A stretch of DNA of 64,000 nt from NCBI GenBank assembly GCA_022868165.1, contig JALHYA010000017.1, positions 11,634 through 75,633 on the forward strand, given 5' to 3'. Both the position numbers and the translations under genes were made by a program. Of the stretch, positions 1 through 64,000 are shown one piece after another (position 1 is the stretch's first letter; every line of letters begins with the position of its first letter). The notes under the pieces are model-generated. The model ran no database searches. It was not told where the DNA came from and saw nothing but the letters and a program-made list of their open reading frames with translations. The stretch is from Patescibacteria group bacterium. Its GTDB lineage: Bacteria > Patescibacteriota > Microgenomatia > UBA8517.

Positions 1-34
1 ATGAGAACTATTCTTCTCCAAAAGTCTGGGCTTG

Positions 35-1012
35 TCAATCCTTAAGCTCCCCTAGGTATTTGATGGCATCCATGGCCGCCATGCAGCCGAAGCCGGCTGC
101 CGTTACTGCTTGTTTATATTGATAGTCGTGCACATCTCCCGAAACAAATACGCCCTGCACGTTGGTTGCGGTTTTGTATCCGCCAATTTTCTCGTCCCAA
201 AATCTTTTGACATAACCTTTCTCGTCAAGCTCGATCTTTCCTCCAAAGATTTGTGTTGAAGGAACGTGTCCTATTGCTACAAAAAGTCCGTCGACAGGAA
301 ATTCGCTAGTTGAATTGTCATAATTGCTCTTGAGCTTCAATTTTTCCAATTTCTGCTCACCAATCACTTCTGTCACTTCCGTGTTCCATAAAATTTTAAT
401 CTTGGGATTTTCCTTCACTTTCTGCTGCATTGCGGCGCTAGCCCTAAATTCATCGCGCCTGTGGATAATCGTTACTTCAGTCGCGTATTTTGTAAGTGTC
501 ACTGCCTCTTCCATTGCCGAATCCCCTCCTCCAACAACAACCACTTTTTTATCTTTGAAGAAGGCCGCGTCGCAAGGGGCGCAAGAAGAAACCCCGCGAC
601 CGATAAGCTTTTTGAGTCCCGGAACATCCAACCATTTTGTCTCCGCACCTGTAGCAATAATTATTGATTTTCCCAGATAAACCTTTCCCGCTGCTATAAC
701 TTCAAAAGGTTTTTTGGAAAAATCAACGTCGGTTGCATTTTCCCCAAGAAATTCCGCCCCAAAACGCTCGGCCTGAGCCCGCATCTCCCCCATTAACTTG
801 GGTCCCAAAATTCCCTGAGGAAAACCGGGAAAGTTATCAACTGTTGTGGTCAGCATAAGCTGGCCTCCCCAGACTTCTCCGCCGATAATTAGCGTTGAAG
901 CGGCTCCTCTGGTTGTATAAATTGCGGAAGTAAGCGCTGCAGGACCCGAGCCTATGATTATTACATCCCAAGACTCGCCTTGTTGCGGCTTTTTTGCGAA
1001 GGTTTCTTTCAT
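35..1012 (-). CDS. trxB: thioredoxin-disulfide reductase
   Basis: 325-aa ORF. FAD motif IIIGSGPAALTSAIY, redox CxxC (SCAPCDAAFF), NADPH motif VVVVGGGDSAMEEA. Same operon as trxA. Confidence 0.9.
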   Translation of the reverse strand: MKETFAKKPQQGESWDVIIIGSGPAALTSAIYTTRGAASTLIIGGEVWGGQLMLTTTVDNFPGFPQGILGPKLMGEMRAQAERFGAEFLGENATDVDFSKKPFEVIAAGKVYLGKSIIIATGAETKWLDVPGLKKLIGRGVSSCAPCDAAFFKDKKVVVVGGGDSAMEEAVTLTKYATEVTIIHRRDEFRASAAMQQKVKENPKIKILWNTEVTEVIGEQKLEKLKLKSNYDNSTSEFPVDGLFVAIGHVPSTQIFGGKIELDEKGYVKRFWDEKIGGYKTATNVQGVFVSGDVHDYQYKQAVTAAGFGCMAAMDAIKYLGELKD

Positions 1013-1020
1013 GAACCTAT

Positions 1021-1263
1021 TTAAACTGTTCCCCCTGTACCACCAGTAGCTGGCGGTTCATTCACGGGTACTTGAGGCTCAGGAGCTCCTGCGGGAGGCG
1101 GTGTTGGTTCGCCAGGCGCCGGCGTAGGTTCCGGTGTTGTCGGTACTATTGGTTCCGGTGCCGGAGGCGGCGTTACTGGCGGCTCTGCCGGAGTAGGCAT
1201 GGGAGCCGGTGTGCCCATAGGCTGCGGCTGATCTGTTGGATTAGTCGGTTGTGTTGGTTCCAT
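1021..1263 (-). CDS. Pro/Thr-rich low-complexity protein (80 aa), function unknown
   Basis: ORF wedged between trxA and trxB. The trxA TGA is directly followed by its ATG (TGAATG), and its stop lies 8 nt before the trxB start. About 45% Pro, no signal peptide. It could be a compositional artefact of a GC-rich spacer. Confidence 0.45.
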   Translation of the reverse strand: MEPTQPTNPTDQPQPMGTPAPMPTPAEPPVTPPPAPEPIVPTTPEPTPAPGEPTPPPAGAPEPQVPVNEPPATGGTGGTV

Positions 1264-1602
1264 TCAAATCACCCCCTTTTTAATCAAATCTTCGAATGCT
1301 TGTTTTCCTGCAAATCCTACCTGCCTTCCCAACTCTTTTCCCTCTTTAAAAAGAATTGTTGTGGGAATGGACATAACGCCGAATTTTGTTGCCGTATTGG
1401 GATTCGCATCAACATCTAATTTTGCGATTCCCACTTTGTCATTATACTCACCGGATAGTTCTTCCAAAACCGGCTCGGCCATTTTGCACGGACCGCACCA
1501 TGAAGCCCAAAAATCAACCAAAACTGGAGTCTTTTTCTGAATAACCTTTGTCTCGAAATCCGAATCCGTTATATTAAATGTCGTCATGATTTGTCGTTTC
1601 AA
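1264..1602 (-). CDS. trxA: thioredoxin
   Basis: 112 aa with the canonical WASWCGPCK active site and thioredoxin-fold length. Confidence 0.92.
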   Translation of the reverse strand: MKRQIMTTFNITDSDFETKVIQKKTPVLVDFWASWCGPCKMAEPVLEELSGEYNDKVGIAKLDVDANPNTATKFGVMSIPTTILFKEGKELGRQVGFAGKQAFEDLIKKGVI

Positions 1603-1638
1603 TATACAGACTTAATATAGTTTAAGTCAACACTCTTT

Positions 1639-3615
1639 TCACAAACGCGTTCGCCTAAGGGTCAGTGCGTTGGCTACGACGATAAGCGATGAGGCACTCA
1701 TTAGGATGGCGCCGTATTCGGGGCGAAGCATTATACCCCAGGGGATAAATACTCCAGCTGCAGCCGGAATCGCCAATACGTTATATCCTGTTGCCCAAGC
1801 AAGATTTTGCTTCATCTTAGCATCTGTTTTTCGACTTAGAGCGATTACTTTGACAACATCCAGAGGGTTATTTTTTACTAATACTACTTCTGCGGACTCA
1901 ATGGCGACATCCGTTCCCGCTCCTATTGCGATACCAACATGGGCCTGCGTTAGACTTGGGGCATCGTTTACTCCATCCCCCACCATGCCGACGGTGTGGC
2001 CCATTGATTGAAGTTCTTTTACTTTATTTACCTTATCTTCTGGCAAAACCTCCGCAAAAACGGTATCTATTCCCAATCGTTCCCCCATCTCTTCTGCAAT
2101 CTCCTTTTTATCCCCCGTAAGCATCGCAATCTTTAATCCCATCCCATGAAGTCTATCAATTGCCTTTTTAGACTCCGGACGAACCTCATCTTCCAAAGTG
2201 ATATTGCCGATAAATTTTCCATCCTTCGTTACGGAAATATCTCTTCCTCCAACTTCTATCTTTGATTTTCCGACCATGCCTTCTATTCCCTTGCCTGGAT
2301 ACGATTTAAAATTTCTGACTTTTGGTATATCAATTCCTTTTTCCTTGGCTGCCATGACGATTGCCTTCGCAATCGGGTGCTGAGAATATATCTCAACCGC
2401 CGCGGCCAATCGCAAACACCCTTTGTTTGAAAACTTTGTTACTGCAAAATTTCCCGTTGTTAGCGTTCCGGTTTTGTCAAAAATTATGTAGTCCAGCTTT
2501 CTTGCAATTTCCAATCCCGCCATGTCGCGAATCAAAATCCCATTTCTGGCCGCCACAGCCGAAGTAATCGTTGTAACCGTCGGAATTGCCAATCCCAATG
2601 CGTGGGGACAGGTTATAACAATGACGGTGATGGCCAACGTTACTGCAAAAATCGCTCCGTGGGGATTGATAAAGAACCAATAAATAAAAGTTCCCGAGCC
2701 GACAACTATTGCGACAATTGTGAGTGCGTTTGCGGCTTTATCCGCAAGCTTTTGCACCGACGGCCTTGTTTCTTGAGCTTGACGAATAAGCTCCATTATT
2801 TGGGAGATAGCTGTTTCGCTTCCTGTTTTGGTTACTTTGACAGTCAAGGAGCCGTCATTATTAATAGTTCCGCCGATAACTTTATCGCCATTTTTCTTCC
2901 CTACGGGGCGGGATTCGCCGGTTATCATCCCCTCGTTTACCGAAGACTCTCCGTCTGTTACTACCCCATCGATAGGTATTTTCTCTCCGGGCCTTACCAG
3001 AACAGAATCCCCTACTTTGATTTCCCCGGTCGGGATGTCAACAACATCGCGACCGGACAATTTATGTGCCGCCGGAGGGATTAATTTAGCAAGTTCTCCG
3101 AGAGCATTGCCGGTCCCCAAAACAGCGCGCATCTCCATCCAATGCCCGAAAAGAAATGCCAAAACCAAAGTTGAAATTTCCCACCACAGCGATTCTCCCG
3201 TAAATAAAAATGTTGCGGCAACGGAAAAGAAATATCCCGAAATTACAGCGAGAGAAACCAGCGTCATCATGCCATAATTCTTGTTTCTTAATTCAACCAG
3301 CGCTTCTTTAAAGAATGGCCATCCGCCATAGAGGAAAATTATTGTTACAAGAAAAAATAATGATACATTATGATATGGAAGCGTCTTTTGAAATCCCAAC
3401 CATTGTTGGATTTTTGGAGAAAGAGCTAAAACGAGAATCGTTAGGGGCAGGGCAACAAAAAATCTTCTCTTAAAATCTTCCGCCATCATTGCGTGATGGT
3501 TCTCGTGACCCTTATGCTCCCCCACTTCTACAAGTGACATCCCGCATTTGGGACAAAAACCAGAAGCATCCTGTTTTACTTCAGGATGCATTGGACAAAG
3601 ATATTTATGTTCCAC
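1639..3615 (-). CDS. copper-translocating P1B-type ATPase (CPH motif) with N-terminal YxCPMHPEV...CPKCGM metal-binding module
   Basis: DKTGTLT phosphorylation motif, TGES-like [16 protein letters not shown] transmembrane metal site, GDGVNDAP hinge. The maximal ORF runs to 3723, but that would overlap the upstream gene by 119 nt. A GTG at 3615 ([11 protein letters not shown]) keeps the Cys motif and overlaps by only 11 nt. Confidence 0.9.
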
Positions 3616-4504
3616 AGCTTCCTCCGCCCACAGCGTTTTGAGGAAGCGGACCAACTTTCTTTGCAATACCAGAGGCTCCAGTGCCTGAAGAAAAATCTTT
3701 TCCCAGCATCTCTTTTGCGTCAACCTTATCCCAATCCAGATTCCTTGCGGTCTTCATGTAATAAGCATTTGTGATGTAAGTCTGGGAGAACCAAAAGGAA
3801 TTAAGCTCCAAAATATACTTGTAGATATCGTTTTCCGGAACGCCTTTTGAGACCAAAAGTTCAATCGCCGCCAAGGCTGCCATTCCGTGATTGCAGTCCG
3901 GAAACCAAGTGGGATTATCACAACAGGGTCTGTAAACCCCCTTGGCAATTCTGGCTACTTCATCCTGTTGCTCGACCGTGAGAGAAATCAAATCAAATTT
4001 ATTAAGATAATTTACTGCGTCCGACTTTGCCAAAGTCCAGCCTCCGGTTGAAGCAAAATTTCCTACCTCGGCCTTATAATCTGTGCCCAATGGTCCTTGG
4101 TCATAAACAATTGATTTTTGGGCAAGGCCCAAAGCCCAAAGAAAATCAACCACAAACTGGGAATTGGCAGCATCGATTTTTAGATTGTCGGATGAGCCTT
4201 CGGTTAATATCTTTCTTTGCTCCTCGGTCAGTTTAACGGCCTTTTCAAATTGGGCCATATCAATCACCCCGGCAGCAACGAGTTTGGGGCCGTAGTCGCC
4301 CCAGGAAACCGGCAAGGTAAAACCCTCTTTAGGAACAACTTTAGAGGAAATTTCGGCAATTGTTGCCAGTGCTTTAGCATCGCTCTTTGCTTTAACAATT
4401 ACTTGATACTTTTCTCTAAAAGTATTCATGTTCATTCCCAGGAGCAATCCCCCTACTCCCAAAACCAGGAAAGCGATTAGTATCAAAATATTTTTTCTAT
4501 TCAT
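3605..4504 (-). CDS. membrane-anchored Cys-cluster protein of unknown function (copper-locus accessory)
   Basis: 299 aa with an N-terminal TM helix. Carries the cluster [22 protein letters not shown] and a C-terminal GGGSCGT. 4-nt overlaps with both neighbours place it in the csoR-ATPase operon. Confidence 0.7.
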
Positions 4505-5067
4505 GCGAAGTTAAGCAATATAAACAAGATTATTGATGCTAGTAATATGCTTCCGAGGCTGAAAAATATCCTTTGATAAGGGAAGTAAACTTTTCCGTTT
4601 CTTTTAATAAGAAAGTTGTCCAAAATATCGACAAGATAAAAAATTGCTCCGCCCAAAACCAGTCCGAAGGTTAATCTATCCAACCCCATTATTTTGCTTA
4701 GATGGGTATTAATTAGGAAAAATTTCAGATTTAGAACCGCCCAGTTGTTAAAAGCATAAAAAGACCATATGGTTAACCCAAAAATCACAACGTAAATGGC
4801 AGGCTTTATAAACTTCCGGATTTGCCCGGAAATTTTGGCGTCGTATTTCCGAAGAATGAATGTGCCAAACCAAAAGGCTATCGCCCCCAAAAATGCCGCC
4901 ATCCAAAGACCTGTTATTGCATCATCAACTCCCAAAAATCTGGCAACGGAAAGCCCTACTACCGCTCCCCCGACACACAACGGACAATGGGCGGAAACCA
5001 CCGGGGGCAATATCAAATAGACACCTGGCAATAGAAGCAAAATTGTGATCTTTAAGGAATTTTTCAT
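4501..5067 (-). CDS. polytopic membrane protein with N-terminal CPxC motif (HCPLCVGG...RFLGVDD)
   Basis: 188 aa, signal-like N-terminus and about 5 TM helices. Paralogue of 5924-6442, sharing C-P-x-C-x(7)-GL-x(2)-R-x-LGVDD. Confidence 0.7.
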   Translation of the reverse strand: MKNSLKITILLLLPGVYLILPPVVSAHCPLCVGGAVVGLSVARFLGVDDAITGLWMAAFLGAIAFWFGTFILRKYDAKISGQIRKFIKPAIYVVIFGLTIWSFYAFNNWAVLNLKFFLINTHLSKIMGLDRLTFGLVLGGAIFYLVDILDNFLIKRNGKVYFPYQRIFFSLGSILLASIILFILLNFA

Positions 5068-5567
5068 TGGACCACATCCCCATTGAAGGTCAGTTCTTTC
5101 ATCCCACCGTCAAAATAAAGCCAAACGCTTCTCTGAACCTGTCCCAAACCTGCCAAACCATGGGCAGCCGGATCGAACCTTACGGTAACTTTGACAGTTT
5201 CGCCGTTTTTAACTGCCAAACTAAGGGTTGGGTTCGCCACACCGCTCATTTCCATTCCATAAAACGAAGATCCTTTCCCGCCGATGGTAACCGATGCTGT
5301 GGTACACATGCAGGATGTGGTGATTTTAAAAAGCTTAATATCCTTACCGGAAGCATTTTTTATCTCATACTCTTTGGTAACCAATCCCCCAGAATAAGGT
5401 ACGTTGCCCAAATCGTAATTTTGAGGATTTGACTCAATACCCTCGACCGGATTTGTAGAAATTGCAGCCTCGGTTTTTTGTTTTGTCGTAACTAAAAAGG
5501 TTAATCCGACAACCAACAAAATTGTTACAATAAAGGCTCCAATAATAAATTTACTTTCTCTGCTCAT
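5064..5567 (-). CDS. DUF1573-like protein with SCMC motif
   Basis: 167 aa with an N-terminal TM anchor, then a beta-rich domain (YDLGNVPYSGGLVTKEYEIKNASGKDIKLFKITTSCMCTTA) typical of DUF1573. Confidence 0.65.
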   Translation of the reverse strand: MSRESKFIIGAFIVTILLVVGLTFLVTTKQKTEAAISTNPVEGIESNPQNYDLGNVPYSGGLVTKEYEIKNASGKDIKLFKITTSCMCTTASVTIGGKGSSFYGMEMSGVANPTLSLAVKNGETVKVTVRFDPAAHGLAGLGQVQRSVWLYFDGGMKELTFNGDVVQ

Positions 5568-5833
5568 TTGCTTTTGCTAAATACTTCCACTATTTCTTTG
5601 ACTATTTTCTCTTTTTCGCCGGCTGGTTCGTGGATATCGTGAAGGACACAGGAGTGAAGATGGCCATGAAGAATAATTTCATCAACCTTTTTAAGAGCAG
5701 CCTGAACTGCCTGCGATTGATGTATAACATCTAAACAGTACGCATCTTCATCAAACATCTTGCGTACCCTTTTCAGATGCCCCTCGGCAATTGCCAACCT
5801 TCTTAATGTTTGTCTCTTAACGGAAGCGTCCAT
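5564..5833 (-). CDS. csoR: CsoR/RcnR-family metal-sensing repressor
   Basis: 89 aa, DUF156 pattern RLAIAEGHLKRV. C-H-C ligand set (AYCLDV ... HGHLHSC). First gene of the copper operon. Confidence 0.88.
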   Translation of the reverse strand: MDASVKRQTLRRLAIAEGHLKRVRKMFDEDAYCLDVIHQSQAVQAALKKVDEIILHGHLHSCVLHDIHEPAGEKEKIVKEIVEVFSKSK

Positions 5834-5842
5834 ATGAAGTAG

Positions 5843-5861
5843 TATCCCCCCGGGGGGGATA
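5843..5861. promoter_or_regulatory. candidate CsoR operator (TATCCCCCC GGGGGGGATA palindrome)
   Basis: G/C-tract pseudo-palindrome flanked by AT(A), the general shape of described CsoR operators. Lies 10 nt upstream of the csoR ATG, between the divergent csoR operon and the 5924 gene. Confidence 0.7.
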
Positions 5862-5923
5862 TGCTGTCAAGAAGGTATTTTGTCCGTTGCGCCGAGATAG
5901 ACTTTTCCCATAGAATTCAATGT

Positions 5924-6442
5924 ATGAAGAAATTTCTAAAAGTCCTTTCTGTTTTTTCCCTATACTCTGTCCTCTCTATACTCTTCCCTTCTGTTACCTA
6001 CGCCGTCTGCCCCGTTTGCACAGTCGCAGTCGTGGCCGGGTTAGGACTTTCTAGGTGGTTGGGTGTTGACGATACCGTTTCGGGAATATGGATAGGCGGC
6101 GTCATTCTTTCTACCTCTTTCTTGTTTGCGAGCTGGCTAAAAAAGAAAAACATAACATTTCCGTACTTAACCGTTATTTCGGCCGCGATTATGTATGCTA
6201 TTGTTCTTCTTCCCTTACAGTTTGCCAAAATAATCGGTCATCCGTTGAATACCCTCTGGGGCGTTGATAAGCTAATTTTAGGCACCTTAATTGGTTCGGT
6301 CGTCTTTCTGACGGCGGTTTTTGCCGATAGAAAGGTCAGGGAAATCAAAGGAAAACAGCTTTTTATCTTCCAGAGAGTCATTTTTCCTGTTGGCGCACTT
6401 GCAATTATGTCTTTGGTGTTTTACTTTGTAACCAGACACTAA
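5924..6442 (+). CDS. polytopic membrane protein with N-terminal CPxC motif (VCPVCTVA...RWLGVDD), paralogue of 4501-5067
   Basis: The ORF opens at 5861, but MKKFLKVLSVF at 5924 gives a signal-peptide-like start outside the operator. Same motif and TM layout as 4501-5067. Confidence 0.7.
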   Translation: MKKFLKVLSVFSLYSVLSILFPSVTYAVCPVCTVAVVAGLGLSRWLGVDDTVSGIWIGGVILSTSFLFASWLKKKNITFPYLTVISAAIMYAIVLLPLQFAKIIGHPLNTLWGVDKLILGTLIGSVVFLTAVFADRKVREIKGKQLFIFQRVIFPVGALAIMSLVFYFVTRH

Positions 6443-6443
6443 T

Positions 6444-6983
6444 ATGGCAGATAAAGCTGACGTAAAAAAACTATTGGATAAGGTCGAATCCGTCACGAAG
6501 GAGAAAAAACTCGACCTCTCCTCCGACGAAGACCTCTCTATAGGAATAATGAACCTCATTTCAATTGAGGAGCACCTTTTCTTCACTTCTCAAAAAACCG
6601 GCAAACAAATGTATCTGGATCTACTTAATGAGGTTCGGCTGATGCGAACCGAACTCATGAGAAAAATCATCAAGGACTACGAAGGAGAGGTCTGGTGCAT
6701 AAGCAAGCATTTACTTGCGGCTTCGATGAGAATGATGGAAGTCGGCACCAAAGAACTTAAAAAGGGCAATAAAAACGAGGCTTGGGAATTATTCGATAAA
6801 GGATACAAGCTCTATTCGATGTTCTGGGGCATCAATCTTGGAGTAATCAAGATGGACAGCATCAAAAGAGGAGATACAGAGGTTAACTTGGTAGACGAAA
6901 AATTTAACCTCAAGGGCAAGGTTTCCCTTTGGGATAAGCTTGGAGTAATTGTCAAAAAAGCCATCGACTGCTGCAAAGAATAA
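6444..6983 (+). CDS. hypothetical helical protein ending in DCCKE
   Basis: 179 aa. Starts 1 nt after the stop of 5924-6442, so probably co-transcribed. C-terminal vicinal Cys pair. No recognisable family. Confidence 0.6.
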   Translation: MADKADVKKLLDKVESVTKEKKLDLSSDEDLSIGIMNLISIEEHLFFTSQKTGKQMYLDLLNEVRLMRTELMRKIIKDYEGEVWCISKHLLAASMRMMEVGTKELKKGNKNEAWELFDKGYKLYSMFWGINLGVIKMDSIKRGDTEVNLVDEKFNLKGKVSLWDKLGVIVKKAIDCCKE

Positions 6984-7005
6984 ATCTCCAAGGACAGGGA
7001 CTGCC

Positions 7006-7557
7006 CTATTCTACTGGGGTCAAAAGAAATAGATGAATAAATACTGTTTCTTCCTTATAAAAAATCGTTTCCTCCCCAAGGGTTAACGAAATATCTTCTC
7101 TACGGTCCAAAACTCTGTAGGCATATCTCCATTCTCCATTGTCCCCATCGGTCTCGGTGGGCATACAGGTTCTATCAAGTCTAGTCATGCCTCCCAGCCC
7201 TCTGATTTTCCATTTAAGGTAACCGGCTACATCTTTCTTTGTAATCCCCAGTTTTTCAAGTTGTTCCGCTGGGGCTACTCCTCCCGCATAAAGCCGAGTG
7301 AATTTTTTGCCATCTACCTCGACTACTTCCTGGCCACCACCGGTAATCTGAGCCAACCACTCATCATGATATACTCCCTCGGCCCCTTCATAATGGCTTG
7401 ATTCAAAGGAAAACCCTCCGCGGTCAACGGGTGTTCTAAGGTTGCGACCTGCATAACCAGAAGTTAGCCCTCTGGTCAAAATTTCTTTAATTTCTTTACT
7501 TATCACGACACCCGTAATATAGCACTCCGTTATGGTTAAAACAATTTTGTCCGCCAC
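7006..7557 (-). CDS. hypothetical protein (DUF5680-like pattern)
   Basis: 183 aa. YHDEWLAQITGGGQEVVEVDGKKFTRLYAGGV resembles, from memory, the Y-D-x-GG-E-V-V core of DUF5680. The assignment is weak. Confidence 0.5.
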   Translation of the reverse strand: MADKIVLTITECYITGVVISKEIKEILTRGLTSGYAGRNLRTPVDRGGFSFESSHYEGAEGVYHDEWLAQITGGGQEVVEVDGKKFTRLYAGGVAPAEQLEKLGITKKDVAGYLKWKIRGLGGMTRLDRTCMPTETDGDNGEWRYAYRVLDRREDISLTLGEETIFYKEETVFIHLFLLTPVE

Positions 7558-7609
7558 GAAGCTGGATCAGTATAAGGGGATGTGCGAGAAAAGCGTGCCC
7601 AGATATAAA

Positions 7610-8143
7610 TTACAGCAAAAATCCAAAAAGGAGAAGAATCCCCGCGTTTGCCGCCAGATATAAATTTGCTTGATTTTTATTTAGAACAATCGGAGTCTGT
7701 CTAAACCAATTTATCAGACCATTTGTCTCCATCAAATCCACAACCTCATCAACTATCAAATGCAGCATAAAAGCCAGCACTATTCCTCTGCCGAATACGC
7801 TTCCCGACGAGGTTACCACCAAAAAGGCAAAAACCAGGAAAATTATCTGGAAAAGGGCGGTGTGGAAAATAAGCTTTGTCCGCTCGTTTCTGGTCTCGGC
7901 AAGCAAACTTAGGCTCCCCCATAAATCGCGTTGCCCAATCATGTGATTAAATCTTTGGGAAACGTATTCCTGCGGCCTAAGAAAAAAGACATAAAGAAGA
8001 TGGTCCAAGTCCGGAAGCATGGTTCCAACCAATCCCCCAACCCAAAACGGCCAATATGAGAGAGTCGTCCAGCCGCGCATTAAAGAAACAAAAACAAAGA
8101 AGGAAACTAAAAAGGAAAAATGGATAAAAATCTCTTTCTTCAC
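7610..8143 (-). CDS. integral membrane protein with PDLDH motif, function unknown
   Basis: 177 aa with 4-5 hydrophobic helices. MLPDLDHLLY is reminiscent of membrane-bound metal-dependent hydrolases (DUF457/YdjM-like). Low functional confidence. Confidence 0.55.
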   Translation of the reverse strand: MKKEIFIHFSFLVSFFVFVSLMRGWTTLSYWPFWVGGLVGTMLPDLDHLLYVFFLRPQEYVSQRFNHMIGQRDLWGSLSLLAETRNERTKLIFHTALFQIIFLVFAFLVVTSSGSVFGRGIVLAFMLHLIVDEVVDLMETNGLINWFRQTPIVLNKNQANLYLAANAGILLLFGFLL

Positions 8144-8180
8144 AAACTAATTATGACATATTTGGATTTGAAGAAATCCA

Positions 8181-9158
8181 TTAGTCCGTAAATACTTGTA
8201 CAAACATTTTTCCGTAGAAGCCGTTGTCAATAAGGCCAATTCCGACTTTATGAAATCTCGGTTCCAAAATATTCGCCCTGTGGCCTTCGGAATTTATTAG
8301 TCCCGTCATTGCGGTTTCAACAGTGGGCGCCAGAGCTAAATTTTCTCCAGCAAAACTAAAGCTAATATGGGCCGCCGTGAGCCTATCCCCGACATCCTGT
8401 CCTTCCGGTGAATAATGTGAGAAATATTGCCTAACCCACATATCTTTTGCGTGTGCTCGGGCAACTTCGGTAATCGCAGGAGACCATGTCAGAGCAGCAA
8501 CTCCCCGACTTGTTCTCTCTTTATTTACCATAGCAAACATTTGCTCCTCACTTTGGCTATCGACCGAAAGATTCTGACTTCCAACAGTTAAAGGCACGGA
8601 TTCTTTGCTTCCGGGTTTAATCGTAAAGTAGGTTAAAGATTCATTGACCGCTCCTCCAAAAATCTCGTTTATTTTCTTTTCTACCCCCGAAGTTTCTTTA
8701 ATAATTAAGCCTCCGATTTTGGACTTGGACTCCGCTTCTTTAAGCTGGGGATTTACCGGAAGACCCAGAATAAAAGTCAGAATAAAGGCTATTAAGATTA
8801 GCCCCTCACCCAGCGCGGGCAAAATTGCCAGGTATTTTGAGTATTTGCTGTTCCAATACTTCTCCGGAAGCTTGGTTATAAGGTGCGCAAAAACATAACC
8901 CAAAAGGGCTTCGCTAAGTATCGCCGTAAGTAGAAAACCCAACGCGTTCGCTATTGAATGGGAAAGAGAAAAGTTGCTTTCCAGAATCCCCGCGGCAAAT
9001 TTATATCCCCGAAGGGAAATCAATAAGGAACCCAAAAAGGCTGCAAAGTCTGCCAAAAGCACCCAAATTCCGTGACGCCAAGCCTCGCTGATGAAGTAAA
9101 TAAGAACAAGGATAATAACCAGGTCAACCCAATTTCCGTGCAGAGCAGGAATCTTCAT
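8181..9158 (-). CDS. CvpA-like membrane domain fused to a CAP/SCP (YkwD-like) domain
   Basis: 325 aa. N-terminal 4-TM CvpA-like region. C-terminal CAP-domain pattern (VNKERTSRGVAALTW...AHAKDM...YFSHYSPEG...GENLA...SEGHRANIL). Confidence 0.7.
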   Translation of the reverse strand: MKIPALHGNWVDLVIILVLIYFISEAWRHGIWVLLADFAAFLGSLLISLRGYKFAAGILESNFSLSHSIANALGFLLTAILSEALLGYVFAHLITKLPEKYWNSKYSKYLAILPALGEGLILIAFILTFILGLPVNPQLKEAESKSKIGGLIIKETSGVEKKINEIFGGAVNESLTYFTIKPGSKESVPLTVGSQNLSVDSQSEEQMFAMVNKERTSRGVAALTWSPAITEVARAHAKDMWVRQYFSHYSPEGQDVGDRLTAAHISFSFAGENLALAPTVETAMTGLINSEGHRANILEPRFHKVGIGLIDNGFYGKMFVQVFTD

Positions 9159-9451
9159 TTCCTTTTGCTTTTAGCCTCTTTCTTGAGTTGGGTCAATTTC
9201 CAGATGAATAAAGCGGCTCTGTTTTTAACATTATTGGCGTCTTTGACAAAATTTTTGGCCGTCTCCAAAAGCCCCCGCGGGGTTTCTTTGGCCAATTTAA
9301 TATATAACGATTTATTCTTTAAATCCCCCAACTCTTCGGCCAGCTCGTAACCGTATTTCTGGAATTCATAGGAAATAAATTTGTCCTCGTCGTTGTCAAA
9401 CTTTTTTAGAACGTCGGCAACCGTAGAAAATCCCTTAAGATTATTTGGCAT
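9155..9451 (-). CDS. hypothetical protein (98 aa, Lys-rich C-terminus)
   Basis: ORF overlaps neighbours by 4 and 11 nt in operon fashion. No recognisable motif. Confidence 0.5.
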   Translation of the reverse strand: MPNNLKGFSTVADVLKKFDNDEDKFISYEFQKYGYELAEELGDLKNKSLYIKLAKETPRGLLETAKNFVKDANNVKNRAALFIWKLTQLKKEAKSKRK

Positions 9452-9914
9452 TTAATAACTCGTCCGCAACTTTTTTTATTACCGGCCTTAAATTTTCCTT
9501 CTCCACTTCGCTAAAATCCTGCAAAACATACTCCTCTCCCGGAATTCTGTTGTCCGGACCGCGGTCATCGACACCGATTCTAACCCTCCAAAAATCATCG
9601 GTGCCCAACAGCCGCTCTATAGAATTTACTCCGTTATGAAGTTTTGGACCCTTACCTTTTTGGATTTTATAGCTTCCCAAAGGAATATCCAAATCATCAT
9701 GAATAACCCATAAATCTGACGGATTTATACGATATTGTTCAACTAATTTCTTCACATAAGCCCCCGACTCGTTCATAAAAGTTATTGTCTTTCTGACTAT
9801 TACTCCGGGAGGAAGAACTCTGGTAAGAAGTTCATCTACTACTATGTAACCAACGTTATGCCGATTATTTTTATATTTTTCTTCGGGATTTCCCAAACCA
9901 ATGATAAGTTTCAT
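9441..9914 (-). CDS. pth: peptidyl-tRNA hydrolase
   Basis: MKLIIGLGNPEEKYKNNRHNVGY is the canonical Pth N-terminus. The internal Met at 9914 avoids overlap with pcm; the maximal ORF runs to 9992. Confidence 0.88.
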   Translation of the reverse strand: MKLIIGLGNPEEKYKNNRHNVGYIVVDELLTRVLPPGVIVRKTITFMNESGAYVKKLVEQYRINPSDLWVIHDDLDIPLGSYKIQKGKGPKLHNGVNSIERLLGTDDFWRVRIGVDDRGPDNRIPGEEYVLQDFSEVEKENLRPVIKKVADELLNAK

Positions 9915-9930
9915 AATCCCAATTGTAACA

Positions 9931-10572
9931 TTAGTTACTTTCGACGAAGGGCACAAAGGAAAAGATTCCGTACTGCTTTTTTGTGACTCCAAATTTGCTT
10001 TTTTTGTACTTCGTCATAGATTTACTCTCTCCCTCTCCAACCGGAGCGACCAAAATCCCTCCAATCTTAAGCTGGTCAAAAAGACCTTTTGGGACTTGCT
10101 CCATACCCGCGGTAACAAGAATCGCGTCAAACGGCGCATGCGCCTTCCACCCGAATTCTCCCTGTCCCACGCTTACCTTTACATTTTTTATCTGAAGTTC
10201 TTTTAGTGCCTTTTCGGCACTTCTCGCTAGCTCCGGAATTCTCTCAAGTGAATAAACTTCTTTTGCAAGGCGGGAAAGAACGGCTGCTTGATATCCGGAG
10301 CCGGTGCCTATTTCCAATACCTTTTCTTTTCCTTTAAGTCCAAGAAGGTTAGTCATAAAAGCCACGGTGTAAGGCTGGGAAATTGTTTGGCCGAAACCTA
10401 TCGGAAGAGCGGCATCGGAATATGCCAAATATCTTCTACCTTTGGGAACGAAGAGCTCCCGAGGTATTTTAAGCATTGCCTTAAACACCTTGGGAGCATT
10501 CAGTCCATAAGCGGACCTGATTTCTTCTATCATCCCCTTTCGAGGATTCATAAGATTAAGCCTTCTTTGCAA
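9931..10572 (-). CDS. pcm: protein-L-isoaspartate O-methyltransferase
   Basis: SAM motif VLEIGTGSGYQAAVL, GQTISQPY substrate motif, about 210 aa. Confidence 0.88.
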   Translation of the reverse strand: MQRRLNLMNPRKGMIEEIRSAYGLNAPKVFKAMLKIPRELFVPKGRRYLAYSDAALPIGFGQTISQPYTVAFMTNLLGLKGKEKVLEIGTGSGYQAAVLSRLAKEVYSLERIPELARSAEKALKELQIKNVKVSVGQGEFGWKAHAPFDAILVTAGMEQVPKGLFDQLKIGGILVAPVGEGESKSMTKYKKSKFGVTKKQYGIFSFVPFVESN

Positions 10573-10882
10573 ATTTTCTAGCGAATTTGCCGAAGAAAGG
10601 CACTTCCCACTCTTCTCCCTGCCAGGCTTTATAAATAAGCACCAGCCAGAGAATGAAACTTAGAATTCCCACAATAGGAACCAGGGGCAAAAGAATTAGT
10701 GTAAGCCCCAATACCCACTGCAATATAAACAATCCTACAAAAACTACGATGGATTGCATCGCATGGAATTTAACGAATGGGTCCTTTTCGACAACCAAAA
10801 AGATTACACCCGTGATTGGTCCCAATACATAGGAAAGAGCACCTGCTGTTTCCTTTTTAAGTCCTGTTCCGTTTGCTGCCAT
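10556..10882 (-). CDS. DUF4870-like small membrane protein
   Basis: 108 aa. GALSYVLGPITGVIFLVVEKDPFVKFHAMQS matches the DUF4870 signature. 3 TM helices. Confidence 0.65.
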   Translation of the reverse strand: MAANGTGLKKETAGALSYVLGPITGVIFLVVEKDPFVKFHAMQSIVVFVGLFILQWVLGLTLILLPLVPIVGILSFILWLVLIYKAWQGEEWEVPFFGKFARKFAKKA

Positions 10883-10913
10883 AACTACTCACCTCCTTGC
10901 TCTATCTATCTTT

Positions 10914-12308
10914 TCAAAAAAGACTGCCCTGGTCAAGAGTCTGAGGCTCTTCTTCCTTATTTTCCTTCCAAATTTTCACTTTACCAAAGACGCCGTCATA
11001 ACCGGGTTCAATTGCTATATCCCCGTTTCTAACTAATGAGATTGCTTCCGAAATTCTCGGCCCGGCGATTGCACTTATTTCGTGAATATCCGTCTCGAGA
11101 AGAATTTTGAATTCATTTCCTAAAGAGTTAATCATCTGCTCATAACTAGCCTGAACTTTCTGGCTAGCAACGCCGGACTCCAAAGCTTCGGACAGAATTT
11201 CCAACAGAGGAACCATCATTACATAAGGCGTTCTCTTTTCCTCTTTATCTTTAATCCATCTCACTCCGAATTTATCGATTTCTCCCTTGGTTTCAATCTC
11301 AACCGAAGCCAGCTCCTCTACCCTGCTCATTACCCCAACCGTTAGCGGCTTTCCGCAAACGGGACAGGCGGTTCCAAGTTTTCTTGCATCGTTTGGCGAA
11401 TAAACAACCTTGCAGTTTCTATGACCGGTATAATGGTACTTCCCCTCTTCGGGATAAAACTCAATAGTGAAAGATATGTGAGGTTGGAGGCTAGAAACTC
11501 GAGTCGCTTCGCTCCGAAGTGAGAGTTTAGATTTCTCACTTCCAACTTCGATGTCCAGCTTCTCACCTCTATCTTCCCACTTCCCAACGATTGCCTTCCT
11601 TATATTCTCATAGCTAATTTCCGAAAGCTCAAAAGCAGTCGCTTCCCTCCCCATTTTTGCCGGAGAATGAGCATCCGAAAAAGAAACAATTCTTCGGCTG
11701 GATAGCTCCGCTATTCTCCAATTCATTGCCGGGTCACTGGAAAGTCCTGTTTCTATTGCGTAAATCTCCGGCGCGAGCTCCTCAAAACATTCATCAATCG
11801 AATCAAATCCCGAAATGCTTCCGAAAACCGAAAAGTACGGGGTCCAGGCGTGAGCGGGAATAATAAGACAGCGACTGTCAACTCCAAGTGCGACTTCGGC
11901 TACGTTTTTGGCAGTAAGTCCAATAATGGGCCTTCCGTCGGAAAGTAAATTTGCTCCCCTAAGTGTCAGTTCTTTATTTATTTTTTCGACCGTTTCAAAA
12001 TTCGGGGCAAAAACCAACGTGTGGATTCTTCGTCCCTTTCCTCCTTGAGAATAAATCGAGCTAATCTCCGTAGAAAGAAGAAACAAGGGCGAACCCTCTT
12101 CGGCGTCTTTTTGCTTGTAAACTCCTTCTCCGGCTTCAATCAAATTCGCACGAAGTTCCCTATACCAAATCGGGTGGGTCCAATCGCCGGTTGCAACCAA
12201 CTCTATTCCCTTTTTCTTCGCCCACTGGCTAATAACAGGAGGGGTCATTTGCTGAGAAACGGCACGGGAGAATCTGGAGTGAATTTGAAGATCGGCTATT
12301 ACCCTCAT
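10914..12308 (-). CDS. PHP-domain endonuclease Q-like protein (TIGR00375-like)
   Basis: N-terminal ADLQIHSRFSRAVS PHP motif. C-terminal zinc ribbon ACPVCGKPLTVGVMSRVEEL typical of EndoQ. The Met at 12308 (MRVIADLQIHS) is preferred over the maximal start at 12338. Confidence 0.72.
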   Translation of the reverse strand: MRVIADLQIHSRFSRAVSQQMTPPVISQWAKKKGIELVATGDWTHPIWYRELRANLIEAGEGVYKQKDAEEGSPLFLLSTEISSIYSQGGKGRRIHTLVFAPNFETVEKINKELTLRGANLLSDGRPIIGLTAKNVAEVALGVDSRCLIIPAHAWTPYFSVFGSISGFDSIDECFEELAPEIYAIETGLSSDPAMNWRIAELSSRRIVSFSDAHSPAKMGREATAFELSEISYENIRKAIVGKWEDRGEKLDIEVGSEKSKLSLRSEATRVSSLQPHISFTIEFYPEEGKYHYTGHRNCKVVYSPNDARKLGTACPVCGKPLTVGVMSRVEELASVEIETKGEIDKFGVRWIKDKEEKRTPYVMMVPLLEILSEALESGVASQKVQASYEQMINSLGNEFKILLETDIHEISAIAGPRISEAISLVRNGDIAIEPGYDGVFGKVKIWKENKEEEPQTLDQGSLF

Positions 12309-12352
12309 TGCATGCCGCGTTCTACACGGTGAGGGCATTGTAGCACAACTAA

Positions 12353-14086
12353 CTAAGAAGTAACTTTCTGCATCTCAAACAGTTTCTCGAGCTCAACAAA
12401 CGTTGTAACCTGGTCGGGGTTCTTCTCGTCCCTAAACCTGATAAGTCTTGGAAATCTTAAAGCAAGCCCAGCTGAGTGCAAGGGGCTTTTAGTAATTTCA
12501 TCGGCCAGAATTTCGACAACCAACGACGGCTTCGTCCAAATATCGGGAGTAAGATTTTTCGGAACTTCATATTCTTTAGGCTTCTGGGTAACTTCCAGTT
12601 TTCTGGCACGTTTGGCCAATTCTCTCCACTGTTCATCGGTTAGTCCCGTTCCGATTTTTGAAACCGTTTTAAACTCTCCTCCCGATTTTATTCCTACCAA
12701 AAATGCCCCGACGCCAAAGCCCGCCCTTTTTCCTCTCCCTTTATTTACTCCCATAACCAAGCAGTCTATTGTGTCGGCAACTCCTTCATCAGTATGTTTT
12801 TTGTATTTGACCCAATGATAACCTCTTGCACCGGCTTTATATGGCGCATCGATTTTTTTGATAACAGCTCCCTCAAGTCCCTCGGTAAGATATTTCTTAA
12901 TTAAATCGCGGATTTTATCGGGGTCGCTTACCAAATTCTGTCTGGTCAGCTCAACCACTCCGCCGTCTTTTGGCAAAGCATCTTCAAGGGTTTTTCTTCT
13001 TTGGTTAAAAGGCATATCTAAATAGCTTTTTCCGTCTTTAAATAAAATGTCAAAAAGATAAAGCCTTAATGGGAAATTCCTAGCCGCCTCCTCTATGCCG
13101 TGCTTTCTTTTTCTTTGAACGGTTTCTTGGAAAGGCAAAAATTTATCGGTTTTGGGATCATAACCGATTGCCTCTCCGTCAAAAATAGCGGAGGTAACTT
13201 TTATTTTTTTGGCCGCCTCGACTAAATCCGGAAACATGGCTGTTGTGTTTTCCAAATTTCTTGAAAAAATGCGTACCTTTTTCTCTTTTCCCTCATGCCA
13301 AATATGGACCTGGGCTCTAAACCCATCGTATTTAGGCTCAACATACACAGTCTTTCCAACCTTTTCCAAAATCTTTTCGGCTGAAGGAAGCCTTTCGCAG
13401 AGAGAAGCCCTTATCGGTGTTCCCGCTTCCGGTTCGACCTCAGATAAACCAACTAGACCCTTTTCTTTAACTCTTTTGGCAATTTTACCGATATCAACTG
13501 TGACATTGAAAGCGCTTTCGATTTCATGTCTGGCGCTCTTATCCCCTTTCGTCATGTACGAGAGGGCGTCTAGTATTGTCATGTCGGAAAAGCCAAGTCG
13601 AAGCTTGCCAACCGGGATTCTGGCTACGTATCGGGCGGATAATGGGGCAAGCTCGCCCAAAAGTTTTGCCATTTTGCTGACTTTTCTTTCCTGACTTCCC
13701 TCCCCGCCCTCGTCGGCAACTTCCATTAACTTTTCAAAAACTTCGCCGACGGCAAGGTTTATCCCACCGCTGGAGGCTAAATCGGAGGCAACGTTCCCCA
13801 AATCTCCCTCTTTTTTATATAAAAGTTTAATTTTATTAATATCCTCGTCGTAAGCTTGGGCGATAATTCTTAACATCATGCGCTCGGCAATATTAAGAAC
13901 AACGCCTTCGTAGTTGGGGGCAAGCTCGCCCAGTACCAAATAAACGATTTTATCTATTTCCCCGGCTGTGGATTTTTTAAATAAGTCCGCAAGAATCTGA
14001 GTAATTTCGTTTCTTGAAGAAGTTTTTTCCAGTTTTTGGAGATAAGCGGCAAGTTCCGAAAATTTCATACCCATATTATATCTCAT
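12353..14086 (-). CDS. ATP-dependent DNA ligase (archaeal/eukaryal Lig1-like, with DNA-binding domain)
   Basis: Adenylation motif I EPKYDGFRAQV. Later motifs FDGEAI, LYLFDIL and EGAVIK, plus an OB-fold C-terminus. The true start may be MKFSEL at 14068. Confidence 0.9.
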   Translation of the reverse strand: MRYNMGMKFSELAAYLQKLEKTSSRNEITQILADLFKKSTAGEIDKIVYLVLGELAPNYEGVVLNIAERMMLRIIAQAYDEDINKIKLLYKKEGDLGNVASDLASSGGINLAVGEVFEKLMEVADEGGEGSQERKVSKMAKLLGELAPLSARYVARIPVGKLRLGFSDMTILDALSYMTKGDKSARHEIESAFNVTVDIGKIAKRVKEKGLVGLSEVEPEAGTPIRASLCERLPSAEKILEKVGKTVYVEPKYDGFRAQVHIWHEGKEKKVRIFSRNLENTTAMFPDLVEAAKKIKVTSAIFDGEAIGYDPKTDKFLPFQETVQRKRKHGIEEAARNFPLRLYLFDILFKDGKSYLDMPFNQRRKTLEDALPKDGGVVELTRQNLVSDPDKIRDLIKKYLTEGLEGAVIKKIDAPYKAGARGYHWVKYKKHTDEGVADTIDCLVMGVNKGRGKRAGFGVGAFLVGIKSGGEFKTVSKIGTGLTDEQWRELAKRARKLEVTQKPKEYEVPKNLTPDIWTKPSLVVEILADEITKSPLHSAGLALRFPRLIRFRDEKNPDQVTTFVELEKLFEMQKVTS

Positions 14087-14099
14087 CGCGAGCGCAAGG

Positions 14100-14303
14100 C
14101 TATACTTTTTGGCTCAAGTAAGTGGAGAAGAAAAAGTAGGCAATAATTACGGCTCCCAGAAAAATTATTCCAAAAAAAATGCTTATAAAACCGGCCATCT
14201 CTTTGTGGACCACCTTATTAAGCCCTTCGCCAACAAGCACAAATCCGAATAAAACGGGAAGGACCAAAATCATATAAAGAAATTGCGGGTCGGAAGGTTT
14301 CAT
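14100..14303 (-). CDS. small two-TM membrane protein
   Basis: 67 aa, two hydrophobic helices. Its start abuts the fic stop (14303/14304). Confidence 0.45.
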   Translation of the reverse strand: MKPSDPQFLYMILVLPVLFGFVLVGEGLNKVVHKEMAGFISIFFGIIFLGAVIIAYFFFSTYLSQKV

Positions 14304-15368
14304 CTATTTATTGGCAATCACATACTTTGATGCTTTTGTGCTTCCTTCTTTTTTGATAATCCCCTTGTCCAAGGCGTCTTTTAAATCTCTCAAAATCGTA
14401 TCTTCCGAAACCATAGGCAAAACTTTTGTTAGCTCCTGCATATTGGCCGAGCCTTGGTCGGAAATGTATTCGATGAGCCTCATTTGTCTCTCGGTAAGTG
14501 CAATCTGCTGACCGAATTTAACCTTGAGTCTCGTATCAATAGACAATTTGCGGACTTTTTCCTTAACCTTACTAAGCTCCACGGCCACAACTTCGGTAAA
14601 GTACTCAAGCCATGGTGTTAAATCCCTTAGGGCTATGTTTTTGCTTTGCCTGTCCACCCTGGCAAAGGCTTCGTAGTAAGCTGCCGGGTTTTCGTCAAAA
14701 CTTTCCTCCATAGAAAAGAAGCGTTTTATGTCATAGCCTTCACGAATAAGAAGAAGGGTGGTAAAAGCCCTGGCCGTTCTTCCGTTTCCTTCTACAAACG
14801 GGTGGATTGCGACCAAGGTGTAGTGCGCAATTCCGGCGCGAAGAATTGGATGCACTTCCATTGCTTCCGGAGAGTTAAGCCAAGCAAAGAAGTCGTCTAT
14901 AAGGTATGGAACTTCCACAAAAGGAGGCGGCTGAAAAATAATTTGCCCTGTCTCTTCTTCCTTTACAACAACCTCTGTTGTGCGAAAAACACCCGCTTTT
15001 TCATCGGGAATAATCTTAAACACCGTTTCTTTATGAATTTCCTTGAGCATTTCGACATCATATCCTCCCCTTTTAACACCCATGTCGTCCAAAAGTGTGA
15101 CAACGTTTCTGTAATTAATAACTTCCTGAATATCGCGGGCGTGTGCGTAAACCTCCTGCCCTTCCAAGACCTTTTTTGTTTGGACAAGTGTTAGGTCGTT
15201 TCCTTCGATATGGGTTCCATGATAAATCGTTCTGACAATTGCGTCCGACTGGAACTGTTTTTCGAAAGAAGGAACCAATGGGGCGTTTTCAATAACTTCC
15301 TTTGAAGCCTCAACCGCACCGATACTTTTTAAGATTTTACCGGAGATTACGTATTTTGGAGCGTACAT
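14304..15368 (-). CDS. Fic family protein with C-terminal winged-helix domain
   Basis: Fic motif HPFVEGNGRTARAF. N-terminal inhibitory-helix-like HGTHIEGN. C-terminal wHTH-like region (ILRDLKDALDKGIIKK). Confidence 0.88.
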   Translation of the reverse strand: MYAPKYVISGKILKSIGAVEASKEVIENAPLVPSFEKQFQSDAIVRTIYHGTHIEGNDLTLVQTKKVLEGQEVYAHARDIQEVINYRNVVTLLDDMGVKRGGYDVEMLKEIHKETVFKIIPDEKAGVFRTTEVVVKEEETGQIIFQPPPFVEVPYLIDDFFAWLNSPEAMEVHPILRAGIAHYTLVAIHPFVEGNGRTARAFTTLLLIREGYDIKRFFSMEESFDENPAAYYEAFARVDRQSKNIALRDLTPWLEYFTEVVAVELSKVKEKVRKLSIDTRLKVKFGQQIALTERQMRLIEYISDQGSANMQELTKVLPMVSEDTILRDLKDALDKGIIKKEGSTKASKYVIANK

Positions 15369-15377
15369 TTCCCCATT

Positions 15378-16220
15378 TTACGCAACTTTTGCGGAAAATA
15401 CAACAGGAACCGTATTCGCCAAATCGTCGGCGTTGTAGTTTGTGCCGGCTTTTTTGAATAGCTCATCCGCTGCCGCCTTTGTGAGATAAGACGATGCACA
15501 GGCGACCAAAAATGGCTCGTTTTTTGCCAAAAGGCCAATGGCCAACCCTGCCTGAACGTCCCCCGTTCCCCCTTTTGTAAGGCCGGCATTGCCGTTTGAT
15601 ATCTCAACACATTTTTCCGGAGAGCAAACCATTGTTGTGGGCCCTTTGAGAACAATTATGCAGTCATATTTCCTGGCCGCTTCCATCGGTTCCGTTTTTC
15701 CAAAAAGTATTTCGAATTCTTTTTGGTTAGGCGTAAGAATCGCATTTTTGGGAATCCAATTGGGATCCATTGTCTGCAGGCTCCCGGCATCAATTACCCA
15801 TTTCTTGTTAGGAAATTTCTTGAGTAAACTTTCTGTAATCTCTCTGCTTTTTTTGCCTTCTTCGTGACCGAAGTGTTCTCTTTTATCTTCCAGTGTCTTT
15901 TCGCTGCCAAATCGCATAAATCCCGGTCCAATCAGCACCGCGTCAGACTTTTTAATATATGCCTCTAGGTCTGTCCAGGGAGCCCAGATAAAAGAAAGGA
16001 GCCTCGATTTTATCTGCTCCGCGGTTCTACCGACCGAAGGTTCCGGAGAGGAAAAGAAAACCATATCGACAATTTTTGAGGCTACCTTTAACGATAGAAG
16101 GGGTGCGCCGTGGAACAAATTAGAACCGCCAATAATTGTAACCTGCCCGTTATCTTCTCCCGAAGAATTCTTGGCAGGTTTATATAAACGATTAAGCTCG
16201 GCGGGGTCGAATTGATTCAT
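15378..16220 (-). CDS. nnrD: NAD(P)H-hydrate dehydratase (YjeF C-terminal domain type)
   Basis: 280 aa carbohydrate-kinase fold. GGTGDVQAGL and VLKGPTT motifs typical of YjeF_C. Confidence 0.78.
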   Translation of the reverse strand: MNQFDPAELNRLYKPAKNSSGEDNGQVTIIGGSNLFHGAPLLSLKVASKIVDMVFFSSPEPSVGRTAEQIKSRLLSFIWAPWTDLEAYIKKSDAVLIGPGFMRFGSEKTLEDKREHFGHEEGKKSREITESLLKKFPNKKWVIDAGSLQTMDPNWIPKNAILTPNQKEFEILFGKTEPMEAARKYDCIIVLKGPTTMVCSPEKCVEISNGNAGLTKGGTGDVQAGLAIGLLAKNEPFLVACASSYLTKAAADELFKKAGTNYNADDLANTVPVVFSAKVA

Positions 16221-16549
16221 TTCTCTTCCTCTATTTTTGGAGGTTGGTCTTGCTGATTATCAATTACTCCCTTCATCCTCTCTTCGGCTGCATCTTCCGG
16301 ACTAACCGCCCCTTGCCAAGACTGAACTCTTTCCTCGTTTGTAGGCTGCACCAACGGCGAAGGTCTTTCTACTACCTTAGGCACCCTTCTCCAACCCTGT
16401 ATTTGTTGTGGTTTGTCGGGATTTTCCCTTATGGCTACCCAAGTAAACGGTTTGCCTTGATAAATTCCGTCCCTAGGTCTTTTTTGCTGCCAAGTTACTA
16501 AAGGAATCTCCTTTTTTCTTCTTTCTCCGTGGCTTTCCGTTTCCGTCAT
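16217..16549 (-). CDS. hypothetical protein (110 aa, charged)
   Basis: 4-nt overlap with the nnrD start. No motif recognised. Confidence 0.5.
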   Translation of the reverse strand: MTETESHGERRKKEIPLVTWQQKRPRDGIYQGKPFTWVAIRENPDKPQQIQGWRRVPKVVERPSPLVQPTNEERVQSWQGAVSPEDAAEERMKGVIDNQQDQPPKIEEEK

Positions 16550-16593
16550 GGCAATATTTTACTATTTTTTATGCAAAAGGGTATAATTGCGCC

Positions 16594-17079
16594 ATGAAAG
16601 ATAGGCTTACAGAAACTCCTTTGCCTTGGCACGAAGTAAATGCCCAACAATTTGTGGCTGACATTCGGGAAGAACTTATGGCAGACTTTCGGGACATACA
16701 AATAGATTTCTACGATTGGTCCCAATTAAGGCGCAGGAATTTGGAAGGCATTAGTAAAAAAGCCAGGCAAAAAGGAGACGAAAATTTGGCTACTGTATTT
16801 GAAAAGTTGGCCCAGGAAGCAAAAGAGGAGCAATCTTCTTCGGTACTAATTGAAATCGTGGGTAACAGCCGAGTAAGAATAAACGAGGCCTTATTTTCGT
16901 TATCAGAAATCGCCAAAAGAAATTTTGGAGTTTTGGACACCGAAAAAAGCAAGTCTCTCTATGTAAACCCGCCATATAAAGCCCTCAAAGAGGCCGGAAT
17001 AGGAGAAATCTTGGCGCCACGCTGGAAGTGCGAAATGGCTTATAAATTCACGGAAGAGAAATCTTCTCGAGCTTCTTAA
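16594..17079 (+). CDS. hypothetical protein (161 aa)
   Basis: ORF preceded by TATAAT (16582-16587) 6 nt from the ATG. Its 3' end overlaps the convergent recF by 32 nt. Confidence 0.55.
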   Translation: MKDRLTETPLPWHEVNAQQFVADIREELMADFRDIQIDFYDWSQLRRRNLEGISKKARQKGDENLATVFEKLAQEAKEEQSSSVLIEIVGNSRVRINEALFSLSEIAKRNFGVLDTEKSKSLYVNPPYKALKEAGIGEILAPRWKCEMAYKFTEEKSSRAS

Positions 17080-18109
17080 GTTTCTCTGTAAAATGCGGGT
17101 CCGCGGTAGTAATAATTGTCTGCTGACTATTTGACGTCTTCATCACTACTTCCCTGTGTGCATCGTCCAGCTCGGAGAAAATATCGTCCAAAAGAAGAGT
17201 CGGCCTTTCTCCTGATATATGCTCAATATATTCCAACTCCGCAATTTTTAGCCACAAAGTTCCCATCCTTTGCTCTCCACGACTCCCGAATCTGGACAAA
17301 TCACGCTTTTTTTCCGTAAAGAAACAAAAATCGTCCCGATGCGGTCCAACCAAGGTTGTCGCTGCCGCAACTTCTTCTTCCGTGTACTGCTCAAGTCTGG
17401 CCTCACTGATTGCACTTTTGTCGTACTCGAGCTCAAACTTCTGGGTATTCAAACCCTGTGTTGCGTTGGCAAAATCAATAAACTCCTGCCTTTTTAGAGA
17501 GATATAGTCGCCGTTTTTGACAAGCAATTTGTTCCAAAAAAGAAGTTGGCTTCTGGAAATTCCTTCTTCCCGAATTCTCAAAAGGAGCCTGTTGCGTTGT
17601 CTTAAGCCTTTTTCATAAGAGAGGCTGGCACGGCGATACTCACGGTCAACCTGTGAAATAACCGTGTCCATAAATCTTCTTCTGAGAGTTGGCGATTCGG
17701 TTACCAAATCCAGATCCCAAGGTCCGAAAAGAGTCACTCTAAAATTCCCCGCAAAATCAATTAGGCGCTTCCCTACTCCGTTAACGAGAAGCCTCTTCTT
17801 TGCAATTTTTTCCGGAGCGCTCTTTCCAATATCCAAAAACCCTCTTGTCAGTACTGTTTCCAAATCAACGACTGCCCCATCGGTCTTAACTCTCCCTTTA
17901 ACCCTCGCAAGATCGGCATCATAATTAACCATTTCTTCCTCAACCCTGGCATGGAAACTTTTTCCGGTCGAAAGAAGAAAGAGACTTTCCAAAATATTGG
18001 TTTTTCCGGAAGCATTCGGGCCAATAATTACGGTTGTCTTGGGAGAAAACTCAAAGAGTTTGGTCTTAAAATTACGGAAGTCATTTAGCCTAACCTTTTG
18101 TATTAACAT
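17048..18109 (-). CDS. recF: DNA replication/repair protein RecF
   Basis: Walker A GPNASGKTNILE, signature GSRGEQRM, Walker B LLLDDIFSELD. Confidence 0.9.
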   Translation of the reverse strand: MLIQKVRLNDFRNFKTKLFEFSPKTTVIIGPNASGKTNILESLFLLSTGKSFHARVEEEMVNYDADLARVKGRVKTDGAVVDLETVLTRGFLDIGKSAPEKIAKKRLLVNGVGKRLIDFAGNFRVTLFGPWDLDLVTESPTLRRRFMDTVISQVDREYRRASLSYEKGLRQRNRLLLRIREEGISRSQLLFWNKLLVKNGDYISLKRQEFIDFANATQGLNTQKFELEYDKSAISEARLEQYTEEEVAAATTLVGPHRDDFCFFTEKKRDLSRFGSRGEQRMGTLWLKIAELEYIEHISGERPTLLLDDIFSELDDAHREVVMKTSNSQQTIITTADPHFTEKLKKLEKISLP

Positions 18110-18112
18110 CGA

Positions 18113-18967
18113 CTATTGTTTTTGGCAGATTGGGCAGAAGAAGGTTCCGCGACCGCTAAGATTAATTCTTTTAATTGTCCTTCCACATTTGGAGCATTTT
18201 TGGCCTTCCCGCTGATAAACCCGAAAATGTTTTTGATACTCCCCCGCCTCGCCGGTTGGCTTTATATAAGCCTCATCGGCAGCCGACGAGCCGCCATACT
18301 TGAGGCCATCTTCCAAAACTTTAATGATAGATTCTCTTAATTTCTTTATTTGGGTTTCACTTAATGCCTTCGCCGGCGAAGTCGGTGAAATACCCGCTTC
18401 AAATAAAGCATCATTAGCATAGATATTGCCAACCCCGGCAATCTTTTCCTGGTCCATTAAGACCACCTTCACCGGCTTGGCGGTCCTGGAAAAAATTTGC
18501 TTGAGGTATTCTTCGCTAAACTCTTTATCCAACGGCTCAGCCCCCAACTTTCCCACTTCCTTAACTACCCCAGCCTCATCAAGAACCTTAATCCAGCCGA
18601 ATTGTCGGAGGTCATTAAAGAAAAGTTGGCCTTCGTCGATATCAAAGATTATGTGGGTAGTTTTGGCAGGTAGATTACTTCCGGCAAACGGGACGGGGTG
18701 ACCCAAGGTTACTCTTTCCCCTTTTTTCGGAACCCAAACCAATTGGCCGGTAAGTTTAAAGTGGATAAGTAAATTCTTGCCATTGGAAAGAGAAATTTTT
18801 AAGATTTTTCCCTTTCTTTCTATCCCTTGTATGTTTGTGCCAACAACGTCCCTTTTTTCTCCCTGAAATTGTTTCGCCAAAATAACCTCAATCCCGATAA
18901 TTTTTTTACCAACGATGGATTTTTGCAGACTTCTTTTAATTGTTTCTACTTCTGGTAGTTCGGGCAT
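18113..18967 (-). CDS. mutM: formamidopyrimidine-DNA glycosylase
   Basis: MPELPEVETIKRSL catalytic N-terminus (Met at 18967; maximal ORF to 19003). C-terminal zinc finger CSKCG...FFCPICQ. Confidence 0.9.
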   Translation of the reverse strand: MPELPEVETIKRSLQKSIVGKKIIGIEVILAKQFQGEKRDVVGTNIQGIERKGKILKISLSNGKNLLIHFKLTGQLVWVPKKGERVTLGHPVPFAGSNLPAKTTHIIFDIDEGQLFFNDLRQFGWIKVLDEAGVVKEVGKLGAEPLDKEFSEEYLKQIFSRTAKPVKVVLMDQEKIAGVGNIYANDALFEAGISPTSPAKALSETQIKKLRESIIKVLEDGLKYGGSSAADEAYIKPTGEAGEYQKHFRVYQREGQKCSKCGRTIKRINLSGRGTFFCPICQKQ

Positions 18968-18974
18968 ATTGTTT

Positions 18975-19544
18975 TTACCAGATGGCTTCCTTTCTAACTC
19001 CAAAATACTTCCTCTGAAAAAGAGGAAAGCCTTTTTCTTTTAACCTTCTCGGCCAGTATATATGAAGCAGGATCTCGCGTATTTCTGAAGCAAGAAGAAG
19101 AAAAAGGAATATCCCAAACGGAAGTTGTATCCCCAAAAGAGGAAAAATAAACCACCACAAAAACGAGGCTTCAATAAAATTGGGAAAAAAGACAAATACG
19201 CTCTGTTTCTTCAAGTAAAGGAAGAGTCCCTGGCCGATTAGTCTGTAAAGAATAGGAATCAAAATCAGAATAAAGTTTTCGCTTTTGATGCTTACTATGA
19301 ATATGGATATATAACCCAGCCAATCTTGATATTTGTCAAAAACCTGGTAGGTCGGCCGCGGCATATCCACCAATCCTTCTACTTGTTCGAAAAGATATCC
19401 ATCCCAAAAGTCGAAGAATAAATACAAGAAAAATCCCCAAACCGGATTAAACAGAATATAGATTGCTGAGGCGATTCTAAGACATAGCGAGACCAATACA
19501 ACCGGGTTGCCGAGATAATCTCTTATTCTGTATGATTTCCTCAT
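18975..19544 (-). CDS. integral membrane protein, function unknown
   Basis: 189 aa, about 5 TM helices. 4-nt overlap with the upstream glycosyltransferase. Confidence 0.55.
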   Translation of the reverse strand: MRKSYRIRDYLGNPVVLVSLCLRIASAIYILFNPVWGFFLYLFFDFWDGYLFEQVEGLVDMPRPTYQVFDKYQDWLGYISIFIVSIKSENFILILIPILYRLIGQGLFLYLKKQSVFVFFPNFIEASFLWWFIFPLLGIQLPFGIFLFLLLASEIREILLHIYWPRRLKEKGFPLFQRKYFGVRKEAIW

Positions 19545-20656
19545 TTTGAAACCTTTGAATTAACAAAAGCTGAAATTTCTTTTTTGAATCTTTCTTTGGA
19601 AAACTTTTTGGCCTGGGCGATACAAGCTTCCGATGTAATACTTCGATGAATCGATTTATCGAAATGCCGGATGGCCGAGGATAGAGATTCCACGGTTGGT
19701 TCGTCGAAAAACACTCCGGTTTTACCTTCGATAACCGATTCTTTGACTCCGCCCGAGCGGAGCGCAATAACGGGAGTCCCAACCGCCATGGCCTCAACCG
19801 GAGTGATTCCGAAATCTTCAAATTCTGCCGGGAAAATAAAGGCCTTGGCTCCGGCCATAACCCTAAATTTCTCTTCATCGGAAATCTCTCCCAGAAATTC
19901 GACGGTCGGACCCGCCATTTTTCTAAGTTCTTCACCGTAGCCGGCAAATTCCTTCCCGAAAACTTTCAGGGGAAGATTAAGTTTGGTACAAACTTTAACC
20001 GCCAAATCGATTCTTTTTGGCCTCGCCAGCCTTCCCCCGGTTAGATAGTAATTTCTCGAGGTTGAATATTGGAGGTTAGAAGCTGGAAGTTCCACAGGAG
20101 GATAGATTACTGTAGAGTCTCTTCGGTAAAACTTCTCTATTCTGGCCACGACTTCTTTGGAATTAGCAATAAAATAATCGACATTTTGTGCCGATTCAAA
20201 GTCCGTCATTCTCAAAAAATGATTTGCAACCTCGCCCAAAACCCTAAAAACTACATTGTTTTTCCAATTTCTGGCTGTCGGATAACCATAAAGGTATCTG
20301 GGCGGAGTATGACAATAACAAACATGAACGGCTTTCCCCTTTTTGATTAAATTAGGAGTATAAGCCCCGGTTGCGGAAACGATGACCACGTCATATTTCG
20401 AGAAATCCATATTCTTGAAAATCGAAGGTGTAATAACACGAAACGGGCTTATCAGCTTTCCTTTCATTGGTATCCATTGAAGAAACGATGTCCTTATATC
20501 CCATTTGGAAAATCTTTCTTTATGGGGGCCCAAAAACCTTGGAAGATAAACAGTTGTATAAACGGGAGCTTTTGGCCATATCTCATGCAGGGTTTCCAAA
20601 ACCCTTTCCGCTCCCCCGTATTCCTTTATGTAGTCGTGGACTATTGCAACTTTCAT
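19541..20656 (-). CDS. glycosyltransferase family 4 (GT-B)
   Basis: 371 aa. C-terminal E-x7-E region PAEFEDFGITPVEAMAVGTPVIA. Confidence 0.82.
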   Translation of the reverse strand: MKVAIVHDYIKEYGGAERVLETLHEIWPKAPVYTTVYLPRFLGPHKERFSKWDIRTSFLQWIPMKGKLISPFRVITPSIFKNMDFSKYDVVIVSATGAYTPNLIKKGKAVHVCYCHTPPRYLYGYPTARNWKNNVVFRVLGEVANHFLRMTDFESAQNVDYFIANSKEVVARIEKFYRRDSTVIYPPVELPASNLQYSTSRNYYLTGGRLARPKRIDLAVKVCTKLNLPLKVFGKEFAGYGEELRKMAGPTVEFLGEISDEEKFRVMAGAKAFIFPAEFEDFGITPVEAMAVGTPVIALRSGGVKESVIEGKTGVFFDEPTVESLSSAIRHFDKSIHRSITSEACIAQAKKFSKERFKKEISAFVNSKVSK

Positions 20657-21543
20657 ATTAGGTGCATTTGTTTTTCTTCATCCATTTGCTTGCCTACCTT
20701 TTTAACTCTTTCCGTTAGGGTCTTAAATCCAAAGTCTGCAAAAACATCCAACACTTTTTTATTATCAACGTCCCATTTGCTTGCCGCTTCCTCGTCGAGT
20801 TCAACGGGTACATCTTTTACTATCGTAGCTAATTTATGCGATATCTCCGCCGACTTTTCCCCCTCCTTAAGTTTCTCGGAAAGTTTCGGCGGGATTTTCT
20901 TCAAGTTTTTATAAACTCCTGTAACAGAACCGAATTTGTTAAGTAAATTAATCGCAGTTTTCGGTCCGATTCCGGGAACGCCAGGATAATTGTCCGAAGG
21001 GTCTCCGACCAAAGCTTTATAATCCGGGATAAGTTCCGGAACAACTCCCATTTTCTCAACTACCTCATCCTTTCCCATCAATTTTCCCTCCGACATACCG
21101 GAGATGGGCATATAAACTTTTATCTTCTTATTAACCAGCTGCAAAATATCCCTATCTCCGGTTACAATTACTACATCTTCTTTTGACTGGTTTGCTAAGG
21201 TTCCAATGACATCGTCTGCTTCAAAACCCGGCTTTGAAAATATAGGAATTCCGAAGGCATCTATAACCCTGCGGGCCTTTTCGAACTGACCCGAAAGCTC
21301 GTTTGCCATAACCGGCCGCTGAGCCTGATATTCCTTGAATTGTTTGTGTCTGAATGTCGGCGCCTTTTCGTCAAAACAAATTGCAATTTCGGAAGGTTTT
21401 AAGTCTTGGATTACCTTAAGAAGCATGCTAATTAGACCATAAACCGCATTAATCGGCTCTCCCCGCCTGGTTGTCAATGGAGGAAGTGCGTGGTATGCCC
21501 TATGAAGAATGGCGTTTCCGTCGATAACTACTAGTTTGCCCAC
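20653..21543 (-). CDS. 5'-3' exonuclease (stand-alone Pol I N-terminal/FEN domain)
   Basis: VVIDGNAILHRAYHA, FEADDVIGTLA and an H3TH region GDPSDNYPGVPGIGPKTA. No polymerase domain follows. Confidence 0.88.
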   Translation of the reverse strand: MGKLVVIDGNAILHRAYHALPPLTTRRGEPINAVYGLISMLLKVIQDLKPSEIAICFDEKAPTFRHKQFKEYQAQRPVMANELSGQFEKARRVIDAFGIPIFSKPGFEADDVIGTLANQSKEDVVIVTGDRDILQLVNKKIKVYMPISGMSEGKLMGKDEVVEKMGVVPELIPDYKALVGDPSDNYPGVPGIGPKTAINLLNKFGSVTGVYKNLKKIPPKLSEKLKEGEKSAEISHKLATIVKDVPVELDEEAASKWDVDNKKVLDVFADFGFKTLTERVKKVGKQMDEEKQMHLI

Positions 21544-21557
21544 AAGATTATTCTAAC

Positions 21558-23423
21558 TTAATCCTTCCGTTTTACGCCAACAATCGCCTCGAAGTCATCT
21601 CTTTCCAATGTTTCTTTAACCAAAAGTTTTTTAACAATACTGTCTAGGGTCTTTCTTCTTTTCTTGACGATTTGAACAGCTTCCTTATAACAGGAGTCGA
21701 TAATTTTTTTAACTTCGTTGTCGATTTTTTCCTGCATTGCCGGAGAAACCTGCGCCGGTTCGTACATCTCCGGTGCTCCAAATTCGCTATATTCGGTTTG
21801 CGGGCCCAAATTAATCGGTCCAAGGTTGCTCATTCCGAAATCCACAACCATCGCTCTGGCAATCCTTGTTGCTTGGGCAATATCATTCGATGCGCCCGAT
21901 GTCATTTCGTTAAAAACCAACTCTTCGGCTGCTCTTCCCCCAAGCATCGCAGTAATTTCCTGAGTAAGATGGGTTTTGGTTTCATGCGACCTGTCTGCCG
22001 CGGGAGGAATTAGCGTGTGGCCCAAACTCATTCCCCTCGCAACAATGGAAATTCTGTGTACCGGGTCCATTTTTGGCAGAGTGTGGGTTACAATTGCATG
22101 GCCGGCTTCATGATAGGCCGTTATTTCTTTATCTTCTTTGCTTTGAAGTTTATTTTTGGCCGGACCAAGCTTAACTTTGGTGGCAGCCTCCTCGATATCT
22201 TCCATCTCCACCAATTCTTTTCCTTCGCGCGCTGCCAAAATGGCGGCTTCGTTAAGCATATTTTCCAAATCTGCTCCTGAAAATCCAACCGTTCTATCTG
22301 CTACTCTTTGCCATTTGACCCCGCGGGAAAATTTCTTCCCCCTGGCATGAATCTTCAAAATAGCCAGTCTTCCCTCCTTGTCCGGCATATCCAAAACTAC
22401 ACGCCTGTCAAATCTTCCCGGCCTTAATAGTGCGGGATCCAATAAGTCTCCCCTATTTGTTGCGGCAATAACCATTACGTTGTCGTTGGGAGTAAAGCCA
22501 TCCATTTCAACCAGAATTTGGTTCAGGGTTTGCTCACGCTCATCGTGGCCTCCAAAAAAACCTCTTCCTCTCGGGCGGCCGATAGCGTCTATCTCGTCAA
22601 TGAAAATAATCGAGGGAGCGGTGGCTTTGGCTTGAGCAAATAAGTCGCGGACGCGGGATGCCCCAACCCCAACGAGCATTTCCATAAATTCGCTTCCCGC
22701 CATGCTAAAAAACGGCACTCCGGCTTCTCCGGCAACGGCTCTTGCCAAGAGTGTCTTTCCGACCCCTGCCGGACCAAAAAGAAGTACACCTTTCGGAGTT
22801 CTGGCCCCAAGCTTACTGTACTTCGTGGGATTTTTTAGAAAGTCCACAACTTCCTCGAGCTCTTTTTTGGCATCATCAACTCCGGCAACGTCATTAAAAC
22901 TTACCTGCTGTCTGCCCTTGGCGAAAAGTTTTGCCCGGCTGCGGCCGAAAGAAAATATATCTTGTGCCCCTTTTGTTTGGGCCCGAATGATAAAAAAGAA
23001 GAAAACGCCCATTAGGGCGAGGGGTAAAACAATTCCCATAATATCTCCAAAAGTTTTGGATAAAGACTGGTCAACAACCTTATAGCTTATGCTTGAAGGG
23101 TTAACACCGGCCTTAGACAAAAGATCCGAAAAGCTGTCCTTATCCTCCTTTATTGAATACTTTACTGTCCCATCTTTATAGTCGAGGATTAAACGGTTAT
23201 CTTCTATTGTTACCTTGGAGAGTTTTCCTGCCTTGGCGTCCGAGACAACTTGGGATATATCTACATTAGTGTTGGTGTTTTTTAACTCAAATGCCGAAAG
23301 CAAAAGCGGTACCAGAAAAATTATCAAAAAGAGGCCAAAAAGAACCGACCAGAGATTAATCTTAATCTTAAACTGCAAGCCCTTTTTCCCTTTTTTGTCG
23401 CCAAAAATCTTTATTTTTCGCAT
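21558..23423 (-). CDS. ftsH: ATP-dependent zinc metalloprotease FtsH
   Basis: Walker A GPAGVGKT, Walker B IIFIDEID, SRH region, HEAGHAI zinc site, N-terminal TM pair. Met at 23423 (MRKIKIF); the ORF extends to 23468. Confidence 0.93.
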   Translation of the reverse strand: MRKIKIFGDKKGKKGLQFKIKINLWSVLFGLFLIIFLVPLLLSAFELKNTNTNVDISQVVSDAKAGKLSKVTIEDNRLILDYKDGTVKYSIKEDKDSFSDLLSKAGVNPSSISYKVVDQSLSKTFGDIMGIVLPLALMGVFFFFIIRAQTKGAQDIFSFGRSRAKLFAKGRQQVSFNDVAGVDDAKKELEEVVDFLKNPTKYSKLGARTPKGVLLFGPAGVGKTLLARAVAGEAGVPFFSMAGSEFMEMLVGVGASRVRDLFAQAKATAPSIIFIDEIDAIGRPRGRGFFGGHDEREQTLNQILVEMDGFTPNDNVMVIAATNRGDLLDPALLRPGRFDRRVVLDMPDKEGRLAILKIHARGKKFSRGVKWQRVADRTVGFSGADLENMLNEAAILAAREGKELVEMEDIEEAATKVKLGPAKNKLQSKEDKEITAYHEAGHAIVTHTLPKMDPVHRISIVARGMSLGHTLIPPAADRSHETKTHLTQEITAMLGGRAAEELVFNEMTSGASNDIAQATRIARAMVVDFGMSNLGPINLGPQTEYSEFGAPEMYEPAQVSPAMQEKIDNEVKKIIDSCYKEAVQIVKKRRKTLDSIVKKLLVKETLERDDFEAIVGVKRKD

Positions 23424-23489
23424 ACTTGCCTTAAGGCAGGCTATTTTACCACATTCAGCATGTGGCAAGCTTTGCTTACCACACTTTGC

Positions 23490-23828
23490 CTAGTGGATTT
23501 TGGACCCGGGCGCAATTTCGTCAATTGGAGCCAAAAGAATACACTCTTCGCCGTCATCGGTTTCTGCGGCCATTATCATCCCCTGCGACTCTTCTTCCAT
23601 CATCTTTTTGGGCTCTAAGTTGAAAACAAAAGCAAAAATTTTCCCTTTTAAATCTTTGGGCGTGTACCACTTTTTGATTCCGGAGAGAATTGTCCTTTTT
23701 CCTTCTTCGCCGAAGTCGACGGCAAGCCGCATTAAGGTTTCGGCGCCCTCAATGTTTTCGGCCTTGAGAACCTTCCCTACCCTGAAATCTATCTTTGAGA
23801 AGTCTTCAAAAGTAATTGTATCGCTCAT
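23490..23828 (-). CDS. tRNA-binding domain protein (CsaA/MetRS C-terminal-like)
   Basis: 112 aa OB-fold pattern FSKIDFRVGKVLKAENIEGAETLMRLAVDFGEE. 4-nt overlap with trpS. Confidence 0.8.
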   Translation of the reverse strand: MSDTITFEDFSKIDFRVGKVLKAENIEGAETLMRLAVDFGEEGKRTILSGIKKWYTPKDLKGKIFAFVFNLEPKKMMEEESQGMIMAAETDDGEECILLAPIDEIAPGSKIH

Positions 23829-24811
23829 ATCAAACCCATTGACTTTTTGACCTCATCCAAAGTCCCTCGCGCAACAGCCCTGGCCCTTTTTGCCCCGTCT
23901 TCGAGCACTCTTTCTACATAAGAAGGGTCTTTTTCAAGAACTGCCCGCCTTTTTTGAATAGGCTCAATTTCCTTATAAATTGCCTGGGCAAGCTTTTCTT
24001 TGAGCTCGGAATATCTAATTCCCTCGCCAAGATACATCTTTTCGTATTTTTCTCTCTCCGCCCCTCCTTCAAAAAGCTCAACAAGTTCCAATAGCGTCGC
24101 CACGCCACCTTTTTCGGGCACTTTCTCCCCACGTCCGGAATCTGTCGGAGTTTTGGCCAGCTTCTCTTTGATGGCTTCCAGGCTGTCGGTTAGGTAAATC
24201 GAGCTTCCCTCAACTGTTTTGGCCATCTTCCCCTCTCCTGTTAATGACGGCACATACTCGCCCTCGGTTACGAATCTTGTCGGTTCCGGAAAGGATAGTC
24301 CATACTTCTCATTCATTTTTCTGGCAATTTCTCTGGTTATCTCAAGATGCGGTTCTTGGTCTATTCCGGTCGGCACAAGCGGAGCTTTATAAGCCAAAAT
24401 GTCGGCCGCCATAAGGATTGGATAGTTGAGAAGGCCAACATTTACGTTCTGGGGGTACTGTTTAACCTTCTCTTTGTAAGTGGGAAGGTGCTGCATGCGG
24501 GCTATTGACACGGCTGTTGAGAAAAGATAGGCCAACTCAACATGCTCGGGAACGTAAGATTGGATAAAAATCGTCGATTTTTCGGGGTCAAGGCCCGCGG
24601 AAAGATAGTCCATTACAACCTCCCTGGTGTTATTTTTGAGCTCCCTGGGGCTATAAGGCGTGGTAAGGGTGTGTAAATCGGCAACCATATAGAAAGTTTC
24701 ATAATCCGGATTATCTTGTAGGACCAGCATGCCCTTGACCGCCCCCAGATAATTACCCAGGTGTAGCCTTCCTGTAGCCCTAATGCCCGATAAAACTCGC
24801 TTTTTGGCCAT
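23825..24811 (-). CDS. trpS: tryptophan--tRNA ligase
   Basis: Class I HIGH-like GRLHLGNYLG, KMSKS-like KMAKT, about 330 aa. The start is Met at 24811 or 24829. Confidence 0.9.
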   Translation of the reverse strand: MAKKRVLSGIRATGRLHLGNYLGAVKGMLVLQDNPDYETFYMVADLHTLTTPYSPRELKNNTREVVMDYLSAGLDPEKSTIFIQSYVPEHVELAYLFSTAVSIARMQHLPTYKEKVKQYPQNVNVGLLNYPILMAADILAYKAPLVPTGIDQEPHLEITREIARKMNEKYGLSFPEPTRFVTEGEYVPSLTGEGKMAKTVEGSSIYLTDSLEAIKEKLAKTPTDSGRGEKVPEKGGVATLLELVELFEGGAEREKYEKMYLGEGIRYSELKEKLAQAIYKEIEPIQKRRAVLEKDPSYVERVLEDGAKRARAVARGTLDEVKKSMGLI

Positions 24812-24857
24812 ATATACGGATTCTACCATTATTGAGGCTAAAGAGGAAATTTACTAG

Positions 24858-24936
24858 TGGCTACGAGAGGATTCGCCGTGCAAAACTTAACCTTGAGAAG
24901 CACTATCGAAACCTCGAGTGGCTACGAGAGGATTCG
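24858..24936. repeat. 18-nt perfect direct repeat of a tRNA 3' end (tggctacgagaggattcg at 24858-24875 and 24919-24936)
   Basis: Read directly. The second copy is the T-loop/acceptor 3' end of the interrupted tRNA-like gene. The first copy lies 61 nt downstream, with its T-loop broken by about 34 nt. Confidence 0.9.
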
Positions 24937-25156
24937 AACCTCTGATCTTGCGCTTATAAGCGTAGCTTGCAAACCCTTCGGGTTTATAAGCGAAGCTTGT
25001 GTCGCGAAATATTGGTGCCAGCGACAGGACTCGAACCTGTGACGGCTCGCTTATGAAACGAGTGCTCTACCGCTGAGCTACGCTGGCATATTTCGCGTCA
25101 TGAAATCCCGCTCTTAGGCGATAGCCGCACCTCTTGGTGCACTGAGCTACGTAGCC
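24919..25156 (-). tRNA. interrupted tRNA-like gene hosting tRNA-Met (complex, possibly degenerate)
   Basis: The minus strand starts GGCTACG TA GCTC AG... at 25156 and ends ...AGAGG TTCGAAT CCTCT CGTAGCC A at 24919, giving a 7/7 complementary acceptor stem. The D-loop region is expanded. A complete tRNA-Met flanked by a 12-bp inverted repeat sits in the anticodon region. I could not build a clean anticodon stem. Confidence 0.45.
25013..25087 (-). tRNA. tRNA-Met (anticodon CAT), CCA encoded
   Basis: GCCAGCG TA GCTC AGCGGTA GAGC A CTCGT TTCATAA GCGAG CCGTC ACAGG TTCGAGT CCTGT CGCTGGC A CCA. Full cloverleaf built by hand. Confidence 0.9.
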
Positions 25157-25263
25157 GCGTCAATGCTTAGCTCGCCTAATTCAATTCTGTCCCTTTCGGG
25201 ACACGAATCTTTACCGCTCGCTAGCCTTTCCTTTCAAAATTGCTAGGCAATTTTGGTGTTTAC

Positions 25264-25282
25264 AAAATCGCAATGCGATTTT
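25264..25282. terminator. palindromic hairpin AAAATCGCA-A-TGCGATTTT (bidirectional terminator-like)
   Basis: 9-nt arms with T-tracts on both strands. Lies about 80 nt downstream of the 25359-25428 tRNA on the minus strand. Confidence 0.4.
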
Positions 25283-25358
25283 GAGAGGAGGAGCCGACTT
25301 GAAATAGCTAAGTCCCGACTAAATCGGGACGAAGCGCAAAAGTCGAGCTCCGACGATG

Positions 25359-25428
25359 TTGCGGGGCTAGGAGTTGAACCTAGCCTGGAAGATTATGAGC
25401 CTTCCGTGCAGCCGTACACTACCCCGCA
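25359..25428 (-). tRNA. tRNA with CAT anticodon (Met or Ile2-type), small D-loop, no encoded CCA
   Basis: TGCGGGG TA GTGT ACGGCT GCAC G GAAGG CTCATAA TCTTC CAGG CTAGG TTCAACT CCTAG CCCCGCA A. U1-A72 pair. No GGG/CCC initiator signature in the anticodon stem. Confidence 0.72.
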
Positions 25429-25454
25429 CGTAGATGAACGGGCTCTATTATACC

Positions 25455-25817
25455 TCAAAGGAACAGTTTCAGCCACTTTCTCCAGGTTGGGTCAGGCAGT
25501 TTTTCTTCCTCTTCCGGTAGCCTCGGAGCCAACTCTTCTAGGATTTTTGTTTCCGGCAAAACTATCACTATTTCGCCCTTTTTAGCCAGCCCCAACTTAT
25601 CCCGTAGCTGTTTTTCAATATATTCCTCGCTCTGGGCTTCTTTAAGTCTAGCTTCCAAGTCGCTATTTTCTCCCTGAAGCTTAGTAATATTTTCCTTTAT
25701 CTTATCTGTCCCCCTTTTTGCTTCAAGTCCTTTGAATACATTTCTAACCAAGGAAATACTCAAAAGCACTGCAAGTCCTAAAAGTAATAAATTCGTATAT
25801 TTTGCTAACTTTTGCAT
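25455..25817 (-). CDS. septum formation initiator (FtsB/DivIC family)
   Basis: 120 aa with an N-terminal TM helix, then a coiled coil ...ENITKLQGENSDLEARLKEAQSEEYIEKQLRDKLGLAKKGEIVI. Confidence 0.8.
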   Translation of the reverse strand: MQKLAKYTNLLLLGLAVLLSISLVRNVFKGLEAKRGTDKIKENITKLQGENSDLEARLKEAQSEEYIEKQLRDKLGLAKKGEIVIVLPETKILEELAPRLPEEEEKLPDPTWRKWLKLFL

Positions 25818-25879
25818 TGTAGCTTATAAGCACAGCTTGTGAGACTTTACTTTAAAAAGTAAACGTCTCATAATATGCG

Positions 25880-25907
25880 TTGACTCAGCAGAAATATGTG
25901 CTAGAAT
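25880..25907 (+). promoter_or_regulatory. sigma70-like promoter TTGACT-N16-TAGAAT for the recombinase gene
   Basis: Hexamers read directly. The -10 is bracketed by an 8-bp inverted repeat, GCAGAAAT (25888-25895) and ATTTCTGC (25923-25930). Confidence 0.55.
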
Positions 25908-25948
25908 ATAGGTCCTGCGAAAATTTCTGCTCCTAAGTTTATCTGATT

Positions 25949-26815
25949 ATGGCACAAGATACTCTAAAAAACCTGCTACCCAAGTTTGTCGAAAGCTTGA
26001 AAACCAAAGGTCGCTCCCCGTCGACCGTTCTCGCCTATCGGGCAGACCTTGAACAGCTTGTACAGTTTCTATTAAGCAAGAATAAGCCCCTTTCGGACCA
26101 GGTTAGACCCAGCGATTTGGAGGGCTTCCGTGACACCCTTTTGGCCGAAAAATACACTCCCAAAAGCGTATCCCGCAAGCTAAACGCCGTCAAAACTTTC
26201 TTTAGATGGCTGATTGCCGAGAATATTCTTACATCCGATCCTTCGGCTTCCGTAGCCCATCCCAAGATAGAAAGTTCTCTTCCCAAGTTTCTTTCCCAGC
26301 TGGAATATAGGGCTCTTCGTGATGTCGTCCGCGGGGATGTCAGAATAGCCGCTATTGTGGAGCTTATCTTGCAAACCGGAATGAGAATTTCCGAGGTTGC
26401 AAACCTTAAAATCGAAAATGTCAAAGAGAATGAAGCAAAAATTGAGGCTTACGCTACCCAGCCCGAGCGCACCGTTCCTCTAAACAAGCCGGCCAAAGAC
26501 GCTCTAAATGCTTATTTGGCAATCAGACCCGACAAAAACGGCTCGCCGTATGTGTTTGTAAGCAAAACCGGTCATCCGTTGGCAGTAAGAAATATAAGGG
26601 CCGCAATAGACAGATATATGCAAAAGGCAGAAGTTCCCGCCTATTCGGTTAATGATTTGAGAACTACTTTTATAGTCGAAAATCTTAAGGCCGGAGTTGA
26701 TTTGGTTCTTCTTTCCCAAGTAACGGGCCACAAAAGACTTTCGACAACCGAGCGTTATTTGGAGTTAGCCCAAGTCACCGAGCCCGGCAAGCGCCAAATC
26801 CTTCAGGAGCTTTAA
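25949..26815 (+). CDS. tyrosine recombinase (XerC/XerD-like integrase family)
   Basis: 288 aa. N-terminal SAM-like core-binding domain. Catalytic residues in TGMRISEV ... TGHKRLSTTERYLEL (R..HxxR..Y). Confidence 0.88.
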   Translation: MAQDTLKNLLPKFVESLKTKGRSPSTVLAYRADLEQLVQFLLSKNKPLSDQVRPSDLEGFRDTLLAEKYTPKSVSRKLNAVKTFFRWLIAENILTSDPSASVAHPKIESSLPKFLSQLEYRALRDVVRGDVRIAAIVELILQTGMRISEVANLKIENVKENEAKIEAYATQPERTVPLNKPAKDALNAYLAIRPDKNGSPYVFVSKTGHPLAVRNIRAAIDRYMQKAEVPAYSVNDLRTTFIVENLKAGVDLVLLSQVTGHKRLSTTERYLELAQVTEPGKRQILQEL

Positions 26816-26820
26816 AAGTT

Positions 26821-27019
26821 TGGTGGAGCCGCTTGGGACCGAACCAAGTACCTGTTGTTTATGATAGAGCTTCACTCTGACATGTCAGCAAAACCTCTGT
26901 GGAACGGGATGGGATCGAACCATCGACCTCATGTTTATAAGACATGTGCTCTAACCACTGAGCTACCGTTCCATTATTGCTGTCATAAGACAACCGCTCT
27001 ACCAATGAGCTACGGCTCC
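26821..27019 (-). tRNA. tRNA gene split in the anticodon loop by a ~130-nt insert (anticodon CAT or TAT depending on junction), CCA encoded
   Basis: The 5' part (27019->26990) reads GGAGCCG TA GCTC ATTGGTA GAGC G GTTGT. The 3' part (26858->26821) reads ACAAC AGGTA CTTGG TTCGGTC CCAAG CGGCTCC A CCA. The acceptor (7/7) and anticodon (5/5) stems are perfectly complementary across the insert. Confidence 0.72.
26900..26972 (-). tRNA. tRNA-Ile (anticodon TAT), located inside the split tRNA
   Basis: GGAACGG TA GCTC AGTGGTTA GAGC A CATGT CTTATAA ACATG AGGTC GATGG TTCGATC CCATC CCGTTCC A. Canonical 73-nt cloverleaf. Confidence 0.9.
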
Positions 27020-27056
27020 ATCGAGGCTATATTATATCAGAAAGAGGCTATTGAAG

Positions 27057-27908
27057 TTACTTTTTCTTCTTTTTATGATTCACGGCTCCTTCAATCTCCT
27101 CCCAATCTCTTACTTTTCGAATCTTCAGATTCTTTTCCCACATGGCTTTTAAGGCGGACATATCCACACCCATATTTTTGGCAAAACCCAAAAGCGCGAC
27201 TGTATCCTTGGGAAAACATTTGCCACCAAAACCCCGAATTGTTGTAACACTAAGGTGGCTCAACCCAATTCTGGGGTCAGCGGCAACCAGTTCCTTTACC
27301 TCGTCATATTTAATACCAAGGGCGGTACACAAGTCGTACATTTCATTCGCAAAAATGACCTTAGAAGCCAAAAGGGCATTGCTCATATATTTAACCATCT
27401 CTGCCGTGGTTGTATCCGTAATAAAAATTTTTGCTTTTGGTCCCAATAGGTCCCTATAAAGAGCAACCAATCTTTCCGAAACAGACTGGGAAAGGGCCCC
27501 TATTATTGTTCTGTCTGGGTGTAAAAAATCCCAAGGGCCATTGGCTTCAGTTAAAAATTCGGGGTTCATCGCAAAAAGCGTTTCCGGATACTTCTTTTTG
27601 AACGATACCGTTGTTCCGGGAACCACGGTGGATTTTATTGTGAGAATTTTATCTGTTTTCACTATTTTGGGTGCGATTCTATCAACAACCTCTTTGATCA
27701 CCGATAAATCGATCCCGCTGTTGTCGGAAAACATTGGAGTAGGAACACAAACAAATATAAATTCCGACTCGGATATTACTTTTTGAAGCGAAGCAGGACC
27801 TTTTTTATACTTATCCCACCAGAAAATTTCGTTTTCTTTGTTTCTAGCAAAACCTTCTCCGACGGCTTTCCCTACTATCCCCCAGCCGATAATTCCGATT
27901 TTAGCCAT
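27057..27908 (-). CDS. UDP-glucose/GDP-mannose dehydrogenase family protein, short form lacking the C-terminal nucleotide-sugar domain
   Basis: N-terminal Rossmann MAKIGIIGWGIVGKAVG. Catalytic Cys region GFGGKCFPKD. Ends after 283 aa with a KKKKK tail. Confidence 0.75.
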   Translation of the reverse strand: MAKIGIIGWGIVGKAVGEGFARNKENEIFWWDKYKKGPASLQKVISESEFIFVCVPTPMFSDNSGIDLSVIKEVVDRIAPKIVKTDKILTIKSTVVPGTTVSFKKKYPETLFAMNPEFLTEANGPWDFLHPDRTIIGALSQSVSERLVALYRDLLGPKAKIFITDTTTAEMVKYMSNALLASKVIFANEMYDLCTALGIKYDEVKELVAADPRIGLSHLSVTTIRGFGGKCFPKDTVALLGFAKNMGVDMSALKAMWEKNLKIRKVRDWEEIEGAVNHKKKKK

Positions 27909-27922
27909 CGGGCTTTATACTA

Positions 27923-30256
27923 TCATAACTTTGCTCTTCTGATAATTTCGGCATCGACTAGTTTTAGGTCGCGGCCAAATTTGAGTCTGCTCATTTCTTT
28001 TATTATCTCCGACACTCTGGGATTTTCTTCCTCTTTGAGCTTATTCATATCGCGGGTCAAGTCCATAGAAAAAGGCGGAACAGGCTCATTATTAACGGTT
28101 GTCTTGGTGTAAACATGGAACCTGTCGATATTAAGAAGGTCGTCTTCTCCAAAGGTCGGAGTAAATTCGTGAGCCAAATAGCTAGCATCGGTTACTCCTA
28201 CCCTAAAGGCAAGTATGCTTCCGACGTTTCCGAAGACGGCGTTTTTAACCTCTTCTTCCACTTGGCCGATAAACTGGTTGGCAACCGTTAGATTAAGTCT
28301 ATATTTTCTCGCCTCGGAGAGAATTTGGGCAAAGTCGGGTGTCGCAAAATTTTGAAACTCGTCAACATAAAGATAGAAATCCCTGCGGGCATCCTCCGGA
28401 ACATCCTGTCTGCTCATGGCGGCCATTAGAATTCTCGGGACCAAAACAAGCCCCAAGAAGTTGGAGTTCTCCTCCCCTATCGCACCCTTTGCCAAGTTAA
28501 TCAAAAGAATTTTGCTTTCATCCATTACTGTTCTGAATGAGAAAGAGGACTGGGATTGGCCAATTATGTTTCTTATCATTTTATTTGTAACAAAGCGGCC
28601 GAATTTGGAAACGATATAATCCAAAACTTCGGATTTATGGAAGTCGGCTGTTTGGGCAATCTGGTCGGTCCAATATCGTCTGACAATGGGATCCTGAACC
28701 TTGGGTAAAATCTCTTGGACAAAACTTGCGTCCGTAAGAATTCTCATAACCTCTACAAAAGTGCTTCCCGGCTCGCTCATGGCCGTAAGCATTGCGTTTC
28801 TGACCGCGTGTTCAAAACGGGGGCCGACAATTCCGGTTTTATAAGGGTCGAAAAGCTTGTACATCATATTAATTACTGCGGTTGAGACAAAGTGTTTTTC
28901 GTCTTCCGTGTTTGCCTCAAGAAGATTAAGTCCCATTGGCCTCTCCGTGTCCGACGGATTAAAGTAGATAACATCCTCTGCACGTTCCGGCGGAATTAGT
29001 TTAAGCAAATCCTCGATTGCGTCTCCGTGCGGGTCCATAAAGCAAATTCCGCGTCCGGCTTTTATATCCTGCATAATAAGATCCTTAAGAAGTTCCGTCT
29101 TTCCGGTTCCGGTTTTGCCGATAATATACATGTGTCTGCGCCTATCGTCATTTGAGATATAAACTGCCCGTTTTATTCCCCGATAAGTACTTTGTCCCAA
29201 AAAAAGTCCCTCTGTGGGAATTTCTGCCGGTGCCGGGGCCGTCTTGGAATACAACCAATAGATATGCGGGGTTGTTACCTGCTTATTTGGAAAATGATAA
29301 ATAGTTGCCAACTCTTCGGAGTTTAGAATCGAAGGATGGTTTCCGAAAAGATGGAACATCGGCTGATAGCGATAGAGAAAATCTTCCATAAAGCTCCCTT
29401 TGCTTCGAATTTTGCGGCTTTTTATGTTGTTGTTTTCGCTCGCGAACTGGCTAAAGGAGGAGTTGATGTTGTCCAAAATCATTTTCGCTTTCTCGGCTGC
29501 CACGGAAACAACAACTATGCGAATTGAGGTTTCAAACCCGGGCTTGGAAATTTTATTCTCAACAGCCTCTAGGGTTTTCGCACTTGTCGAAAACTTGGCT
29601 TTCTCGGGATCGGACTCTTGTTTTTTGGTATCGGAAATAAACTTTCTTCCGTCTTTTTGCCAACTGCTTTCCACCGGAGACAACAATATTTGAATCGCTG
29701 CGGCTTCCCCAGGGCCCATTTTTGCCATTGCGGAGGAAAGTGAAGAAAGCGGGTCGGTAACCAAATCTTTGAATGTTTTTATGGGAAAGAAGTTTGACTT
29801 GGCAAGCTGCAAAGATTTGTAAGCAACTTTTCCGTTTTCGCTGAAAATATTGTATTCAGGAACTTCCAAAATTTCGGCATCCGAATATGCCCCATGAATT
29901 TGCTTTTCGATAAGGTCCTGCATTCTCTTTGGAGTCCAAACATAGAATCTGATATCTTCTTGTCTTGCTACCAACTCGAAGCTGATTGTGGGTTGAGTAG
30001 AAAATCTTTGCTTCCATCCTCCTTTTTTGATTGAGTAAAGAGATGCAAATAGCTGCTCCATTGCGTCGATTTTGATTTCATTTCCTCGAGGAACGGCAAC
30101 TTGAAGAAGAACCGAGTCTATGGAGCGCTCTTCTCTTCCCCTGAATTTAAAAAAAGTAAAAAAAATGTATGCCAAGGAAACAAGCAAGAGAAAGCTTAAC
30201 GAAATCAAAACGAGAACCAGAAAAATTGCGTTTACATCGATTGTTGCGGGGATCAT
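27923..30256 (-). CDS. TraD/VirD4-like (type IV coupling protein-like) FtsK/HerA-superfamily ATPase with N-terminal membrane anchor
   Basis: 777 aa with an N-terminal TM helix. Walker A IIGKTGTGKT, Walker B LYVDEFQNF, ARKYRLNLTVANQ arginine-finger-like region. Confidence 0.75.
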   Translation of the reverse strand: MIPATIDVNAIFLVLVLISLSFLLLVSLAYIFFTFFKFRGREERSIDSVLLQVAVPRGNEIKIDAMEQLFASLYSIKKGGWKQRFSTQPTISFELVARQEDIRFYVWTPKRMQDLIEKQIHGAYSDAEILEVPEYNIFSENGKVAYKSLQLAKSNFFPIKTFKDLVTDPLSSLSSAMAKMGPGEAAAIQILLSPVESSWQKDGRKFISDTKKQESDPEKAKFSTSAKTLEAVENKISKPGFETSIRIVVVSVAAEKAKMILDNINSSFSQFASENNNIKSRKIRSKGSFMEDFLYRYQPMFHLFGNHPSILNSEELATIYHFPNKQVTTPHIYWLYSKTAPAPAEIPTEGLFLGQSTYRGIKRAVYISNDDRRRHMYIIGKTGTGKTELLKDLIMQDIKAGRGICFMDPHGDAIEDLLKLIPPERAEDVIYFNPSDTERPMGLNLLEANTEDEKHFVSTAVINMMYKLFDPYKTGIVGPRFEHAVRNAMLTAMSEPGSTFVEVMRILTDASFVQEILPKVQDPIVRRYWTDQIAQTADFHKSEVLDYIVSKFGRFVTNKMIRNIIGQSQSSFSFRTVMDESKILLINLAKGAIGEENSNFLGLVLVPRILMAAMSRQDVPEDARRDFYLYVDEFQNFATPDFAQILSEARKYRLNLTVANQFIGQVEEEVKNAVFGNVGSILAFRVGVTDASYLAHEFTPTFGEDDLLNIDRFHVYTKTTVNNEPVPPFSMDLTRDMNKLKEEENPRVSEIIKEMSRLKFGRDLKLVDAEIIRRAKL

Positions 30257-30588
30257 TGTTTTCGTCCTCCTACTACCATCTGCCAGCCGAAATGAATTGC
30301 TTTCTTAATTATTCTAACCCAGAAAGCCGCAAACCAAGTCAGAGAATCATTTATGGAACCCTTTGCCACCGTTGTAAGTTGAGCCTGGTCCGCAGGAATT
30401 TGAACCGAAACGGCTCCAGAACCTGTCGGTTGGACCAACGGCTGACCTTTATCGTCGGTTACTTTGGCCTTAAACTGCGTAGGCGTCGGGGTAACGAACG
30501 ATTTGTTCTCAACTTCCATAGGAATTTCGGGAAATTCTTCCGGTCTTTCGACAACTGGAAGAGATTCCTTTTCGGGAAAAGGACTCAT
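30253..30588 (-). CDS. small protein with C-terminal membrane helix (partner of the ATPase)
   Basis: 111 aa. 4-nt overlap with the ATPase start. Hydrophobic segment WFAAFWVRIIKKAIHFGW near the C-terminus. Confidence 0.5.
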   Translation of the reverse strand: MSPFPEKESLPVVERPEEFPEIPMEVENKSFVTPTPTQFKAKVTDDKGQPLVQPTGSGAVSVQIPADQAQLTTVAKGSINDSLTWFAAFWVRIIKKAIHFGWQMVVGGRKQ

Positions 30589-30595
30589 ATAAAAT

Positions 30596-31144
30596 TCATT
30601 TTAACACCTTTGGGGGCCACGAAGTTTCGGCAGTTTTCTCCCTGGAGTTTGCTTCTCTCGCCAACATGAAGAGGAGGTCACTTAGGCGGTTAAGAAAAAC
30701 CAAAACCGAGGGATTCACTTTTTCCTCTTTCGAAAGCGTAACCACCATTCTCTCTGCCCTTCTTGACACAGACCGCGCCAGATGAAAATTTGCGGACAAA
30801 ATGCTTCCTCCCGGAAGAATAAAATGTCCCAAAACCGGAAGTTTTCCCTCCAAATAATCAATTTTCTTCTCCAGATATTTCACTTTTGAGGCCGAAAATC
30901 TTTTGTTGGCTCCCGCCAAAATTGCTCCGATTGTAAATAGGTCGCTCTGGATTTTTTGAATAAACTTTTTGCCGGAGCCGTCTTTTTCCAAAGAAGCGCA
31001 AATTCCCAAAACGCTATTAAGTTCATCGATGGAGCCGATTGAATGGACTGTCAAAGAGTCTTTTGAAATGCGGATTTTTTGAGAAGACTCTTTGTCGTAA
31101 AGAGAAGTTTCACCTTTATCCCCCCTCCTGGTATAAATAGCCAT
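30596..31144 (-). CDS. ATP:cob(I)alamin adenosyltransferase (PduO type)
   Basis: MAIYTRRGDKGETSL N-terminus and about 180-aa helical bundle length typical of PduO-type ATR. Confidence 0.85.
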   Translation of the reverse strand: MAIYTRRGDKGETSLYDKESSQKIRISKDSLTVHSIGSIDELNSVLGICASLEKDGSGKKFIQKIQSDLFTIGAILAGANKRFSASKVKYLEKKIDYLEGKLPVLGHFILPGGSILSANFHLARSVSRRAERMVVTLSKEEKVNPSVLVFLNRLSDLLFMLAREANSREKTAETSWPPKVLK

Positions 31145-31377
31145 TATTCTTTCTTCATAAAAACAAATCGAGGAACCTTCTGTCCGTTAATCTCCACCTC
31201 TTCAGTAAACATATTTTTGGGTCTAACCCAAAGCTTTGAATCGGGATTATCGTAAAGAGCCTCATAGACTACTAACTCTTCCGATGTTTCACTGTGTTTG
31301 GCCACACCGATAACTCTATAAAAATTTCCAGTTTTTGAATGTTTATAAATTCCCGGTTCTATATTCTCTTTCGACAT
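31144..31377 (-). CDS. DUF1653 domain protein
   Basis: 77 aa. GIYKHSKTGNFYRVIGVAKHSETSEELVVYEALY...LWVRP matches the DUF1653 signature. Confidence 0.75.
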   Translation of the reverse strand: MSKENIEPGIYKHSKTGNFYRVIGVAKHSETSEELVVYEALYDNPDSKLWVRPKNMFTEEVEINGQKVPRFVFMKKE

Positions 31378-31464
31378 CTCGCGCTATTTTAACCCGCGAG
31401 GCAACCTTTTTGAAGAAGCTGTTAAAGAGTTGCGAGCGCGAGGAAATTTTTCGACAAAGCTCGC

Positions 31465-33984
31465 CTAGCATTCACTGTGGCCACAGGAGTAGCATTTTGC
31501 GCAGCCTTCTTCATAAACCAGCGCACTGGCTCCGCATGAGGGGCAGATATCACCTATTGCCATGTGTGCCTCGGAAAAAGCGGAAGCTGGAGCCGGTATG
31601 GGGTCAGAAGTTTGACTCCGGACAGGAGTTTGGTGTCCCGTCCCATTTGGGGCGGGACCATTCGCCACCACAACAGCCCCAGCTTCTTCAATGTGAGTAA
31701 CGCTGTTCGTTGCCGCATCGCCATTTGTTGCAACTCCATTTCCTTCTACTAAAGCTGCGAAACCGTTAATTTTAAAGTCGTAGTGGATAGAAAGAGCCGC
31801 CGCAATTGCATCCGGAAGTGAGCGGATTTTGTTGGGCCCAAATCCTACCGAGCGTCTTCCTCCAATTCCCGAGAGCTGTCTAGCAATTTCTCTGGCCCGT
31901 TCTTTGGAATTTAGATGACCCCTAAAGCGAAGTGCGGTTGAAATTGTTCTACCCAAAGCCTCGGCCATTGCCGCAACATCGCTTCCGGCCTTGCCTACAT
32001 TGATAAAAACTTCCAAAGGCATGTTGTCGGTAGTTTCGTTGATTGTCACAAACGCGCTGCCTACCGGCGTTGCGAGTCTGTATGTTGCTCCCTTAGCAAC
32101 CATAGGTCTTTCAATCAGCGTTGTCGCGTTATCCATGATAACCGGCTGCGGCGTTTCTTTGGCTTCTTCTTTTTTCTGGGGGACCGTTTCCAAAACCCCG
32201 GGACGGGAACCGGCTCTCATAAAAGTTACTCCCTTACAACCCAACTCATATGCCAAGTTATAAAGCTTCTTTACGTCATCAACACTAAAGCTTGCCGGAG
32301 CGTTAACGGTCTTGGAAATAGAAGCATCAACATATTTTTGAATCGCCGCCTGAACTTTTACATGGTCTTCGGGAGTAAGATCCTGGGCTGTAACAAAATA
32401 TTGCGGAGGAGTTTCTTCGGGATGCTCATTCTTCCAAGAATCATAAAGCGAATGATAGATTCTATGCTCTCCAAGCCTGTCTCTTCTTATAAACGAAAAC
32501 TCATAAACCGGCTCAATCCCAGAAGTTACGCCGGCCATAAGCGAGGTCGATCCGGTAGGCGCCTGCATAAGGATTACAGAATTCCTGGTCCCGTTTTTCT
32601 TGACTTTCTTCAAAAGCTCTTGAGGCAATTGGCCCACAAAATAGCTTTTGGTATATTTTTCGGGGTCAAATTTCGGAAACGCGCCTTTTTCGTGTGCAAT
32701 ATCGCTTGATGCGCCGTAAGCCGTATCCCTTATTAATTTATAAATTTTCTCAATAACTTTTATGGACTCTTCGCTTCCATAGCGGATTTTCATCCGAATC
32801 AACGCATCTCCCAGACCCATCGTTCCCAATCCAATCCTTCTCTCCCCCTCAAGCTGTGTCTTTTTAATTCCGTCAAAAATATAGATATCGGAATCGATAA
32901 CATTATCCAAGAACCTCACGGCAATCCTGACATGCTCGGCCAAAGAGTTGTAGTCAAAACTGCCGTCTTCTTTAACAAAAGGAACCAAATTTAGGGAGCC
33001 CAGATTGCAAACTCCATAGGCAGGAAGGCCTTCCTCCCCGCAGGGGTTAACGCAGTTAATTTTATTGAAGTAATAATTGTTGTGCCATTTGTTGTATCTT
33101 TCCATAAATACAACGCCGGGTTCGGCGGATGTCCAAGCCGCCTGTGCAATCATGTCCCAGAGCTCCCTGGCCTTAATTGTTTTGTAAATTTTTATTTTTC
33201 CGCCGGCTTCAAGCCAATTTTCCAAAATGCCATCCCATTTTTCGTCGTATATCGGGTCATCCAAATCGGGGAAAATTAGCGGCCAGTCTTCGTTTTTCTT
33301 GACCGCTTCCATAAACCTGTCCGAAACGCAAACAGAAAGGTTGGCGCCATTAATTTTACTCAAGTCCTTCTTTATGGTGATTAACTCTTCAATATCGGGG
33401 TGCCAGTCCCAAAGCATAAGCATGAGTGCTCCCCGCCTGGTTCCCCCTTGCTGGATAATATCGTGGGTGGCAACCGAATAAAGTTCTGCCCAATTAAGAG
33501 GTCCCGAAGAAAATCCGTTGACTTTCTTGACCCTGGCGCCCTTTGGTCGCAGGGATGAAAGGTTTATTCCGACCCCACCCCCGCGACTCATAATTTCAAC
33601 CATCTCCTTGAGGTTATCCAAAATTCCGTCCCTTGAATCCTTTGGACTCGGAAGAACATAACAGTTGTAGTAAGTTACGGCAAAACCGGTGCCGGCACCG
33701 GAAAGAATTCTTCCTCCGGGAACAAATTTGAACTCATCCAAAGCTTTGTAGAATTTTTCTTCCCACTCTTTTTTCTTTTTGCCGGTTTTTTCAATCTGCG
33801 CGACTCCCCTGGCTACTCTTCTCCACATTTGCTCGGGATAATCTTCCAGTGGACTGCCGGCTTCGTCTTTGAGGGAATATCTGTCTATAAAAACTTCGCG
33901 CCTTATTCCTTCAAGCACTGTTCCGTTTTCGACAGGCTCCGGCATCACCCTGAGAAGTTTTTGTGTAGTATTTTTCTTTTGCAT
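31465..33984 (-). CDS. nrdJ: adenosylcobalamin-dependent ribonucleoside-triphosphate/diphosphate reductase (class II)
   Basis: 839 aa. Active-site region VNPCGEEGLPAYGVCNLGSLNL, thiyl-loop context. C-terminal Cys-rich zinc ribbon CPSCG...CAKCYSCGHSEC. Confidence 0.9.
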   Translation of the reverse strand: MQKKNTTQKLLRVMPEPVENGTVLEGIRREVFIDRYSLKDEAGSPLEDYPEQMWRRVARGVAQIEKTGKKKKEWEEKFYKALDEFKFVPGGRILSGAGTGFAVTYYNCYVLPSPKDSRDGILDNLKEMVEIMSRGGGVGINLSSLRPKGARVKKVNGFSSGPLNWAELYSVATHDIIQQGGTRRGALMLMLWDWHPDIEELITIKKDLSKINGANLSVCVSDRFMEAVKKNEDWPLIFPDLDDPIYDEKWDGILENWLEAGGKIKIYKTIKARELWDMIAQAAWTSAEPGVVFMERYNKWHNNYYFNKINCVNPCGEEGLPAYGVCNLGSLNLVPFVKEDGSFDYNSLAEHVRIAVRFLDNVIDSDIYIFDGIKKTQLEGERRIGLGTMGLGDALIRMKIRYGSEESIKVIEKIYKLIRDTAYGASSDIAHEKGAFPKFDPEKYTKSYFVGQLPQELLKKVKKNGTRNSVILMQAPTGSTSLMAGVTSGIEPVYEFSFIRRDRLGEHRIYHSLYDSWKNEHPEETPPQYFVTAQDLTPEDHVKVQAAIQKYVDASISKTVNAPASFSVDDVKKLYNLAYELGCKGVTFMRAGSRPGVLETVPQKKEEAKETPQPVIMDNATTLIERPMVAKGATYRLATPVGSAFVTINETTDNMPLEVFINVGKAGSDVAAMAEALGRTISTALRFRGHLNSKERAREIARQLSGIGGRRSVGFGPNKIRSLPDAIAAALSIHYDFKINGFAALVEGNGVATNGDAATNSVTHIEEAGAVVVANGPAPNGTGHQTPVRSQTSDPIPAPASAFSEAHMAIGDICPSCGASALVYEEGCAKCYSCGHSEC

Positions 33985-34431
33985 TTATTTTCTGTCTTCA
34001 ATTGCCTTTTCAAAATCGCTCAAGTCCTCAAATTCCAGGTAAACACTTGCAAATCTCAACCATGCCACCTTGTCAATCTTCCTTAAACGCTTAAGAACCG
34101 CATTTCCTATCATTCTTGAAGGAATTTCTTCCTTCTCACTTCTTAGCATTTCCCTCTCTACATCCCCCACCAAATCTTCTACTAAATCCAAAGAAACCGG
34201 CCTCTTTTCTATGGCTCTTAAAACTCCCCGTTTTATTTTTTCTCTGTCAAAAGGCTCTCGTCTGCCTTCTTTTTTAACCACCCATAAAACCGAACCTTTG
34301 ACTCTTTCGACCGTTGTAAATCTCTTCCCACATTTGGCACATTCCCTGCGTCTTCTTATCCCTTCGCCGTCATCCGTTACTCTTGACTCGAGAACCTGAG
34401 TATCACTGCCTCCGCAGAATGGACATTTCAT
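33985..34431 (-). CDS. nrdR: transcriptional repressor NrdR
   Basis: MKCPFCGGSDTQVLESR zinc ribbon plus ATP-cone. Its stop abuts the nrdJ start. The maximal ORF runs to 34443. Confidence 0.9.
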   Translation of the reverse strand: MKCPFCGGSDTQVLESRVTDDGEGIRRRRECAKCGKRFTTVERVKGSVLWVVKKEGRREPFDREKIKRGVLRAIEKRPVSLDLVEDLVGDVEREMLRSEKEEIPSRMIGNAVLKRLRKIDKVAWLRFASVYLEFEDLSDFEKAIEDRK

Positions 34432-34478
34432 ATATGAAAACAAAAAACGCTATCGGCAGTAACGAGGTCAATAATCTA

Positions 34479-34512
34479 ACACTAGATATAGCCAGTCAAC
34501 TAGTAAGTTGTA
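34479..34512. promoter_or_regulatory. candidate NrdR-box pair (ACACTAGATATAGCCA and CAACTAGTAAGTTGTA)
   Basis: Box 1 matches the remembered consensus acaCwAtATaTwGtgt at 12/16. Box 2 is an inverted repeat, CAAC-N6-GTTG. The centre spacing of about 18 bp is atypical. Confidence 0.3.
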
Positions 34513-34635
34513 TGTCAAAAAATATCATCTCACGCACGCCCCGTGACTGGAGTTTTCACTTTAACCGAAGATTTTCCGCATAACGAAAATGGTGTTAAAT
34601 ATTAATGGTGAAAATTTTTTCGTCGAAAGGTTGGC

Positions 34636-35271
34636 TTATGGTCGTTCGAATGGGTTTTCCGGAACAGGCACTCCCTTGGAATTTAGGGCGTCCCGGGCCT
34701 CTTTGAAAGCGTTTTTGGCATAATCCTCGGACTGAACAATTCCGGGTTTTGCATCTTCCGGAGCAATTTTTAATATCTCTTCCAACACTTCTCTATGTTT
34801 GAGAGCCGCATTGGCCAACTTCTGCCAGAACGGCACCGTATCCAAACCCTTCTTTGTATTCTCTTTCCCTTGGTTCACGGCCATTTCCAGATATTTTTCT
34901 CCTTTGCTTAAAGACGGAAATGCAACCGATGATTTGTTTCTTTCAAATAAAATCTTGCTCGAAGCCAGCCTTTTGTCGGCGAAAAGAAGCATCAAATCCG
35001 CTTTCTTCCCACTATCGGTAGTTATAAAAAGCCAAAGCCTGTCTCTTGCTGCTTTGAGAAGCCAGAAAGGGCTATCCGGGAGTATTGAACCGGGATAAGC
35101 GAGAGAATAATCGATTATGACTGGTTTTTCGTTGGATGGAGTACTTGTCGGTTGTGGAGATGCGGGGAGAGCAAATGCGTACTTAATTGATGCGGTTTTA
35201 AGAACAGAAATAAAAAGAATTAAGGACGCCACCGAAAACGCACAACAAATATATGCAATCCGCCTAAACAT
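34636..35271 (-). CDS. secreted/anchored helical protein (DUF5667-like)
   Basis: 211 aa with an N-terminal TM or signal. PDSPFWLLKAARDRLWLFITTDSGKKADLMLLFADKRL resembles DUF5667 proteins common in CPR genomes (from memory). Confidence 0.6.
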   Translation of the reverse strand: MFRRIAYICCAFSVASLILFISVLKTASIKYAFALPASPQPTSTPSNEKPVIIDYSLAYPGSILPDSPFWLLKAARDRLWLFITTDSGKKADLMLLFADKRLASSKILFERNKSSVAFPSLSKGEKYLEMAVNQGKENTKKGLDTVPFWQKLANAALKHREVLEEILKIAPEDAKPGIVQSEDYAKNAFKEARDALNSKGVPVPENPFERP

Positions 35272-35337
35272 TAGGGTAAGGATAATAGTACTTCTCTTTC
35301 AAAAGCTAGTCAAGCTCGAAGGTTGAGTTTCCAGTCT

Positions 35338-35410
35338 CCATTCCCAAAGGACATGAAGGAAGATAAGCAAAGCTTGCGACTTAGTCTAAAGCAAAGCTTG
35401 CTGCTTCGCA
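35338..35410 (-). pseudogene. remnant of a CPBP protease 3' end with a ~24-nt tandem duplication
   Basis: 35338-35364 is 26/27 identical to 35627-35653, the 3' end of the intact CPBP gene. The minus-strand reading gives ...TKSQALLIFLHVLWEW versus TKNVFSSIFLHVLWEW, preceded by a stop and a duplicated unit sharing AAGCAAAGCTTGC. Confidence 0.55.
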
Positions 35411-35605
35411 GTAAGAAGTATTTTAAGCTTAATCTTGATTCCGAGGGAACCATTTTTAAAAATGTGTCGAACCAGCCCCAAGAAAGACAAACGATTCTGG
35501 TAAAAGTTCTCTGGCTGGTGAGACGCAAGCGAGGAGCGGAGTCTACAAAATAAGCTCAATTATACTCGACGAGAGTTTTTTAAAAATGCGTTTCCGAAGG
35601 AATCT

Positions 35606-36247
35606 TTATCTAAACAAAATAATGGGCCATTCCCAAAGAACATGAAGGAAGATTGAAGAGAAAACATTCTTTGTCCGGGCAAAAACAAAAGCCGAACCCA
35701 ATCCAAAAAGAGCAGTGATAAGTAGATTTACCATTGTTGCCGAAGCGCCCAACTGCAGAACAAAAATGTAAATCGGAACGTGTATTAGAACCCAAACAAG
35801 AGTTGTTATTACATTGGCGAGCCATTCATTTTTCAGAGCAAGCCACAACCTGTTAAACATATATCCCCTAAACGCAATCTCCTCACTCACGGCTGTTGCA
35901 AACGATATTCCCAAAGCCATAGGAAGCGTCTTGTCTCCAATATTTGCCGCAAAACTTAGGCCGTTGTGCTTAATAAAATTGATAATCAGCGCCTCCATCA
36001 CAAAAAACGAACCCAGGGCCAGAGAAAAATAAACGGAGGGGAAGAGGTTTTTGACTGTTATCCCCAAAGAATCCAAACCCAAGCCCTCTTTTTTGATAAT
36101 TACAAAAACCGGTATCAACCAAATAATGGGTTTTACAACCAACTCCTCTACTTCATCGGGTAGTTGTATTAAAAACCTGTAAAGTCCCCAGACTATCAAA
36201 AGATATGTTGCGTAAACCGTCGCTGTTTTTAAATAATTTTCTTTCAT
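35606..36247 (-). CDS. CPBP family intramembrane glutamic endopeptidase (CAAX protease/Abi family)
   Basis: 213 aa polytopic. Motif 1 SEEIAFRGY, later HVPIY and HVLWE His motifs. Confidence 0.85.
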   Translation of the reverse strand: MKENYLKTATVYATYLLIVWGLYRFLIQLPDEVEELVVKPIIWLIPVFVIIKKEGLGLDSLGITVKNLFPSVYFSLALGSFFVMEALIINFIKHNGLSFAANIGDKTLPMALGISFATAVSEEIAFRGYMFNRLWLALKNEWLANVITTLVWVLIHVPIYIFVLQLGASATMVNLLITALFGLGSAFVFARTKNVFSSIFLHVLWEWPIILFR

Positions 36248-36729
36248 TGCCCTTTCATTTTACATTCTTTATATGCTAGGCCGATGGCTTTGATAACCAT
36301 ATCTACTCTTTCTTTCGCCTCGGTGACACTCAGAGCATTCTTTTCGTTGGGAAACCAATGGAAAACCAAATTTCTGCAATTTTTCCAAGTGTCCCAAAGG
36401 GTATCCGCAAGCATGTTTGTCCCGGTAAAAGCGACCAGTTTGTCGTAGACGCTCTCGCTCCTGAAACTTTTTTCCAGAGAAGGATTTAAAGCTTTCCCGA
36501 TCCTAAAATGCTTTCCGTAGTAATCCTGGGGGGTGATAAACTCCAAATCCAAAAACAATTTTTTCAAAAATCCTTCGTAGGCTTTGGCTGCAGGAAAAAC
36601 CACAAAAGCATAGTCATGGAAATCCTCCTTGCCGTAATATGTTTCGGACAACAAAACCGCCTCATTTAGAAGCTTCTGAAGATCTTCTCCCAGGTAATTC
36701 CACCAGACCTCTTTCGACAGCTCACCCAT
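36244..36729 (-). CDS. hypothetical cytoplasmic helical protein with Rx4H (HEPN-like) motif
   Basis: 161 aa. NCRNLVFHW fits R-N-x3-H at about three-quarters of the length, as in HEPN domains. ATGA and TAATG overlaps with both neighbours. The family assignment rests on this one motif. Confidence 0.55.
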   Translation of the reverse strand: MGELSKEVWWNYLGEDLQKLLNEAVLLSETYYGKEDFHDYAFVVFPAAKAYEGFLKKLFLDLEFITPQDYYGKHFRIGKALNPSLEKSFRSESVYDKLVAFTGTNMLADTLWDTWKNCRNLVFHWFPNEKNALSVTEAKERVDMVIKAIGLAYKECKMKGQ

Positions 36730-37397
36730 TATTTTATTCCCAAAGTAACCGAAATGGTCAATTTTCCGCTGCTTTCGGCAAGTCCAACAAATCCGCTCGT
36801 TTTGTCCTTCTCAAAAGAAATAGTCTGCATTGCCTCTTGAGCAAGCTCGTTGTCTATCTTCCAACCACCAGCCGTAAGTTTATCTTTATAGAATAATTTT
36901 ACTTGGGTCACCGAGTCCGTCGTTTCCCAAACGACAGAAATTCCCTTGCTGTCTTCTCCGGTGGTTGTCCAAGAGGATGTTAGTTTGGCTCCGGGATAAA
37001 TCGGAAAATCGCTTGGGAAACCATCCGGCAGTTTTCCTTCTGCCGAGTAGGAAAACTGTCCTCCCTTACCGTCGAAGCTAATCTTTTTGCCGTCATTCTC
37101 CACCTTGACGTTTTCTCCTGCTGTCTTGGAAAGGAAAAGTGAGAGAAATTTTGAACTGATTTTCCCCCCTAAGCTTCTCCACAAAACCCGGGCCGCAAAT
37201 CCAACCAAAACCAAAACGGCAAGAACCGATAAGAGAATAATCAGTAGCTTGTTAGACTTTTTCTTGGGCTCTTCCTTTTCTTCTTTTTTATCTTCCAGTT
37301 TATCTTCCAAAAGAAACTCACCTCCTACCAAAAAACAATAGTCCAATAATATTATCATGCGGGGTTTTAAGTCAAACCCCGAAAGCCTGTATGACAT
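36729..37397 (-). CDS. membrane-anchored extracytoplasmic protein, function unknown
   Basis: 222 aa. Charged KE-rich N-terminus, one TM helix (LLIILLSVLAVLVLVGFAA), and a beta-rich C-terminal domain (FPIYPGAKL...VKLFYKDKLTAGGWKI). Confidence 0.6.
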   Translation of the reverse strand: MSYRLSGFDLKPRMIILLDYCFLVGGEFLLEDKLEDKKEEKEEPKKKSNKLLIILLSVLAVLVLVGFAARVLWRSLGGKISSKFLSLFLSKTAGENVKVENDGKKISFDGKGGQFSYSAEGKLPDGFPSDFPIYPGAKLTSSWTTTGEDSKGISVVWETTDSVTQVKLFYKDKLTAGGWKIDNELAQEAMQTISFEKDKTSGFVGLAESSGKLTISVTLGIK

Positions 37398-37508
37398 CCT
37401 CCCCGCTTTGAAAAGCGGGGTTTCCTCTAAAGGAGAATGACATATCAGCGTTCAATTCATCCCCTCGACTACGCTCGGGGTTTTCTTGAATGCTGATATA
37501 ATTCTCAT
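37398..37508 (+). promoter_or_regulatory. conserved multi-hairpin element upstream of PBP gene 1 (copy 1)
   Basis: Hairpin CCCCGCTT-TGAA-AAGCGGGG (37401-37420). Box GTTCAATTCATCC (37450-37462). Variable hairpin. Box TCTTGAAT (37484-37491). TGaTATAAT (37494-37502) lies 6 nt from the ATG. A long helix pairs GAGAAT..ATATCAGCGTTCAA with TTGAATGCTGATAT.ATTCTC. Confidence 0.6.
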
Positions 37509-39728
37509 ATGAAAGAAAAACTGCGGCTTGTTTTTGGAAAACTAAGAAAATTTTTTGCGAACGGAAAAAGGATTAAGGCTCTACTTTATTGGGGAGTTGT
37601 AGCCGTGGTCTTGACATGGCTTTTCTGGGGAATACCGCTCCCGACCGCCCTTTCTTCCAAACAAATCCCGGTTTCAACCAAACTTTATGACAGAAACGGA
37701 AAACTGATTTATGAAATATACACCGACAAAAGAAGTACGCCGATTAAACTTTCGGATCTCCCGGCTTATGTCAAAGAGGCCACTATTTCTATAGAAGACA
37801 AAGATTTTTACAAGCATTACGGATTTTCTTTTACCGGCATTGCCCGCGCTGCTTTTAATATAGTTTTTAAAAGAAATCTTCAGGGCGGGTCAACCCTAAC
37901 TCAACAATTGGTCAAAAATGCCCTTCTGTCCCCCGAACGCACGGTCAAGAGAAAAATTCGGGAATTCGTTTTAACAATGTTTGTCGAATCTCTTTACTCA
38001 AAAGACCAAATTCTGGAGATGTATCTAAACCAAATCCCCTACGGTTCAACCGCATACGGAATTGAAGCCGCGAGCGAACTTTATTTCGGAAAACAGGCAA
38101 AGGATTTGACGTTAGCCGAGTCGGCTCTTTTGGCGGGACTACTTTCATCTCCCACGGCATACTCGCCTTTTGGGGCCCACCCGGAGCTTGCCAAGGAAAG
38201 GCAAATAGACGTGCTCAGAAGAATGGTCCAAGACAAATATATCACTCAAGCCCAGGCGGATGAGGCAAAAAATCAGGAATTAAAGTATGCAGAAATTACC
38301 CCTCCTGCCGCTCCCCATTTTGCCCTCTGGATAAAAGAGCAGCTTGCAGAAAAGTACGGAACAAACATTGTCGAACAGGGGGGTTTGAGGGTTACCACTA
38401 CTCTTGATTTGGATTTGCAGGATTTTGCCCAAAAAGCCGTTGCGACCGAGGTTGCTAAACTCAAAGCCCAAAAGGTGGGAAATGGGGCCGTGATTGTTAC
38501 AAGGCCAAAAACCGGAGAGATTTTGGCGATTGTAGGGTCGAAGGATTATTTCGCAACGGATGAGGACGGTAAAGTGAATGTCATCCTATCCAAAAGACAG
38601 CCTGGCTCTTCCATAAAACCCTTAAATTATGCCTTGGCTATAAAAGATAAAAAAATAAATGCAGCCACTCCGCTCGCGGACGTTCCCAGCTGTTTCGCTG
38701 TTATTGGACAACCCATCTATTGCCCCACCAACTACGACGAAAAATTCCATGGAGCGATACAAGCCCGCTTCGCCCTTGGAAATTCTTACAATATACCGGC
38801 CGTTCGTGTTCTTGCCTTAAACGGTCTGGATAATTTTGTCAACTTTGCCAAACAGATGGGAATTACAACCTTTACCGACCCCGCCAATTATGGTCTTTCT
38901 TTAACCCTTGGAGGCGGTGAGGTCCGCCCGTACGATATGGCCGTGGCCTTTGGAGTCTTTGCCAACCAAGGAATCAAACAGCCTCTTATTTCAATACTCC
39001 AAGTAACCGACTGGAGGGGAAAAATTTATGAGGAAACCAAACCTAAAGATGTTGAACTTACGGGCGAGCGTGTTCTTAATCCCGAAGTAACCTTTATTGT
39101 TTCCCACATTCTTTTGGATAATAATGCGCGTTCACAGGCATTTGGCGAAACTTCATATCTCAATGTTGCCGGCCATCCTGAGGTTTCGGTCAAAACCGGA
39201 ACTACCAATGACAGAAAGGATAATTGGACGATAGGATATACCGCGGACGCTGCAGTTGTAGCTTGGGTTGGCAACAACGACAACTCTTCAATGTCTGGGG
39301 CGGTTTCGGGAATTTCGGGTGCTTCTCCTATTTGGAACAGGATAATGAAAGCGGTTTTGGATTCGGCGGAAAAAGGAGCTTACGACAAAGAGGAGGAAGG
39401 ACACGCCTGGCCACACCAACCGTCCGATGTTGTGGGCGCAACAATATGTTCTACGGATGGACTTTTGCCTCCCGGGCCCAAAGACAACCCCGGCTGTCCC
39501 GCACGTTTTGAGTACTTCCTAGAAGGAACCTTGCCGACCCAAACCAGCGGCCAAAAAGCCGATATTCCGATAAACAAGGATGACCATACCGTCTCCGCTC
39601 CCGATACCCCGCCGGACAAGATTGAAACCCAAAACCATCCGGTTTTATATGACCCTCTAAAAACTTTGGTGTGCCTTGACTGTCCGATACCTACAAAAGA
39701 GGTAACAATCAGTTATCCTCTGAGGTAG
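37509..39728 (+). CDS. class A penicillin-binding protein (GT51 transglycosylase + transpeptidase)
   Basis: 739 aa with an N-terminal TM helix. GT51 motifs EDKDFYKHYG and GGSTLTQQLVKN. Transpeptidase motifs SSIK, SYN and KTGTT. Confidence 0.92.
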   Translation: MKEKLRLVFGKLRKFFANGKRIKALLYWGVVAVVLTWLFWGIPLPTALSSKQIPVSTKLYDRNGKLIYEIYTDKRSTPIKLSDLPAYVKEATISIEDKDFYKHYGFSFTGIARAAFNIVFKRNLQGGSTLTQQLVKNALLSPERTVKRKIREFVLTMFVESLYSKDQILEMYLNQIPYGSTAYGIEAASELYFGKQAKDLTLAESALLAGLLSSPTAYSPFGAHPELAKERQIDVLRRMVQDKYITQAQADEAKNQELKYAEITPPAAPHFALWIKEQLAEKYGTNIVEQGGLRVTTTLDLDLQDFAQKAVATEVAKLKAQKVGNGAVIVTRPKTGEILAIVGSKDYFATDEDGKVNVILSKRQPGSSIKPLNYALAIKDKKINAATPLADVPSCFAVIGQPIYCPTNYDEKFHGAIQARFALGNSYNIPAVRVLALNGLDNFVNFAKQMGITTFTDPANYGLSLTLGGGEVRPYDMAVAFGVFANQGIKQPLISILQVTDWRGKIYEETKPKDVELTGERVLNPEVTFIVSHILLDNNARSQAFGETSYLNVAGHPEVSVKTGTTNDRKDNWTIGYTADAAVVAWVGNNDNSSMSGAVSGISGASPIWNRIMKAVLDSAEKGAYDKEEEGHAWPHQPSDVVGATICSTDGLLPPGPKDNPGCPARFEYFLEGTLPTQTSGQKADIPINKDDHTVSAPDTPPDKIETQNHPVLYDPLKTLVCLDCPIPTKEVTISYPLR

Positions 39729-39740
39729 ATATGGTAAAAT

Positions 39741-39856
39741 CTTCCGCCGACTAAAGTCGGCGGCACCAGCCCCTAAGGGAAGATTATAGCCCTAGGTTCA
39801 ATTCATCCTCGCAATAAATTGCAAGGTCTTCTTGAATCTATGGTAAAATTGCCGCA
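39741..39856 (+). promoter_or_regulatory. conserved multi-hairpin element upstream of PBP gene 2 (copy 2)
   Basis: Hairpin CCGCCGACT-AA-AGTCGGCGG (39744-39763). Box GTTCAATTCATCC (39796-39808). A different variable hairpin. Box TCTTGAAT (39830-39837), at the identical 34-nt spacing. TGgTAAAAT (39841-39849) lies 7 nt from the GTG. Confidence 0.6.
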
Positions 39857-40840
39857 GTGAAAGGCAGGTCTCAAATTTTTACTGCCCTAAGTTTCTTCGC
39901 CAGCGCCCTTAAGTTTGTCGGCCGGCCTTTCTACCTAATCTTCTCTTACGGATTTATTGCTCTGATTTTGGCAATATCCGCCGTCGGTATTTTGATAAAA
40001 GCCATTCTCTCCTTTCCAATAAGGCTTCTCCCGAAAATCCCTCTGAAAATCAAGTTTAAGTTCCGTCCCAAATTATTAACGACGTCTGTTTTGGGGCTGG
40101 CAATAATTCTTTCGATTTGGTTCTTTGTTTTCCGCAACCTTCCCTCTCCCAAAGAGCTTGTTAGCCGCAATCTGGAAGTTTCCACAAAGATTTATGACCG
40201 AAACGGGATCCTTTTGTATAAAATCTACAAAAATAAAAATCGCACGGTTGTCCCTTTATATAGGATTCCTCAAAACGTAAGGCTGGCCACTTTGGCTGCC
40301 GAGGACGCCGAGTTTTATAGCCATCCAGGAATATCAATTCGCGGGATAATCCGCTCTATTGTTACAAACTTGAAGCAAGGAGAACTAACCGGAGGCTCAA
40401 CAATTACCCAGCAGCTTGTTAAAAATGCGCTTCTTTCGCCGGAAAAGACTTTTCGACGGAAACTTCGCGAAGTAATTCTTGCATTCGAAGTCGAACTTGT
40501 ATACTCAAAAGACCAAATTTTGGAAATGTATCTGAATGAAGTTTCCTATGGCGGAACCGCGTACGGAATTCAAGAAGCCGCCCAGCTTTATTTCGATAAA
40601 GATGTAGAAAATCTGGATTTGGCCGAAGCCGGGCTTCTGGCCGGACTTCCAATAAGTCCGACAAAATATTCTCCGTTCGGATCAGAACCCGACCTGGCAC
40701 TCGTTCGCCAGAAAGAAGTGCTGGAACTTATGCGCATCAACAAATACATTACCCAAAGGGAAATGGAGGAAGCCGAAAACGAACCCGTCAGCTTTGCCCC
40801 AAACAGAACGGATATCAAAGCTCCCCATTTTGTAATGTAA
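39857..40840 (+). CDS. class A PBP paralogue, N-terminal part (TM anchor + GT51 transglycosylase), ends at in-frame TAA
   Basis: EDAEFYSHPG and GGSTITQQLVKN motifs. Terminates at ...KAPHFVM-TAA where the paralogue reads APHFALW. Confidence 0.8.
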   Translation: MKGRSQIFTALSFFASALKFVGRPFYLIFSYGFIALILAISAVGILIKAILSFPIRLLPKIPLKIKFKFRPKLLTTSVLGLAIILSIWFFVFRNLPSPKELVSRNLEVSTKIYDRNGILLYKIYKNKNRTVVPLYRIPQNVRLATLAAEDAEFYSHPGISIRGIIRSIVTNLKQGELTGGSTITQQLVKNALLSPEKTFRRKLREVILAFEVELVYSKDQILEMYLNEVSYGGTAYGIQEAAQLYFDKDVENLDLAEAGLLAGLPISPTKYSPFGSEPDLALVRQKEVLELMRINKYITQREMEEAENEPVSFAPNRTDIKAPHFVM

Positions 40841-42103
40841 GTTAAAGAGCAATTGGTTGATAAATATGGTGAAGAAATGGTTCAGCAGGGAGGACTCAAT
40901 GTCATAACTACTCTTGATTATTCTATACAAAGATTGGCGGAAGATGCGGTAAAAAACGAAGTCGCCAGCCTTCAAGCGCTACATGTAGGAAACGGGGCGG
41001 CGTTGGTTTTAAACCCGAGAACAGGAGAGGTTCTTGCAATGGTAGGCTCCAAAAATTATTTTGATACCGAAGGAGGAGGAAACGTAAACGTAACCCTGCG
41101 CCCTCGCCAGCCCGGCTCTTCAATAAAAATCGTCAACTATGCCTATGCTCTTTCCACTAGTTACACCCCGTCATCGATTCTTTCGGATACTCCCGTCACT
41201 TTTTCAACCGGAGGACTTGCCCCTTACACCCCCAAAAACTATGACGGCAAATACCGGGGGAATCTTACCCTTAGAAGTGCTTTTGCGGAATCCAGAAACG
41301 TCCCTGCCGTAAAGGTTCTCGCATCTTACGGTGTAAGCCACATGATTGACCTTGGAACCAAAATGGGCATTACAACTTGGACCGAACCATCTAACTACGG
41401 ACTATCTCTCACTCTCGGTGGTGGTGAAGTGAAACTTTTGGATTTGGCACGGGTATTCGGGACAATTGCCGATTACGGCAAAAAACCTCCGATTTTTTCA
41501 ATTATTAAGGTAACCGACTATAAAGGAAAGGTTTTGGAAGAAAATAAGTGTTTAACCGAAGAGCCGTGCGAAGGTCCCGAAGTCGTTGACCCAAGGGTTG
41601 CGTTTCTCTTAACAGACATCCTCAAAGATAACAGTGCCAGAACCCCCGCTTTTGGTTCAAATTCCGCATTGGCTATTGCCGGCCATCCCGAAGTTGCAGT
41701 CAAGACCGGAACCAGCAATGATTTAAAGGACAATCTGACCCTCGGTTTTACCCAAAAATACCTTGTTGCAACTTGGGTAGGAAATAACGACTCAAGTCCC
41801 ATGTCAAAAATTGCCTCGGGCATAACAGGCGCGGCACCAATCTGGCATACAATTATGGCAAGCCTTCTTTCCAATGAAAAACCCGACCCCTGGCTGGTCC
41901 CGGACGGGGTTGCCAAGCTTTCGATTTGCACACTGACCGGAACTTTGGCCTGCGAAGAATGCAATTCTTATTCCGAATGGTTTCTGAAGGAAAAAGCCCC
42001 GACGAGGGCGTGTACAAAAGAAGCCATAACAAAGATTAAGGACGAGAAAAAGACCCAAGGCAAAATTCTAGAACCCGCAGCGAAAATTGAGGTTGTTAAC
42101 TAA
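40841..42103 (+). CDS. class A PBP paralogue, C-terminal part (linker + transpeptidase), same frame as 39857-40840
   Basis: Continues VKEQLVDKYGEEMVQQGGL in frame directly after the TAA. Has SSIK, SRN and KTGTS motifs. The first possible start is TTG at 40853. Confidence 0.75.
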   Translation, partial: VKEQLVDKYGEEMVQQGGLNVITTLDYSIQRLAEDAVKNEVASLQALHVGNGAALVLNPRTGEVLAMVGSKNYFDTEGGGNVNVTLRPRQPGSSIKIVNYAYALSTSYTPSSILSDTPVTFSTGGLAPYTPKNYDGKYRGNLTLRSAFAESRNVPAVKVLASYGVSHMIDLGTKMGITTWTEPSNYGLSLTLGGGEVKLLDLARVFGTIADYGKKPPIFSIIKVTDYKGKVLEENKCLTEEPCEGPEVVDPRVAFLLTDILKDNSARTPAFGSNSALAIAGHPEVAVKTGTSNDLKDNLTLGFTQKYLVATWVGNNDSSPMSKIASGITGAAPIWHTIMASLLSNEKPDPWLVPDGVAKLSICTLTGTLACEECNSYSEWFLKEKAPTRACTKEAITKIKDEKKTQGKILEPAAKIEVVN

Positions 42104-42761
42104 GCTCTTTGTAGAGAAGATAGAACGGAATCAGAAAAAATGGTCCCATAAAAATCGCAAAAACCGGTCCGACGTAAGGAATGTTGGCAAAAACCATCTG
42201 AATCAGAATGTAGATAAGTAAAAATACCGAGAATCTTCCCAATATCGGCCAAAATCTTCCTTTAGTCAGCGCCTTGCTTTTTGCCAAAGATTCCTTAACC
42301 GAAGTTCCTTTTGAAATTTGTATAAAAAGCGAAAAGGAAAACCAAATTCCGAAAATTATTCCTGGAATTATAAGAAGGACAAATCCTAAAGCCATAATCA
42401 GTCCTCTGGCCAAACTTACAAGAAAGAAGCACCAGGTCTTTTTCCATGAAGTTAAAAGAGTCTCCTTTACTACAAGGGTTCTGCCCTCAACAGCTCTGAT
42501 TACCGCTTCATAGGTAGCTGCTTGAAACCAAATACCGATGATGGCAAGCGGGATTGCCGAGGCCACCAAGGGCAATATAAAAGCAGGTTGTCTCGCAGCA
42601 TTCGAGCCGGTTCCTTTTGCAACCACAAAAAATATGCTCGTAGCAATTGATAAAACCAAAAACAGCAAACCGAGTTTTAGGAAATAAATCAAATTTTTCT
42701 TCTCAAAATAAATTTTGAATGCTTCCCTAATATATAAAACCGGTGACGAAAGTTTTTTCAT
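42096..42761 (-). CDS. polytopic membrane protein, function unknown
   Basis: 221 aa, about 6 TM helices. 4-nt overlap with the upstream serine hydrolase gene. Confidence 0.6.
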   Translation of the reverse strand: MKKLSSPVLYIREAFKIYFEKKNLIYFLKLGLLFLVLSIATSIFFVVAKGTGSNAARQPAFILPLVASAIPLAIIGIWFQAATYEAVIRAVEGRTLVVKETLLTSWKKTWCFFLVSLARGLIMALGFVLLIIPGIIFGIWFSFSLFIQISKGTSVKESLAKSKALTKGRFWPILGRFSVFLLIYILIQMVFANIPYVGPVFAIFMGPFFLIPFYLLYKELS

Positions 42762-43813
42762 TTTGTCATCCCGTCATAAACGACTTTTGAAATCTCCGAA
42801 ATTGCCGTTTGTGCTTCGCCCAAGTCCGCATCTTTGCTCATAATTACCAAAATATATGGCTTGTCGGCAAAGATAATTCCGGCGTCGTTTACTACCGAAT
42901 CAATCATACCGTATTTGTGGGAAACTCTTACCTGTTTGGGCACTCCTTGGGGAATTAAATCCTCGCGAACGGTGTTGGTAAGAAAATCCAATATCTCTGT
43001 CTTGTATTTTTCCGATACAATCTCATCCCGCCATAGTTTTTTGAAAAAAATCCCAACATCTTTCGGGGTCGTTTGGTTTTCGCTAAACGATGTATTTTCC
43101 ATGCCTATTTCTTTTGTGACTCTTTCAATCTTTTCCACCCCTCCGACTTCGTTTTGTGCTATATAAAGTGCGGTATTATCCGAACCGTTTCCCATTAAAC
43201 GGGCCAGTTCTTCGAGCGTTATAACGGTTCCCTCCGGCTTTTGGGAAAGCTCTCCTGCCCCACCTTGTTTGTCCGAATTAACCAAAGTGTGGGTAGTACT
43301 TAAATCCAAACTTCCATTTTCAACTTCCTTGAAAATCGTTGCCAAAACTTGAAGTTTGTTGAAAGATGCCGACTGAAAAATTTCGCCTTCTCTTTCGCCA
43401 AAGCCAAAGCCGTTTGATAAATCGATAACATAAAAACCGTAAGTTCCAGAAAGTTTGGAGATTTTCTCTTCGAAAGCCAATTTTATTTTGTCGGCTTTAT
43501 CTCTTTGTTCTTTTGTCCCTTCAATTGTGATGGTCCCGCTTCCCCACTCGGGTAGAGAGATTTTTGGAAATTTAGGCAAGGTAAAACCCTCGGAAGAAAT
43601 TGTGAGAAAAGCCGCAACAGAAGCGGTTACCAATAAAGTTGAAAGAACAATTATTCTTTCTTTTCTGCCCCACGGCTTAAGGGGTTCTTTTCTTTTCTTT
43701 TTGTTCTCCGGCCTTAAATCCTTAAAGGATTTCCTTGAAGAACTTTTTTCCTCCAACTCGTCTTCCTCTAAGTCTTCCTCTTCTTCGCTTTTTTTCCTTC
43801 TAAAAAATGGCAT
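42758..43813 (-). CDS. class A beta-lactamase-like serine hydrolase, membrane anchored
   Basis: SxxK (SASFNK), SDN (GSDNTA) and a KTG-like HKYG motif. Charged N-terminus plus a TM helix. Confidence 0.75.
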   Translation of the reverse strand: MPFFRRKKSEEEEDLEEDELEEKSSSRKSFKDLRPENKKKRKEPLKPWGRKERIIVLSTLLVTASVAAFLTISSEGFTLPKFPKISLPEWGSGTITIEGTKEQRDKADKIKLAFEEKISKLSGTYGFYVIDLSNGFGFGEREGEIFQSASFNKLQVLATIFKEVENGSLDLSTTHTLVNSDKQGGAGELSQKPEGTVITLEELARLMGNGSDNTALYIAQNEVGGVEKIERVTKEIGMENTSFSENQTTPKDVGIFFKKLWRDEIVSEKYKTEILDFLTNTVREDLIPQGVPKQVRVSHKYGMIDSVVNDAGIIFADKPYILVIMSKDADLGEAQTAISEISKVVYDGMTK

Positions 43814-43904
43814 AGGATTATTGTACTATCTTCGTATTATATTCGGACTCGTGAAAAACTCAACTTCCTTTGCTTGGCAGGGGATATTTTATGTTCGGAA
43901 GTGC

Positions 43905-44894
43905 TTATTTTCGCCTATTTTCCCACACTTCTTCATTGACTAGGTTTTCGGGCTTTTTGCCTCCTAATGAGTCGAGTATCGTCGAAACTGCCTGTTGACC
44001 CATCTTCTCTCTTGCTTCCAATGTGGCAGAGGCTATATGTGGGGTTGTAATAGTGTTGGGCATTCCAAGAAACTCAGGGTCTATGTTTGGTTCGTTGTCA
44101 TATACATCCAATGCTGCACCGCCTAAGTGTCCAGATTTTAAAGCCTCGATTAGGTCTCTTTCGTCGACTACTTGCCCCCTTGCCGTGTTTACAAGAAAGC
44201 TTCCTTTTTTCATCTTTGCCAAAGTCTCCTTATTAATCATGTGTCTCGTTTCCTCGGTTAAAGGAACATGCAATGACACAAAATCGCTTTTTGCCAAAAG
44301 CTCATCCAATGGAGCAAATTTTATACCAAGTTCCTTTTCTGCTTCCGGATCCGGTTCGTGTTTATTATATAAAACAGTCATGTTGTAACCCTTTGCCCTT
44401 CTTGCAACCATGGTTCCAATCCTCCCCAAACCGATAATTCCTAAGGTCTTACCAATTAAATTTGTCCCGATAAAAATATCCGGCTCCCACCCTTTATATC
44501 CTCCCCTTCTGGTTGCCTCATCTGCCTCAACTATTCTTCTGGCTATAGAAAGAATAAGAGCCCAAGTATGTTCCGCGACCGCTTCGTTTACTTCATCGGA
44601 AGGTGTGTTGCAAACCGGTATTTGCCTATCGCTGGCCGCCTTGATATCGACATTGTCAAATCCTACGGCATAATTGGAAATGATTTTAAGCTGGGGTCCC
44701 GCAGCATCCATTAAGTCCCCATCAATTCTGTCTGTCAGAAGACACAAGAGAGCATCCACCCCTTTTACCTTTTCCACTAATTCTTCTTGTGTAATTGGAC
44801 GGTTGAATTCGGAAATCTCAACCTCGTGTCCAGCTTTTTTAAGCTCTTCCAGGTGCTCTCCTGGAATTTTTCTGGTAACAAATATTTTTGCCAT
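43905..44894 (-). CDS. D-isomer-specific 2-hydroxyacid dehydrogenase (glyoxylate/hydroxypyruvate reductase-like)
   Basis: NAD motif GIIGLGRIGTMVARRA, catalytic R/E/H context (NTARG...TPHIASAT). Met at 44894 (MAKIFVTRK) avoids overlap with the upstream kinase; the maximal ORF runs to 45029. Confidence 0.85.
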   Translation of the reverse strand: MAKIFVTRKIPGEHLEELKKAGHEVEISEFNRPITQEELVEKVKGVDALLCLLTDRIDGDLMDAAGPQLKIISNYAVGFDNVDIKAASDRQIPVCNTPSDEVNEAVAEHTWALILSIARRIVEADEATRRGGYKGWEPDIFIGTNLIGKTLGIIGLGRIGTMVARRAKGYNMTVLYNKHEPDPEAEKELGIKFAPLDELLAKSDFVSLHVPLTEETRHMINKETLAKMKKGSFLVNTARGQVVDERDLIEALKSGHLGGAALDVYDNEPNIDPEFLGMPNTITTPHIASATLEAREKMGQQAVSTILDSLGGKKPENLVNEEVWENRRK

Positions 44895-44899
44895 TATCG

Positions 44900-45889
44900 T
44901 CAAAATTCTTCTACCTTTACTCCGCTTGAGCGTGCTCTCTCTAACCATTCTGGCATTTCTTCGGAGGTTAGCAAGCCCTTTTGCGAACCGGTATAGCCTA
45001 TCACCGAGGCGGAATTTACCGTTCCCCAAATTAGCGCCTCGCCGATATCTTTCCCTTTAATTACTGCGCTCAAAAACCCTGATCCGAAAGCATCTCCGGC
45101 CCCGGTTCTTTCGAAAGCATCGACCGGCAAAACTCCGACTTTCAACCCCTTTACCAAGTCGTAAGCAAAGGCTCCATTGCCCCCGTCGGTTATTACGCAA
45201 ATCTTGGGGCCCAGCTTATTAAGGGCCACACATAAATCTTTCTCTTTGCCGTGCGAAGGCCCAAAACCTGTTAGCTTTTCCGCTTCTTCCCTGTTCACAA
45301 AAATAATAAAAGTCATAGCCAATACGTCGGCAATTTCCTTTACTCCTCCTTTTAGCTGCCAGCTACCAGGGTTAAATACCAACTTGGTATTGGGATTTTT
45401 CCTCAGCCAGTCTAAGAAATGATTATAAAAAGGCCGGTAACTTTCTCCCATTGAAGTAAGATATGCCCAGGGAACATTCGGCAGCTGTACCGGAAATTCG
45501 TAAGAGCGCGGTGCATGAAAGGTAAAAATCGTTCTTTCCCCCGAATAATTGATTACAGTTGAATAGTTCGAAGCCGTGGAAGGCTGCTGAAAAACGTAAG
45601 TTAAATCGATTCCTTCTGCTTGGAGTTTCTCCACCAGCATTCCTCCTATGTAATCGTCGCCCAAAGTAAGAACAAGAGCATCTGTAACTCCTAACCTTTT
45701 TGCTCCAACGGCGTTGTTGGCGGCATTCCCGCCGACCGAAAACTGGAGATTTTTTACGGGAATTTTTTGGCCGTAGGAAAAAGCTATAAAGCACTCCTTT
45801 GTGTCAATCTGGCATAGCTGTTCGGACTCGGTCGGAGCCATAAAAACGTCTATCGACGCATCGCCTATGGACAGTAGGTCATAATTCAT
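44900..45889 (-). CDS. PfkB-family carbohydrate kinase
   Basis: 329 aa. N-terminal GG motif (SVGGNAANNA) and C-terminal TGAGDAFGSGF anion-hole motif. Confidence 0.85.
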   Translation of the reverse strand: MNYDLLSIGDASIDVFMAPTESEQLCQIDTKECFIAFSYGQKIPVKNLQFSVGGNAANNAVGAKRLGVTDALVLTLGDDYIGGMLVEKLQAEGIDLTYVFQQPSTASNYSTVINYSGERTIFTFHAPRSYEFPVQLPNVPWAYLTSMGESYRPFYNHFLDWLRKNPNTKLVFNPGSWQLKGGVKEIADVLAMTFIIFVNREEAEKLTGFGPSHGKEKDLCVALNKLGPKICVITDGGNGAFAYDLVKGLKVGVLPVDAFERTGAGDAFGSGFLSAVIKGKDIGEALIWGTVNSASVIGYTGSQKGLLTSEEMPEWLERARSSGVKVEEF

Positions 45890-46898
45890 TTTCCATCTCC
45901 TCCAAATACTGCCCCTGAGAAGCCAAACTATTTAGCTTAGCCCGTTTATATAAAGCAGACTGGACTGCTTTTCCGTTCTCCACCTCGTTTTTCCAAATCT
46001 CCATTGCTGGACCTTCAAGCCCGCGCTCGAATGAGAAACTTACTTTCCAAGGCAAATCTTTCGTTTTACAAATCTCATTTAGCCTTGCCGTTGCAAGGAT
46101 CACATCCTGACCTCCGGAAAGAAAAACAATACCAGGAACTTCTTTCGGAACCGTCTTAAGAAGGGTTCGAATTGTCATCTGGGCTACTTCTTCTAAACCA
46201 GCCTGGGTCTGACACTTGTATCCGGACAAAACCATATTGGGTTTAAGAATTATTCCTTCCAGAGCTACTTTTTGCTCTTTGAGTTGGGCAAAAACATTCA
46301 AAAGAACAGCGGTAGTGATTTCCTCTGACTTTTCAATTGTGTGTTCCCCATCCATCAAGACTTCGGGTTCAACTATTGGAACCAATCCCTGCTCCTGGCA
46401 AAATTTTGCATAACTGGCCAACCTCTGAGCATTTGGCTCGATACACCTCTGGGATGGTATTCCATCCCCGATGCTGATTACCGCTCTCCATTTGGCAAAT
46501 TTTGCTCCCATTTGTTTGTACTCGGCAAGCCTTTCACTCAAGCCTTCAAGTCCTTCTGTTACCTTTTCCTCCGGAGAGCCTTCAAGCTCCACAGTTCCTT
46601 TGTCGACTTTGATTCCGGGAACAATTCCCTGTTTTTGTAATAGATCGACAAAACCGATTCCCTCTGAAGTTCTTTGTCTGATGGTTTCGTCGTAAAGAAT
46701 TACCCCCGAAATAAATTCTCCCAAACCTGGGGTACTAATAAGAACTTCCCTAAACATCGTGCGCGTTTCAAGCGTTGGAGTAATTCCAGCCGCTGTCAAT
46801 CTCTTATCCATTGTTGGAGTTGAGGCATCGGTCGCCCAAATTCCCTTTCCGGGTGCCACCAATTCTTTGGCGGTAGATTCAAGATCATTCTCAGCCAT
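45879..46898 (-). CDS. fructose-bisphosphate aldolase, class I
   Basis: GKGIWATDASTPTMDKRL N-terminal motif and the Schiff-base lysine context ILKPNMV. About 340 aa. Confidence 0.85.
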   Translation of the reverse strand: MAENDLESTAKELVAPGKGIWATDASTPTMDKRLTAAGITPTLETRTMFREVLISTPGLGEFISGVILYDETIRQRTSEGIGFVDLLQKQGIVPGIKVDKGTVELEGSPEEKVTEGLEGLSERLAEYKQMGAKFAKWRAVISIGDGIPSQRCIEPNAQRLASYAKFCQEQGLVPIVEPEVLMDGEHTIEKSEEITTAVLLNVFAQLKEQKVALEGIILKPNMVLSGYKCQTQAGLEEVAQMTIRTLLKTVPKEVPGIVFLSGGQDVILATARLNEICKTKDLPWKVSFSFERGLEGPAMEIWKNEVENGKAVQSALYKRAKLNSLASQGQYLEEMENEL

Positions 46899-47913
46899 TT
46901 TTTTCCTTTTTAACTATTACTCTTTTGACCGCTTCAACAATACTTTTGGATTTCATTCCGTATTTTTCCAGAAGCTCGTCGGGCGCACCCGATTCGCCAA
47001 AATGGTCCGGCATTCCGACAAATTCCATTGGAGTCGGGTAATTTCTGGCCAATGTTTCTGCCACTGCGCCACCCAATCCGCCGGTAATTTGATGCTCTTC
47101 AACCGTAACGACCGCTCCGGTAGTTTTTGCTGCTCGGATTATTGCTTGCTCGTCTAAGGGTTTAAGCGTATGGGAATTGAGCACCAAAACATCGATTCCT
47201 TTCTTTTCCAGCTCTTTTGCCGCCAATAGGGCTTCATAAACTAAGGGTCCGCAGGCGACTATGGCGACTAACGGATCGCCATGTCGTCCTGAGATTGTCG
47301 AAGGACCCCATAGAACTTCTGCACGACCGATCTTAAAAGGAGTATCTTCGGTTGTAAAAACGGGGGATTTTTCGCGGGCAAAGCGAATATAAACAGGGTG
47401 TTCGGTTTTGGCCGCCGCCACGGTTGCCTTCTTGGCCTCGAGACTGTCGCAAGGAGCAATAACCGTCATGTTGGGCATTGCCCGCATCAAAGCCATATCC
47501 TCAAGCATCTGGTGTGTGGCTCCGTCGGGCCCGACGGATATGCCGGCATGTGCTCCGGCAATCTTTACCGGCACATCGTTTAAGGCAATTGTGGTTCTAA
47601 TTTGTTCCCAATTTCTTCCGGGAGAAAAAGCGGCGTAACTACTTATAAAAGGAATTTTGCCGTAATTTGCCATTCCCGCGGCAATTGTAGCGAGAGCTTG
47701 CTCGGCAACTCCAACCTCAATAAATCTCTCGGGGAAACGCTCCTTAAAAAGAATCGAGCGGGTACTCTCGGTCACGTCCGCGCACAAAACTACAACTCTT
47801 TCGTCCTTCTCCCCCACCGCCACCAACCCTTCCCCATATCCCTGCCGGGTGGGAATCATTTCTATATCCTTCTGGAAAATCTTTTTGGATAGTTTCGCTT
47901 CCTTATTAATCAT
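46891..47913 (-). CDS. transketolase, C-terminal (pyrimidine-binding) subunit
   Basis: PTRQGYGEGL ... FIEVGVAEQ ... typical of the split transketolase B subunit. Met at 47913 gives an 8-nt overlap with the N-terminal subunit gene. Confidence 0.88.
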   Translation of the reverse strand: MINKEAKLSKKIFQKDIEMIPTRQGYGEGLVAVGEKDERVVVLCADVTESTRSILFKERFPERFIEVGVAEQALATIAAGMANYGKIPFISSYAAFSPGRNWEQIRTTIALNDVPVKIAGAHAGISVGPDGATHQMLEDMALMRAMPNMTVIAPCDSLEAKKATVAAAKTEHPVYIRFAREKSPVFTTEDTPFKIGRAEVLWGPSTISGRHGDPLVAIVACGPLVYEALLAAKELEKKGIDVLVLNSHTLKPLDEQAIIRAAKTTGAVVTVEEHQITGGLGGAVAETLARNYPTPMEFVGMPDHFGESGAPDELLEKYGMKSKSIVEAVKRVIVKKEKNG

Positions 47914-48757
47914 TTTCGCTTTTGATTTTTCCTCCCAACGTTCTGAGCTCTCTAAGGGCAATCTTTGCCTCCTCGGCTGTGGGAGGCTTACCGTGCCATT
48001 CAGGAAGGTTTTCCATAAAAGAAACCCCTTTGCCCGGAATTGTGTGGGCGATAATTACGGTTGGATTCTCATAAACTGCGCGGGCTTGTTCGACCGCATC
48101 GATAATTTGCTCGATATTGTGACCGTCGACTTCTATCACTGTCCAATTAAACGCTCTATATTTATCAACCAGAGGCTCAAGCGGCATCACATCTTCGGTG
48201 TGGCCGTCTATTTGGATATTGTTTCTATCAACTATTACGGTGAGATTTGAAAGGTTATATTTACCGGCAAAAAATACGGCCTCCCAGTGGTTTCCTTCGT
48301 CGTGTTCCCCGTCGGAACAGATACAAAACACTCTGAATCTTTTTCCGTCCATACGCGCAGCGTATGCATAACCCGAGGCTTGAGCCAAACCGCTGCCCAA
48401 AGGACCGGAAGTTGTTTCGACCCCGGGAAGCCTTAGCCTTTCGGGATGTCCTTGAAGTCTGGTTCCAAGATGACGCAGAGTTTTGAGTTCTGAAATCGGA
48501 AAATATCCCGCATGCGCCATTGTGGCGTAGCGCACCGGACAAATATGCCCGTTTGAAAGAATTAATCTGTCTCTATCTTCCCAAAAAGGATTTTTGGGGT
48601 CATGGTTCATAATCGCGAAGTATAGGGCGGTGAAAATATCTGCCGTTCCCAAAGGCCCTGCGGAGTGGCCGCTTCCGGCGGCCACGAGCATTTTTATTAT
48701 GTCCTTGCGGATATCATTGGCCTTCTTTTGAAGCTTTTCGATTGTATATTTGGGCAT
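47906..48757 (-). CDS. transketolase, N-terminal (TPP-binding) subunit
   Basis: GSGHSAGPLG, GHPE and SDGEHDEGNHWEA (GDG-x-N-like TPP motif). Confidence 0.88.
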   Translation of the reverse strand: MPKYTIEKLQKKANDIRKDIIKMLVAAGSGHSAGPLGTADIFTALYFAIMNHDPKNPFWEDRDRLILSNGHICPVRYATMAHAGYFPISELKTLRHLGTRLQGHPERLRLPGVETTSGPLGSGLAQASGYAYAARMDGKRFRVFCICSDGEHDEGNHWEAVFFAGKYNLSNLTVIVDRNNIQIDGHTEDVMPLEPLVDKYRAFNWTVIEVDGHNIEQIIDAVEQARAVYENPTVIIAHTIPGKGVSFMENLPEWHGKPPTAEEAKIALRELRTLGGKIKSEND

Positions 48758-48771
48758 GACAGAAAAAAATT

Positions 48772-49374
48772 TTAAAGTTGGAATGCTTTTTCATTATCAT
48801 GGGCATGATTTTGCCCCCCCAAAGCTTGTTCAAAAGATTGTATTGCCTGGAAAGCCTCCTTGGGAGAGTTGACCACTCTATAAACTTTCAATTCCTCCGG
48901 TCTTATTCGCATATTATCTACAAAGGCTTTAACAATATTGTTCCAAAACTCGCCGTATAGAAGAAGCGGCTTGTGGTGTCCAAAATACAGCCTTGCCAAT
49001 CCCCAGGCCATTCCAAATTCCGAAATTGTTCCGGTACCTCCACGGAAAATTACATAAACGTCTCCCAACTCCAAAAGCTTTAGTGTCCTTTCCAGATAAT
49101 TATTCGTTTTAATCTCTTCGTCAATCGGATTTCCCGGGTCTTTTCCTTCAAAGTTTGTTATGTCTTTCGGGTAAAAAGTAACTCCGATGGCCTTTCCGCC
49201 CGCAGCTTTCGCTCCCTCCGACACGGCTTTCATCGTCCCCGGCCCGCCTCCGTTGATTGCAACATAGCCTTTCTCTGTCAGAAACTTTGCAACCTCAAAG
49301 GCCTCTTTATAAAGGGGGTCATTTACCGCCGCATCCGCAAATCCAAAGTATGATATTTGTTTGATCTTTTTCAC
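48772..49374 (-). CDS. LOG family / TIGR00730 protein (nucleotide 5'-monophosphate nucleosidase-like)
   Basis: INGGGPGTMKAVSEGA and FRGGTGTISEF (PGGxGTxxE) motifs. Confidence 0.82.
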   Translation of the reverse strand: MKKIKQISYFGFADAAVNDPLYKEAFEVAKFLTEKGYVAINGGGPGTMKAVSEGAKAAGGKAIGVTFYPKDITNFEGKDPGNPIDEEIKTNNYLERTLKLLELGDVYVIFRGGTGTISEFGMAWGLARLYFGHHKPLLLYGEFWNNIVKAFVDNMRIRPEELKVYRVVNSPKEAFQAIQSFEQALGGQNHAHDNEKAFQL

Positions 49375-50027
49375 TATTTTTTGTTATACGCTGCTCTAAT
49401 GTATCTGTCTATATTCTCCGCCAAGTTCCCATCGAAAAGTCTTCGGCCGATAACTATCTCGTCGGCACCGGCTATCCTCGTATCATCAATTGTATCAGGA
49501 GTTTCCCCTCCATCGACGCATATTTTAAACGGTGTTGCATCTCGGGACCTAATTTCATCTAGTTCTCTTATTTTGGTGAGTGCTTTTGACTCAAACTTTT
49601 GCCCACCAAACCCCGCCCTTACGGCCATAACAAGAACCACATCCAAATTGGTAAGAATTGTCGGGTCGAGAGCGGAAACCGGTGTGTCCAAATCGATAGC
49701 AAGTCCAACAGAAAGAGCAACTTCGGAAACTTTGCCGACAAAATCGACTTGGCTTGCCATTTTCTCAATTTGTCCGACTATTCTCTCTGCCCCGGCCCGA
49801 ACGCATCTTTCAACCCAATCTGTGGGTTCTTTTGTCATTAAATGGAAATCCAGCATCAAATCGGTATCAAAATTTTCCAAAACAGAAGGGTCTATTGTTT
49901 TACTTTGGGCAAATTGGCCATCGATTATGTCAACCTGCACCCTGTCAACAACATCCTCGGCTCGTTTTAACAGCGCCTCCACTTCTTGAGGATTTGACGA
50001 AAGTATTGCGGGGATTACTTTAAACAT
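49374..50027 (-). CDS. rpe: ribulose-phosphate 3-epimerase-like protein
   Basis: VDIIDGQFA, DFHLM, VLVMAVRAGFGGQKF and VDGG motifs parallel the Rpe signature H-DxMDG / D-HLM / M-V-PGFGGQ / VDGG. Divergent. Confidence 0.72.
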   Translation of the reverse strand: MFKVIPAILSSNPQEVEALLKRAEDVVDRVQVDIIDGQFAQSKTIDPSVLENFDTDLMLDFHLMTKEPTDWVERCVRAGAERIVGQIEKMASQVDFVGKVSEVALSVGLAIDLDTPVSALDPTILTNLDVVLVMAVRAGFGGQKFESKALTKIRELDEIRSRDATPFKICVDGGETPDTIDDTRIAGADEIVIGRRLFDGNLAENIDRYIRAAYNKK

Positions 50028-51133
50028 TACGGGCTTTGATGGAAAGACAAAGTAATTGCATCAGTCGGCGCTTTCTCGGAAGATAAGGTTCTCCCGACTC
50101 TTATTACCTGCTCAACTAGCCTATTTGCATAACCCCATTCATTATCATACCAAGCAAAAACCTTGACAAGATTTCCTCCGACTACCTGGGTAAGGCCCAG
50201 ATCAACAATCGCCGATTCGCTTCTACCGATTATGTCGGATGAAACCAGCGGCTCTTCGGTTGTTGCCAGTATTCCTTTATATAAAGGGTTTTTTTCTGCC
50301 TCCTTAAAAGCCTGGTTAACCTCTTCTAGAGTCACATTTTTCTTCAAAATGATCGCAAAATCGGTTATTGAACCGGTTAAAACCGGAATTCTTAGGGCTC
50401 TTCCGTCGAAAAGACCTTTAAGCTCCGGTATAGTCTCCGTTGTTGAAATTGCCGCACCGGTTGAAGTCGGAATAATATTTTGGGCTGCGGCGCGCGCCCT
50501 ACGAAGGTCTTTGTGCGAACCGTCCTGAATATTTTGATCGTCGGTATAGGCATGGGAAGTTGTCATTGCCGCTTTTTCTATCCCGAATTTTGCGTGAAGA
50601 ACGGCAGCAACCGGCGCAACACAGTTGGTTGTACAGGAAGAATTCGACAAAATTTCCGTCTCGCCTTTGTACTGGTTTACCCCAATTATGTAGGTGTTTA
50701 CATTTCCCCCCTTAACCGGAGCGGAAATAACTACTCGTTTTGCACCGCCGACAGCGTGCTTTTTGGCATCTTCTTCGCTGGTAAACTTACCGGTAGACTC
50801 GATAACAACATCTACCCCGTATTTTGCCCAAGGAATTTTTGAGGGGTCTTTCTGGGCCAAAACGGGAATTTTTTTGCCGTCGGCAATCAAATTCCCAATT
50901 TGCGGTTCTTCATCAGTAGCCTCCTCGGGCTTTTTTAGTTCTTCACTTTTAATTTCCTTCTCAAATTTTCTATAAGTCGTATCGTAATTAACAAGATGCG
51001 CCCAACCTGCAGTTTCCATGCTGCCGGAGGTATTTATTGCAGAGAATTCCAATTCCTGAGAGTGCTTAAGAAGCCCTATTCTGAAAGCTATTCTTCCTAT
51101 TCTTCCAAATCCATTAATGCCTACCTTCACCAT
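50027..51133 (-). CDS. gap: glyceraldehyde-3-phosphate dehydrogenase (type I) with insertion and C-terminal tail
   Basis: MVKVGINGFGRIGR start (Met at 51133; maximal ORF to 51202). Catalytic SCTTNC. About 20-aa acidic insert (KEIKSEELKKPEEATDEEPQ). Confidence 0.9.
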   Translation of the reverse strand: MVKVGINGFGRIGRIAFRIGLLKHSQELEFSAINTSGSMETAGWAHLVNYDTTYRKFEKEIKSEELKKPEEATDEEPQIGNLIADGKKIPVLAQKDPSKIPWAKYGVDVVIESTGKFTSEEDAKKHAVGGAKRVVISAPVKGGNVNTYIIGVNQYKGETEILSNSSCTTNCVAPVAAVLHAKFGIEKAAMTTSHAYTDDQNIQDGSHKDLRRARAAAQNIIPTSTGAAISTTETIPELKGLFDGRALRIPVLTGSITDFAIILKKNVTLEEVNQAFKEAEKNPLYKGILATTEEPLVSSDIIGRSESAIVDLGLTQVVGGNLVKVFAWYDNEWGYANRLVEQVIRVGRTLSSEKAPTDAITLSFHQSP

Positions 51134-51174
51134 GGCAGTTATAATTTTAAGTATATCGTATAATCCTAAGTTAT

Positions 51175-51861
51175 ATGAAGGTTTCTGTGGTAATTCCGGC
51201 ATTTAACGAAGAAAAATACATCAAAAAAAGTTTGGCGAGCGTAATGAACCAAAAAGTTGAGGCTGACGAAATAATTGTTGTAAACAATAATAGCCGCGAC
51301 AGAACCGAAGAAATTGCCATTGGTATGGGTGCAAAAGTGGTGCGCGAGCCCAAACAGGGAATGATTCCGGCAAGAAACAGAGGTTTCGACTCGGCTAAAT
51401 ACGAAATAATAGCCCGAATCGATGCCGATGTTATAGTTCCAACCGATTGGATAAAACAAATAAAAAAGAGCTTTGAAAAGAAAAATTATGATGCCTTTAC
51501 CGGTCCTGTCACATTCAACGATCTTTTTGCCAAGCCCACATCCACACTCCCTTCAAAAATATATCTGGAATCATTAAGCGTGCTCACGAGAGGAAATAGA
51601 TACCTAATGGGCCCCAACATGACTCTTAAGCGGGATATTTGGCTTAAAGTGCGCAGATTGGTAAATCTTGATGATTCAAAAGTACATGAAGACATTGATT
51701 TGTCACTCAACATCATTAAGGTTGGTGGAAAAATCGGGTTCGACCCCGACCTGGTAGTACAAATATCGGCTAGGAGAATTAAAAAACACCCCGAATCTTT
51801 TTTCCTGGAATACCCTGCGAGAATAGTAAAAACTTTCTTAATAAATAAGATTAAGAAATAA
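51175..51861 (+). CDS. glycosyltransferase family 2
   Basis: VSVVIPAFNEEKYI N-terminus, DxD-like RIDADV. 228 aa. Confidence 0.85.
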   Translation: MKVSVVIPAFNEEKYIKKSLASVMNQKVEADEIIVVNNNSRDRTEEIAIGMGAKVVREPKQGMIPARNRGFDSAKYEIIARIDADVIVPTDWIKQIKKSFEKKNYDAFTGPVTFNDLFAKPTSTLPSKIYLESLSVLTRGNRYLMGPNMTLKRDIWLKVRRLVNLDDSKVHEDIDLSLNIIKVGGKIGFDPDLVVQISARRIKKHPESFFLEYPARIVKTFLINKIKK

Positions 51862-51876
51862 TTCCCAGCACTCTGC

Positions 51877-52077
51877 TTACTTCTTTTTTGTAAGCATGGC
51901 GTAAGCTCCCCAAAGGCCTGCAACCCCGACTAATATGTAAACAACCTTAACTAACATTGGCCAGCTGCCCAATAGGCTTCCAATTAAGTCAAAATTCATG
52001 AAACCCATTAGTCCCACCTCTATAGCTCCAAGTACAACTAACCATTTGGAAACTGTCTTTAATTTCATTCTCCTCAC
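51877..52077 (-). CDS. DUF378 small membrane protein
   Basis: LVVLGAIEVGLMGFMNFDLIGSLLG...VYILVGVAGLWG matches the DUF378 pattern. Confidence 0.7.
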   Translation of the reverse strand: MRRMKLKTVSKWLVVLGAIEVGLMGFMNFDLIGSLLGSWPMLVKVVYILVGVAGLWGAYAMLTKKK

Positions 52078-52110
52078 CCTCTCTCTGCATTAACTTTAGC
52101 ACGTTTCGTT

Positions 52111-53076
52111 TTAGTACGACAAAGCTTCGATTCCCGGTAAAGTTTGTTTCGCCAAAAATTCAAGCATTGCTCCCCCGCCGACCGAAATCCAATCAAACTT
52201 ATCTTCAAGGTTATACATAGATACAACAACATTGCTGTCGCCGCCTCCGGTAATTTTATGGGCCGAGGAAGATGCAACTTTTTTGAATATTCTTTCCGTA
52301 CCCTGCCTGTGTCCCTTATCTTCATACTTTCCCATAGGCCCGGCAATAACGATTGTTTTGGCTTTCTCAATCTCGTTTTCAAAACGCTCGATTGAATTAA
52401 TTGTCATGTCCTCTTTATCCATAACAAGGTTGGCGGTAACAATCTTTTCATTCGGACCAATCGTGCGAATGCTACCCTCAAATCCCATATAATCCGGAAT
52501 TCTTCCGCCGATAAGTAATTTGTCCGCAATTTCAGCCAGCGGTTTAATCAAATCCAGTTTATCTTCTTTGGAGCCTCCAAGAATTACAACGATGGGCCTT
52601 TTGGGATTTTCAAAAATAACACTTAGTTTTTCAACCTCTTGACAAAATCTGAAGCCTGCCGCGTGGGGAAGAAGTTTCGGAAGTCCGACTATGGATGCGT
52701 GCACCCGATGACTTGCCGCAAAAGCTTCGTTAACGTAAAGTTCGCCATTCTCCGCCAGTTTTTTTGCAAAATCCGAGTCATTGGCCTCCTCCCCAGGGTC
52801 GAAGCGCAAATTTTCCAACACGGAAAACTCTACTTCCCTGACTATTTTTCTTAGCCGCTCCTCAATCGGTTTGAGACCCAGACTTTCTACCTTAACCCCA
52901 TTTGGTCTTCCCCTGTGACCAATGAGTGTAATCCCAGCCCCGTTGTCCGACAAAAATTTAAGCGTAGGAGCCAATGCCCTGAGGCGGAAGTCTTCTTCAT
53001 CGGGAACATCGAGATCGGCACGAACTAGCACCTTTTTGCCGCTAACCTCCAGGTTTTGGACAGAAGGAAGATTCAT
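52111..53076 (-). CDS. pgk: phosphoglycerate kinase (compact, 321 aa)
   Basis: GKKVLVRADLDVP, NEAFAASHRVHAS and GGGDS motifs. About 70 aa shorter than typical bacterial Pgk. Confidence 0.85.
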   Translation of the reverse strand: MNLPSVQNLEVSGKKVLVRADLDVPDEEDFRLRALAPTLKFLSDNGAGITLIGHRGRPNGVKVESLGLKPIEERLRKIVREVEFSVLENLRFDPGEEANDSDFAKKLAENGELYVNEAFAASHRVHASIVGLPKLLPHAAGFRFCQEVEKLSVIFENPKRPIVVILGGSKEDKLDLIKPLAEIADKLLIGGRIPDYMGFEGSIRTIGPNEKIVTANLVMDKEDMTINSIERFENEIEKAKTIVIAGPMGKYEDKGHRQGTERIFKKVASSSAHKITGGGDSNVVVSMYNLEDKFDWISVGGGAMLEFLAKQTLPGIEALSY

Positions 53077-53080
53077 TACA

Positions 53081-53530
53081 CTAATTATTGGCTTCTATTT
53101 TTTCTATGTCGGCAAGTCTTCTTACAGATCTCGCTTTCCCGGTAAATTCCGTTTCCAAAAAAGCCTTAACCATCTCTTTCGCTTCTTCTTCTTTTGTATA
53201 GTCTGCCGCGATAACCAAAATATTCATATCATCACCATTTCTCCCGGCTTTAACTTGCTCGGGACTCTTACCGATTGAGGCTCTCACTCCGTCGATTTTA
53301 TTGGCCGCAACGTCAACGCCGACCCCGGAGCCGCAAAGAAGGATCCCTATTCCTTGACCCGCGCCTACTATCGAACCAACTTTTTGAGCATAAAGGGGGT
53401 AATCGTCGTTTGGGTCATGCGCATATGCGCCTAAATCTTCCCACTGATAATTCCACCGGCTCAGCCAATCTTTAATTTTCTCTTTATATTCAAACCCCCG
53501 ATGGTCGGTTCCCAAAAACACCTTCATCAT
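53081..53530 (-). CDS. rpiB: ribose-5-phosphate isomerase B
   Basis: MKVFLGTDHRGFEYK and the catalytic Cys region LLCGSGVGVDVAANK. Confidence 0.88.
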   Translation of the reverse strand: MMKVFLGTDHRGFEYKEKIKDWLSRWNYQWEDLGAYAHDPNDDYPLYAQKVGSIVGAGQGIGILLCGSGVGVDVAANKIDGVRASIGKSPEQVKAGRNGDDMNILVIAADYTKEEEAKEMVKAFLETEFTGKARSVRRLADIEKIEANN

Positions 53531-54186
53531 TTGAATCCTTCCGTTAAATCCAAAAGCTGGGCTTTCGGGTCTTGAGCTTTGACAACGTCCGTTGCCACAG
53601 CAACTCCTGCGGCCCCAAGTTCCAAGCTTTTTCTAACATCTTCCTGCGAATGTATTCCTGCTCCAACTATCAAGGGAATCCCGGAAGCTTTTGCGTACTC
53701 GTATGCTTCTTTTACTATTTCCGGCTTGGCAGTAGATACGGAAGTCGTGGTACTGCCTACCAGTTCAGGAGGTTCATAAGCAAGATAGTCCGGCCTTAGG
53801 GTGAGAACCTGTTTAAGTTCGTTTATATCGGCCGCAAAGACTAAAGTCTTAAGAGACGCCTCCTTACATTTTTCGACCGCCAAAGATAAAGAGTTCCAAT
53901 CCGGAAATTTGTGTTCCGAATGGTTTAGAAAGACTCCGCGGACTCCGGACTTTGCAACCTCCTGGGGCAACACCCAACCCGTGTAGGGACCGTAAGAAAC
54001 CGGGTCAACGTGTTGAATCCAAACCTCAAGTTGAGTGGAGTTTATAACCGTCTCGGCATCGATTACCTGAACAACGGGAATAATTTTAATCTGGGTCGCA
54101 CGCGCTACTTCTTCCAAAATCTTTGTCAAGGCAAGCGCACGCTCGCCGCTTGCTTCCGCATAGGTTTTATAATTTACAAAAATCAT
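53527..54186 (-). CDS. tpiA: triosephosphate isomerase (short archaeal-type)
   Basis: 219 aa. MIFVNYKTY start, LNHSEH catalytic His context, YEPPELVG catalytic Glu context. Confidence 0.82.
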   Translation of the reverse strand: MIFVNYKTYAEASGERALALTKILEEVARATQIKIIPVVQVIDAETVINSTQLEVWIQHVDPVSYGPYTGWVLPQEVAKSGVRGVFLNHSEHKFPDWNSLSLAVEKCKEASLKTLVFAADINELKQVLTLRPDYLAYEPPELVGSTTTSVSTAKPEIVKEAYEYAKASGIPLIVGAGIHSQEDVRKSLELGAAGVAVATDVVKAQDPKAQLLDLTEGFK

Positions 54187-54437
54187 TCGCTAATTCCCAA
54201 AGTCTGGTTAAATTTTCCCTTGTCGAATCCAATTATCGATTCCTTGCTGCCGTCATCTTTAACAACAACACTAAACGGAACCCCCAAAAATCCTCCGGAA
54301 ACTGTTTCCATCTCTTTTTGCGCAGCCTCGTCCATATCCACCAGTTTCTCGGAAAATGTTTTTCCCTTCTGGGTAAGATAATCCTTAAGCATTTTGCAGT
54401 ACGGACAAGTTGTGGTTGAGTAAATCGTGATTTGCAT
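54183..54437 (-). CDS. glutaredoxin-like (NrdH/YruB-type) protein
   Basis: 84 aa. ITIYSTTTCPYCKMLKDYL CxxC thioredoxin fold. First gene of the carbon-metabolism cluster. Confidence 0.82.
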   Translation of the reverse strand: MQITIYSTTTCPYCKMLKDYLTQKGKTFSEKLVDMDEAAQKEMETVSGGFLGVPFSVVVKDDGSKESIIGFDKGKFNQTLGISE

Positions 54438-54509
54438 GCTCTCACCCCCTAATATCCTATCTTATACTATACAGCTTTATTTTCCGCATTTTTAACGCAC
54501 TATTTCCGC

Positions 54510-54538
54510 TTGACTATCCCGCAAAAAAATTCTAACCT
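54510..54538 (+). promoter_or_regulatory. sigma70-like promoter TTGACT-N17-TAACCT
   Basis: Hexamers and spacing read directly. Positioned just upstream of the riboswitch-like element. Confidence 0.5.
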
Positions 54539-54544
54539 CCCCTT

Positions 54545-54655
54545 AAGAGGTTGTGTTCAAGGAACCCTGTGAGATTCAGGGGCTGTGCCGCAACTGTAGA
54601 GCCAGAAAACTAGCAACCAGAAGGTCCCGAGTGTAATCGAGGGATCATTCCGAGC
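54545..54655 (+). ncRNA. cobalamin riboswitch-like leader (compact variant)
   Basis: Core AAGGAACCCTGTGAGATTCAGGGGCTGTGCCGCAACTGTAGAG parallels the remembered core GGGAA..GGUGAGAAUCC..GC.G.CCCGC.ACUGU. B12-box-like AGCCAGAAAACTAGCA matches AGCCAGGAGACCUGCC at 11/16. P1 candidate GGTTG/CAACC. Ends at the AGGA-N6-ATG of the next gene. Confidence 0.7.
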
Positions 54656-54663
54656 AGGAAAAA

Positions 54664-55443
54664 ATGTCTAGAGAAACAATTTATTCACAAGATGTAGAGT
54701 ATGAGGCTTCGGTTTCTCTTGAAACCAATAGAATCCCCGACCCATACCACTATTTTTTTAAGAATGGAAAACTCTACTCCCCCGTAACCAATGAGCCTGT
54801 CGAAAATTCAATAACCATATATCGTGCACTGAATGAAGACGAATCTTCAGCGTTTCAAAAAATCCAAAAATGGTTTGTTGAAAGCGAGGAGGGAATGGTT
54901 GTCTGGATAAGTCCTCCCCATCCTGAAAGGTCTCCCAATACAAAAATAATTTTTTCTGACATTGTTTACGAGCTAGGCTCGGGAAAGAAGCTTCGCAATA
55001 GAGCCGTCTGTATTGGTTTAACTCCTAACGGTTGTGTTGCCTTTGCAAGACGGCTGGGCTTTTCGGGCGCTATCTCGGCTGAAGAGCTGCGCGCTTCGCC
55101 GCTTTTTCTCGACAAAATATCTCCTGATGAATTTATCGATATTCTCGCAGAATATACACAAAAACAGGCTCGAATTATCAAAAGCGGCGAAGATTTTATT
55201 ATCAAAGAGAACCTTAAGGCCAGGATAGCACTTGGCTATCCAGCTCCTATCGGGCCTTATCCCTCAAGCTGCGGACCGGCTTTGCAATCTGCATTTAATG
55301 TGATGTTTGGAAATTCCCTGAATATAAGCGAGGCCTACTTTGACTGCCCAAAATGCCACAAGGCAATTCCCTCGGGGCGGGGTATAACCACCTGCCCGCA
55401 TTGCGGAGCCATAAAGGAGGATTACAATTCCGGCTGCGACTAG
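54664..55443 (+). CDS. hypothetical soluble protein with C-terminal zinc ribbon, downstream of cobalamin riboswitch-like leader
   Basis: 259 aa, no TM helix. C-terminus CPKCHKAIPSGRGITTCPHCG. No family recognised. Confidence 0.7.
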   Translation: MSRETIYSQDVEYEASVSLETNRIPDPYHYFFKNGKLYSPVTNEPVENSITIYRALNEDESSAFQKIQKWFVESEEGMVVWISPPHPERSPNTKIIFSDIVYELGSGKKLRNRAVCIGLTPNGCVAFARRLGFSGAISAEELRASPLFLDKISPDEFIDILAEYTQKQARIIKSGEDFIIKENLKARIALGYPAPIGPYPSSCGPALQSAFNVMFGNSLNISEAYFDCPKCHKAIPSGRGITTCPHCGAIKEDYNSGCD

Positions 55444-55458
55444 AGCAGTGAATATATC

Positions 55459-55483
55459 AAAGGGTCGGATGCAAATCCCTTTT
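55459..55483. terminator. hairpin AAAGGG-N11-CCCTTTT between convergent genes
   Basis: 6-bp GC-containing stem followed by a T-run on the plus strand. Located between the 55443 stop and the 55483 stop. Confidence 0.35.
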
Positions 55484-55689
55484 CATTTCGAACCTCCTAC
55501 CGACGGCTGACCCGAAGGAGTAACTACCTGCGATCCCCCCGTCTGTCCCGGACCTTGAAGATCATTTAAATCATTCATCCCCCTCCCAAGATTCGACCTT
55601 CCGAGGAAAAACCCTATTGTGCCTGCTACCAGAAGTCCAATCACCACCCAAGTAATAATTAAGGCTTTCTTAGCATCCATAAAAATCAC
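55483..55689 (-). CDS. small single-TM protein with Gly/Pro-rich tail
   Basis: 68 aa. TM helix ALIITWVVIGLLVAGTIGFFLG. Confidence 0.45.
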   Translation of the reverse strand: MIFMDAKKALIITWVVIGLLVAGTIGFFLGRSNLGRGMNDLNDLQGPGQTGGSQVVTPSGQPSVGGSK

Positions 55690-55872
55690 CGCCTCACAGA
55701 AGTCATTAAAATAAAGCTACATCATTTTTGTCTAAGGTTTCAAGGGGAACTAGTGGTTTGGCTTGAAAAACGCTTTTAATTATGAGTAATATTAGAATGC
55801 GAAAGCCTCTGGTTATGGCGGTAGCTTTTATTTTAGGCTCAATTTTTGTCTTCTTGAGAAAAAGGAGGCGCA

Positions 55873-57387
55873 TTGTTAACTAAGTGGGGAAAAAGATTAC
55901 TTGTCTCTCTCTTTTTGGTTTTTTTATCTTTCGCGATTTACCTTTACAAAGTTGAGGAAATAACCCCCGGTGCTTGGGGCGATGAGATTGTAATAGGACA
56001 AACCTCAGAAAAACTAGTCAAATCCCCCGGGTTTTCGGTATTCGTTGATGTTAACTATGGACACCCAACTCCTCTCCTTTATCTTACGGGGTCGGTAACA
56101 AATTTATTTGGCAAAAGTCTGACATCCCTTAGGCTGGTAAGCATAATGTTTGGGGCCTTGGGTGTCGGTTTAAGTTATCTGCTATTTACCCTGTTTTTCG
56201 ACGAACAAGTATCTTTTCTTGGGGCACTTGCGATGCTGACCTCATATCCACTAATTATTATTTCCCGCTTTGCTTACGAGGCAACTGCGGCCATATTCTT
56301 CGGAGTACTTTCGATTCTTTTTGGCATACAAATGGTAAAGACGAAAAAAGTATATTGGGCTTTACTGTTTGGGGTCGCTCTTGGAGCGGGAATATACACT
56401 TATCTGGGGTTTAGAACCATGGCCCCCTTAATATTTCTGGTTTTCTCCCTCATACTTTTTAAACAAGAGGCTCCAAGAAAAGCTCTTGTCAAAACCCTTC
56501 TCGTTATGTTTACCGTTGCTGTCATCTCCTCTCCCATTCTGATTTATGCATTCAGAAATCCTCAACAATTTTGGGCAAGAACTAAATCTGTCTCTATCTT
56601 TAACTACAACCTGTCTCCGAGTGGGATTCTAAAGGAATTTGGTGCGGGAACGGCCAGAACCATAGGAATGTTTTTCGTAACAGGAGATCCAAATCCGAGA
56701 CAAAACCCCTCCGGAACAACAATGTTTGATTTACTCACAACATGCCTGATGCTAGTGGGGGTCGTCTATTTATGGAGAAAAAATAAAGTTGTAGCATATG
56801 TATGTCTTTTTCTTGCTATCTCTCCCTTAATTAATGATATTTTCACCGTCGAATTTTTCCCGGAATTTCATTACTACGGTACAGGCCATCCGAACGTTCT
56901 TAGAGTTTCGGGAATAATACCCATTGTCTATTTTTTAGTTACCGCAGGACTAGCAAGTATAAAAAGCTTTCTCTCTACCCAGCTAGATAAGAAAAAGGTG
57001 GTCTGGGTACTCATTTTGATAGTGGGAATCGCTCTCTTAATTAATCTGGGGAGGTATTTTGGCCAAACCGTTAGCAGGTTTAACTATGTAATAAATGGTG
57101 CAGGGGAAATAAAAATAGCGAAATACATAAATAAATCACAAAAACACAAAATCGTGCTCTCGCCAAGTCTCTACAACGATATACGAATACAATACTTAGT
57201 TAATGATAAAACGCTGGAAAAGTCGGACACTATTCCAAGTGAAGAGCTGACAATAATCAAATCAACCGACAACCCCGAGGTGATTAAAAAGATATTGGCG
57301 GGAGGAGAAATCAAACCAGTGGAGGTTTTTGTAAACCCGTGGAGTGAAGTTGAAGCCGTCGCAGTCTATGAAGTTAATACCCAATAA
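55873..57387 (+). CDS. glycosyltransferase family 39 / ArnT-PMT-like membrane glycosyltransferase
   Basis: 504 aa, more than 10 TM helices. DE motif in the first extracytoplasmic loop (GAWGDEIVIG). AAGGAGG Shine-Dalgarno 6 nt before the TTG start. Confidence 0.7.
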   Translation: MLTKWGKRLLVSLFLVFLSFAIYLYKVEEITPGAWGDEIVIGQTSEKLVKSPGFSVFVDVNYGHPTPLLYLTGSVTNLFGKSLTSLRLVSIMFGALGVGLSYLLFTLFFDEQVSFLGALAMLTSYPLIIISRFAYEATAAIFFGVLSILFGIQMVKTKKVYWALLFGVALGAGIYTYLGFRTMAPLIFLVFSLILFKQEAPRKALVKTLLVMFTVAVISSPILIYAFRNPQQFWARTKSVSIFNYNLSPSGILKEFGAGTARTIGMFFVTGDPNPRQNPSGTTMFDLLTTCLMLVGVVYLWRKNKVVAYVCLFLAISPLINDIFTVEFFPEFHYYGTGHPNVLRVSGIIPIVYFLVTAGLASIKSFLSTQLDKKKVVWVLILIVGIALLINLGRYFGQTVSRFNYVINGAGEIKIAKYINKSQKHKIVLSPSLYNDIRIQYLVNDKTLEKSDTIPSEELTIIKSTDNPEVIKKILAGGEIKPVEVFVNPWSEVEAVAVYEVNTQ

Positions 57388-57401
57388 ACCTTGCAAGATA
57401 A

Positions 57402-58172
57402 TTATTCTCTCCAAGCATAAATATAGCCATAGGGAGAGCCATCGGAAGTTAGACGCGTTTTAAATCCCAGCCTTTGAAATCTTTTGTTTAAATCTTCGTG
57501 TTTAACCGGCGACATATCGTCGTGATATTCCAGGGAAACCTTGCGGATTTTCTTCCAAACATAAGCCGGAGTCGAAAGAATAATTTTACCTTCGCTTCCT
57601 TCGGCATCAATCTTGAGAAAATCGACTTTCTTGAGATGGTATTTAGAGATAATAGATCTCAAAGTGAGCGTGGGAACCTCAATATTTTTTCTAAACCCTT
57701 CTTTCAGCAGAGAGCCGTGTGGATCGGATTTACCCAGATAAAACCTGGCCAGGCCGGTTTTGTCGGCCACAGCGGCTTGGACAACAACCGGCTCGGGAAG
57801 ATTATTTTCCTTAAAATTTCGATATATTAATCCGGCATTCTCGGGCAAAGGCTCGAAGGCGTAAATTTTGCCCGCATCCTTGGACGCGGCAAAAAGGCTA
57901 AAAACGCCAACGTTTGCTCCGATATCAACAACTACATCTCCGGATTCTATGGGCAAAAACTTAGGGGTATAGCCCTTACGAAAAAATATTTCGTCGACAA
58001 CGTCTAACAACAAACTCTTTCTGTTTCCCCGAATAACCAATCCATTTTTAAGTCTCAGCTGGGTAATCGGCTTGCAAAGGAGTCTCTGTTTTATAAGAAT
58101 TGCCAAGCCATCGGGATAATAAGACAAAAGGTGAGAGATATAGCGGTATTTTCCCGATAAATTTAATGCCAT
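57402..58172 (-). CDS. FkbM family methyltransferase
   Basis: VVDIGANVGVFSLFAA SAM motif and the FLKIDAEGSE signature. Confidence 0.82.
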   Translation of the reverse strand: MALNLSGKYRYISHLLSYYPDGLAILIKQRLLCKPITQLRLKNGLVIRGNRKSLLLDVVDEIFFRKGYTPKFLPIESGDVVVDIGANVGVFSLFAASKDAGKIYAFEPLPENAGLIYRNFKENNLPEPVVVQAAVADKTGLARFYLGKSDPHGSLLKEGFRKNIEVPTLTLRSIISKYHLKKVDFLKIDAEGSEGKIILSTPAYVWKKIRKVSLEYHDDMSPVKHEDLNKRFQRLGFKTRLTSDGSPYGYIYAWRE

Positions 58173-58234
58173 CTGAGTATTTGTTGGACAATTTTAGAAT
58201 AACGCAGGCGCTAGAAACAGTTGTAAAATGAAAC

Positions 58235-58399
58235 GTGTCATCAAAGACCACTTTTTATATAGCTGCCTTAATTGGTTCAGTAATCGGGGCTTACATACCG
58301 GCGCTCTGGGGAGCGGGTTTATTTTCGTTTTCCTCAGTTATTTTTAGTGCCATTGGAGGAATAGCCGGAATCGTAATCGTTTGGAAATTTTTTAAATAA
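58235..58399 (+). CDS. unlisted 54-aa Gly-rich two-TM peptide (GTG start)
   Basis: Hand translation gives (M)SSKTTFYIAALIGSVIGAYIPALWGAGLFSFSSVIFSAIGGIAGIVIVWKFFK*. Below the 60-aa ORF-track cutoff. More protein-like than the antisense ORF 58291-58473. Confidence 0.45.
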   Translation: MSSKTTFYIAALIGSVIGAYIPALWGAGLFSFSSVIFSAIGGIAGIVIVWKFFK

Positions 58400-58417
58400 A
58401 ACTTTTCCGCAAGGGAT

Positions 58418-58633
58418 TCATGAAAGAAGTAGGTTAAGGATAAAGGCGGCAGTAAAAAAAACCGCTCCGCCAAAACAAGGTGTCAGAAACGGATTGGGGG
58501 CCTTAATAGAACAACGACCGCTTCGGCATTTTATTTTCCCCTTTTTCCAATTAAGTAGCTCCGAGCCAAAATTAAACCAAGCAAAAAGAGTGCCCCCAAG
58601 AAGTACCCAGAATTGAATCCAAAGAATATCCAT
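58418..58633 (-). CDS. small membrane protein with Cys-rich loop
   Basis: 71 aa, two hydrophobic helices flanking KCRSGRCSIK...PC. Confidence 0.4.
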   Translation of the reverse strand: MDILWIQFWVLLGGTLFAWFNFGSELLNWKKGKIKCRSGRCSIKAPNPFLTPCFGGAVFFTAAFILNLLLS

Positions 58634-58733
58634 ACTTCATTCTAAACAATTTTTGAAGAAAAATCTCAATGGAAATAATCTGCTCCACCTGGTAGATCGT
58701 AGATGGTGAGGCAATCGAACCACGACTTTGGAC

Positions 58734-59327
58734 CTATTTCTCTGTAAATCCGAGCTTCTCTCCAACTGTAAACTGAATAAGGCTGAAGATAATAAAGTTA
58801 ACAATAAGGAGGTAAATTATGAAACTAGAATTGGCAAAGGTTAATTCTGTTAGCGTTAATAAAGTGAGCACAACCCCTATTGAAGTAGCTAACCAAGGCC
58901 AAGCAATTTCTGTATCAGGATATTTATATGCCTTGACGATTGTCGGTACTGCTGCCAAACCATCTGCCAAAATACTAAAAACTATCGCTATATTCCCCAC
59001 TTTTGTTATTAACCATAGAATTAACCCCATGACAGATAAGAGTCCGCAAGACAAATCAAATCGTGTCAATTTCCATTCTGCTTTTTTATTTACAAATGAC
59101 GCAATGAGAATCGTAAATGGAAGAAACCCTGCGCTAAAGGTCATCAGTGCTTCCAAACCAACCCCTTGTTTAATTTGTGCGGCAAAAGCTATAAATGGCG
59201 CAATAGACCAAAGTAAAAAAGAAACCCTATTAGGCTTCACCTTACCCCTCAAAGTGCTTATTAAATAGACAAGCGAGCCAATTGCACTTATAAGAGTTCC
59301 AACAATTACAAAATTTGGATGTAACAT
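58734..59327 (-). CDS. polytopic membrane protein, function unknown
   Basis: 197 aa, about 6 TM helices. Confidence 0.6.
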   Translation of the reverse strand: MLHPNFVIVGTLISAIGSLVYLISTLRGKVKPNRVSFLLWSIAPFIAFAAQIKQGVGLEALMTFSAGFLPFTILIASFVNKKAEWKLTRFDLSCGLLSVMGLILWLITKVGNIAIVFSILADGLAAVPTIVKAYKYPDTEIAWPWLATSIGVVLTLLTLTELTFANSSFIIYLLIVNFIIFSLIQFTVGEKLGFTEK

Positions 59328-59486
59328 CTTTTGAGTATATCAAAAGTTCTAATGCCGACTGAGGTATTGAAAAATTGAGGCTAAAATAAAATTTGAAAAC
59401 TCGTATAGGATATAAACATTCCCGGGAAGGTGGCGGAAAAAATTGTCAATTTTGAAGTAAAACCTACCCTTATATACAGATTATCT

Positions 59487-59729
59487 TTATTTAAATTTCG
59501 GGAAGATCTTTTTGATAAGATAGGCAATAAGTGTCAGTACTAGATAGAAAACGATAAAGAAGATGATAAAGTTAAGCACATAGTCGAGAATCTGTCTTGA
59601 AAGACTACGGGTGGCGATAATGTTGATATTTCTGGGGACAAAATTAAAAGCGTAAAACACAACAAGTAAGGAAGCGATTGCCGACACTAAAGCCCTTTTT
59701 TTAGAGATAAATATCTTCTTTCCCTTCAT
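59487..59729 (-). CDS. small two-TM membrane protein
   Basis: 80 aa hydrophobic ORF in the AT-rich block. Confidence 0.4.
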   Translation of the reverse strand: MKGKKIFISKKRALVSAIASLLVVFYAFNFVPRNINIIATRSLSRQILDYVLNFIIFFIVFYLVLTLIAYLIKKIFPKFK

Positions 59730-59750
59730 ATAAAGATTATATAATAAAAA

Positions 59751-60386
59751 ATGATGAAAAGATTTATTACCTTATTAGTATTTATAACAGCAATCCTCAT
59801 TTGTTTTTTTGTGTATCAAACATATCAGTATAATCGTCCCGTACCCAATGGAGCGGTGGCGTTAGAATTTCCTCTGAAAAATGGAGGTTTTATAGCCGTT
59901 CAAAGCGGCAGGTTTGGAAATATACATACCACCCCAGTTGAAAAATATGCTTTGGATATTGTAAGATCTCCCAGTTTAGCTTCATTTTTCAAATTTCGGC
60001 AGGCAGGTTTGGAGTCAGATGCTACGTATGGCACTCCGGTTTATAGTCCGTGTTTGGGTCGTGTAAAAAAAGTGAGAGATGGTATTTCCGACCAGCCGAT
60101 TGGAATAAAAAACCGTGCAGCCGGAAGCGGAAATACTGTAATTATTGGCTGTTTTGGCTTTGATGTCATGATGGCTCATTTTAAAATTAACTCAATCAAG
60201 GTAAAAGAGGGTGACCAAATTCAGATCGGAGAAGATATTGGTCAGATTGGTAATAGTGGGAACACCGACGGGCCTCATTTGCACATTGTGGCTTATCTTT
60301 CCAACGACTCAACCGGGGGAAAAATACCCTTGCCAATAACGTTTGCCGGAAAATATCTGCGTCGGGGTGACAATTTTACAAACTAA
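59751..60386 (+). CDS. M23 family metallopeptidase
   Basis: N-terminal TM or signal. GNSGNTDGPHLHI zinc-ligand motif. Confidence 0.82.
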   Translation: MMKRFITLLVFITAILICFFVYQTYQYNRPVPNGAVALEFPLKNGGFIAVQSGRFGNIHTTPVEKYALDIVRSPSLASFFKFRQAGLESDATYGTPVYSPCLGRVKKVRDGISDQPIGIKNRAAGSGNTVIIGCFGFDVMMAHFKINSIKVKEGDQIQIGEDIGQIGNSGNTDGPHLHIVAYLSNDSTGGKIPLPITFAGKYLRRGDNFTN

Positions 60387-60617
60387 GTTTTAGTAAAATG
60401 AAATATTGTGGAGTCTCAACCTTCTGTGTTGAACAGCTTTGAACACGGAAAAAATTAAGGTATATTAAGTGCCAACTGGCTCCTCGGGCAGGATTCCCTT
60501 CGGTAAACTCAGGGTAAATTTGTCGAATGAGCTTCACCCGACGGAGAATATTGGTAATATTAATACTTATTCCGGTGAAATTGATTTCGTTTAAGTTCTT
60601 ATCCATAATGCCTCTAT

Positions 60618-61070
60618 ATGTTGGAAAGAGAAACCTGTGCGTTGGCATCCGAAGAAGCATTGACAAGATCCTTGGAAAGTGCACGGTCATGGAGTAAAAA
60701 CGAGCTTGGTAGATATGTCCGAGGTGTTGTTTGTAAATTTAATTACGACATTTTCAGGTTTATCATTGATAATGAGCAAATGTCTGATATGTGTCTTGAT
60801 CCCAAAGAGGAAGGCTTGATTCGAGTTTCTCAAAAACAGCTGGATTTCATAAAACGACGACAAGAGGCTTTCAGCGGGATGATAGGGGCGGCTGAGGTTG
60901 ACCCTGAATCGATTTTTGTACACGAAATCACAGAGTTTATTGTGGACATTGATACCTCGGTATACCTACAAAATTGTGTACCCTTAACGAGATTTCCTCA
61001 TGATGTTGCCTGTATTGTAGAAAACGCCAACAGGAAAGAAAGAGGACTAAAACCCTGGTTTCACTACTAA
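60618..61070 (+). CDS. hypothetical protein (150 aa)
   Basis: Longest ORF in this interval, with a non-ATG start in the track. No motif recognised. Confidence 0.4.
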   Translation: MLERETCALASEEALTRSLESARSWSKNELGRYVRGVVCKFNYDIFRFIIDNEQMSDMCLDPKEEGLIRVSQKQLDFIKRRQEAFSGMIGAAEVDPESIFVHEITEFIVDIDTSVYLQNCVPLTRFPHDVACIVENANRKERGLKPWFHY

Positions 61071-61177
61071 AAATAGGATCCTCCCAAGGAGCTTCTTGTG
61101 CAATTGAAAACTGGTAGCTCAAATCAGAGAGGAAATAGAAAAAGTAAAACCCAATCTTATTGCGCTTACTCCACGCA

Positions 61178-61468
61178 CTACTTCTTTTTAATGATTTGCT
61201 GTAAAAGCTTTGATCCTCCGAAAACGACTAAAGATACGACAAAGTAAATAATCAGGATAAACATTGCCATAACTAACAGAAGGTGAGGCTGTTGGAAATG
61301 TTGAAAGTAATCAATGATAACAGTTATTGGTCTATAGTGAGTAACGTATTGTCCGTTATTATATTGCTCTCTTAATATGGGTAAACACAAAACAAGGAAG
61401 GTAAGTAAAATATTAAGTAGCCGAGGCTTTAAAAAGTGGAGGCTTTTATACACTTTCATTACCATCAT
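61178..61468 (-). CDS. small membrane protein
   Basis: 96 aa with two or three hydrophobic helices. Confidence 0.4.
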   Translation of the reverse strand: MMVMKVYKSLHFLKPRLLNILLTFLVLCLPILREQYNNGQYVTHYRPITVIIDYFQHFQQPHLLLVMAMFILIIYFVVSLVVFGGSKLLQQIIKKK

Positions 61469-61537
61469 TTTAACATAGCCTGCAATTCGTATTTTAAATG
61501 CAATCTTGCTCTATCTAATGGACAACATCAGAACCTA

Positions 61538-61873
61538 TTACTCTAGGAAGACGATATAGCCACCATTAGTTTTGGGTGTGTAATATCCTTCTACTTCATT
61601 TGAATTATTAGGTGTCCAACATTTCTTAGCTATTCTCCCTCGGAAGTTCCAATCTTCACCTGATGAATGTCCTTCGTCATTGAGGTTTAATTCTTCAATG
61701 AATAGCCACAGTGGTGTTGTTAATCGGGGTAGGGATTTTCTATTTGCTACAACAAATACATTACCTATCCAAAATTCTACGAACGAACGATTTTCGCCTT
61801 CTAATGGAACGAGTGAATTTCTCATTTCTACAATGCTGGGGCCCATTTCAATCCGATGTTCGAACTCTGCCAT
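61538..61873 (-). CDS. hypothetical protein (111 aa)
   Basis: ORF with balanced composition. No motif recognised. Confidence 0.45.
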   Translation of the reverse strand: MAEFEHRIEMGPSIVEMRNSLVPLEGENRSFVEFWIGNVFVVANRKSLPRLTTPLWLFIEELNLNDEGHSSGEDWNFRGRIAKKCWTPNNSNEVEGYYTPKTNGGYIVFLE

Positions 61874-62053
61874 AGAAATTATTGGTTGGAGTATATAACA
61901 AATATTCTAGTTTCGTCTAATTAGCCCCCGCTAAAGGACTTATTCATTAACCAAAAGATACAGTTTGATTATAACTTAGACGAGCTTAAACTCTTTATCA
62001 ACCAAATTGAAGGTCTAAATTCTTCGTTCTCTTTCGCATAATTGGTGTAAGAT

Positions 62054-62677
62054 TTACTTTTTAATCCCCTTGATTGTTTCCCATTTCTCTCTTGGACATT
62101 TCCTTGGCCAAGTTCTCCAGGCTTCCTTGTCTCTATACTGAGGAAACTCACCATCTTCTACCCAATGAAGTTTATTATCATCTTTTATGTGAGTTACAAA
62201 CTCTTTTCCGTTTAAGTGGTCAATCTCATGTTGAAAAATCCTGGCAACATAACCTGTATACTTTTCTTCAACTTTTTCTCCATCTTTTGTATATGCTTTT
62301 ATCTCGATAGATTTTGGTCTTGAAACAATGCCACAAACCCTATCTGTAGAAAAACAACCTTCATACCATTTTTCTTTTGTTTTTGATTTCCAAACAATTT
62401 CTGGATTTATAAAAACTCTCAGGTCTGAAACTTTTCCATGCCCGTCAGCGCCAACATCAACCAGAATTATTCTTTTTTGAATTTTAACTTGAGGAGCAGC
62501 AAGCCCAACTAAAACTGGCTTTTTTCTGTCACTCTGCTCTGGATACGCAAATTTAAGCATTTTCTCAATTATCTTTTGGGTCTTGGATGAAGTAATTTCT
62601 TTAACAGAGATTTTTTTAGCAGTCTTAACTAAAATTGGGTCATTTGGATAAGCGAAGCCTTTTCTGTGGACCGCCAT
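62054..62677 (-). CDS. def: peptide deformylase
   Basis: GLAAPQV, EGCFS and HEIDHLNG motifs. TATAAT lies 6 nt upstream of the ATG. Confidence 0.9.
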   Translation of the reverse strand: MAVHRKGFAYPNDPILVKTAKKISVKEITSSKTQKIIEKMLKFAYPEQSDRKKPVLVGLAAPQVKIQKRIILVDVGADGHGKVSDLRVFINPEIVWKSKTKEKWYEGCFSTDRVCGIVSRPKSIEIKAYTKDGEKVEEKYTGYVARIFQHEIDHLNGKEFVTHIKDDNKLHWVEDGEFPQYRDKEAWRTWPRKCPREKWETIKGIKK

Positions 62678-62894
62678 ATCGGGATTATACTACAAGTTCG
62701 AATCCTGCTTGGGATTGTCCAGTTTGATATGGTTTTCTGAGGCTAAAGACCGTGGCTAAGCGGGAAAGTGTCCTACGCTGGCGACAGCAAGGTGCAGAAT
62801 TGTACATTGCTCCCTAGCCCTGAAATTATCCTCCTTCGCGCAAGGCTTCGGCGGGACAAGTAATACAAGTTACAAATAGGATTGTTAAGGCGTT

Positions 62895-63902
62895 TCAGGA
62901 ATCCTTAATCAAGCTCCATGTGGCATATTCTTGGGGAGTTAATCTCAACTTTTTTGATGATTTTCTGCCGTATGACCTTGCAAAATGCGGAACCAAAATG
63001 TGCCTTTCATAGGACGAAATAATTACAGGGTGAATATAATACTTTCTGCATACTCTTTTGGTGTTGCCCAGGTGAACTGAGACCACGGCAACCACTTCAG
63101 AAATATTATTCTTAAGTTCGTTTTTGTCTTTGGCGTTTCCCTTCTTGTAAAGTGAATCCCCCGCCATAACGCTTCCGCCCCAAGTCCGAAAATCTTTTGC
63201 AGAAAAGTCCGCCCCCGTATGGGTTTTCAGATAATCATTTACATCCCCAGAATCCACCACTTGTGTGTTTTTGTCGCTATCGAAATATTGAAAAATCTCA
63301 TATCCGGGAATATCAAGACAGTCTTTCATGGTTTTTGCAACTCTCGAATTTGTCACATCAAGCTCATGGAAAACTCCGCTTTTTCCTTCAAAATTAAAGG
63401 TCAAAGTGTTACCTCTAACTTCTATATGTTTATCGCGCATGGTTGTAAGTCCGTATGACTGGTTTTCCTCGGCATACTCTTTGCTCCCCACCCTTATGAA
63501 AGTGTGTTCCAAAAGCCAAATTACAGTAGCAATGACACGGTCTTTCGTCAGCCTGCGTTCATTCATGTGGGCTTTTACTGTTTTCCTTAAAGTTGGGAGT
63601 CTTTCACCAAAGATTATCATTTGGTCAAATTTATGCTCCTGATTACGCTTTATCCACTCGGGATGATAAATGTACTGCTTGCGACCGCGGTCATCCACTC
63701 CGATTGCCTGAATATAATCCCAAGGATCGGCACTTATGACAACCTCGTGCCATGCGGGAGGGATTGCCAAGCCTAAAACCCGTGCTTTTGCAATTTTGGA
63801 AATGCGTTTTCCTTTTTCATTGATGAAGCCAAAACCCTTATCCTTTTTTATGCGACGCCAGGGAAGATTAGTATCTTTACGATAATGAACCTGAGACACC
63901 AT
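62895..63902 (-). CDS. DNA topoisomerase IB (poxvirus/bacterial TopIB type)
   Basis: LAIPPAW, GRKQYIYHPEW, QSYGLTTMR, FEGKSGV and SAKDFRTWGGS motifs match the bacterial TopIB pattern. The catalytic Tyr region lies near the C-terminus. Confidence 0.82.
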   Translation of the reverse strand: MVSQVHYRKDTNLPWRRIKKDKGFGFINEKGKRISKIAKARVLGLAIPPAWHEVVISADPWDYIQAIGVDDRGRKQYIYHPEWIKRNQEHKFDQMIIFGERLPTLRKTVKAHMNERRLTKDRVIATVIWLLEHTFIRVGSKEYAEENQSYGLTTMRDKHIEVRGNTLTFNFEGKSGVFHELDVTNSRVAKTMKDCLDIPGYEIFQYFDSDKNTQVVDSGDVNDYLKTHTGADFSAKDFRTWGGSVMAGDSLYKKGNAKDKNELKNNISEVVAVVSVHLGNTKRVCRKYYIHPVIISSYERHILVPHFARSYGRKSSKKLRLTPQEYATWSLIKDS

Positions 63903-64000
63903 TACAGTGTATCAGTTTTGCTTTAGAGGAAAATCACGGGTACTTTGCTCCGTGTTCCTAGTTTCGCTCTGACCACTGCTTTATCCCGTGTTCTCAAGGC

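Follow-up and report, generated by a model that had tools for sequence, protein, structure and literature searches.

Several described systems involve a tRNA gene that is interrupted or invaded by other sequence. A group I intron is characterized by a conserved core, P3-P9 (RF00028), a size of at least about 200 nt, and an omega-G as its last base, and the bulge-helix-bulge motif consists of two 3-nt bulges flanking a 4-bp helix at the exon-intron junctions. Phages and genomic islands integrate at the anticodon-loop sublocation and bring a tRNA segment that repairs the gene; the sublocation classes of integration in tRNA genes were reportedly treated by Williams in 2002, and the att sites of tyrosine integrases are said to have been treated by Campbell. 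In Patescibacteria and Cyanobacteria, group I introns reside in the anticodon loops of tRNA genes (PMC13011429), and the disrupted tRNA genes of archaea include bulge-helix-bulge introns, some of them with C/D-box RNAs, as well as split and tri-split tRNAs (PMC4390854, PMC4090602). Literature searches yielded no tRNA-within-tRNA arrangement, in line with the preliminary description of the DNA analysed here, whose author knew of none.

The window, the whole stretch of 64,000 nucleotides that was analysed, contains such an arrangement at a place referred to here as locus A, where a complete tRNA-Ile(UAU) gene lies in the anticodon loop of another tRNA-Ile(UAU) gene. Its features are as follows:

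27031..27039, minus strand: putative promoter box TGATATAAT, read from the sequence as an extended -10, 11 nt upstream of the outer tRNA
26985..27019, minus strand: 5' half of the outer tRNA-Ile(UAU), with the acceptor 5' strand, D arm, anticodon-stem 5' strand and loop CTTAT (positions 32-36)
26861..26984, minus strand: tRNA cassette insertion of 124 nt, missing from the orthologous site of close relatives
26973..26984, minus strand: left end of the cassette, GAC and left arm AGCAATAAT, whose CAGCAA pairs with TTGCTG of the right arm
26900..26972, minus strand: inner complete tRNA-Ile(UAU), without encoded CCA
26887..26899, minus strand: discriminator-adjacent C and right arm AGAGGTTTTGCT, the 3' part of which pairs with the left arm
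26861..26886, minus strand: 3' module of the cassette, GACATGTCAGAGTGAAGCTCTATCAT, a GACATRT box and a hairpin closed at its base by ATG pairing with the terminal CAT
26821..26860, minus strand: 3' half of the outer tRNA-Ile(UAU), with loop AA, anticodon-stem 3' strand, variable loop, T arm, acceptor 3' strand, discriminator A and CCA
25949..26815, plus strand: gene of a Xer-family tyrosine recombinase; it runs towards the outer tRNA (convergent) and stops 6 nt short of the tRNA 3' end

The outer 5' half (27019->26985) reads GGAGCCG TA GCTC ATTGGTA GAGC G GTTGT CTTAT, and the outer 3' half (26860->26821) reads AA ACAAC AGGTA CTTGG TTCGGTC CCAAG CGGCTCC A CCA. As the preliminary description had stated, these are the halves of one tRNA gene around a complete tRNA-Ile(UAU), complementary in the acceptor stem (7/7) and the anticodon stem (5/5); the edge heptamers that it listed, CTTATGA and ATCATAA, and a G at position 58 of the outer T loop (TTCGGTC, window 26839) are likewise present in the sequence. 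The gap, which it had put at about 130 nt, does hold the inner tRNA and is refined here to 124 nt (26861-26984), the register being ambiguous by an AT dinucleotide present at both junctions. The inner gene, presumably the working gene of the locus, was predicted by ARAGORN as tRNA-Ile(tat) at 26899-26972 on the minus strand and scores 76.5 bits against the Rfam tRNA model RF00005 (26900-26972). With introns of 0-300 nt permitted, ARAGORN reported the inner gene alone at locus A, and after in-silico deletion of the 124 nt it predicted the outer gene as tRNA-Ile(tat). In the minimum-free-energy fold of 202 nt (-68.3 kcal/mol, z = -3.5), the inner cloverleaf is enclosed by the paired outer acceptor stem. 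The TGATATAAT box also precedes un-nested tRNA-Ile genes in relatives and is likely the promoter of the entire nested transcript.

Comparison of orthologous loci, a check that had been proposed at the outset, revealed the empty site CTTAT|AA with the outer gene uninterrupted in six contigs from other samples, whose flanks are 91-98% identical to those of the window. The uninterrupted allele GGAGCCGTAGCTCATTGGTAGAGCGGTTGTCTTATAAACAACAGGTACTTGGTTCGATCCCAAGCGGCTCCA, shared by L054, L135, L136, L137, L139, and L140, scores 70.8 bits as a tRNA, and its 5' part is matched exactly by the outer 5' half of the window (L054 2808-2882, L136, L137, L139, L140). When the window was aligned with L054 by BLAST, the insert block found no counterpart, and the matches on either side overlap by 2 nt at the empty site. 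The only differences between the outer gene of the window and the uninterrupted copies are the insert and the change A58->G; A at T-loop position 58 is near-universally conserved and is found in 6/6 uninterrupted copies, so that G58 is derived. Since the joined halves equal, G58 excepted, the uninterrupted tRNA-Ile at the orthologous site of relatives, the two-halves pattern is not a product of chance. The inner tRNA is nearest to the tRNA-Ile of L111, L002, and L004 (89-91%) and not to the resident outer gene, which is nearest to L054, L025, and L079; by these affinities the cargo is foreign to the resident gene. The insert-bearing 6.9 kb, both nested loci of the window included, is identical in a Logan contig of run SRR19116065. 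Judged from these alignments, the insert at locus A is a DNA insertion and not an intron, and it is recent and dispensable, because the outer gene is uninterrupted in relatives at 91-98% identity.

The insert had been called featureless; instead, it displays a conserved, covarying architecture common to about 17 insertions in other genomes, which form a family in Microgenomates. The parts come in the order GAC, left arm, tRNA, complementary right arm, the box GACAT(G/A)T, and a covarying hairpin with (C/T)AT at its end, and the insertion point is always YAT|AA of a tRNA with the same anticodon. Nested loci were found at a second place in the window (locus B) and in L006, L007 (Ile and Met), L069, L082, L087, L092, L096, L100, L109, L116, L117, L122, and L143, and L069 is nested three levels deep; the architecture recurs in more than 15 independent assemblies (GTDB genomes, JGI, ENA, Logan). 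The sample is biased towards one syntenic region (tRNA-Ile ... tRNA-Met, TrpRS), so the targets seen may not represent the whole range of the family. The TrpRS proteins of genomes with nested loci are just 60-88% identical, and inner and outer anticodons agree in every readable case, Ile in Ile and Met in Met. L007, L069, L087, L096, L116, L143, and locus B all have YAT|GAC and then an arm; the left flank of the element is TTAT or TCAT and its right end TCAT, TTAT, or CTAT, the module ending in AT(G/A)...(C/T)AT. L007, L116, and L117 share a 28-nt module, GACATGTCAGGTTCGMAGAATCTGTCAT, which is located in different tRNA genes, and the TrpRS proteins of these three are 71-82% identical; the cargo and arms of L143 and L069 are nearly identical.

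The 3' hairpin has the single-stranded form GACATGTCAG...CTGTCAT. Across the family, 97.2% of cells are paired and compensatory changes occur in 6/9 pairs; none of 500 shuffles attained the observed value, and slid controls were at most 46% paired. The G/A of the box covaries with the terminal C/T in 12/12 parsed elements, and the arms exhibit compensatory changes (GCAAAAT/ATTTTGC, GCGAAAT/ATTTCGC, ACAAAAT/ATTTTGT). The hairpin tolerates G-T pairs and lacks A-C pairs, which suggests that one strand folds. The covariance model R1 assigns 39.3 bits (E = 1.6e-7) to the GACATGTCAGAGTGAAGCTCTATCAT module, and all of its matches with E < 1e-3 in the 1.34 Mb searched lie directly 3' of tRNA-Ile or tRNA-Met in nested loci.

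Locus A is not unique, as the same window holds a second nested tRNA, Met in Met, 1.7 kb away, and a relative of the cassette without a tRNA:

24919..25156, minus strand: locus B, a decayed outer tRNA-Met(CAU) interrupted at TTCAT|AA
25087-25013 (inner tRNA), minus strand: first insert of locus B, a tRNA-Met cassette of GAC, left arm GCGAAATAT, tRNA, right arm ATATTTCGC and module GACACAAGCTTCGCTTAT
ending at 24956, minus strand: second insert of locus B, a short element without a tRNA
37393..37499, plus strand: tRNA-less relative of the cassette, GACAT...GACATATCAG...GCTGATAT

The outer gene of locus B retains its acceptor stem (GGCTACG/CGTAGCC, 7/7); its D loop has an insertion of about 26 nt, and its anticodon stem is damaged. 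The 5' half of this gene also occurs in L143, there without the D-loop insertion, and in close relatives the position is taken by 96 nt that hold another, plain tRNA-Met. Over 106 nt, the cassette matches that of L087 at 88% identity. The element at 37393..37499 sits at TAT|AAT of a -10 box before a penicillin-binding-protein gene, where its right end and the flanking bases recreate TGATATAAT. It shares 88% identity over 76 nt with L006 3111-3186, which lies inside a tRNA-Ile anticodon loop, and it is present in L145 and L146 and missing from L147.

The condition of the outer genes spans the range from intact (L087, L096) through a single substitution (locus A), anticodon-stem deletions (L116, L122), and extra insertions (locus B, L007) to loss of the 5' half (L078), and on this ground they appear to be replaced, not spliced. 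Tandem insertions at a regenerated YAT| site are found in L116, L069, and locus B. In the sample, no tRNA is interrupted solely by a small element lacking a tRNA, as is expected if excision does not occur; beyond the nested loci, only tRNA-fMet genes are interrupted, by group I introns of about 190-265 nt.

It is probable, in our judgement, that locus A is a resident tRNA-Ile(UAU) gene struck by a small, promoterless, non-autonomous mobile DNA cassette. Among the three readings offered in the preliminary description, that of a gene killed by a tRNA-carrying insertion is thereby retained, and those of a new intron and of a split tRNA give way to the empty site in relatives and the decayed older outer genes. 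The first part of the refuting condition set out there, an uninterrupted copy of the outer tRNA in relatives, is borne out. The cassette interrupts the anticodon loop (CTTAT|AA) after T36 and before A37, so that it splits and probably inactivates the resident gene, and the cell would survive because the cargo has the anticodon of the gene destroyed. The cargo would be read from the resident promoter TGATATAAT and freed from the transcript by RNase P and 3' processing, and the outer halves would remain as dead RNA and dead DNA, decaying with time; the non-function of these halves and the expression and processing of the cargo are what we infer from the sequence data. Repeated rounds could produce tandem and nested ("Russian-doll") arrays and thereby the turnover of tRNA-Ile and tRNA-Met in the clade. 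A trans-acting enzyme would probably recognise the folded 3' hairpin on one strand and join it to YAT|AA, either as a single-strand (HUH-type) transposase or as a tyrosine recombinase in an integron-like reaction. Alternatively, the role of the conserved arms and hairpin could lie in RNA processing and not in DNA mobility. Neither full-length identical copies at different sites nor a circular or excised form was seen among the loci, so the claim of mobility is founded on presence/absence and recurrence.

No dedicated element would be required if tRNA genes had recombined with one another, illegitimately or by homology, to give the nested loci, for instance once DNA from relatives had been taken up, an explanation that we regard as unlikely. 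It could operate through microhomology at CTTATAA or the -10-like box, or through the outer halves as homology arms (gene conversion, "homing without an endonuclease"), and it would suit a junction that has AT microhomology alone and an inner 3' flank that resembles the native flank of un-nested tRNA-Ile (L004 has TTGCTTTTTGACATGTAGCC, and L002 is similar). The outer gene of L143 is a mosaic with 5' and 3' halves from different tRNAs, L078 appears to have been resolved by recombination, and G58 could have been co-converted from a decayed donor. Such events are, however, difficult to reconcile with about 17 insertions that have the identical breakpoints YAT|GAC and YAT|AA and share ordered parts and a covarying terminal hairpin, with the tandem insertions at regenerated YAT| in L116, L069, and locus B, or with tRNA-less relatives at TAT|AA of promoters. 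The outer halves beside the junction equal the empty allele, so no conversion tract is visible in the window, which also counts against recombination.

A new kind of intron or a split tRNA, in which, for example, RNase P and RNase Z cut the transcript, the halves are ligated or act in two pieces, and both tRNAs are functional, is more doubtful still. It draws on the perfect complementarity of the outer stems in locus A, L087, and L096, on the potential of TTATGA(C)/(G)TCATAA to lengthen the anticodon stem, on the arm helix, which would keep the halves together, and on the abundance of tRNA introns in Patescibacteria (PMC13011429). The group I introns of that work share with the cassette the phylum and the tRNA loop, but the cassette lacks a ribozyme core, no register of it ends in G, and the outer gene is not conserved. 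The earlier conclusion that the insert is not a group I intron is borne out by Rfam cmscan, which gave tRNA matches alone in the window at the gathering threshold and in 24700-27200 at E <= 5, and thus no group I core or other ribozyme; the insert measures 124 nt, 73 of them the inner tRNA, and its three registers end in C, A, or T. Junction inspection and the predicted fold agree with the earlier statement that a bulge-helix-bulge motif is missing, as the 5' loop CTTA cannot pair with the bases before the 3' junction. The archaeal disrupted tRNAs are comparable in that a functional small RNA resides in a tRNA interruption, and some outer genes here are multiply interrupted; in contrast, the present loci are bacterial, without a bulge-helix-bulge or sign of a splicing endonuclease, and their interruptions go with decay and not with conserved processing. 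An RtcB-type ligase or splicing endonuclease (EndA) was absent from the 50 ORFs scanned in the 64-kb window. The uninterrupted gene in relatives at 91-98% identity, the older outer genes with stem deletions, extra insertions, or lost halves, the derived G58 of locus A, and the tRNA-less versions, which never break a tRNA alone, all argue against splicing. An assembly chimera of reads from two tRNA-Ile genes is hardly credible: conserved blocks of tRNA genes can mislead assemblers, and the insert allele occurs in just one other record (Logan, SRR19116065, possibly the same reads), but the inner and outer genes have no long identical stretch at the junctions, the insert includes about 50 nt of non-tRNA sequence with a family-specific architecture that recurs in more than 15 independent assemblies, and the two assemblies of the allele are identical over 6.9 kb.

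With the mobile cassette as the preferred reading, three types of mobile element provide comparisons. Like tRNA-targeting integrative elements, the cassette inserts into the 7-nt anticodon loop, a tRNA of the same identity compensates, and a tyrosine-recombinase gene is adjacent. Unlike them, it has 124 nt and no protein, brings a whole tRNA rather than a 3' segment, and leaves the old gene as two halves; it contains no ORF, no att repeat is present beyond the AT that the junctions have in common, and the Xer-like gene next to it is not part of the insert and occurs at empty sites as well.

Integron cassettes, which bear an attC hairpin and are inserted by IntI, a relative of Xer, resemble the present family in their promoterless cargo, resident promoter, imperfect 3' hairpin with a conserved internal mismatch, crossover at the hairpin base, and stacking at a regenerated site, as well as in the Xer-family gene beside the hot spot. 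The family differs in its tRNA cargo, its isoacceptor anticodon-loop target, and its nested as well as tandem arrays; R'/R'' (GTTRRRY; RYYYAAC) core sites are lacking, and the recombinase scores far under the integron model and lies in another gene orientation. The combination of promoterless cargo, imperfect hairpin, and serial stacking is found here, and may be taken as an analogy of mechanism, not as membership.

The IS200/IS605-derived PATEs and REP/RAYT elements are similarly small, non-autonomous, hairpin-bearing, and fixed in orientation, and the apparent folding of one strand is a further likeness. On one reading of its ends, the cassette also resembles them in lacking clear terminal inverted repeats or target duplication, in its insertion 3' of TYAT, and in a similar right-end tetranucleotide; on another, which fits equally well, the ends represent an AT duplication of 2 bp flanked by short inverted repeats, GACA/TGTC. 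The cassette differs from these elements in a hairpin directly at the cleavage point, where theirs lies about 10-19 nt away, in its tRNA cargo, and in a short-hairpin module that occurs only beside tRNA-Ile and tRNA-Met and not genome-wide. By comparison with a MITE of a DDE transposon, for which the AT duplication is possible, the inverted repeats are good in L096 (6 bp), whose joined ends would give TTTGTCATGACAAA, and poor in the tRNA-Met cassettes.

The Xer-like gene is a candidate actor in the insertion. Its product has Pfam Phage_integrase and SAM-like domains, matches the NCBIfam XerC/XerD/XerA-like models under their equivalog cut-offs, and scores 56.6 bits against the integron integrase TIGR02249, for which the cut-off is 265. 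A Xer-family gene lies within 2 kb of tRNA-Ile(UAU) in 48/48 loci examined. The notion that the gene belongs to an insert-carrying island was rejected, since it is present in every relative, insert or not. Apart from this conserved gene, the 50 ORFs scanned in the window revealed neither a transposase nor a dedicated recombinase, and the 124-nt insert contains no ORF. A rough tblastn probe for a Y1 (HUH) transposase with two approximate sequences of IS200/IS608 TnpA, a weak test, returned nothing below E = 3 in the 1.34 Mb of loci. A viral or plasmid origin of the cassette was also considered and set aside, exact-pattern scans of IMG/VR being without a match. More tentatively, it is possible, though we lean against it at present, that these loci represent an undescribed class of mobile tRNA cassettes, inserted by a host recombinase (perhaps the neighbouring Xer-family protein) into the loop with the same anticodon, and that they form an integron-like platform through which essential single-copy tRNA genes are replaced again and again and tRNA alleles pass horizontally between CPR bacteria.

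Insertion into an essential, probably single-copy gene should be lethal, and the cassette would escape this outcome by carrying a working replacement; it would thus explain rapid tRNA turnover and offer a route for the horizontal spread of tRNA alleles. For annotation, tRNA finders list the inner gene alone, intron-aware pipelines could miscall the outer gene as an intron-containing tRNA, and dead halves might pass for split tRNAs. An enzyme acting on YAT|AA via a folded hairpin, whether a recombinase or a single-strand transposase, would, if one is found, constitute a compact, sequence-specific DNA insertion system. The nested loci also offer a natural experiment on bacterial RNase P and 3' processing of a tRNA within a folded tRNA.

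Several minor observations were made on the motifs. The 3' module can be read as an outward sigma-70 promoter (CTGACA-16-TATCAT, 10/12 matches), a reading not relied on because members of the family have anywhere from 16 to 21 nt between the GACA box and the end. A TA target-site duplication of the Tc1/IS630 type was ruled out by the junction sequences, and the idea of restriction-site-like palindromes (ACATGT, TCATGA) was dropped because they are confined to the tRNA-Ile subfamily. Besides locus A, R1 gave one weak and unconvincing match in the window, at 60742-60777 (E = 0.46). The single G58 substitution is, on its own, weak evidence of decay at locus A. Between closely related Microgenomates, the sequences of tRNA-Ile(UAU) and tRNA-Met diverge fast.

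The preliminary description of a complete tRNA-Ile(UAU) gene lying within the anticodon loop of another tRNA gene is borne out, together with its coordinates, by direct reading of the sequence, ARAGORN, Rfam and folding. The parts of this locus, referred to as locus A, are as follows.

27019-26985, minus strand: 5' half of the outer tRNA-Ile, GGAGCCG TA GCTC ATTGGTA GAGC G GTTGT CTTAT
26861-26984, minus strand: insert of 124 nt between the two outer halves
26972-26900, minus strand: inner canonical tRNA-Ile(UAU), found by ARAGORN and Rfam (76.5 bits)
26860-26821, minus strand: 3' half of the outer tRNA-Ile, AA ACAAC AGGTA CTTGG TTCGGTC CCAAG CGGCTCC A CCA

The outer halves pair throughout the acceptor stem (7/7) and the anticodon stem (5/5), the 202-nt locus folds with the inner cloverleaf enclosed by the outer acceptor stem (-68.3 kcal/mol, z = -3.5), and deletion of the insert in silico leads ARAGORN to call the outer gene tRNA-Ile(tat). 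The inner gene is no copy of its outer gene: it is nearest to the tRNA-Ile of L111, L002 and L004 (89-91%; L numbers denote contigs or loci of related genomes), the outer one to L054, L025 and L079.

Comparison of orthologous loci, which the preliminary description had proposed, revealed the outer tRNA-Ile in uninterrupted form. The JGI contig L054, whose TrpRS is 96% and DNA 93-97% identical to the window, aligns on either side of locus A and lacks 26861-26984, carrying at the empty site an ordinary tRNA-Ile(UAU) (70.8 bits; GGAGCCGTAGCTCATTGGTAGAGCGGTTGTCTTATAAACAACAGGTACTTGGTTCGATCCCAAGCGGCTCCACCA) that is identical in four more contigs from other samples (L136, L137, L139 and L140). The outer gene of the window differs from it only by the 124-nt insertion between T36 and A37, the register of which is ambiguous by an AT found at both junctions, and by a single T-loop substitution, A58 to G. 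The insertion was thus a recent, lineage-specific event at the DNA level. The insert-bearing allele is also found, base-for-base identical over 6.9 kb, in the Logan assembly of run SRR19116065.

A scan for tRNAs bracketed by a T arm and matching acceptor strands, followed by inspection of the flanks, shows the insert of locus A to be one of a recurrent family of tRNA cassettes, with the following members and related elements.

Nested tRNA-Ile(UAU) besides locus A: L006 (= L083, L084), L007 (= L088), L082, L096, L117, L122
Nested tRNA-Met(CAU): window 25156-24919 (locus B), L007, L069, L087, L092, L100, L109, L116, L143
24919-25156 (flanks 24849-25258), minus strand: decayed outer tRNA-Met of locus B, acceptor GGCTACG...CGTAGCC
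37393-37499, plus strand: tRNA-less relative with the same ends and box, two GC-rich terminator-like hairpins replacing the tRNA
24956-24968, 24986-24998, 25826-25838 and 35363-35375, minus strand, and near 35395: copies of a small hairpin motif

The host genomes are divergent (TrpRS 60-88% identical), and all copies share one plan, in which the YAT of the outer gene is followed by GAC, a left arm of 7-10 nt, the tRNA, a right arm complementing the left, the box GACAT(G/A)T and a hairpin with terminal (C/T)AT, before the outer gene resumes with AA. Across the family, 97.2% of cells in the terminal hairpin are paired, with compensatory changes in 6/9 pairs and a conserved mismatch at stem position 4; none of 500 shuffles attained the observed value, and pairing in slid controls was at most 46%. 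The arms likewise show compensatory changes. Since the hairpin contains G-T but no A-C pairs, folding of one particular strand is suggested. A covariance model of the 3' module (box and hairpin), searched against 1.34 Mb, found copies only just 3' of tRNA-Ile or tRNA-Met at nested loci. One copy lies directly 3' of the L006 outer tRNA, so that this outer gene was formerly cargo itself.

Insertion is site-specific at YAT|AA (the bar marking the insertion point) and always in one orientation. Tandem arrays arise by re-insertion at the regenerated YAT| end, and nested arrays by insertion into the anticodon loop of the new cargo, the deepest nesting being the three levels of L069 (Met in Met in Met). 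Tandem tRNA-less mini-elements accompany the cassette in L116, L069 and locus B. At locus B, the outer tRNA-Met has an insertion of ~26 nt in its D loop, and its TTCAT|AA site holds a tRNA-Met cassette (inner gene 25087-25013) and the mini-element; in close relatives this position is taken up by 96 nt that include another, plain tRNA-Met. The final ~19 nt of the outer gene (GAATCCTCTCGTAGCCACT) are duplicated ~50 nt apart (approximately 24868-24887 and 24919-24938, minus strand), with a degenerate copy in L054 (AAATCCTCTCAGC), and may be the relic of a still older replacement layer.

The alternatives raised in the preliminary description, a new kind of intron or a split tRNA, are not supported, as the outer genes are unmaintained. 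Those of L087 and L096 are intact, and that of locus A has one change, at an invariant base; anticodon-stem bases are missing in L116 and L122, extra insertions of 20-30 nt occur in locus B and L007, and the outer 5' half is gone in L078. Rfam detects no ribozyme signal in the locus A insert, the bulge-helix-bulge motif is absent, as first noted, and no RNA ligase or splicing endonuclease occurs among 50 ORFs scanned in the 64 kb. The initial exclusion of a group I intron also stands, the insert lacking every defining group I feature. Group I introns have been described in Patescibacteria tRNAs (PMC13011429), and group I-like insertions of ~190-265 nt occupy the tRNA-fMet anticodon loops of many relatives (L005 1288-1622, L044 4843-5100, L057, L060, L069, L082, L092, L097, L100, L107 and L121). 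The third initial suggestion, that an insertion bringing its own tRNA killed the resident tRNA gene, is supported and extends to the whole family. Inner and outer anticodons are identical in every readable case, and no tRNA interrupted solely by a tRNA-less element was found in the scanned sample; together with outer-gene decay, this is expected if insertion kills its target and only cassettes supplying a substitute survive.

Under this replacement model, the promoterless cargo would be transcribed from the extended -10 box of the resident gene (TGATATAAT, 27039-27031), with RNase P and 3' trimming freeing it and leaving the outer halves as waste, and a trans-acting enzyme would recognise the folded 3' hairpin for mobility. 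If joined, the cassette ends would read (C)TGTC-AT-GACA(G), a palindrome that is perfect over 14 nt in L096 and that fits a recombinase using an AT crossover; the TYAT flank and TYAT right end fit an IS200/IS605-like single-strand mechanism equally well. Functionally, the cassette most resembles tRNA-targeting integrative elements able to repair their own target, integron cassettes (cargo plus hairpin) and IS200/IS605-type miniature elements, although for each of these at least one defining feature is absent or fits ambiguously. Full-text literature searches returned no report of tRNA-carrying miniature cassettes or of a tRNA gene nested in another, in agreement with the initial impression of the latter.

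The tRNA-less element at 37393-37499 is inserted within the -10 box preceding a penicillin-binding-protein gene, where its right end rebuilds TGATATAAT. Over 76 nt it shares 88% identity with an element within the L006 tRNA-Ile anticodon loop. It is present in the close strains L145 and L146 and absent from the more distant L147, where the site reads GATTAT|ACT. Adjoining it is a small gene pair (36244-36729 and 36729-37310, minus strand) whose homologues match PF27226 (AF_1845) and, weakly, HEPN RnaseLS, and which could form a toxin-antitoxin or defence pair; the real gene at 36729-37310 encodes 193 aa, the 222-aa ORF over 36729-37397 being overextended.

Locus A is flanked by genes for a truncated UDP-glucose dehydrogenase, VirD4-like ATPase, tyrosine recombinase, DivIC, TrpRS, FtsH and 5'-3' exonuclease. 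Many relatives keep the order dehydrogenase, tRNA-Ile(UAU), convergent Xer-like recombinase, DivIC, tRNA-fMet, tRNA-Met and TrpRS. The relatives of its TrpRS in GTDB, at most 70% identical, assign the window to Microgenomates, a group within the CPR, close to Woesebacteria and Blackburnbacteria. Two neighbouring genes are as follows.

25949-26815, plus strand: Xer-family recombinase, convergent to tRNA-Ile(UAU)
25428-25358, minus strand: tRNA-fMet, anticodon loop uninterrupted

The recombinase is well conserved (65-96% amino-acid identity), convergent to tRNA-Ile(UAU) at every locus examined (the window and 48 related) and less than 2 kb from it in 48/48 loci. Because it is present with or without inserts and that of the window scores as generic Xer, its role in cassette movement is only a lead. 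The gap between the two genes ranges from 6 to ~1900 nt and may contain older cassette debris.

The D arm of the initiator tRNA is unusual (GTGT ACGGCT GCAC); Rfam did not report this gene at the gathering threshold when the whole window was scanned, and scored it at 47.8 bits in a short-region search. The region directly 3' of it (25160-25357, minus strand; ATCGTCGGAGCTCGACTTT...AGTCGGCTCCTCCTCTC, then more hairpins) folds into several hairpins, is conserved in L054 (4403-4500) and partly in L017 (2001-2080), matches nothing in Rfam at E <= 5 and could represent an uncharacterised small RNA or processing element. The small hairpin motif, (A)CAAGC-NNN-GCTTAT followed by AA, has 16 matches with one mismatch allowed, against 4.5 expected. 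In some tRNA-Met cassettes (locus B, L069) it acts as the 3' module, and it is also found by itself immediately 5' of start codons, for instance that of DivIC, where L054 has a 52-nt insertion with a copy at each boundary.

Follow-up and report, generated by a model that had tools for sequence, protein, structure and literature searches.

Gene B of the locus described here encodes a 161-residue protein that, judging from its sequence, is related to the RnlA/LsoA toxin RNases but much reduced in size. Microgenomates inherit the gene vertically as part of their core genome; its product looks like a built-in cellular RNase, not a mobile anti-phage weapon, and the gene is linked to one for a CPBP intramembrane protease. 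The best explanation as a whole, and one whose chances we judge to be evenly balanced, is that the protein is a HEPN endoribonuclease that has been domesticated and that the CPBP protein holds at the membrane.

Results

Organization of the locus

Genes A, B and C lie consecutively on the minus strand of the 64,000-nucleotide window, the whole stretch of DNA that was analysed. Gene A (36729–37397; 222 aa from the furthest start in the ORF list) is followed by gene B (36244–36729; a single-domain HEPN protein of the RnlA/LsoA class and predicted endoribonuclease) and by gene C (35606–36247; a 213-aa CPBP/Rce1-like intramembrane glutamic protease). A first-pass annotation had described three ORFs overlapping by TAATG and ATGA as an operon, and re-reading of the sequence bears this out: the A/B junction reads ...AAA TAATGG..., an overlap of 1 nt at TAATG, and the B/C junction reads ...CAATGAAAG..., an overlap of 4 nt at ATGA. 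The latter overlap is peculiar to this lineage. On the other strand, the constant divergent neighbour is a gene for a class A PBP with transglycosylase and transpeptidase domains (37509–39728, plus strand; Pfam). The constant downstream neighbour encodes a DUF5667 membrane or secreted protein (34636–35271, minus strand; Pfam, 1.2e-13), for which a promoter scan found a promoter-like site of its own (35313–35285, minus strand). A hairpin at 37401–37420 is present as a single copy in the window and belongs to no repeat family. An Rfam scan of the whole window returned two tRNAs alone, neither of them close to the locus.

The most likely start of gene A is the TTG at 37310, which gives a protein of 193 rather than 222 residues (36729–37310, minus strand; from inspection of ribosome-binding site and start). 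The ribosome-binding site AGGAGGTG lies 7 nt 5′ of this TTG, and gene callers give A 193 residues in the close strains L061–L063. A promoter-like site, TTGACT-18-TATTAT (37346–37375, minus strand), identified by consensus match only, lies 36 nt 5′ of the TTG. At 10 of 12 positions it is the best consensus match in the region, and it falls within the extra N-terminal stretch of the 222-aa ORF. The product crosses the membrane once: it has a charged N-tail and a single transmembrane (TM) helix, and its C-terminal domain, of ~100 aa, is conserved. A profile of nine A orthologues gave no significant match in the PDB or Pfam, and the sole family label on A is the precomputed PF27226 (AF_1845). By tblastn, A was found in 8 of 49 species-level loci; it is present in 13 of 68 more distant loci as well, or ~15–20% overall. 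CPBP is present in all ten loci that have A, compared with 22 of the 47 that do not (p = 0.0016, phylogeny ignored). A is a lineage-specific accessory gene, found in CPBP-containing lineages.

Gene B encodes a minimal HEPN domain

The HEPN assignment had first been a guess from one short motif, NCRNLVFHW, which is indeed present in the protein. By our rough estimate, an Rx4H match arises by chance in a 161-aa protein with a probability of ~0.1–0.2; because such a match alone is weak evidence, the HEPN call rests on homology and fold rather than on the motif. The AF2 model of B is all-helical and has the HEPN helical-bundle fold. B has no TM segment. A profile of the B family matches LsoA over the entire domain (E-values of 1.7e-3 and 2.5e-4), pairing RNLVFH of B with RHGLFH of LsoA and AAKAYEGF with SALRAIEGF; LsoA was reached by the family profile only, a phmmer search of the PDB with the single B sequence giving no match. 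B is a HEPN domain and nothing else: the TBP-like N-terminal domain (NTD) and the NRD of RnlA and LsoA are missing. Against Pfam it scores below the gathering thresholds (25.1 bits versus 29 for PF18869, 22.7 versus 27 for PF19034), with only the N-terminal half covered. Many homologues bear a precomputed PF18869 label, graded 'weak' wherever a strength is given, and the homologue P0086 is an 'RnlA family toxin' in NCBI naming. Among 1.84 billion proteins, only 225 clusters at 50% identity were found.

Conservation and the LsoA alignment place the Rx4H catalytic motif at R119-N-L-V-F-H124 (36358–36375, minus strand; R119 at 36375–36373 and H124 at 36360–36358) and the counterpart of RnlA R255/E258 at K49-A-Y-E52 (36574–36585, minus strand). 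RNxxxH is invariant among 120 close homologues, and all 128 full-length locus ORFs carry it. In an alignment of 62 divergent relatives, with identities to B down to 18%, the sole invariant columns are E52, R119 and H124; at least 90% of the sequences also have K49 and N120. In RnlA, each of R255, E258, R318 and H323 is needed for RNase activity and toxicity (PMC8266594). The second catalytic pair is present in B as K49/E52, with a lysine standing for the arginine. This replacement of the substrate-binding R255 counts against the best explanation. The fold, the profile homology to LsoA, the conserved R, N and H and the upstream K/E pair together uphold the earlier HEPN guess, and B would belong to the RnlA/LsoA class of HEPN endoribonucleases as a minimal but catalytically competent member.

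Gene C encodes a CPBP protease

CPBP proteases carry three catalytic motifs, EExxxR, (F)xxxH and HxxxN/D. The product of gene C matches Pfam PF02517 at 61.3 bits (gathering threshold 22.4; E-value 1.1e-16) and has the multi-pass CPBP fold. Its catalytic residues are E122-E123-x3-R127 (35867–35884), H156 (35780–35782) and H202 (35642–35644), and E122, E123, R127, H156 and H202 are conserved in 70–79 of 79 orthologues. The CPBP call made on SEEIAFRGY and HVLWE, both of which are there, is thus confirmed by Pfam. Four residues after the motif-3 histidine, C has E206, not N or D, at a position that is variable in other members. All NCBIfam subfamily models scored C far under their cut-offs, as did the NCBIfam equivalog in a test for myxosortases. 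By our reading of the C-termini, neither A nor the DUF5667 protein has a C-terminal TM segment or sorting tail of the kind that would accompany a myxosortase-type CPBP protein.

A decayed second CPBP 3′ end had been reported downstream of C. The relic is genuine and tiny: the last ~18 codons of a CPBP gene (35332–35385, minus strand), recognized by a repeat and a protein-level match in a strain-variable spacer. The direct repeat spans 27 nt, 26 of them identical (35338–35364 versus 35627–35653), and at the protein level the 18 codons read TKSQALLIFLHVLWEWRL versus TKNVFSSIFLHVLWEWPI. The rest of the 334-nt spacer between C and the DUF5667 gene holds nothing CPBP-like, and the spacer has no copy elsewhere in the window save for the 27 nt that it shares with the 3′ end of C. 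The turnover that the relic was taken to indicate is confined to strain-level indels in this one intergenic spacer. That the spacer hides a small gene or an antitoxin was considered and rejected, no ORF being conserved between close strains.

B is embedded in a conserved core block

Throughout Microgenomates, B sits in a conserved block in which a divergent class A PBP gene is followed by [A], HEPN, [CPBP], DUF5667, NrdR and RNR, brackets marking the genes present in some loci only. The order of PBP, HEPN and then DUF5667-NrdR-RNR was found in 49 species and 80 metagenome loci. The PBP gene lies divergently upstream in 41/41 and 43/51 evaluable loci, and a class A PBP gene also adjoins fused HEPN-CPBP genes. 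The DUF5667 gene, whose domain is not mentioned in any paper that we found, comes after B or C in 46 of the 49 species-level loci by tblastn. Median identity to orthologues is 68% for PBP, 58% for B and 47% for DUF5667, and B is present in the complete genomes L006, L012 and L034 (0.8–1.1 Mb). Some lineages have housekeeping genes inserted within the block: a CMP-kinase-like gene, LeuRS and ClpB. In one sub-lineage a P-loop kinase gene separates HEPN from CPBP, which prompted us to consider a Las1-Grc3-like pairing, with a polynucleotide kinase as partner of the HEPN protein; this was rejected, as the kinase resembles an archaeal-type (d)CMP kinase (TIGR02173, 73 bits). Gene order conserved within one class may reflect history, not function.

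HEPN and CPBP are neighbours or a single protein

In sister lineages, HEPN and CPBP form a single protein of 369–393 aa. At least 24 distinct fusion clusters were found, from NCBI, JGI, ENA and Logan, at 39–64% identity to the query fusion P0125, and in all of them both halves have kept their catalytic residues unchanged. These natural fusions strongly support the link between HEPN and CPBP that the first-pass annotation had drawn; we found no report in the literature that couples or fuses the two domains. In the model of the fusion (pLDDT 83), a helix at 137–158 is followed by one at 160–195, such that the last HEPN helix would run almost straight into TM1; at a pTM of 0.69, the model is no proof of a fixed HEPN-CPBP interface. 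As separate genes, CPBP adjoins B in 45 of 47 close species-level loci, and across 47 species the median of the estimated B-C spacer is ~24 nt, with 44 at or below 100 nt and two overlaps. Among 55 distant loci, CPBP is adjacent in 21 and one gene away in 8; it is missing in 26, where the DUF5667 gene lies directly 3′ of B and RNxxxH is nonetheless intact. Since the motif is intact in these 26 loci without an adjacent CPBP, the core role of B cannot hinge on C, and tethering is at most a lineage-specific layer. The three genes that had been proposed as a triad are not conserved as a unit: gene A is missing from ~80–85% of related loci, and about half of the more distant lineages have no CPBP next to B.

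B might then be a soluble housekeeping RNase of RNA processing or decay, a domesticated HEPN protein like Las1, functionally unconnected with C, its neighbourhood being inherited gene order and nothing more. The 26 loci just described, the unrelated housekeeping genes inserted in the block and the lack of a TM segment in B all fit such an enzyme. The persistence of the fusions with both active sites conserved and the short spacers in 44 of 47 species do not, and the most distant relatives have N-terminal TM helices of their own. Because of these helices, membrane association recurs in this HEPN clade, and we consider a purely soluble role unlikely.

A non-catalytic B, a HEPN domain that binds RNA, nucleotides or protein and serves as a cytoplasmic regulatory or scaffold domain for CPBP and the cell-wall machinery, much as an SpdC-type CPBP scaffold works with the peptidoglycan hydrolase SagB, strikes us as quite improbable. 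The constant PBP neighbour and the lysine at R255 would suit it, and there is precedent in non-catalytic HEPN domains such as MtlR (PMC3710099). The invariant E, R and H and near-invariant N and K, however, are what catalysis predicts, even at 18% identity; C has kept its protease motifs, which a pure scaffold would hardly need; and the ranking of SpdC over Rce1 reflects nothing but the shared CPBP fold.

The locus does not resemble a defence system

According to the first-pass annotation, A would sense an extracytoplasmic signal, C would transduce it and B would be released as a toxic effector, in a phage- or stress-triggered defence or abortive infection. The translational coupling of all three genes in this genome and the co-occurrence of A with CPBP are in line with such a system. 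HEPN RNases of the RnlA/LsoA class are classic anti-phage toxins (PMC3710099, PMC8266594), and two distant TM-fused relatives, P0232 and P0256, lie in islands rich in integrase, transposase and toxin-antitoxin genes. Nevertheless, most related loci have no A, and 129 loci share the fixed core arrangement, free of mobile or defence genes nearby. No island features were found at the locus itself, whose neighbours are PBP, DUF5667, NrdR and RNR, and B is as conserved as these housekeeping neighbours. A PADLOC-DB v2 scan of A, B and C gave no match at E-values up to 1, and an IMG/VR scan with the family profile returned no viral contig with a relative. A stable covalent fusion of effector and protease also speaks against release, unless C cuts its own fusion. 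We therefore regard defence as very unlikely. An rnlAB-like type II toxin-antitoxin system was rejected, there being no RnlB-like gene, no CPBP at 26 of 55 distant loci with an intact HEPN motif, and a locus that is a fixed core block. No inhibitor for a potentially toxic RNase is evident, which weighs against the best explanation.

Discussion

B is like the RnlA and LsoA toxins of E. coli (RNase LS family; rnlAB, lsoAB; PDB 5hy3, 6y2p, 7aex) by profile over the whole HEPN (Dmd-binding) domain, and has their catalytic layout in common, [R/K]xxE in an early helix and Rx4H. It differs in having neither NTD nor NRD, in the lysine at the place of RnlA R255, and in its company: no RnlB, LsoB or Dmd-like partner lies beside it, and a CPBP membrane protease lies downstream instead. 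RnlA and LsoA are patchy toxins borne on plasmids or islands, whereas B is conserved as part of the core genome and passed on vertically. C shares EExxxR and the motif-2 and motif-3 histidines with the CPBP/Rce1-like (Pfam 'Abi') proteases, such as Rce1 (4cad), S. aureus SpdC/LyrA (6u0o), the myxosortases and bacteriocin-immunity Abi proteins, and departs from them by the glutamate at the motif-3 N/D position. The TM-fused members of the HEPN clade (P0232, P0256, P0224, P0229) have RNxxxH and KAYEG as in B (profile E-values of 1e-11 to 1e-16), two to four N-terminal TM helices and no CPBP partner; they lie in mobile or defence-like islands with integrase, toxin-antitoxin and transposase genes, unlike the B locus. 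A protein search with the TM-HEPN alignment gave two proteins, the candidate list being saturated by low-complexity TM words.

For the membrane-tethered, domesticated RNase that we prefer, the pieces would fit together as follows. B would have been fixed by vertical inheritance in Microgenomates (Woesebacteria and relatives), inside a block of envelope and nucleotide-metabolism genes. In this genome, it would be transcribed from the promoter 5′ of A and translationally coupled to C. By analogy with the natural fusions, unfused B probably docks onto C at its N-terminal, cytoplasmic face, and RNA cleavage would be confined to the membrane. Gating by the membrane would probably act through control of the canonical HEPN dimer, which builds the composite R/H active site. 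A may be a substrate or modulator of C.

Ire1 is a membrane-anchored HEPN RNase that is activated by dimerisation. B and the eukaryotic proteins Ire1 and RNase L (in their KEN domain) and Las1 share only the logic of a HEPN RNase as core enzyme (PMC3710099). B has no kinase domain, no specific kinship with them beyond the superfamily, and an intramembrane protease as its partner, which makes this an analogy, not a membership. In a more elaborate version, the HEPN-CPBP pair, found beside the class A PBP genes throughout Microgenomates, would be an Ire1-like device for envelope-to-RNA signalling. Here the protease would monitor the envelope or peptidoglycan synthesis, its ligand or substrate being A or the DUF5667 protein, and would control dimerisation of the cytoplasmic HEPN RNase, which would cleave membrane-proximal transcripts and so adjust growth. 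We offer this as a long shot.

To our knowledge, almost all bacterial HEPN RNases are toxins of mobile toxin-antitoxin, Abi, CRISPR or restriction-modification systems. B appears to be an RnlA/LsoA-class RNase cut down to its bare catalytic domain and kept as a single conserved gene, in ~1-Mb genomes, by an entire class of ultra-small CPR bacteria. This HEPN domain has repeatedly been joined to the membrane, by operon or fusion with an intramembrane protease or, in distant relatives, by TM helices of its own. The HEPN-CPBP fusion gives the CPBP proteases, few of whose bacterial substrates or partners are known, a concrete candidate for a cytoplasmic partner. If active, B would be a domesticated toxin RNase that serves the cell at the membrane, and this in organisms about whose RNA metabolism and envelope biology little is known.

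Organization of the locus

The locus comprises three consecutive minus-strand ORFs: gene A (membrane-anchored protein; longer ORF 36729-37397), gene B (161-aa HEPN protein; 36244-36729) and gene C (213-aa CPBP protease; 35606-36247). The overlaps reported in the first-pass annotation are real in the window sequence, with TAATG sharing 1 nt at the A/B junction and ATGA sharing 4 nt at the B/C junction, and all the motifs quoted there were found in the window ORFs. The TTG at 37310 is the probable start codon of gene A and would give a 193-aa product: AGGAGGTG lies 7 nt upstream of this codon, the region's top promoter-like site (TTGACT-18-TATTAT, 37375-37346) falls within the longer ORF, and gene callers make A 193 aa in close strains (loci L061–L063, whose B is 96% identical to that of the window). 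Two GC-rich hairpins in the divergent A/PBP intergenic region (37401-37420 and 37463-37480) are terminator-like on the plus strand. No plus-strand gene ends in this region. The first hairpin has no second copy in the window, and both might serve to regulate the divergent promoters.

The spacer between C and the DUF5667 gene (35272-35605) had been read as carrying the decayed 3' end of a second CPBP gene. What stands of this is a 27-nt repeat, 26/27 identical (35338-35364 versus 35627-35653), and at the protein level a relic of 18 codons (35332-35385). The spacer is strongly divergent among close strains with nearly identical flanks, ~190 nt being absent in L062; comparison across these strains revealed no conserved ORF in it, and Rfam gave no match there. 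It also holds an 18-nt sequence repeated in tandem (35365-35382 and 35389-35406) and a 19-nt one repeated in inverted orientation (35451-35469 and 35570-35588).

Relationship of B to RnlA and LsoA

The HEPN assignment of B, initially a guess from a short motif, is borne out by profile homology to LsoA and by invariant E, R and H residues. Pfam gave B sub-threshold matches to HEPN_RnaseLS (2.5e-5; 25.1 bits versus 29) and RnlA-toxin_DBD (1.4e-4). Database searching gave 1641 homologues. The 120 top-ranking ones measure 158-181 aa and, apart from the four nearest to B, share ~58-69% identity with it; the few with organism names come from Patescibacteria, Microgenomates or Woesebacteria. R119, N120 and H124 of the RNLVFH motif are invariant in these best 120, as are K49, E52, K56 and R76. 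Their profile matched E. coli LsoA (5hy3) at E = 1.7e-3 over the whole HEPN domain (residues 208-339), pairing RNLVFH with RHGLFH and AAKAYEGF with SALRAIEGF. A wider 62-sequence profile, spanning members down to 18% identity to B, improved this to 2.5e-4; its sole invariant columns are E52, R119 and H124, with K49 and N120 kept in at least 90%.

K49, E52, R119 and H124 correspond to R255, E258, R318 and H323 of RnlA, each of which is needed for RNase activity and toxicity and which lie jointly at the canonical HEPN dimer interface (PMC8266594). Given the LsoA match and these shared positions, B is a single-domain HEPN protein of the RnlA/LsoA class. Unlike RnlA and LsoA, it lacks TBP-like N-terminal domains, and its locus, unlike the RnlA system, has no RnlB-like partner.

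Coupling of B to a CPBP protein

The CPBP call for C holds: it matches PF02517 (Rce1-like/CPBP) at 1.1e-16 with the motif residues present, and 70-79 of 79 orthologues retain E122-E123-x3-R127, H156 and H202. Spacers between B and C are short (median ~24 nt) and overlap is rare. Searched exhaustively with the HEPN-family profile, a set of 1.84 billion representative proteins yielded only 225 clusters at E ≤ 1e-3, two of which (P0124 and P0125; 383 aa) combine HEPN and CPBP domains. A further search raised this to at least 24 distinct clusters of fused proteins (369-393 aa; 39-64% identity to the query fusion P0125) in NCBI, JGI, ENA and Logan assemblies; named sources include Shapirobacteria and a "Microgenomates group" genome. 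Within the HEPN half of the fusions, E, R, N and H do not vary and K hardly does; in the CPBP half, EE, R, H and H are invariant. The fused genes too sit divergently beside a class A PBP, with different 3' neighbours (LeuRS, ClpB). That B has no functional link to C may hold for its ancestral role but is otherwise disfavoured, since the fusions are long-lived.

ORFs of 43-50 aa lie directly up- or downstream of fused genes (L053:6859-6996, L050:8175-8306, L056:7181-7333). Scans of those in L053 and L050 gave no Pfam match; they may be conserved peptides that act as partners or inhibitors.

Genomic context and distribution

Across 49 species-representative genomes, the order is divergent class A PBP, A where present, B, C, DUF5667, NrdR and RNR. 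We compared these with a distant set of 80 metagenome loci, 35-51% identical to the query P0138. The divergent PBP is upstream in 41/41 species-level versus 43/51 distant loci. A CPBP gene adjoins B in 45 of 47 evaluable species-level versus 21 of 55 distant loci, is one gene away in none versus 8/55, and is missing, with DUF5667 right after B, in 2/47 versus 26/55. The intervening gene is CMP-kinase-like in seven of the eight. RNxxxH is present in 128/128 full-length HEPN ORFs, CPBP-less loci included.

One sub-lineage has a conserved gene for a P-loop kinase (~210 aa; L058:6848-7486, with counterparts in L104, L108, L115, L116, L118, L130 and L141) located between the HEPN and CPBP genes and overlapping the start of the latter. 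The kinase resembles archaeal-type (d)CMP kinase, scoring 73 bits against TIGR02173, for which the cut-off is 102. The minority of CPBPs whose motif residues are substituted may be those of this sub-lineage.

Median identities to the window proteins across the 49 species are 73% for NrdR, 68% for PBP, 58% for both B and C, 47% for DUF5667 and 38% for A, and B is encoded on complete chromosomes of 0.8-1.1 Mb (L006, L012, L034). Two species-level genomes, L040 and L037, keep B without an adjacent CPBP (L040 retains A also), so C can be lost even inside the close Woesebacteria group.

A classical toxin–antitoxin pair, with B as the toxin of an adjoining partner, is disfavoured because the "toxin" is kept without the proposed partner in half of the distant lineages. 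Against a non-catalytic scaffold stands the way invariance falls selectively on catalytic residues. The stress- or phage-triggered defence (Abi) triad first proposed, with A as sensor, B as effector and C as protease, is disfavoured by the invariant core context, by the rarity of A (8/49 species-level loci by tblastn, 13/68 distant) and by the absence of defence signatures, PADLOC matching nothing and the viral contigs searched containing no relative. Instead, the data fit a toxin-class HEPN protein, a predicted RNase, that is now a fixed core gene of Microgenomates.

Two further observations concern neighbouring genes. In Woesebacteria GW2011_GWF1_31_35 (L033/L034:8635-12045), the RNR match is broken by ~1 kb (9432 to 10513) between query residues 315 and 311, which suggests an intein or intron-like insertion. 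A second class A PBP gene in the window (39857-42103, plus strand) is interrupted by an in-frame TAA (40838-40840). The first of the resulting ORFs (39857-40840) encodes only the transglycosylase, and the second, in the same frame (40853-42103), only the transpeptidase. The gene is intact in the close strain L061 (747 aa); the split may reflect a nonsense mutation or pseudogene specific to this strain, a sequencing error, or expression of the two halves as separate genes.

Membrane-fused relatives

The most distant relatives of B carry 2-4 N-terminal TM helices ahead of the HEPN domain. In contrast to the fixed Microgenomates locus of B, the two readable loci (L066:8001-8939 and L064:8001-9098) are mobile or defence-like islands, one with an integrase, an HTH protein and an AAA ATPase with an S8 peptidase, the other with a DDE transposase and YafQ, HicB and BrnT toxin-antitoxin genes. 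These proteins may be mobile toxin relatives of the domesticated gene.

Proposed role

Membrane association of this HEPN clade recurs in three forms: operon partner, fusion and own TM helices. We propose that B would act at the membrane jointly with the CPBP protease in many lineages, this one included. Our best guess at a mechanism, by analogy with RnlA, is that canonical HEPN dimerisation of B would be regulated at the cytoplasmic face of C. Gene A, whose domain gave no informative match, is an accessory gene with its origin in lineages that have CPBP: CPBP is present in 10/10 loci with A versus 22/47 without (p = 0.0016, not corrected for phylogeny). The constant class A PBP pairing hints at an envelope connection, as does the similarity of the CPBP half to SpdC, part of the SagB-SpdC complex that releases peptidoglycan, although the library searched has just two CPBP folds for reference and gene order in one class may be merely inherited.

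Some members already carry an automatic label as RnlA-family toxin or CPBP protease. Within a literature search of incomplete coverage, we found no paper linking HEPN with CPBP, nor one among the papers listed for HEPN together with CPR group names, and none mentioning DUF5667. On the present reading, B is a minimal RnlA-class HEPN protein, domesticated and coupled to a CPBP.

Follow-up and report, generated by a model that had tools for sequence, protein, structure and literature searches.

Bifunctional class A PBPs (PBP1a, PBP1b, and PBP1c; TIGR02074; PDB 4OON, 3UDF, 3VMA, and 2OLU) combine an N-terminal anchor, a transglycosylase module with EDxxF and GxSTxTQQ motifs, an APHFVMY linker, and a transpeptidase module with SxxK, SxN, and KTG motifs. 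A simpler architecture, consisting of an anchor and a GT51 domain only, is represented by MtgA/SgtB (TIGR02070; PDB 3VMQ and 3HZS) and by the GT domain of Aquifex PBP1a (2OQO). Here, we analyzed a PBP gene located in a 64,000-nt stretch of DNA from a Patescibacteria group bacterium (contig JALHYA010000017.1 of assembly GCA_022868165.1), hereafter referred to as the window. The gene shares all of the above features with class A PBPs, and its intact allele aligns with them end to end; however, the polypeptide encoded in the window is interrupted at codon 328. An initial annotation of the locus had offered four explanations for the interruption without preferring any of them: a recent nonsense mutation, a sequencing or consensus error, stop-codon read-through, and a functional split. 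Our results favor the first two and speak against the other two.

Results

Two class A PBP genes lie in tandem in this Woesebacteria/Microgenomates (CPR) genome, and the interrupted gene is the downstream one; we refer to the upstream and downstream copies as paralogues A and B (Table 1). When 39857-42103 was read in one frame, we obtained 748 sense codons, one internal stop, and a terminal TAA. Thus, as the initial annotation had reported, the TAA lies in frame between the transglycosylase and the transpeptidase ORFs, in the context CAT TTT GTA ATG TAA GTT AAA GAG (40826-40849). The first ORF matches Pfam Transgly (PF00912, 1.4e-59) at residues 119-292, which correspond to profile positions 4-177 of 178, while the second matches Pfam Transpeptidase (PF00905, 4.5e-18). 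Each of the catalytic motifs that had been described as intact was recovered in the translation, namely, EDAEF, GGSTITQQ, SSIK (SxxK), SRN (SxN), and KTGTS (KTG). A hydropathy scan predicted an N-terminal membrane anchor in PBP B, with hydrophobic residues at approximately 20-58 and 71-97. The window therefore encodes the GT51 domain, the acyl-serine transpeptidase, and the predicted N-terminal anchor that characterize class A PBPs. In contrast, both modules reside on one polypeptide only in the allele assembled independently from the same strain and in all of the relatives.

Table 1. Coordinates of the tandem PBP genes and of the interruption in paralogue B (window positions).
Feature	Coordinates	Strand	Description
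Upstream tandem class A PBP (paralogue A), intact	37509-39728	+	739 aa; 47.5% identity to paralogue B
PBP paralogue B, N-terminal fragment	39857-40840	+	327 aa; anchor segments and complete GT51; exact match to MCJ7805795.1
In-frame TAA, codon 328	40838-40840	+	In place of the conserved Tyr of the APHFVMY motif, inter-domain linker
Single differing base	40840-40840	+	A in the window; C in the same-strain Logan assembly and in seven 93.5% relatives
PBP paralogue B, C-terminal fragment (transpeptidase)	40877-42103	+	408 aa from ATG 40877; exact match to MCJ7805796.1 (MUP46_04125)

The N-terminal region of PBP B (39857-40150) contains two strongly hydrophobic segments, which the orthologues P0001 and P0002 share; paralogue A contains a single such segment. 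If both segments of PBP B spanned the membrane, the topology of this extracytoplasmic enzyme would come into question.

We compared the window with an independent Logan assembly (run SRR19116065), in which two contigs encoding identical flanking proteins together cover positions 914-61144. Within these 60.2 kb, we found seven substitutions (9903, 13490, 35206, 35224, 40840, 45897, and 47294) and no indels. Besides the A at 40840, the alleles specific to the window include 9903G, 13490G, 35206A, 35224G, and 47294A. At position 40840, the Logan assembly carries C instead of A, giving TAC (Tyr) and an uninterrupted 748-aa PBP. This is the only nucleotide that distinguishes the 2247-nt gene from the intact same-strain allele, which bears out the earlier statement that no other lesion is present. 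Five of the seven differences (9903, 13490, 35206, 35224, and 45897) are synonymous transitions; by our own arithmetic, at least five synonymous changes out of seven would occur with P ≈ 0.013 if approximately 25% of random changes were synonymous. Because the differences are mostly synonymous, they represent real, selection-filtered strain variation, with the window being a distinct haplotype. The remaining difference, at 47294, is a Ser/Ile change; in solved transketolases, the loop that carries it varies or is missing. We considered whether this Ser→Ile change could be a second damaging substitution and, as such, a sign of an error-prone consensus; given its location, the site proved uninformative.

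The closest protein matches of PBP B are class A PBPs of Candidatus Woesebacteria, Microgenomates, and Patescibacteria, and all of the 120 matches listed are full length with both domains. Species-representative genomes reach 45-63% identity at most. Seven further assemblies (JGI, ENA, and Logan) showed ~93.5% identity in the gene; they carry TAC at the stop site, encode an intact 747-aa protein, and have the same gene order. The sense codon is thus TAC in all eight intact copies compared (the seven relatives and the same-strain Logan allele), and polarization with the 93.5% relatives as an outgroup identifies the A at this site as derived. Among 80 species-level relatives, the tblastn alignment ran uninterrupted across the stop site in every case, demonstrating that a split at this position is neither a recurrent nor a conserved arrangement. 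The residue found there was tyrosine in 72, tryptophan in five, and phenylalanine in three relatives, and the APHFVMY motif was nearly invariant. The proposal that the stop replaces an aromatic residue therefore holds, the aligned position being Trp in the upstream paralogue and Tyr in the true orthologues. We also detected a same-strand PBP-like match in the 3-kb upstream flank of 35 of the 80 relatives, consistent with a tandem pair.

Both fragments (MCJ7805795.1 and MCJ7805796.1) were found exclusively on one 92,447-nt MAG contig among ~15 billion proteins. A search of metagenome contigs for a second copy of the TAA allele, using the junction pattern with N at the variable base, returned only a TAC-bearing JGI contig; the same pattern had no match in genome contigs, and the 327-aa product gave no exact hit in the contig index. 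In the literature, nothing relevant was retrieved with the identifiers of the run, the proteins, the locus tag, and the contig.

Next, we looked at selection on the two halves of the gene. Relative to a 93.5% relative, dN/dS of PBP B was 0.10 for the part preceding the stop and 0.11 for the part following it, similar to 0.09 for the upstream paralogue. The initial annotation had suggested that frameshifts and further decay in orthologues would point to a plain pseudogene; instead, every orthologue is intact and evolves under purifying selection. The gene in the window itself differs from the intact allele by a single substitution and shows neither the multiple lesions nor the relaxed selection of a decaying pseudogene, although a relaxation would not be visible in dN/dS because the mutation is too recent.

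The ~93% relatives show a mosaic pattern of identity, with values between 70% and 99% per 300-nt segment (40668-42167 versus 39768-40667; also 45165-46064), and dS in the transpeptidase half of PBP B (0.33) is three times that in the transglycosylase half (0.11). These patterns suggest recombination between strains.

In the region 37509-43813, the tandem PBPs are followed by two convergent genes, one for a small membrane protein with a weak UPF0259 match and one for a 351-aa protein of the class A β-lactamase family (PF13354, 2.9e-47), an arrangement that is conserved in all close relatives. The minus strand of 36244-37397 carries a gene pair that may be toxin-antitoxin-like, comprising a 161-aa ORF with a weak HEPN_RnaseLS match and an AF_1845-family neighbor; the latter is 222 aa long in the window, and the gene call for its counterpart in the 93% relatives is 193 aa. 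Further upstream (25013-26972), two tRNA-Met(CAT) genes and a tRNA-Ile gene with the uncommon anticodon TAT flank a tyrosine-recombinase gene of the phage integrase family (25949-26815), and this segment may represent a hotspot of integration or a small mobile element. The transketolase on the minus strand (46891-48757) is encoded by two overlapping ORFs, an N-terminal one (47906-48757) and a C-terminal one (46891-47961), and its best PDB match is the split-chain enzyme of Carboxydothermus hydrogenoformans (6YAJ, 4e-83). In contrast to PBP B, the transketolase represents a known natural split.

We then weighed the possible origins of the stop. An evolved separation of PBP B into a membrane-anchored monofunctional transglycosylase and a separately initiated transpeptidase is very unlikely, even though both fragments retain complete domains with their catalytic motifs, a GGTGA precedes ATG 40877 with a 4-nt spacing, and stand-alone GT51 domains and natural monofunctional GTs are present in the PDB (2OQO and 3VMQ). 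The split is private, being found neither elsewhere in the same strain, nor in the seven close relatives, nor in any of the 80 species-level relatives. The hydropathy scan revealed no TM-like segment or signal sequence in the C-terminal fragment, and a fragment devoid of a hydrophobic segment could not be exported to the peptidoglycan on its own. The TTG at 40853, which had been put forward as a restart site and would give a 416-aa C-terminal fragment, is CTG in the close, 93.5% relatives, while the GGTGA is simply part of the conserved coding sequence for YGEE. The N-terminal fragment scored 131.2 bits against the MtgA equivalog TIGR02070, below the cut-off of 182.65, and its best match was PBP_1a_fam. 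We found no promoter-like site preceding the C-terminal fragment and no convincing internal promoter, Shine-Dalgarno (SD) sequence, or RNA structure for either separate expression or read-through. Production of the full-length protein by reading through or recoding the TAA is the least probable of all the explanations that we considered. It agrees with the intact downstream frame, but the latter is equally expected after any very recent mutation. Of the 68 ORFs of at least 100 aa in the window, 35 end in TAA, PBP B itself among them, so that TAA is the most frequent terminator there; on the basis of this stop-codon usage, we reject a change of the genetic code. UAA is recognized by both release factors and is not known to undergo programmed recoding in bacteria. 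The window contains three tRNAs (Met, Met, and Ile), none of which is a suppressor; the 100-nt stretch beginning at the stop is less stably folded than its shuffled counterparts (z = +1.33); and the stop is conserved in no relative. The initial annotation had also advised searching other genes for in-frame TAA; within the window, none is interrupted in this way. PBP B accounts for the only pair of long same-frame open stretches that derive from one gene; the three other same-frame pairs whose members appear as annotated genes in the Logan tables are distinct genes (Fpg and RecF, NAD(P)HX dehydratase and Fic, and NrdR and RNR). Together, the private stop, the TAA usage, the anchorless C-terminal fragment, the lack of a promoter-like site or RNA structure, and the CTG codon in relatives led us to reject recoding, read-through, and an evolved split. 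The stop is not an evolved arrangement.

This leaves a change that is recent or artefactual. To a genuine, very young TAC→TAA nonsense allele segregating in the population we give an even chance. It is supported by the mostly synonymous differences from the Logan assembly, the derived state of the A, the absence of decay, and the intact paralogue adjoining upstream; on the other hand, the TAA allele was found in no second assembly. A sequencing or consensus (assembly) error, in which case the A at 40840 would stem from the MAG assembly and the organism would carry TAC in an uninterrupted gene, is a serious possibility that we place somewhat short of even. The sole other assembly of the strain has C and an intact gene, all orthologues have TAC, the codon specifies an invariant aromatic residue, and the rest of the gene is untouched. 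Moreover, the two amino acid–altering differences (40840 and 47294) are both C→A on the + strand, the classic direction of oxidative-damage artefacts, unlike the five transitions. A nonsense change in a universally intact gene is also a priori likelier among errors, where it makes up ~4% of random changes, than among surviving SNPs. However, the preponderance of synonymous transitions points to true differences between haplotypes and not to a noisy consensus, and the compared 60.2 kb contain no indels. At normal depth, Illumina data produce consensus errors much less often than once per 60 kb.

Discussion

If the stop is a young nonsense allele, as we prefer, a C→A transversion at 40840 would have turned Tyr328 (TAC) into TAA in the captured genotype. 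Translation would then end past the membrane anchor and the transglycosylase domain, yielding a truncated, GT-only protein and the loss of the transpeptidase module of PBP B. The truncated protein may still polymerize glycan: isolated GT51 domains fold, as in the Aquifex PBP1a GT (2OQO) and Staphylococcus aureus MtgA (3VMQ), and thus, some glycan-polymerizing activity could persist. Even with a restart at ATG 40877, the resulting product would be expected to stay in the cytoplasm. The missing function would presumably be covered by the intact upstream paralogue, a possible functional back-up for PBP B.

One could further imagine that a real TAA allele is kept in a subpopulation because its anchored GT-only product is useful beside the intact paralogue and the transpeptidase module is dispensable; we regard this as extremely unlikely. 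If true, the allele would mark a natural first stage in the conversion of a bifunctional PBP into a monofunctional transglycosylase in a reduced-genome CPR bacterium. The case carries little weight for biology: at most, it captures a loss-of-function allele that arose less than ~0.01% divergence ago in one of the tandem class A PBPs of a CPR bacterium.

In GenBank, the two fragments are deposited as two CDSs rather than as one pseudogene, with MCJ7805795.1 labeled "transglycosylase domain-containing protein" and MCJ7805796.1 labeled "hypothetical protein." They are the halves of one interrupted PBP gene, and surveys of CPR cell-wall genes should not treat them as a monofunctional GT and an orphan transpeptidase, as gene-content counts could otherwise mislead.

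The 327-aa fragment has the same anchor and GT51-only architecture as MtgA/SgtB and the Aquifex GT; unlike MtgA, however, it is by descent a truncated PBP1a-family protein that carries a 35-residue linker stub. The intact allele scored 496.1 against TIGR02074 (PBP_1a_fam), slightly below the cut-off of 508.75, as is common among divergent proteins from CPR bacteria. One substitution, no further decay, a private lesion, and an available paralogue also characterize young nonsense polymorphisms or single-lesion pseudogenes in bacterial populations and MAG consensus errors, and the PBP B case is in no way distinct from them. Thus, PBP B is an ordinary, selectively maintained class A PBP with an ordinary single-base lesion and represents no new gene architecture.
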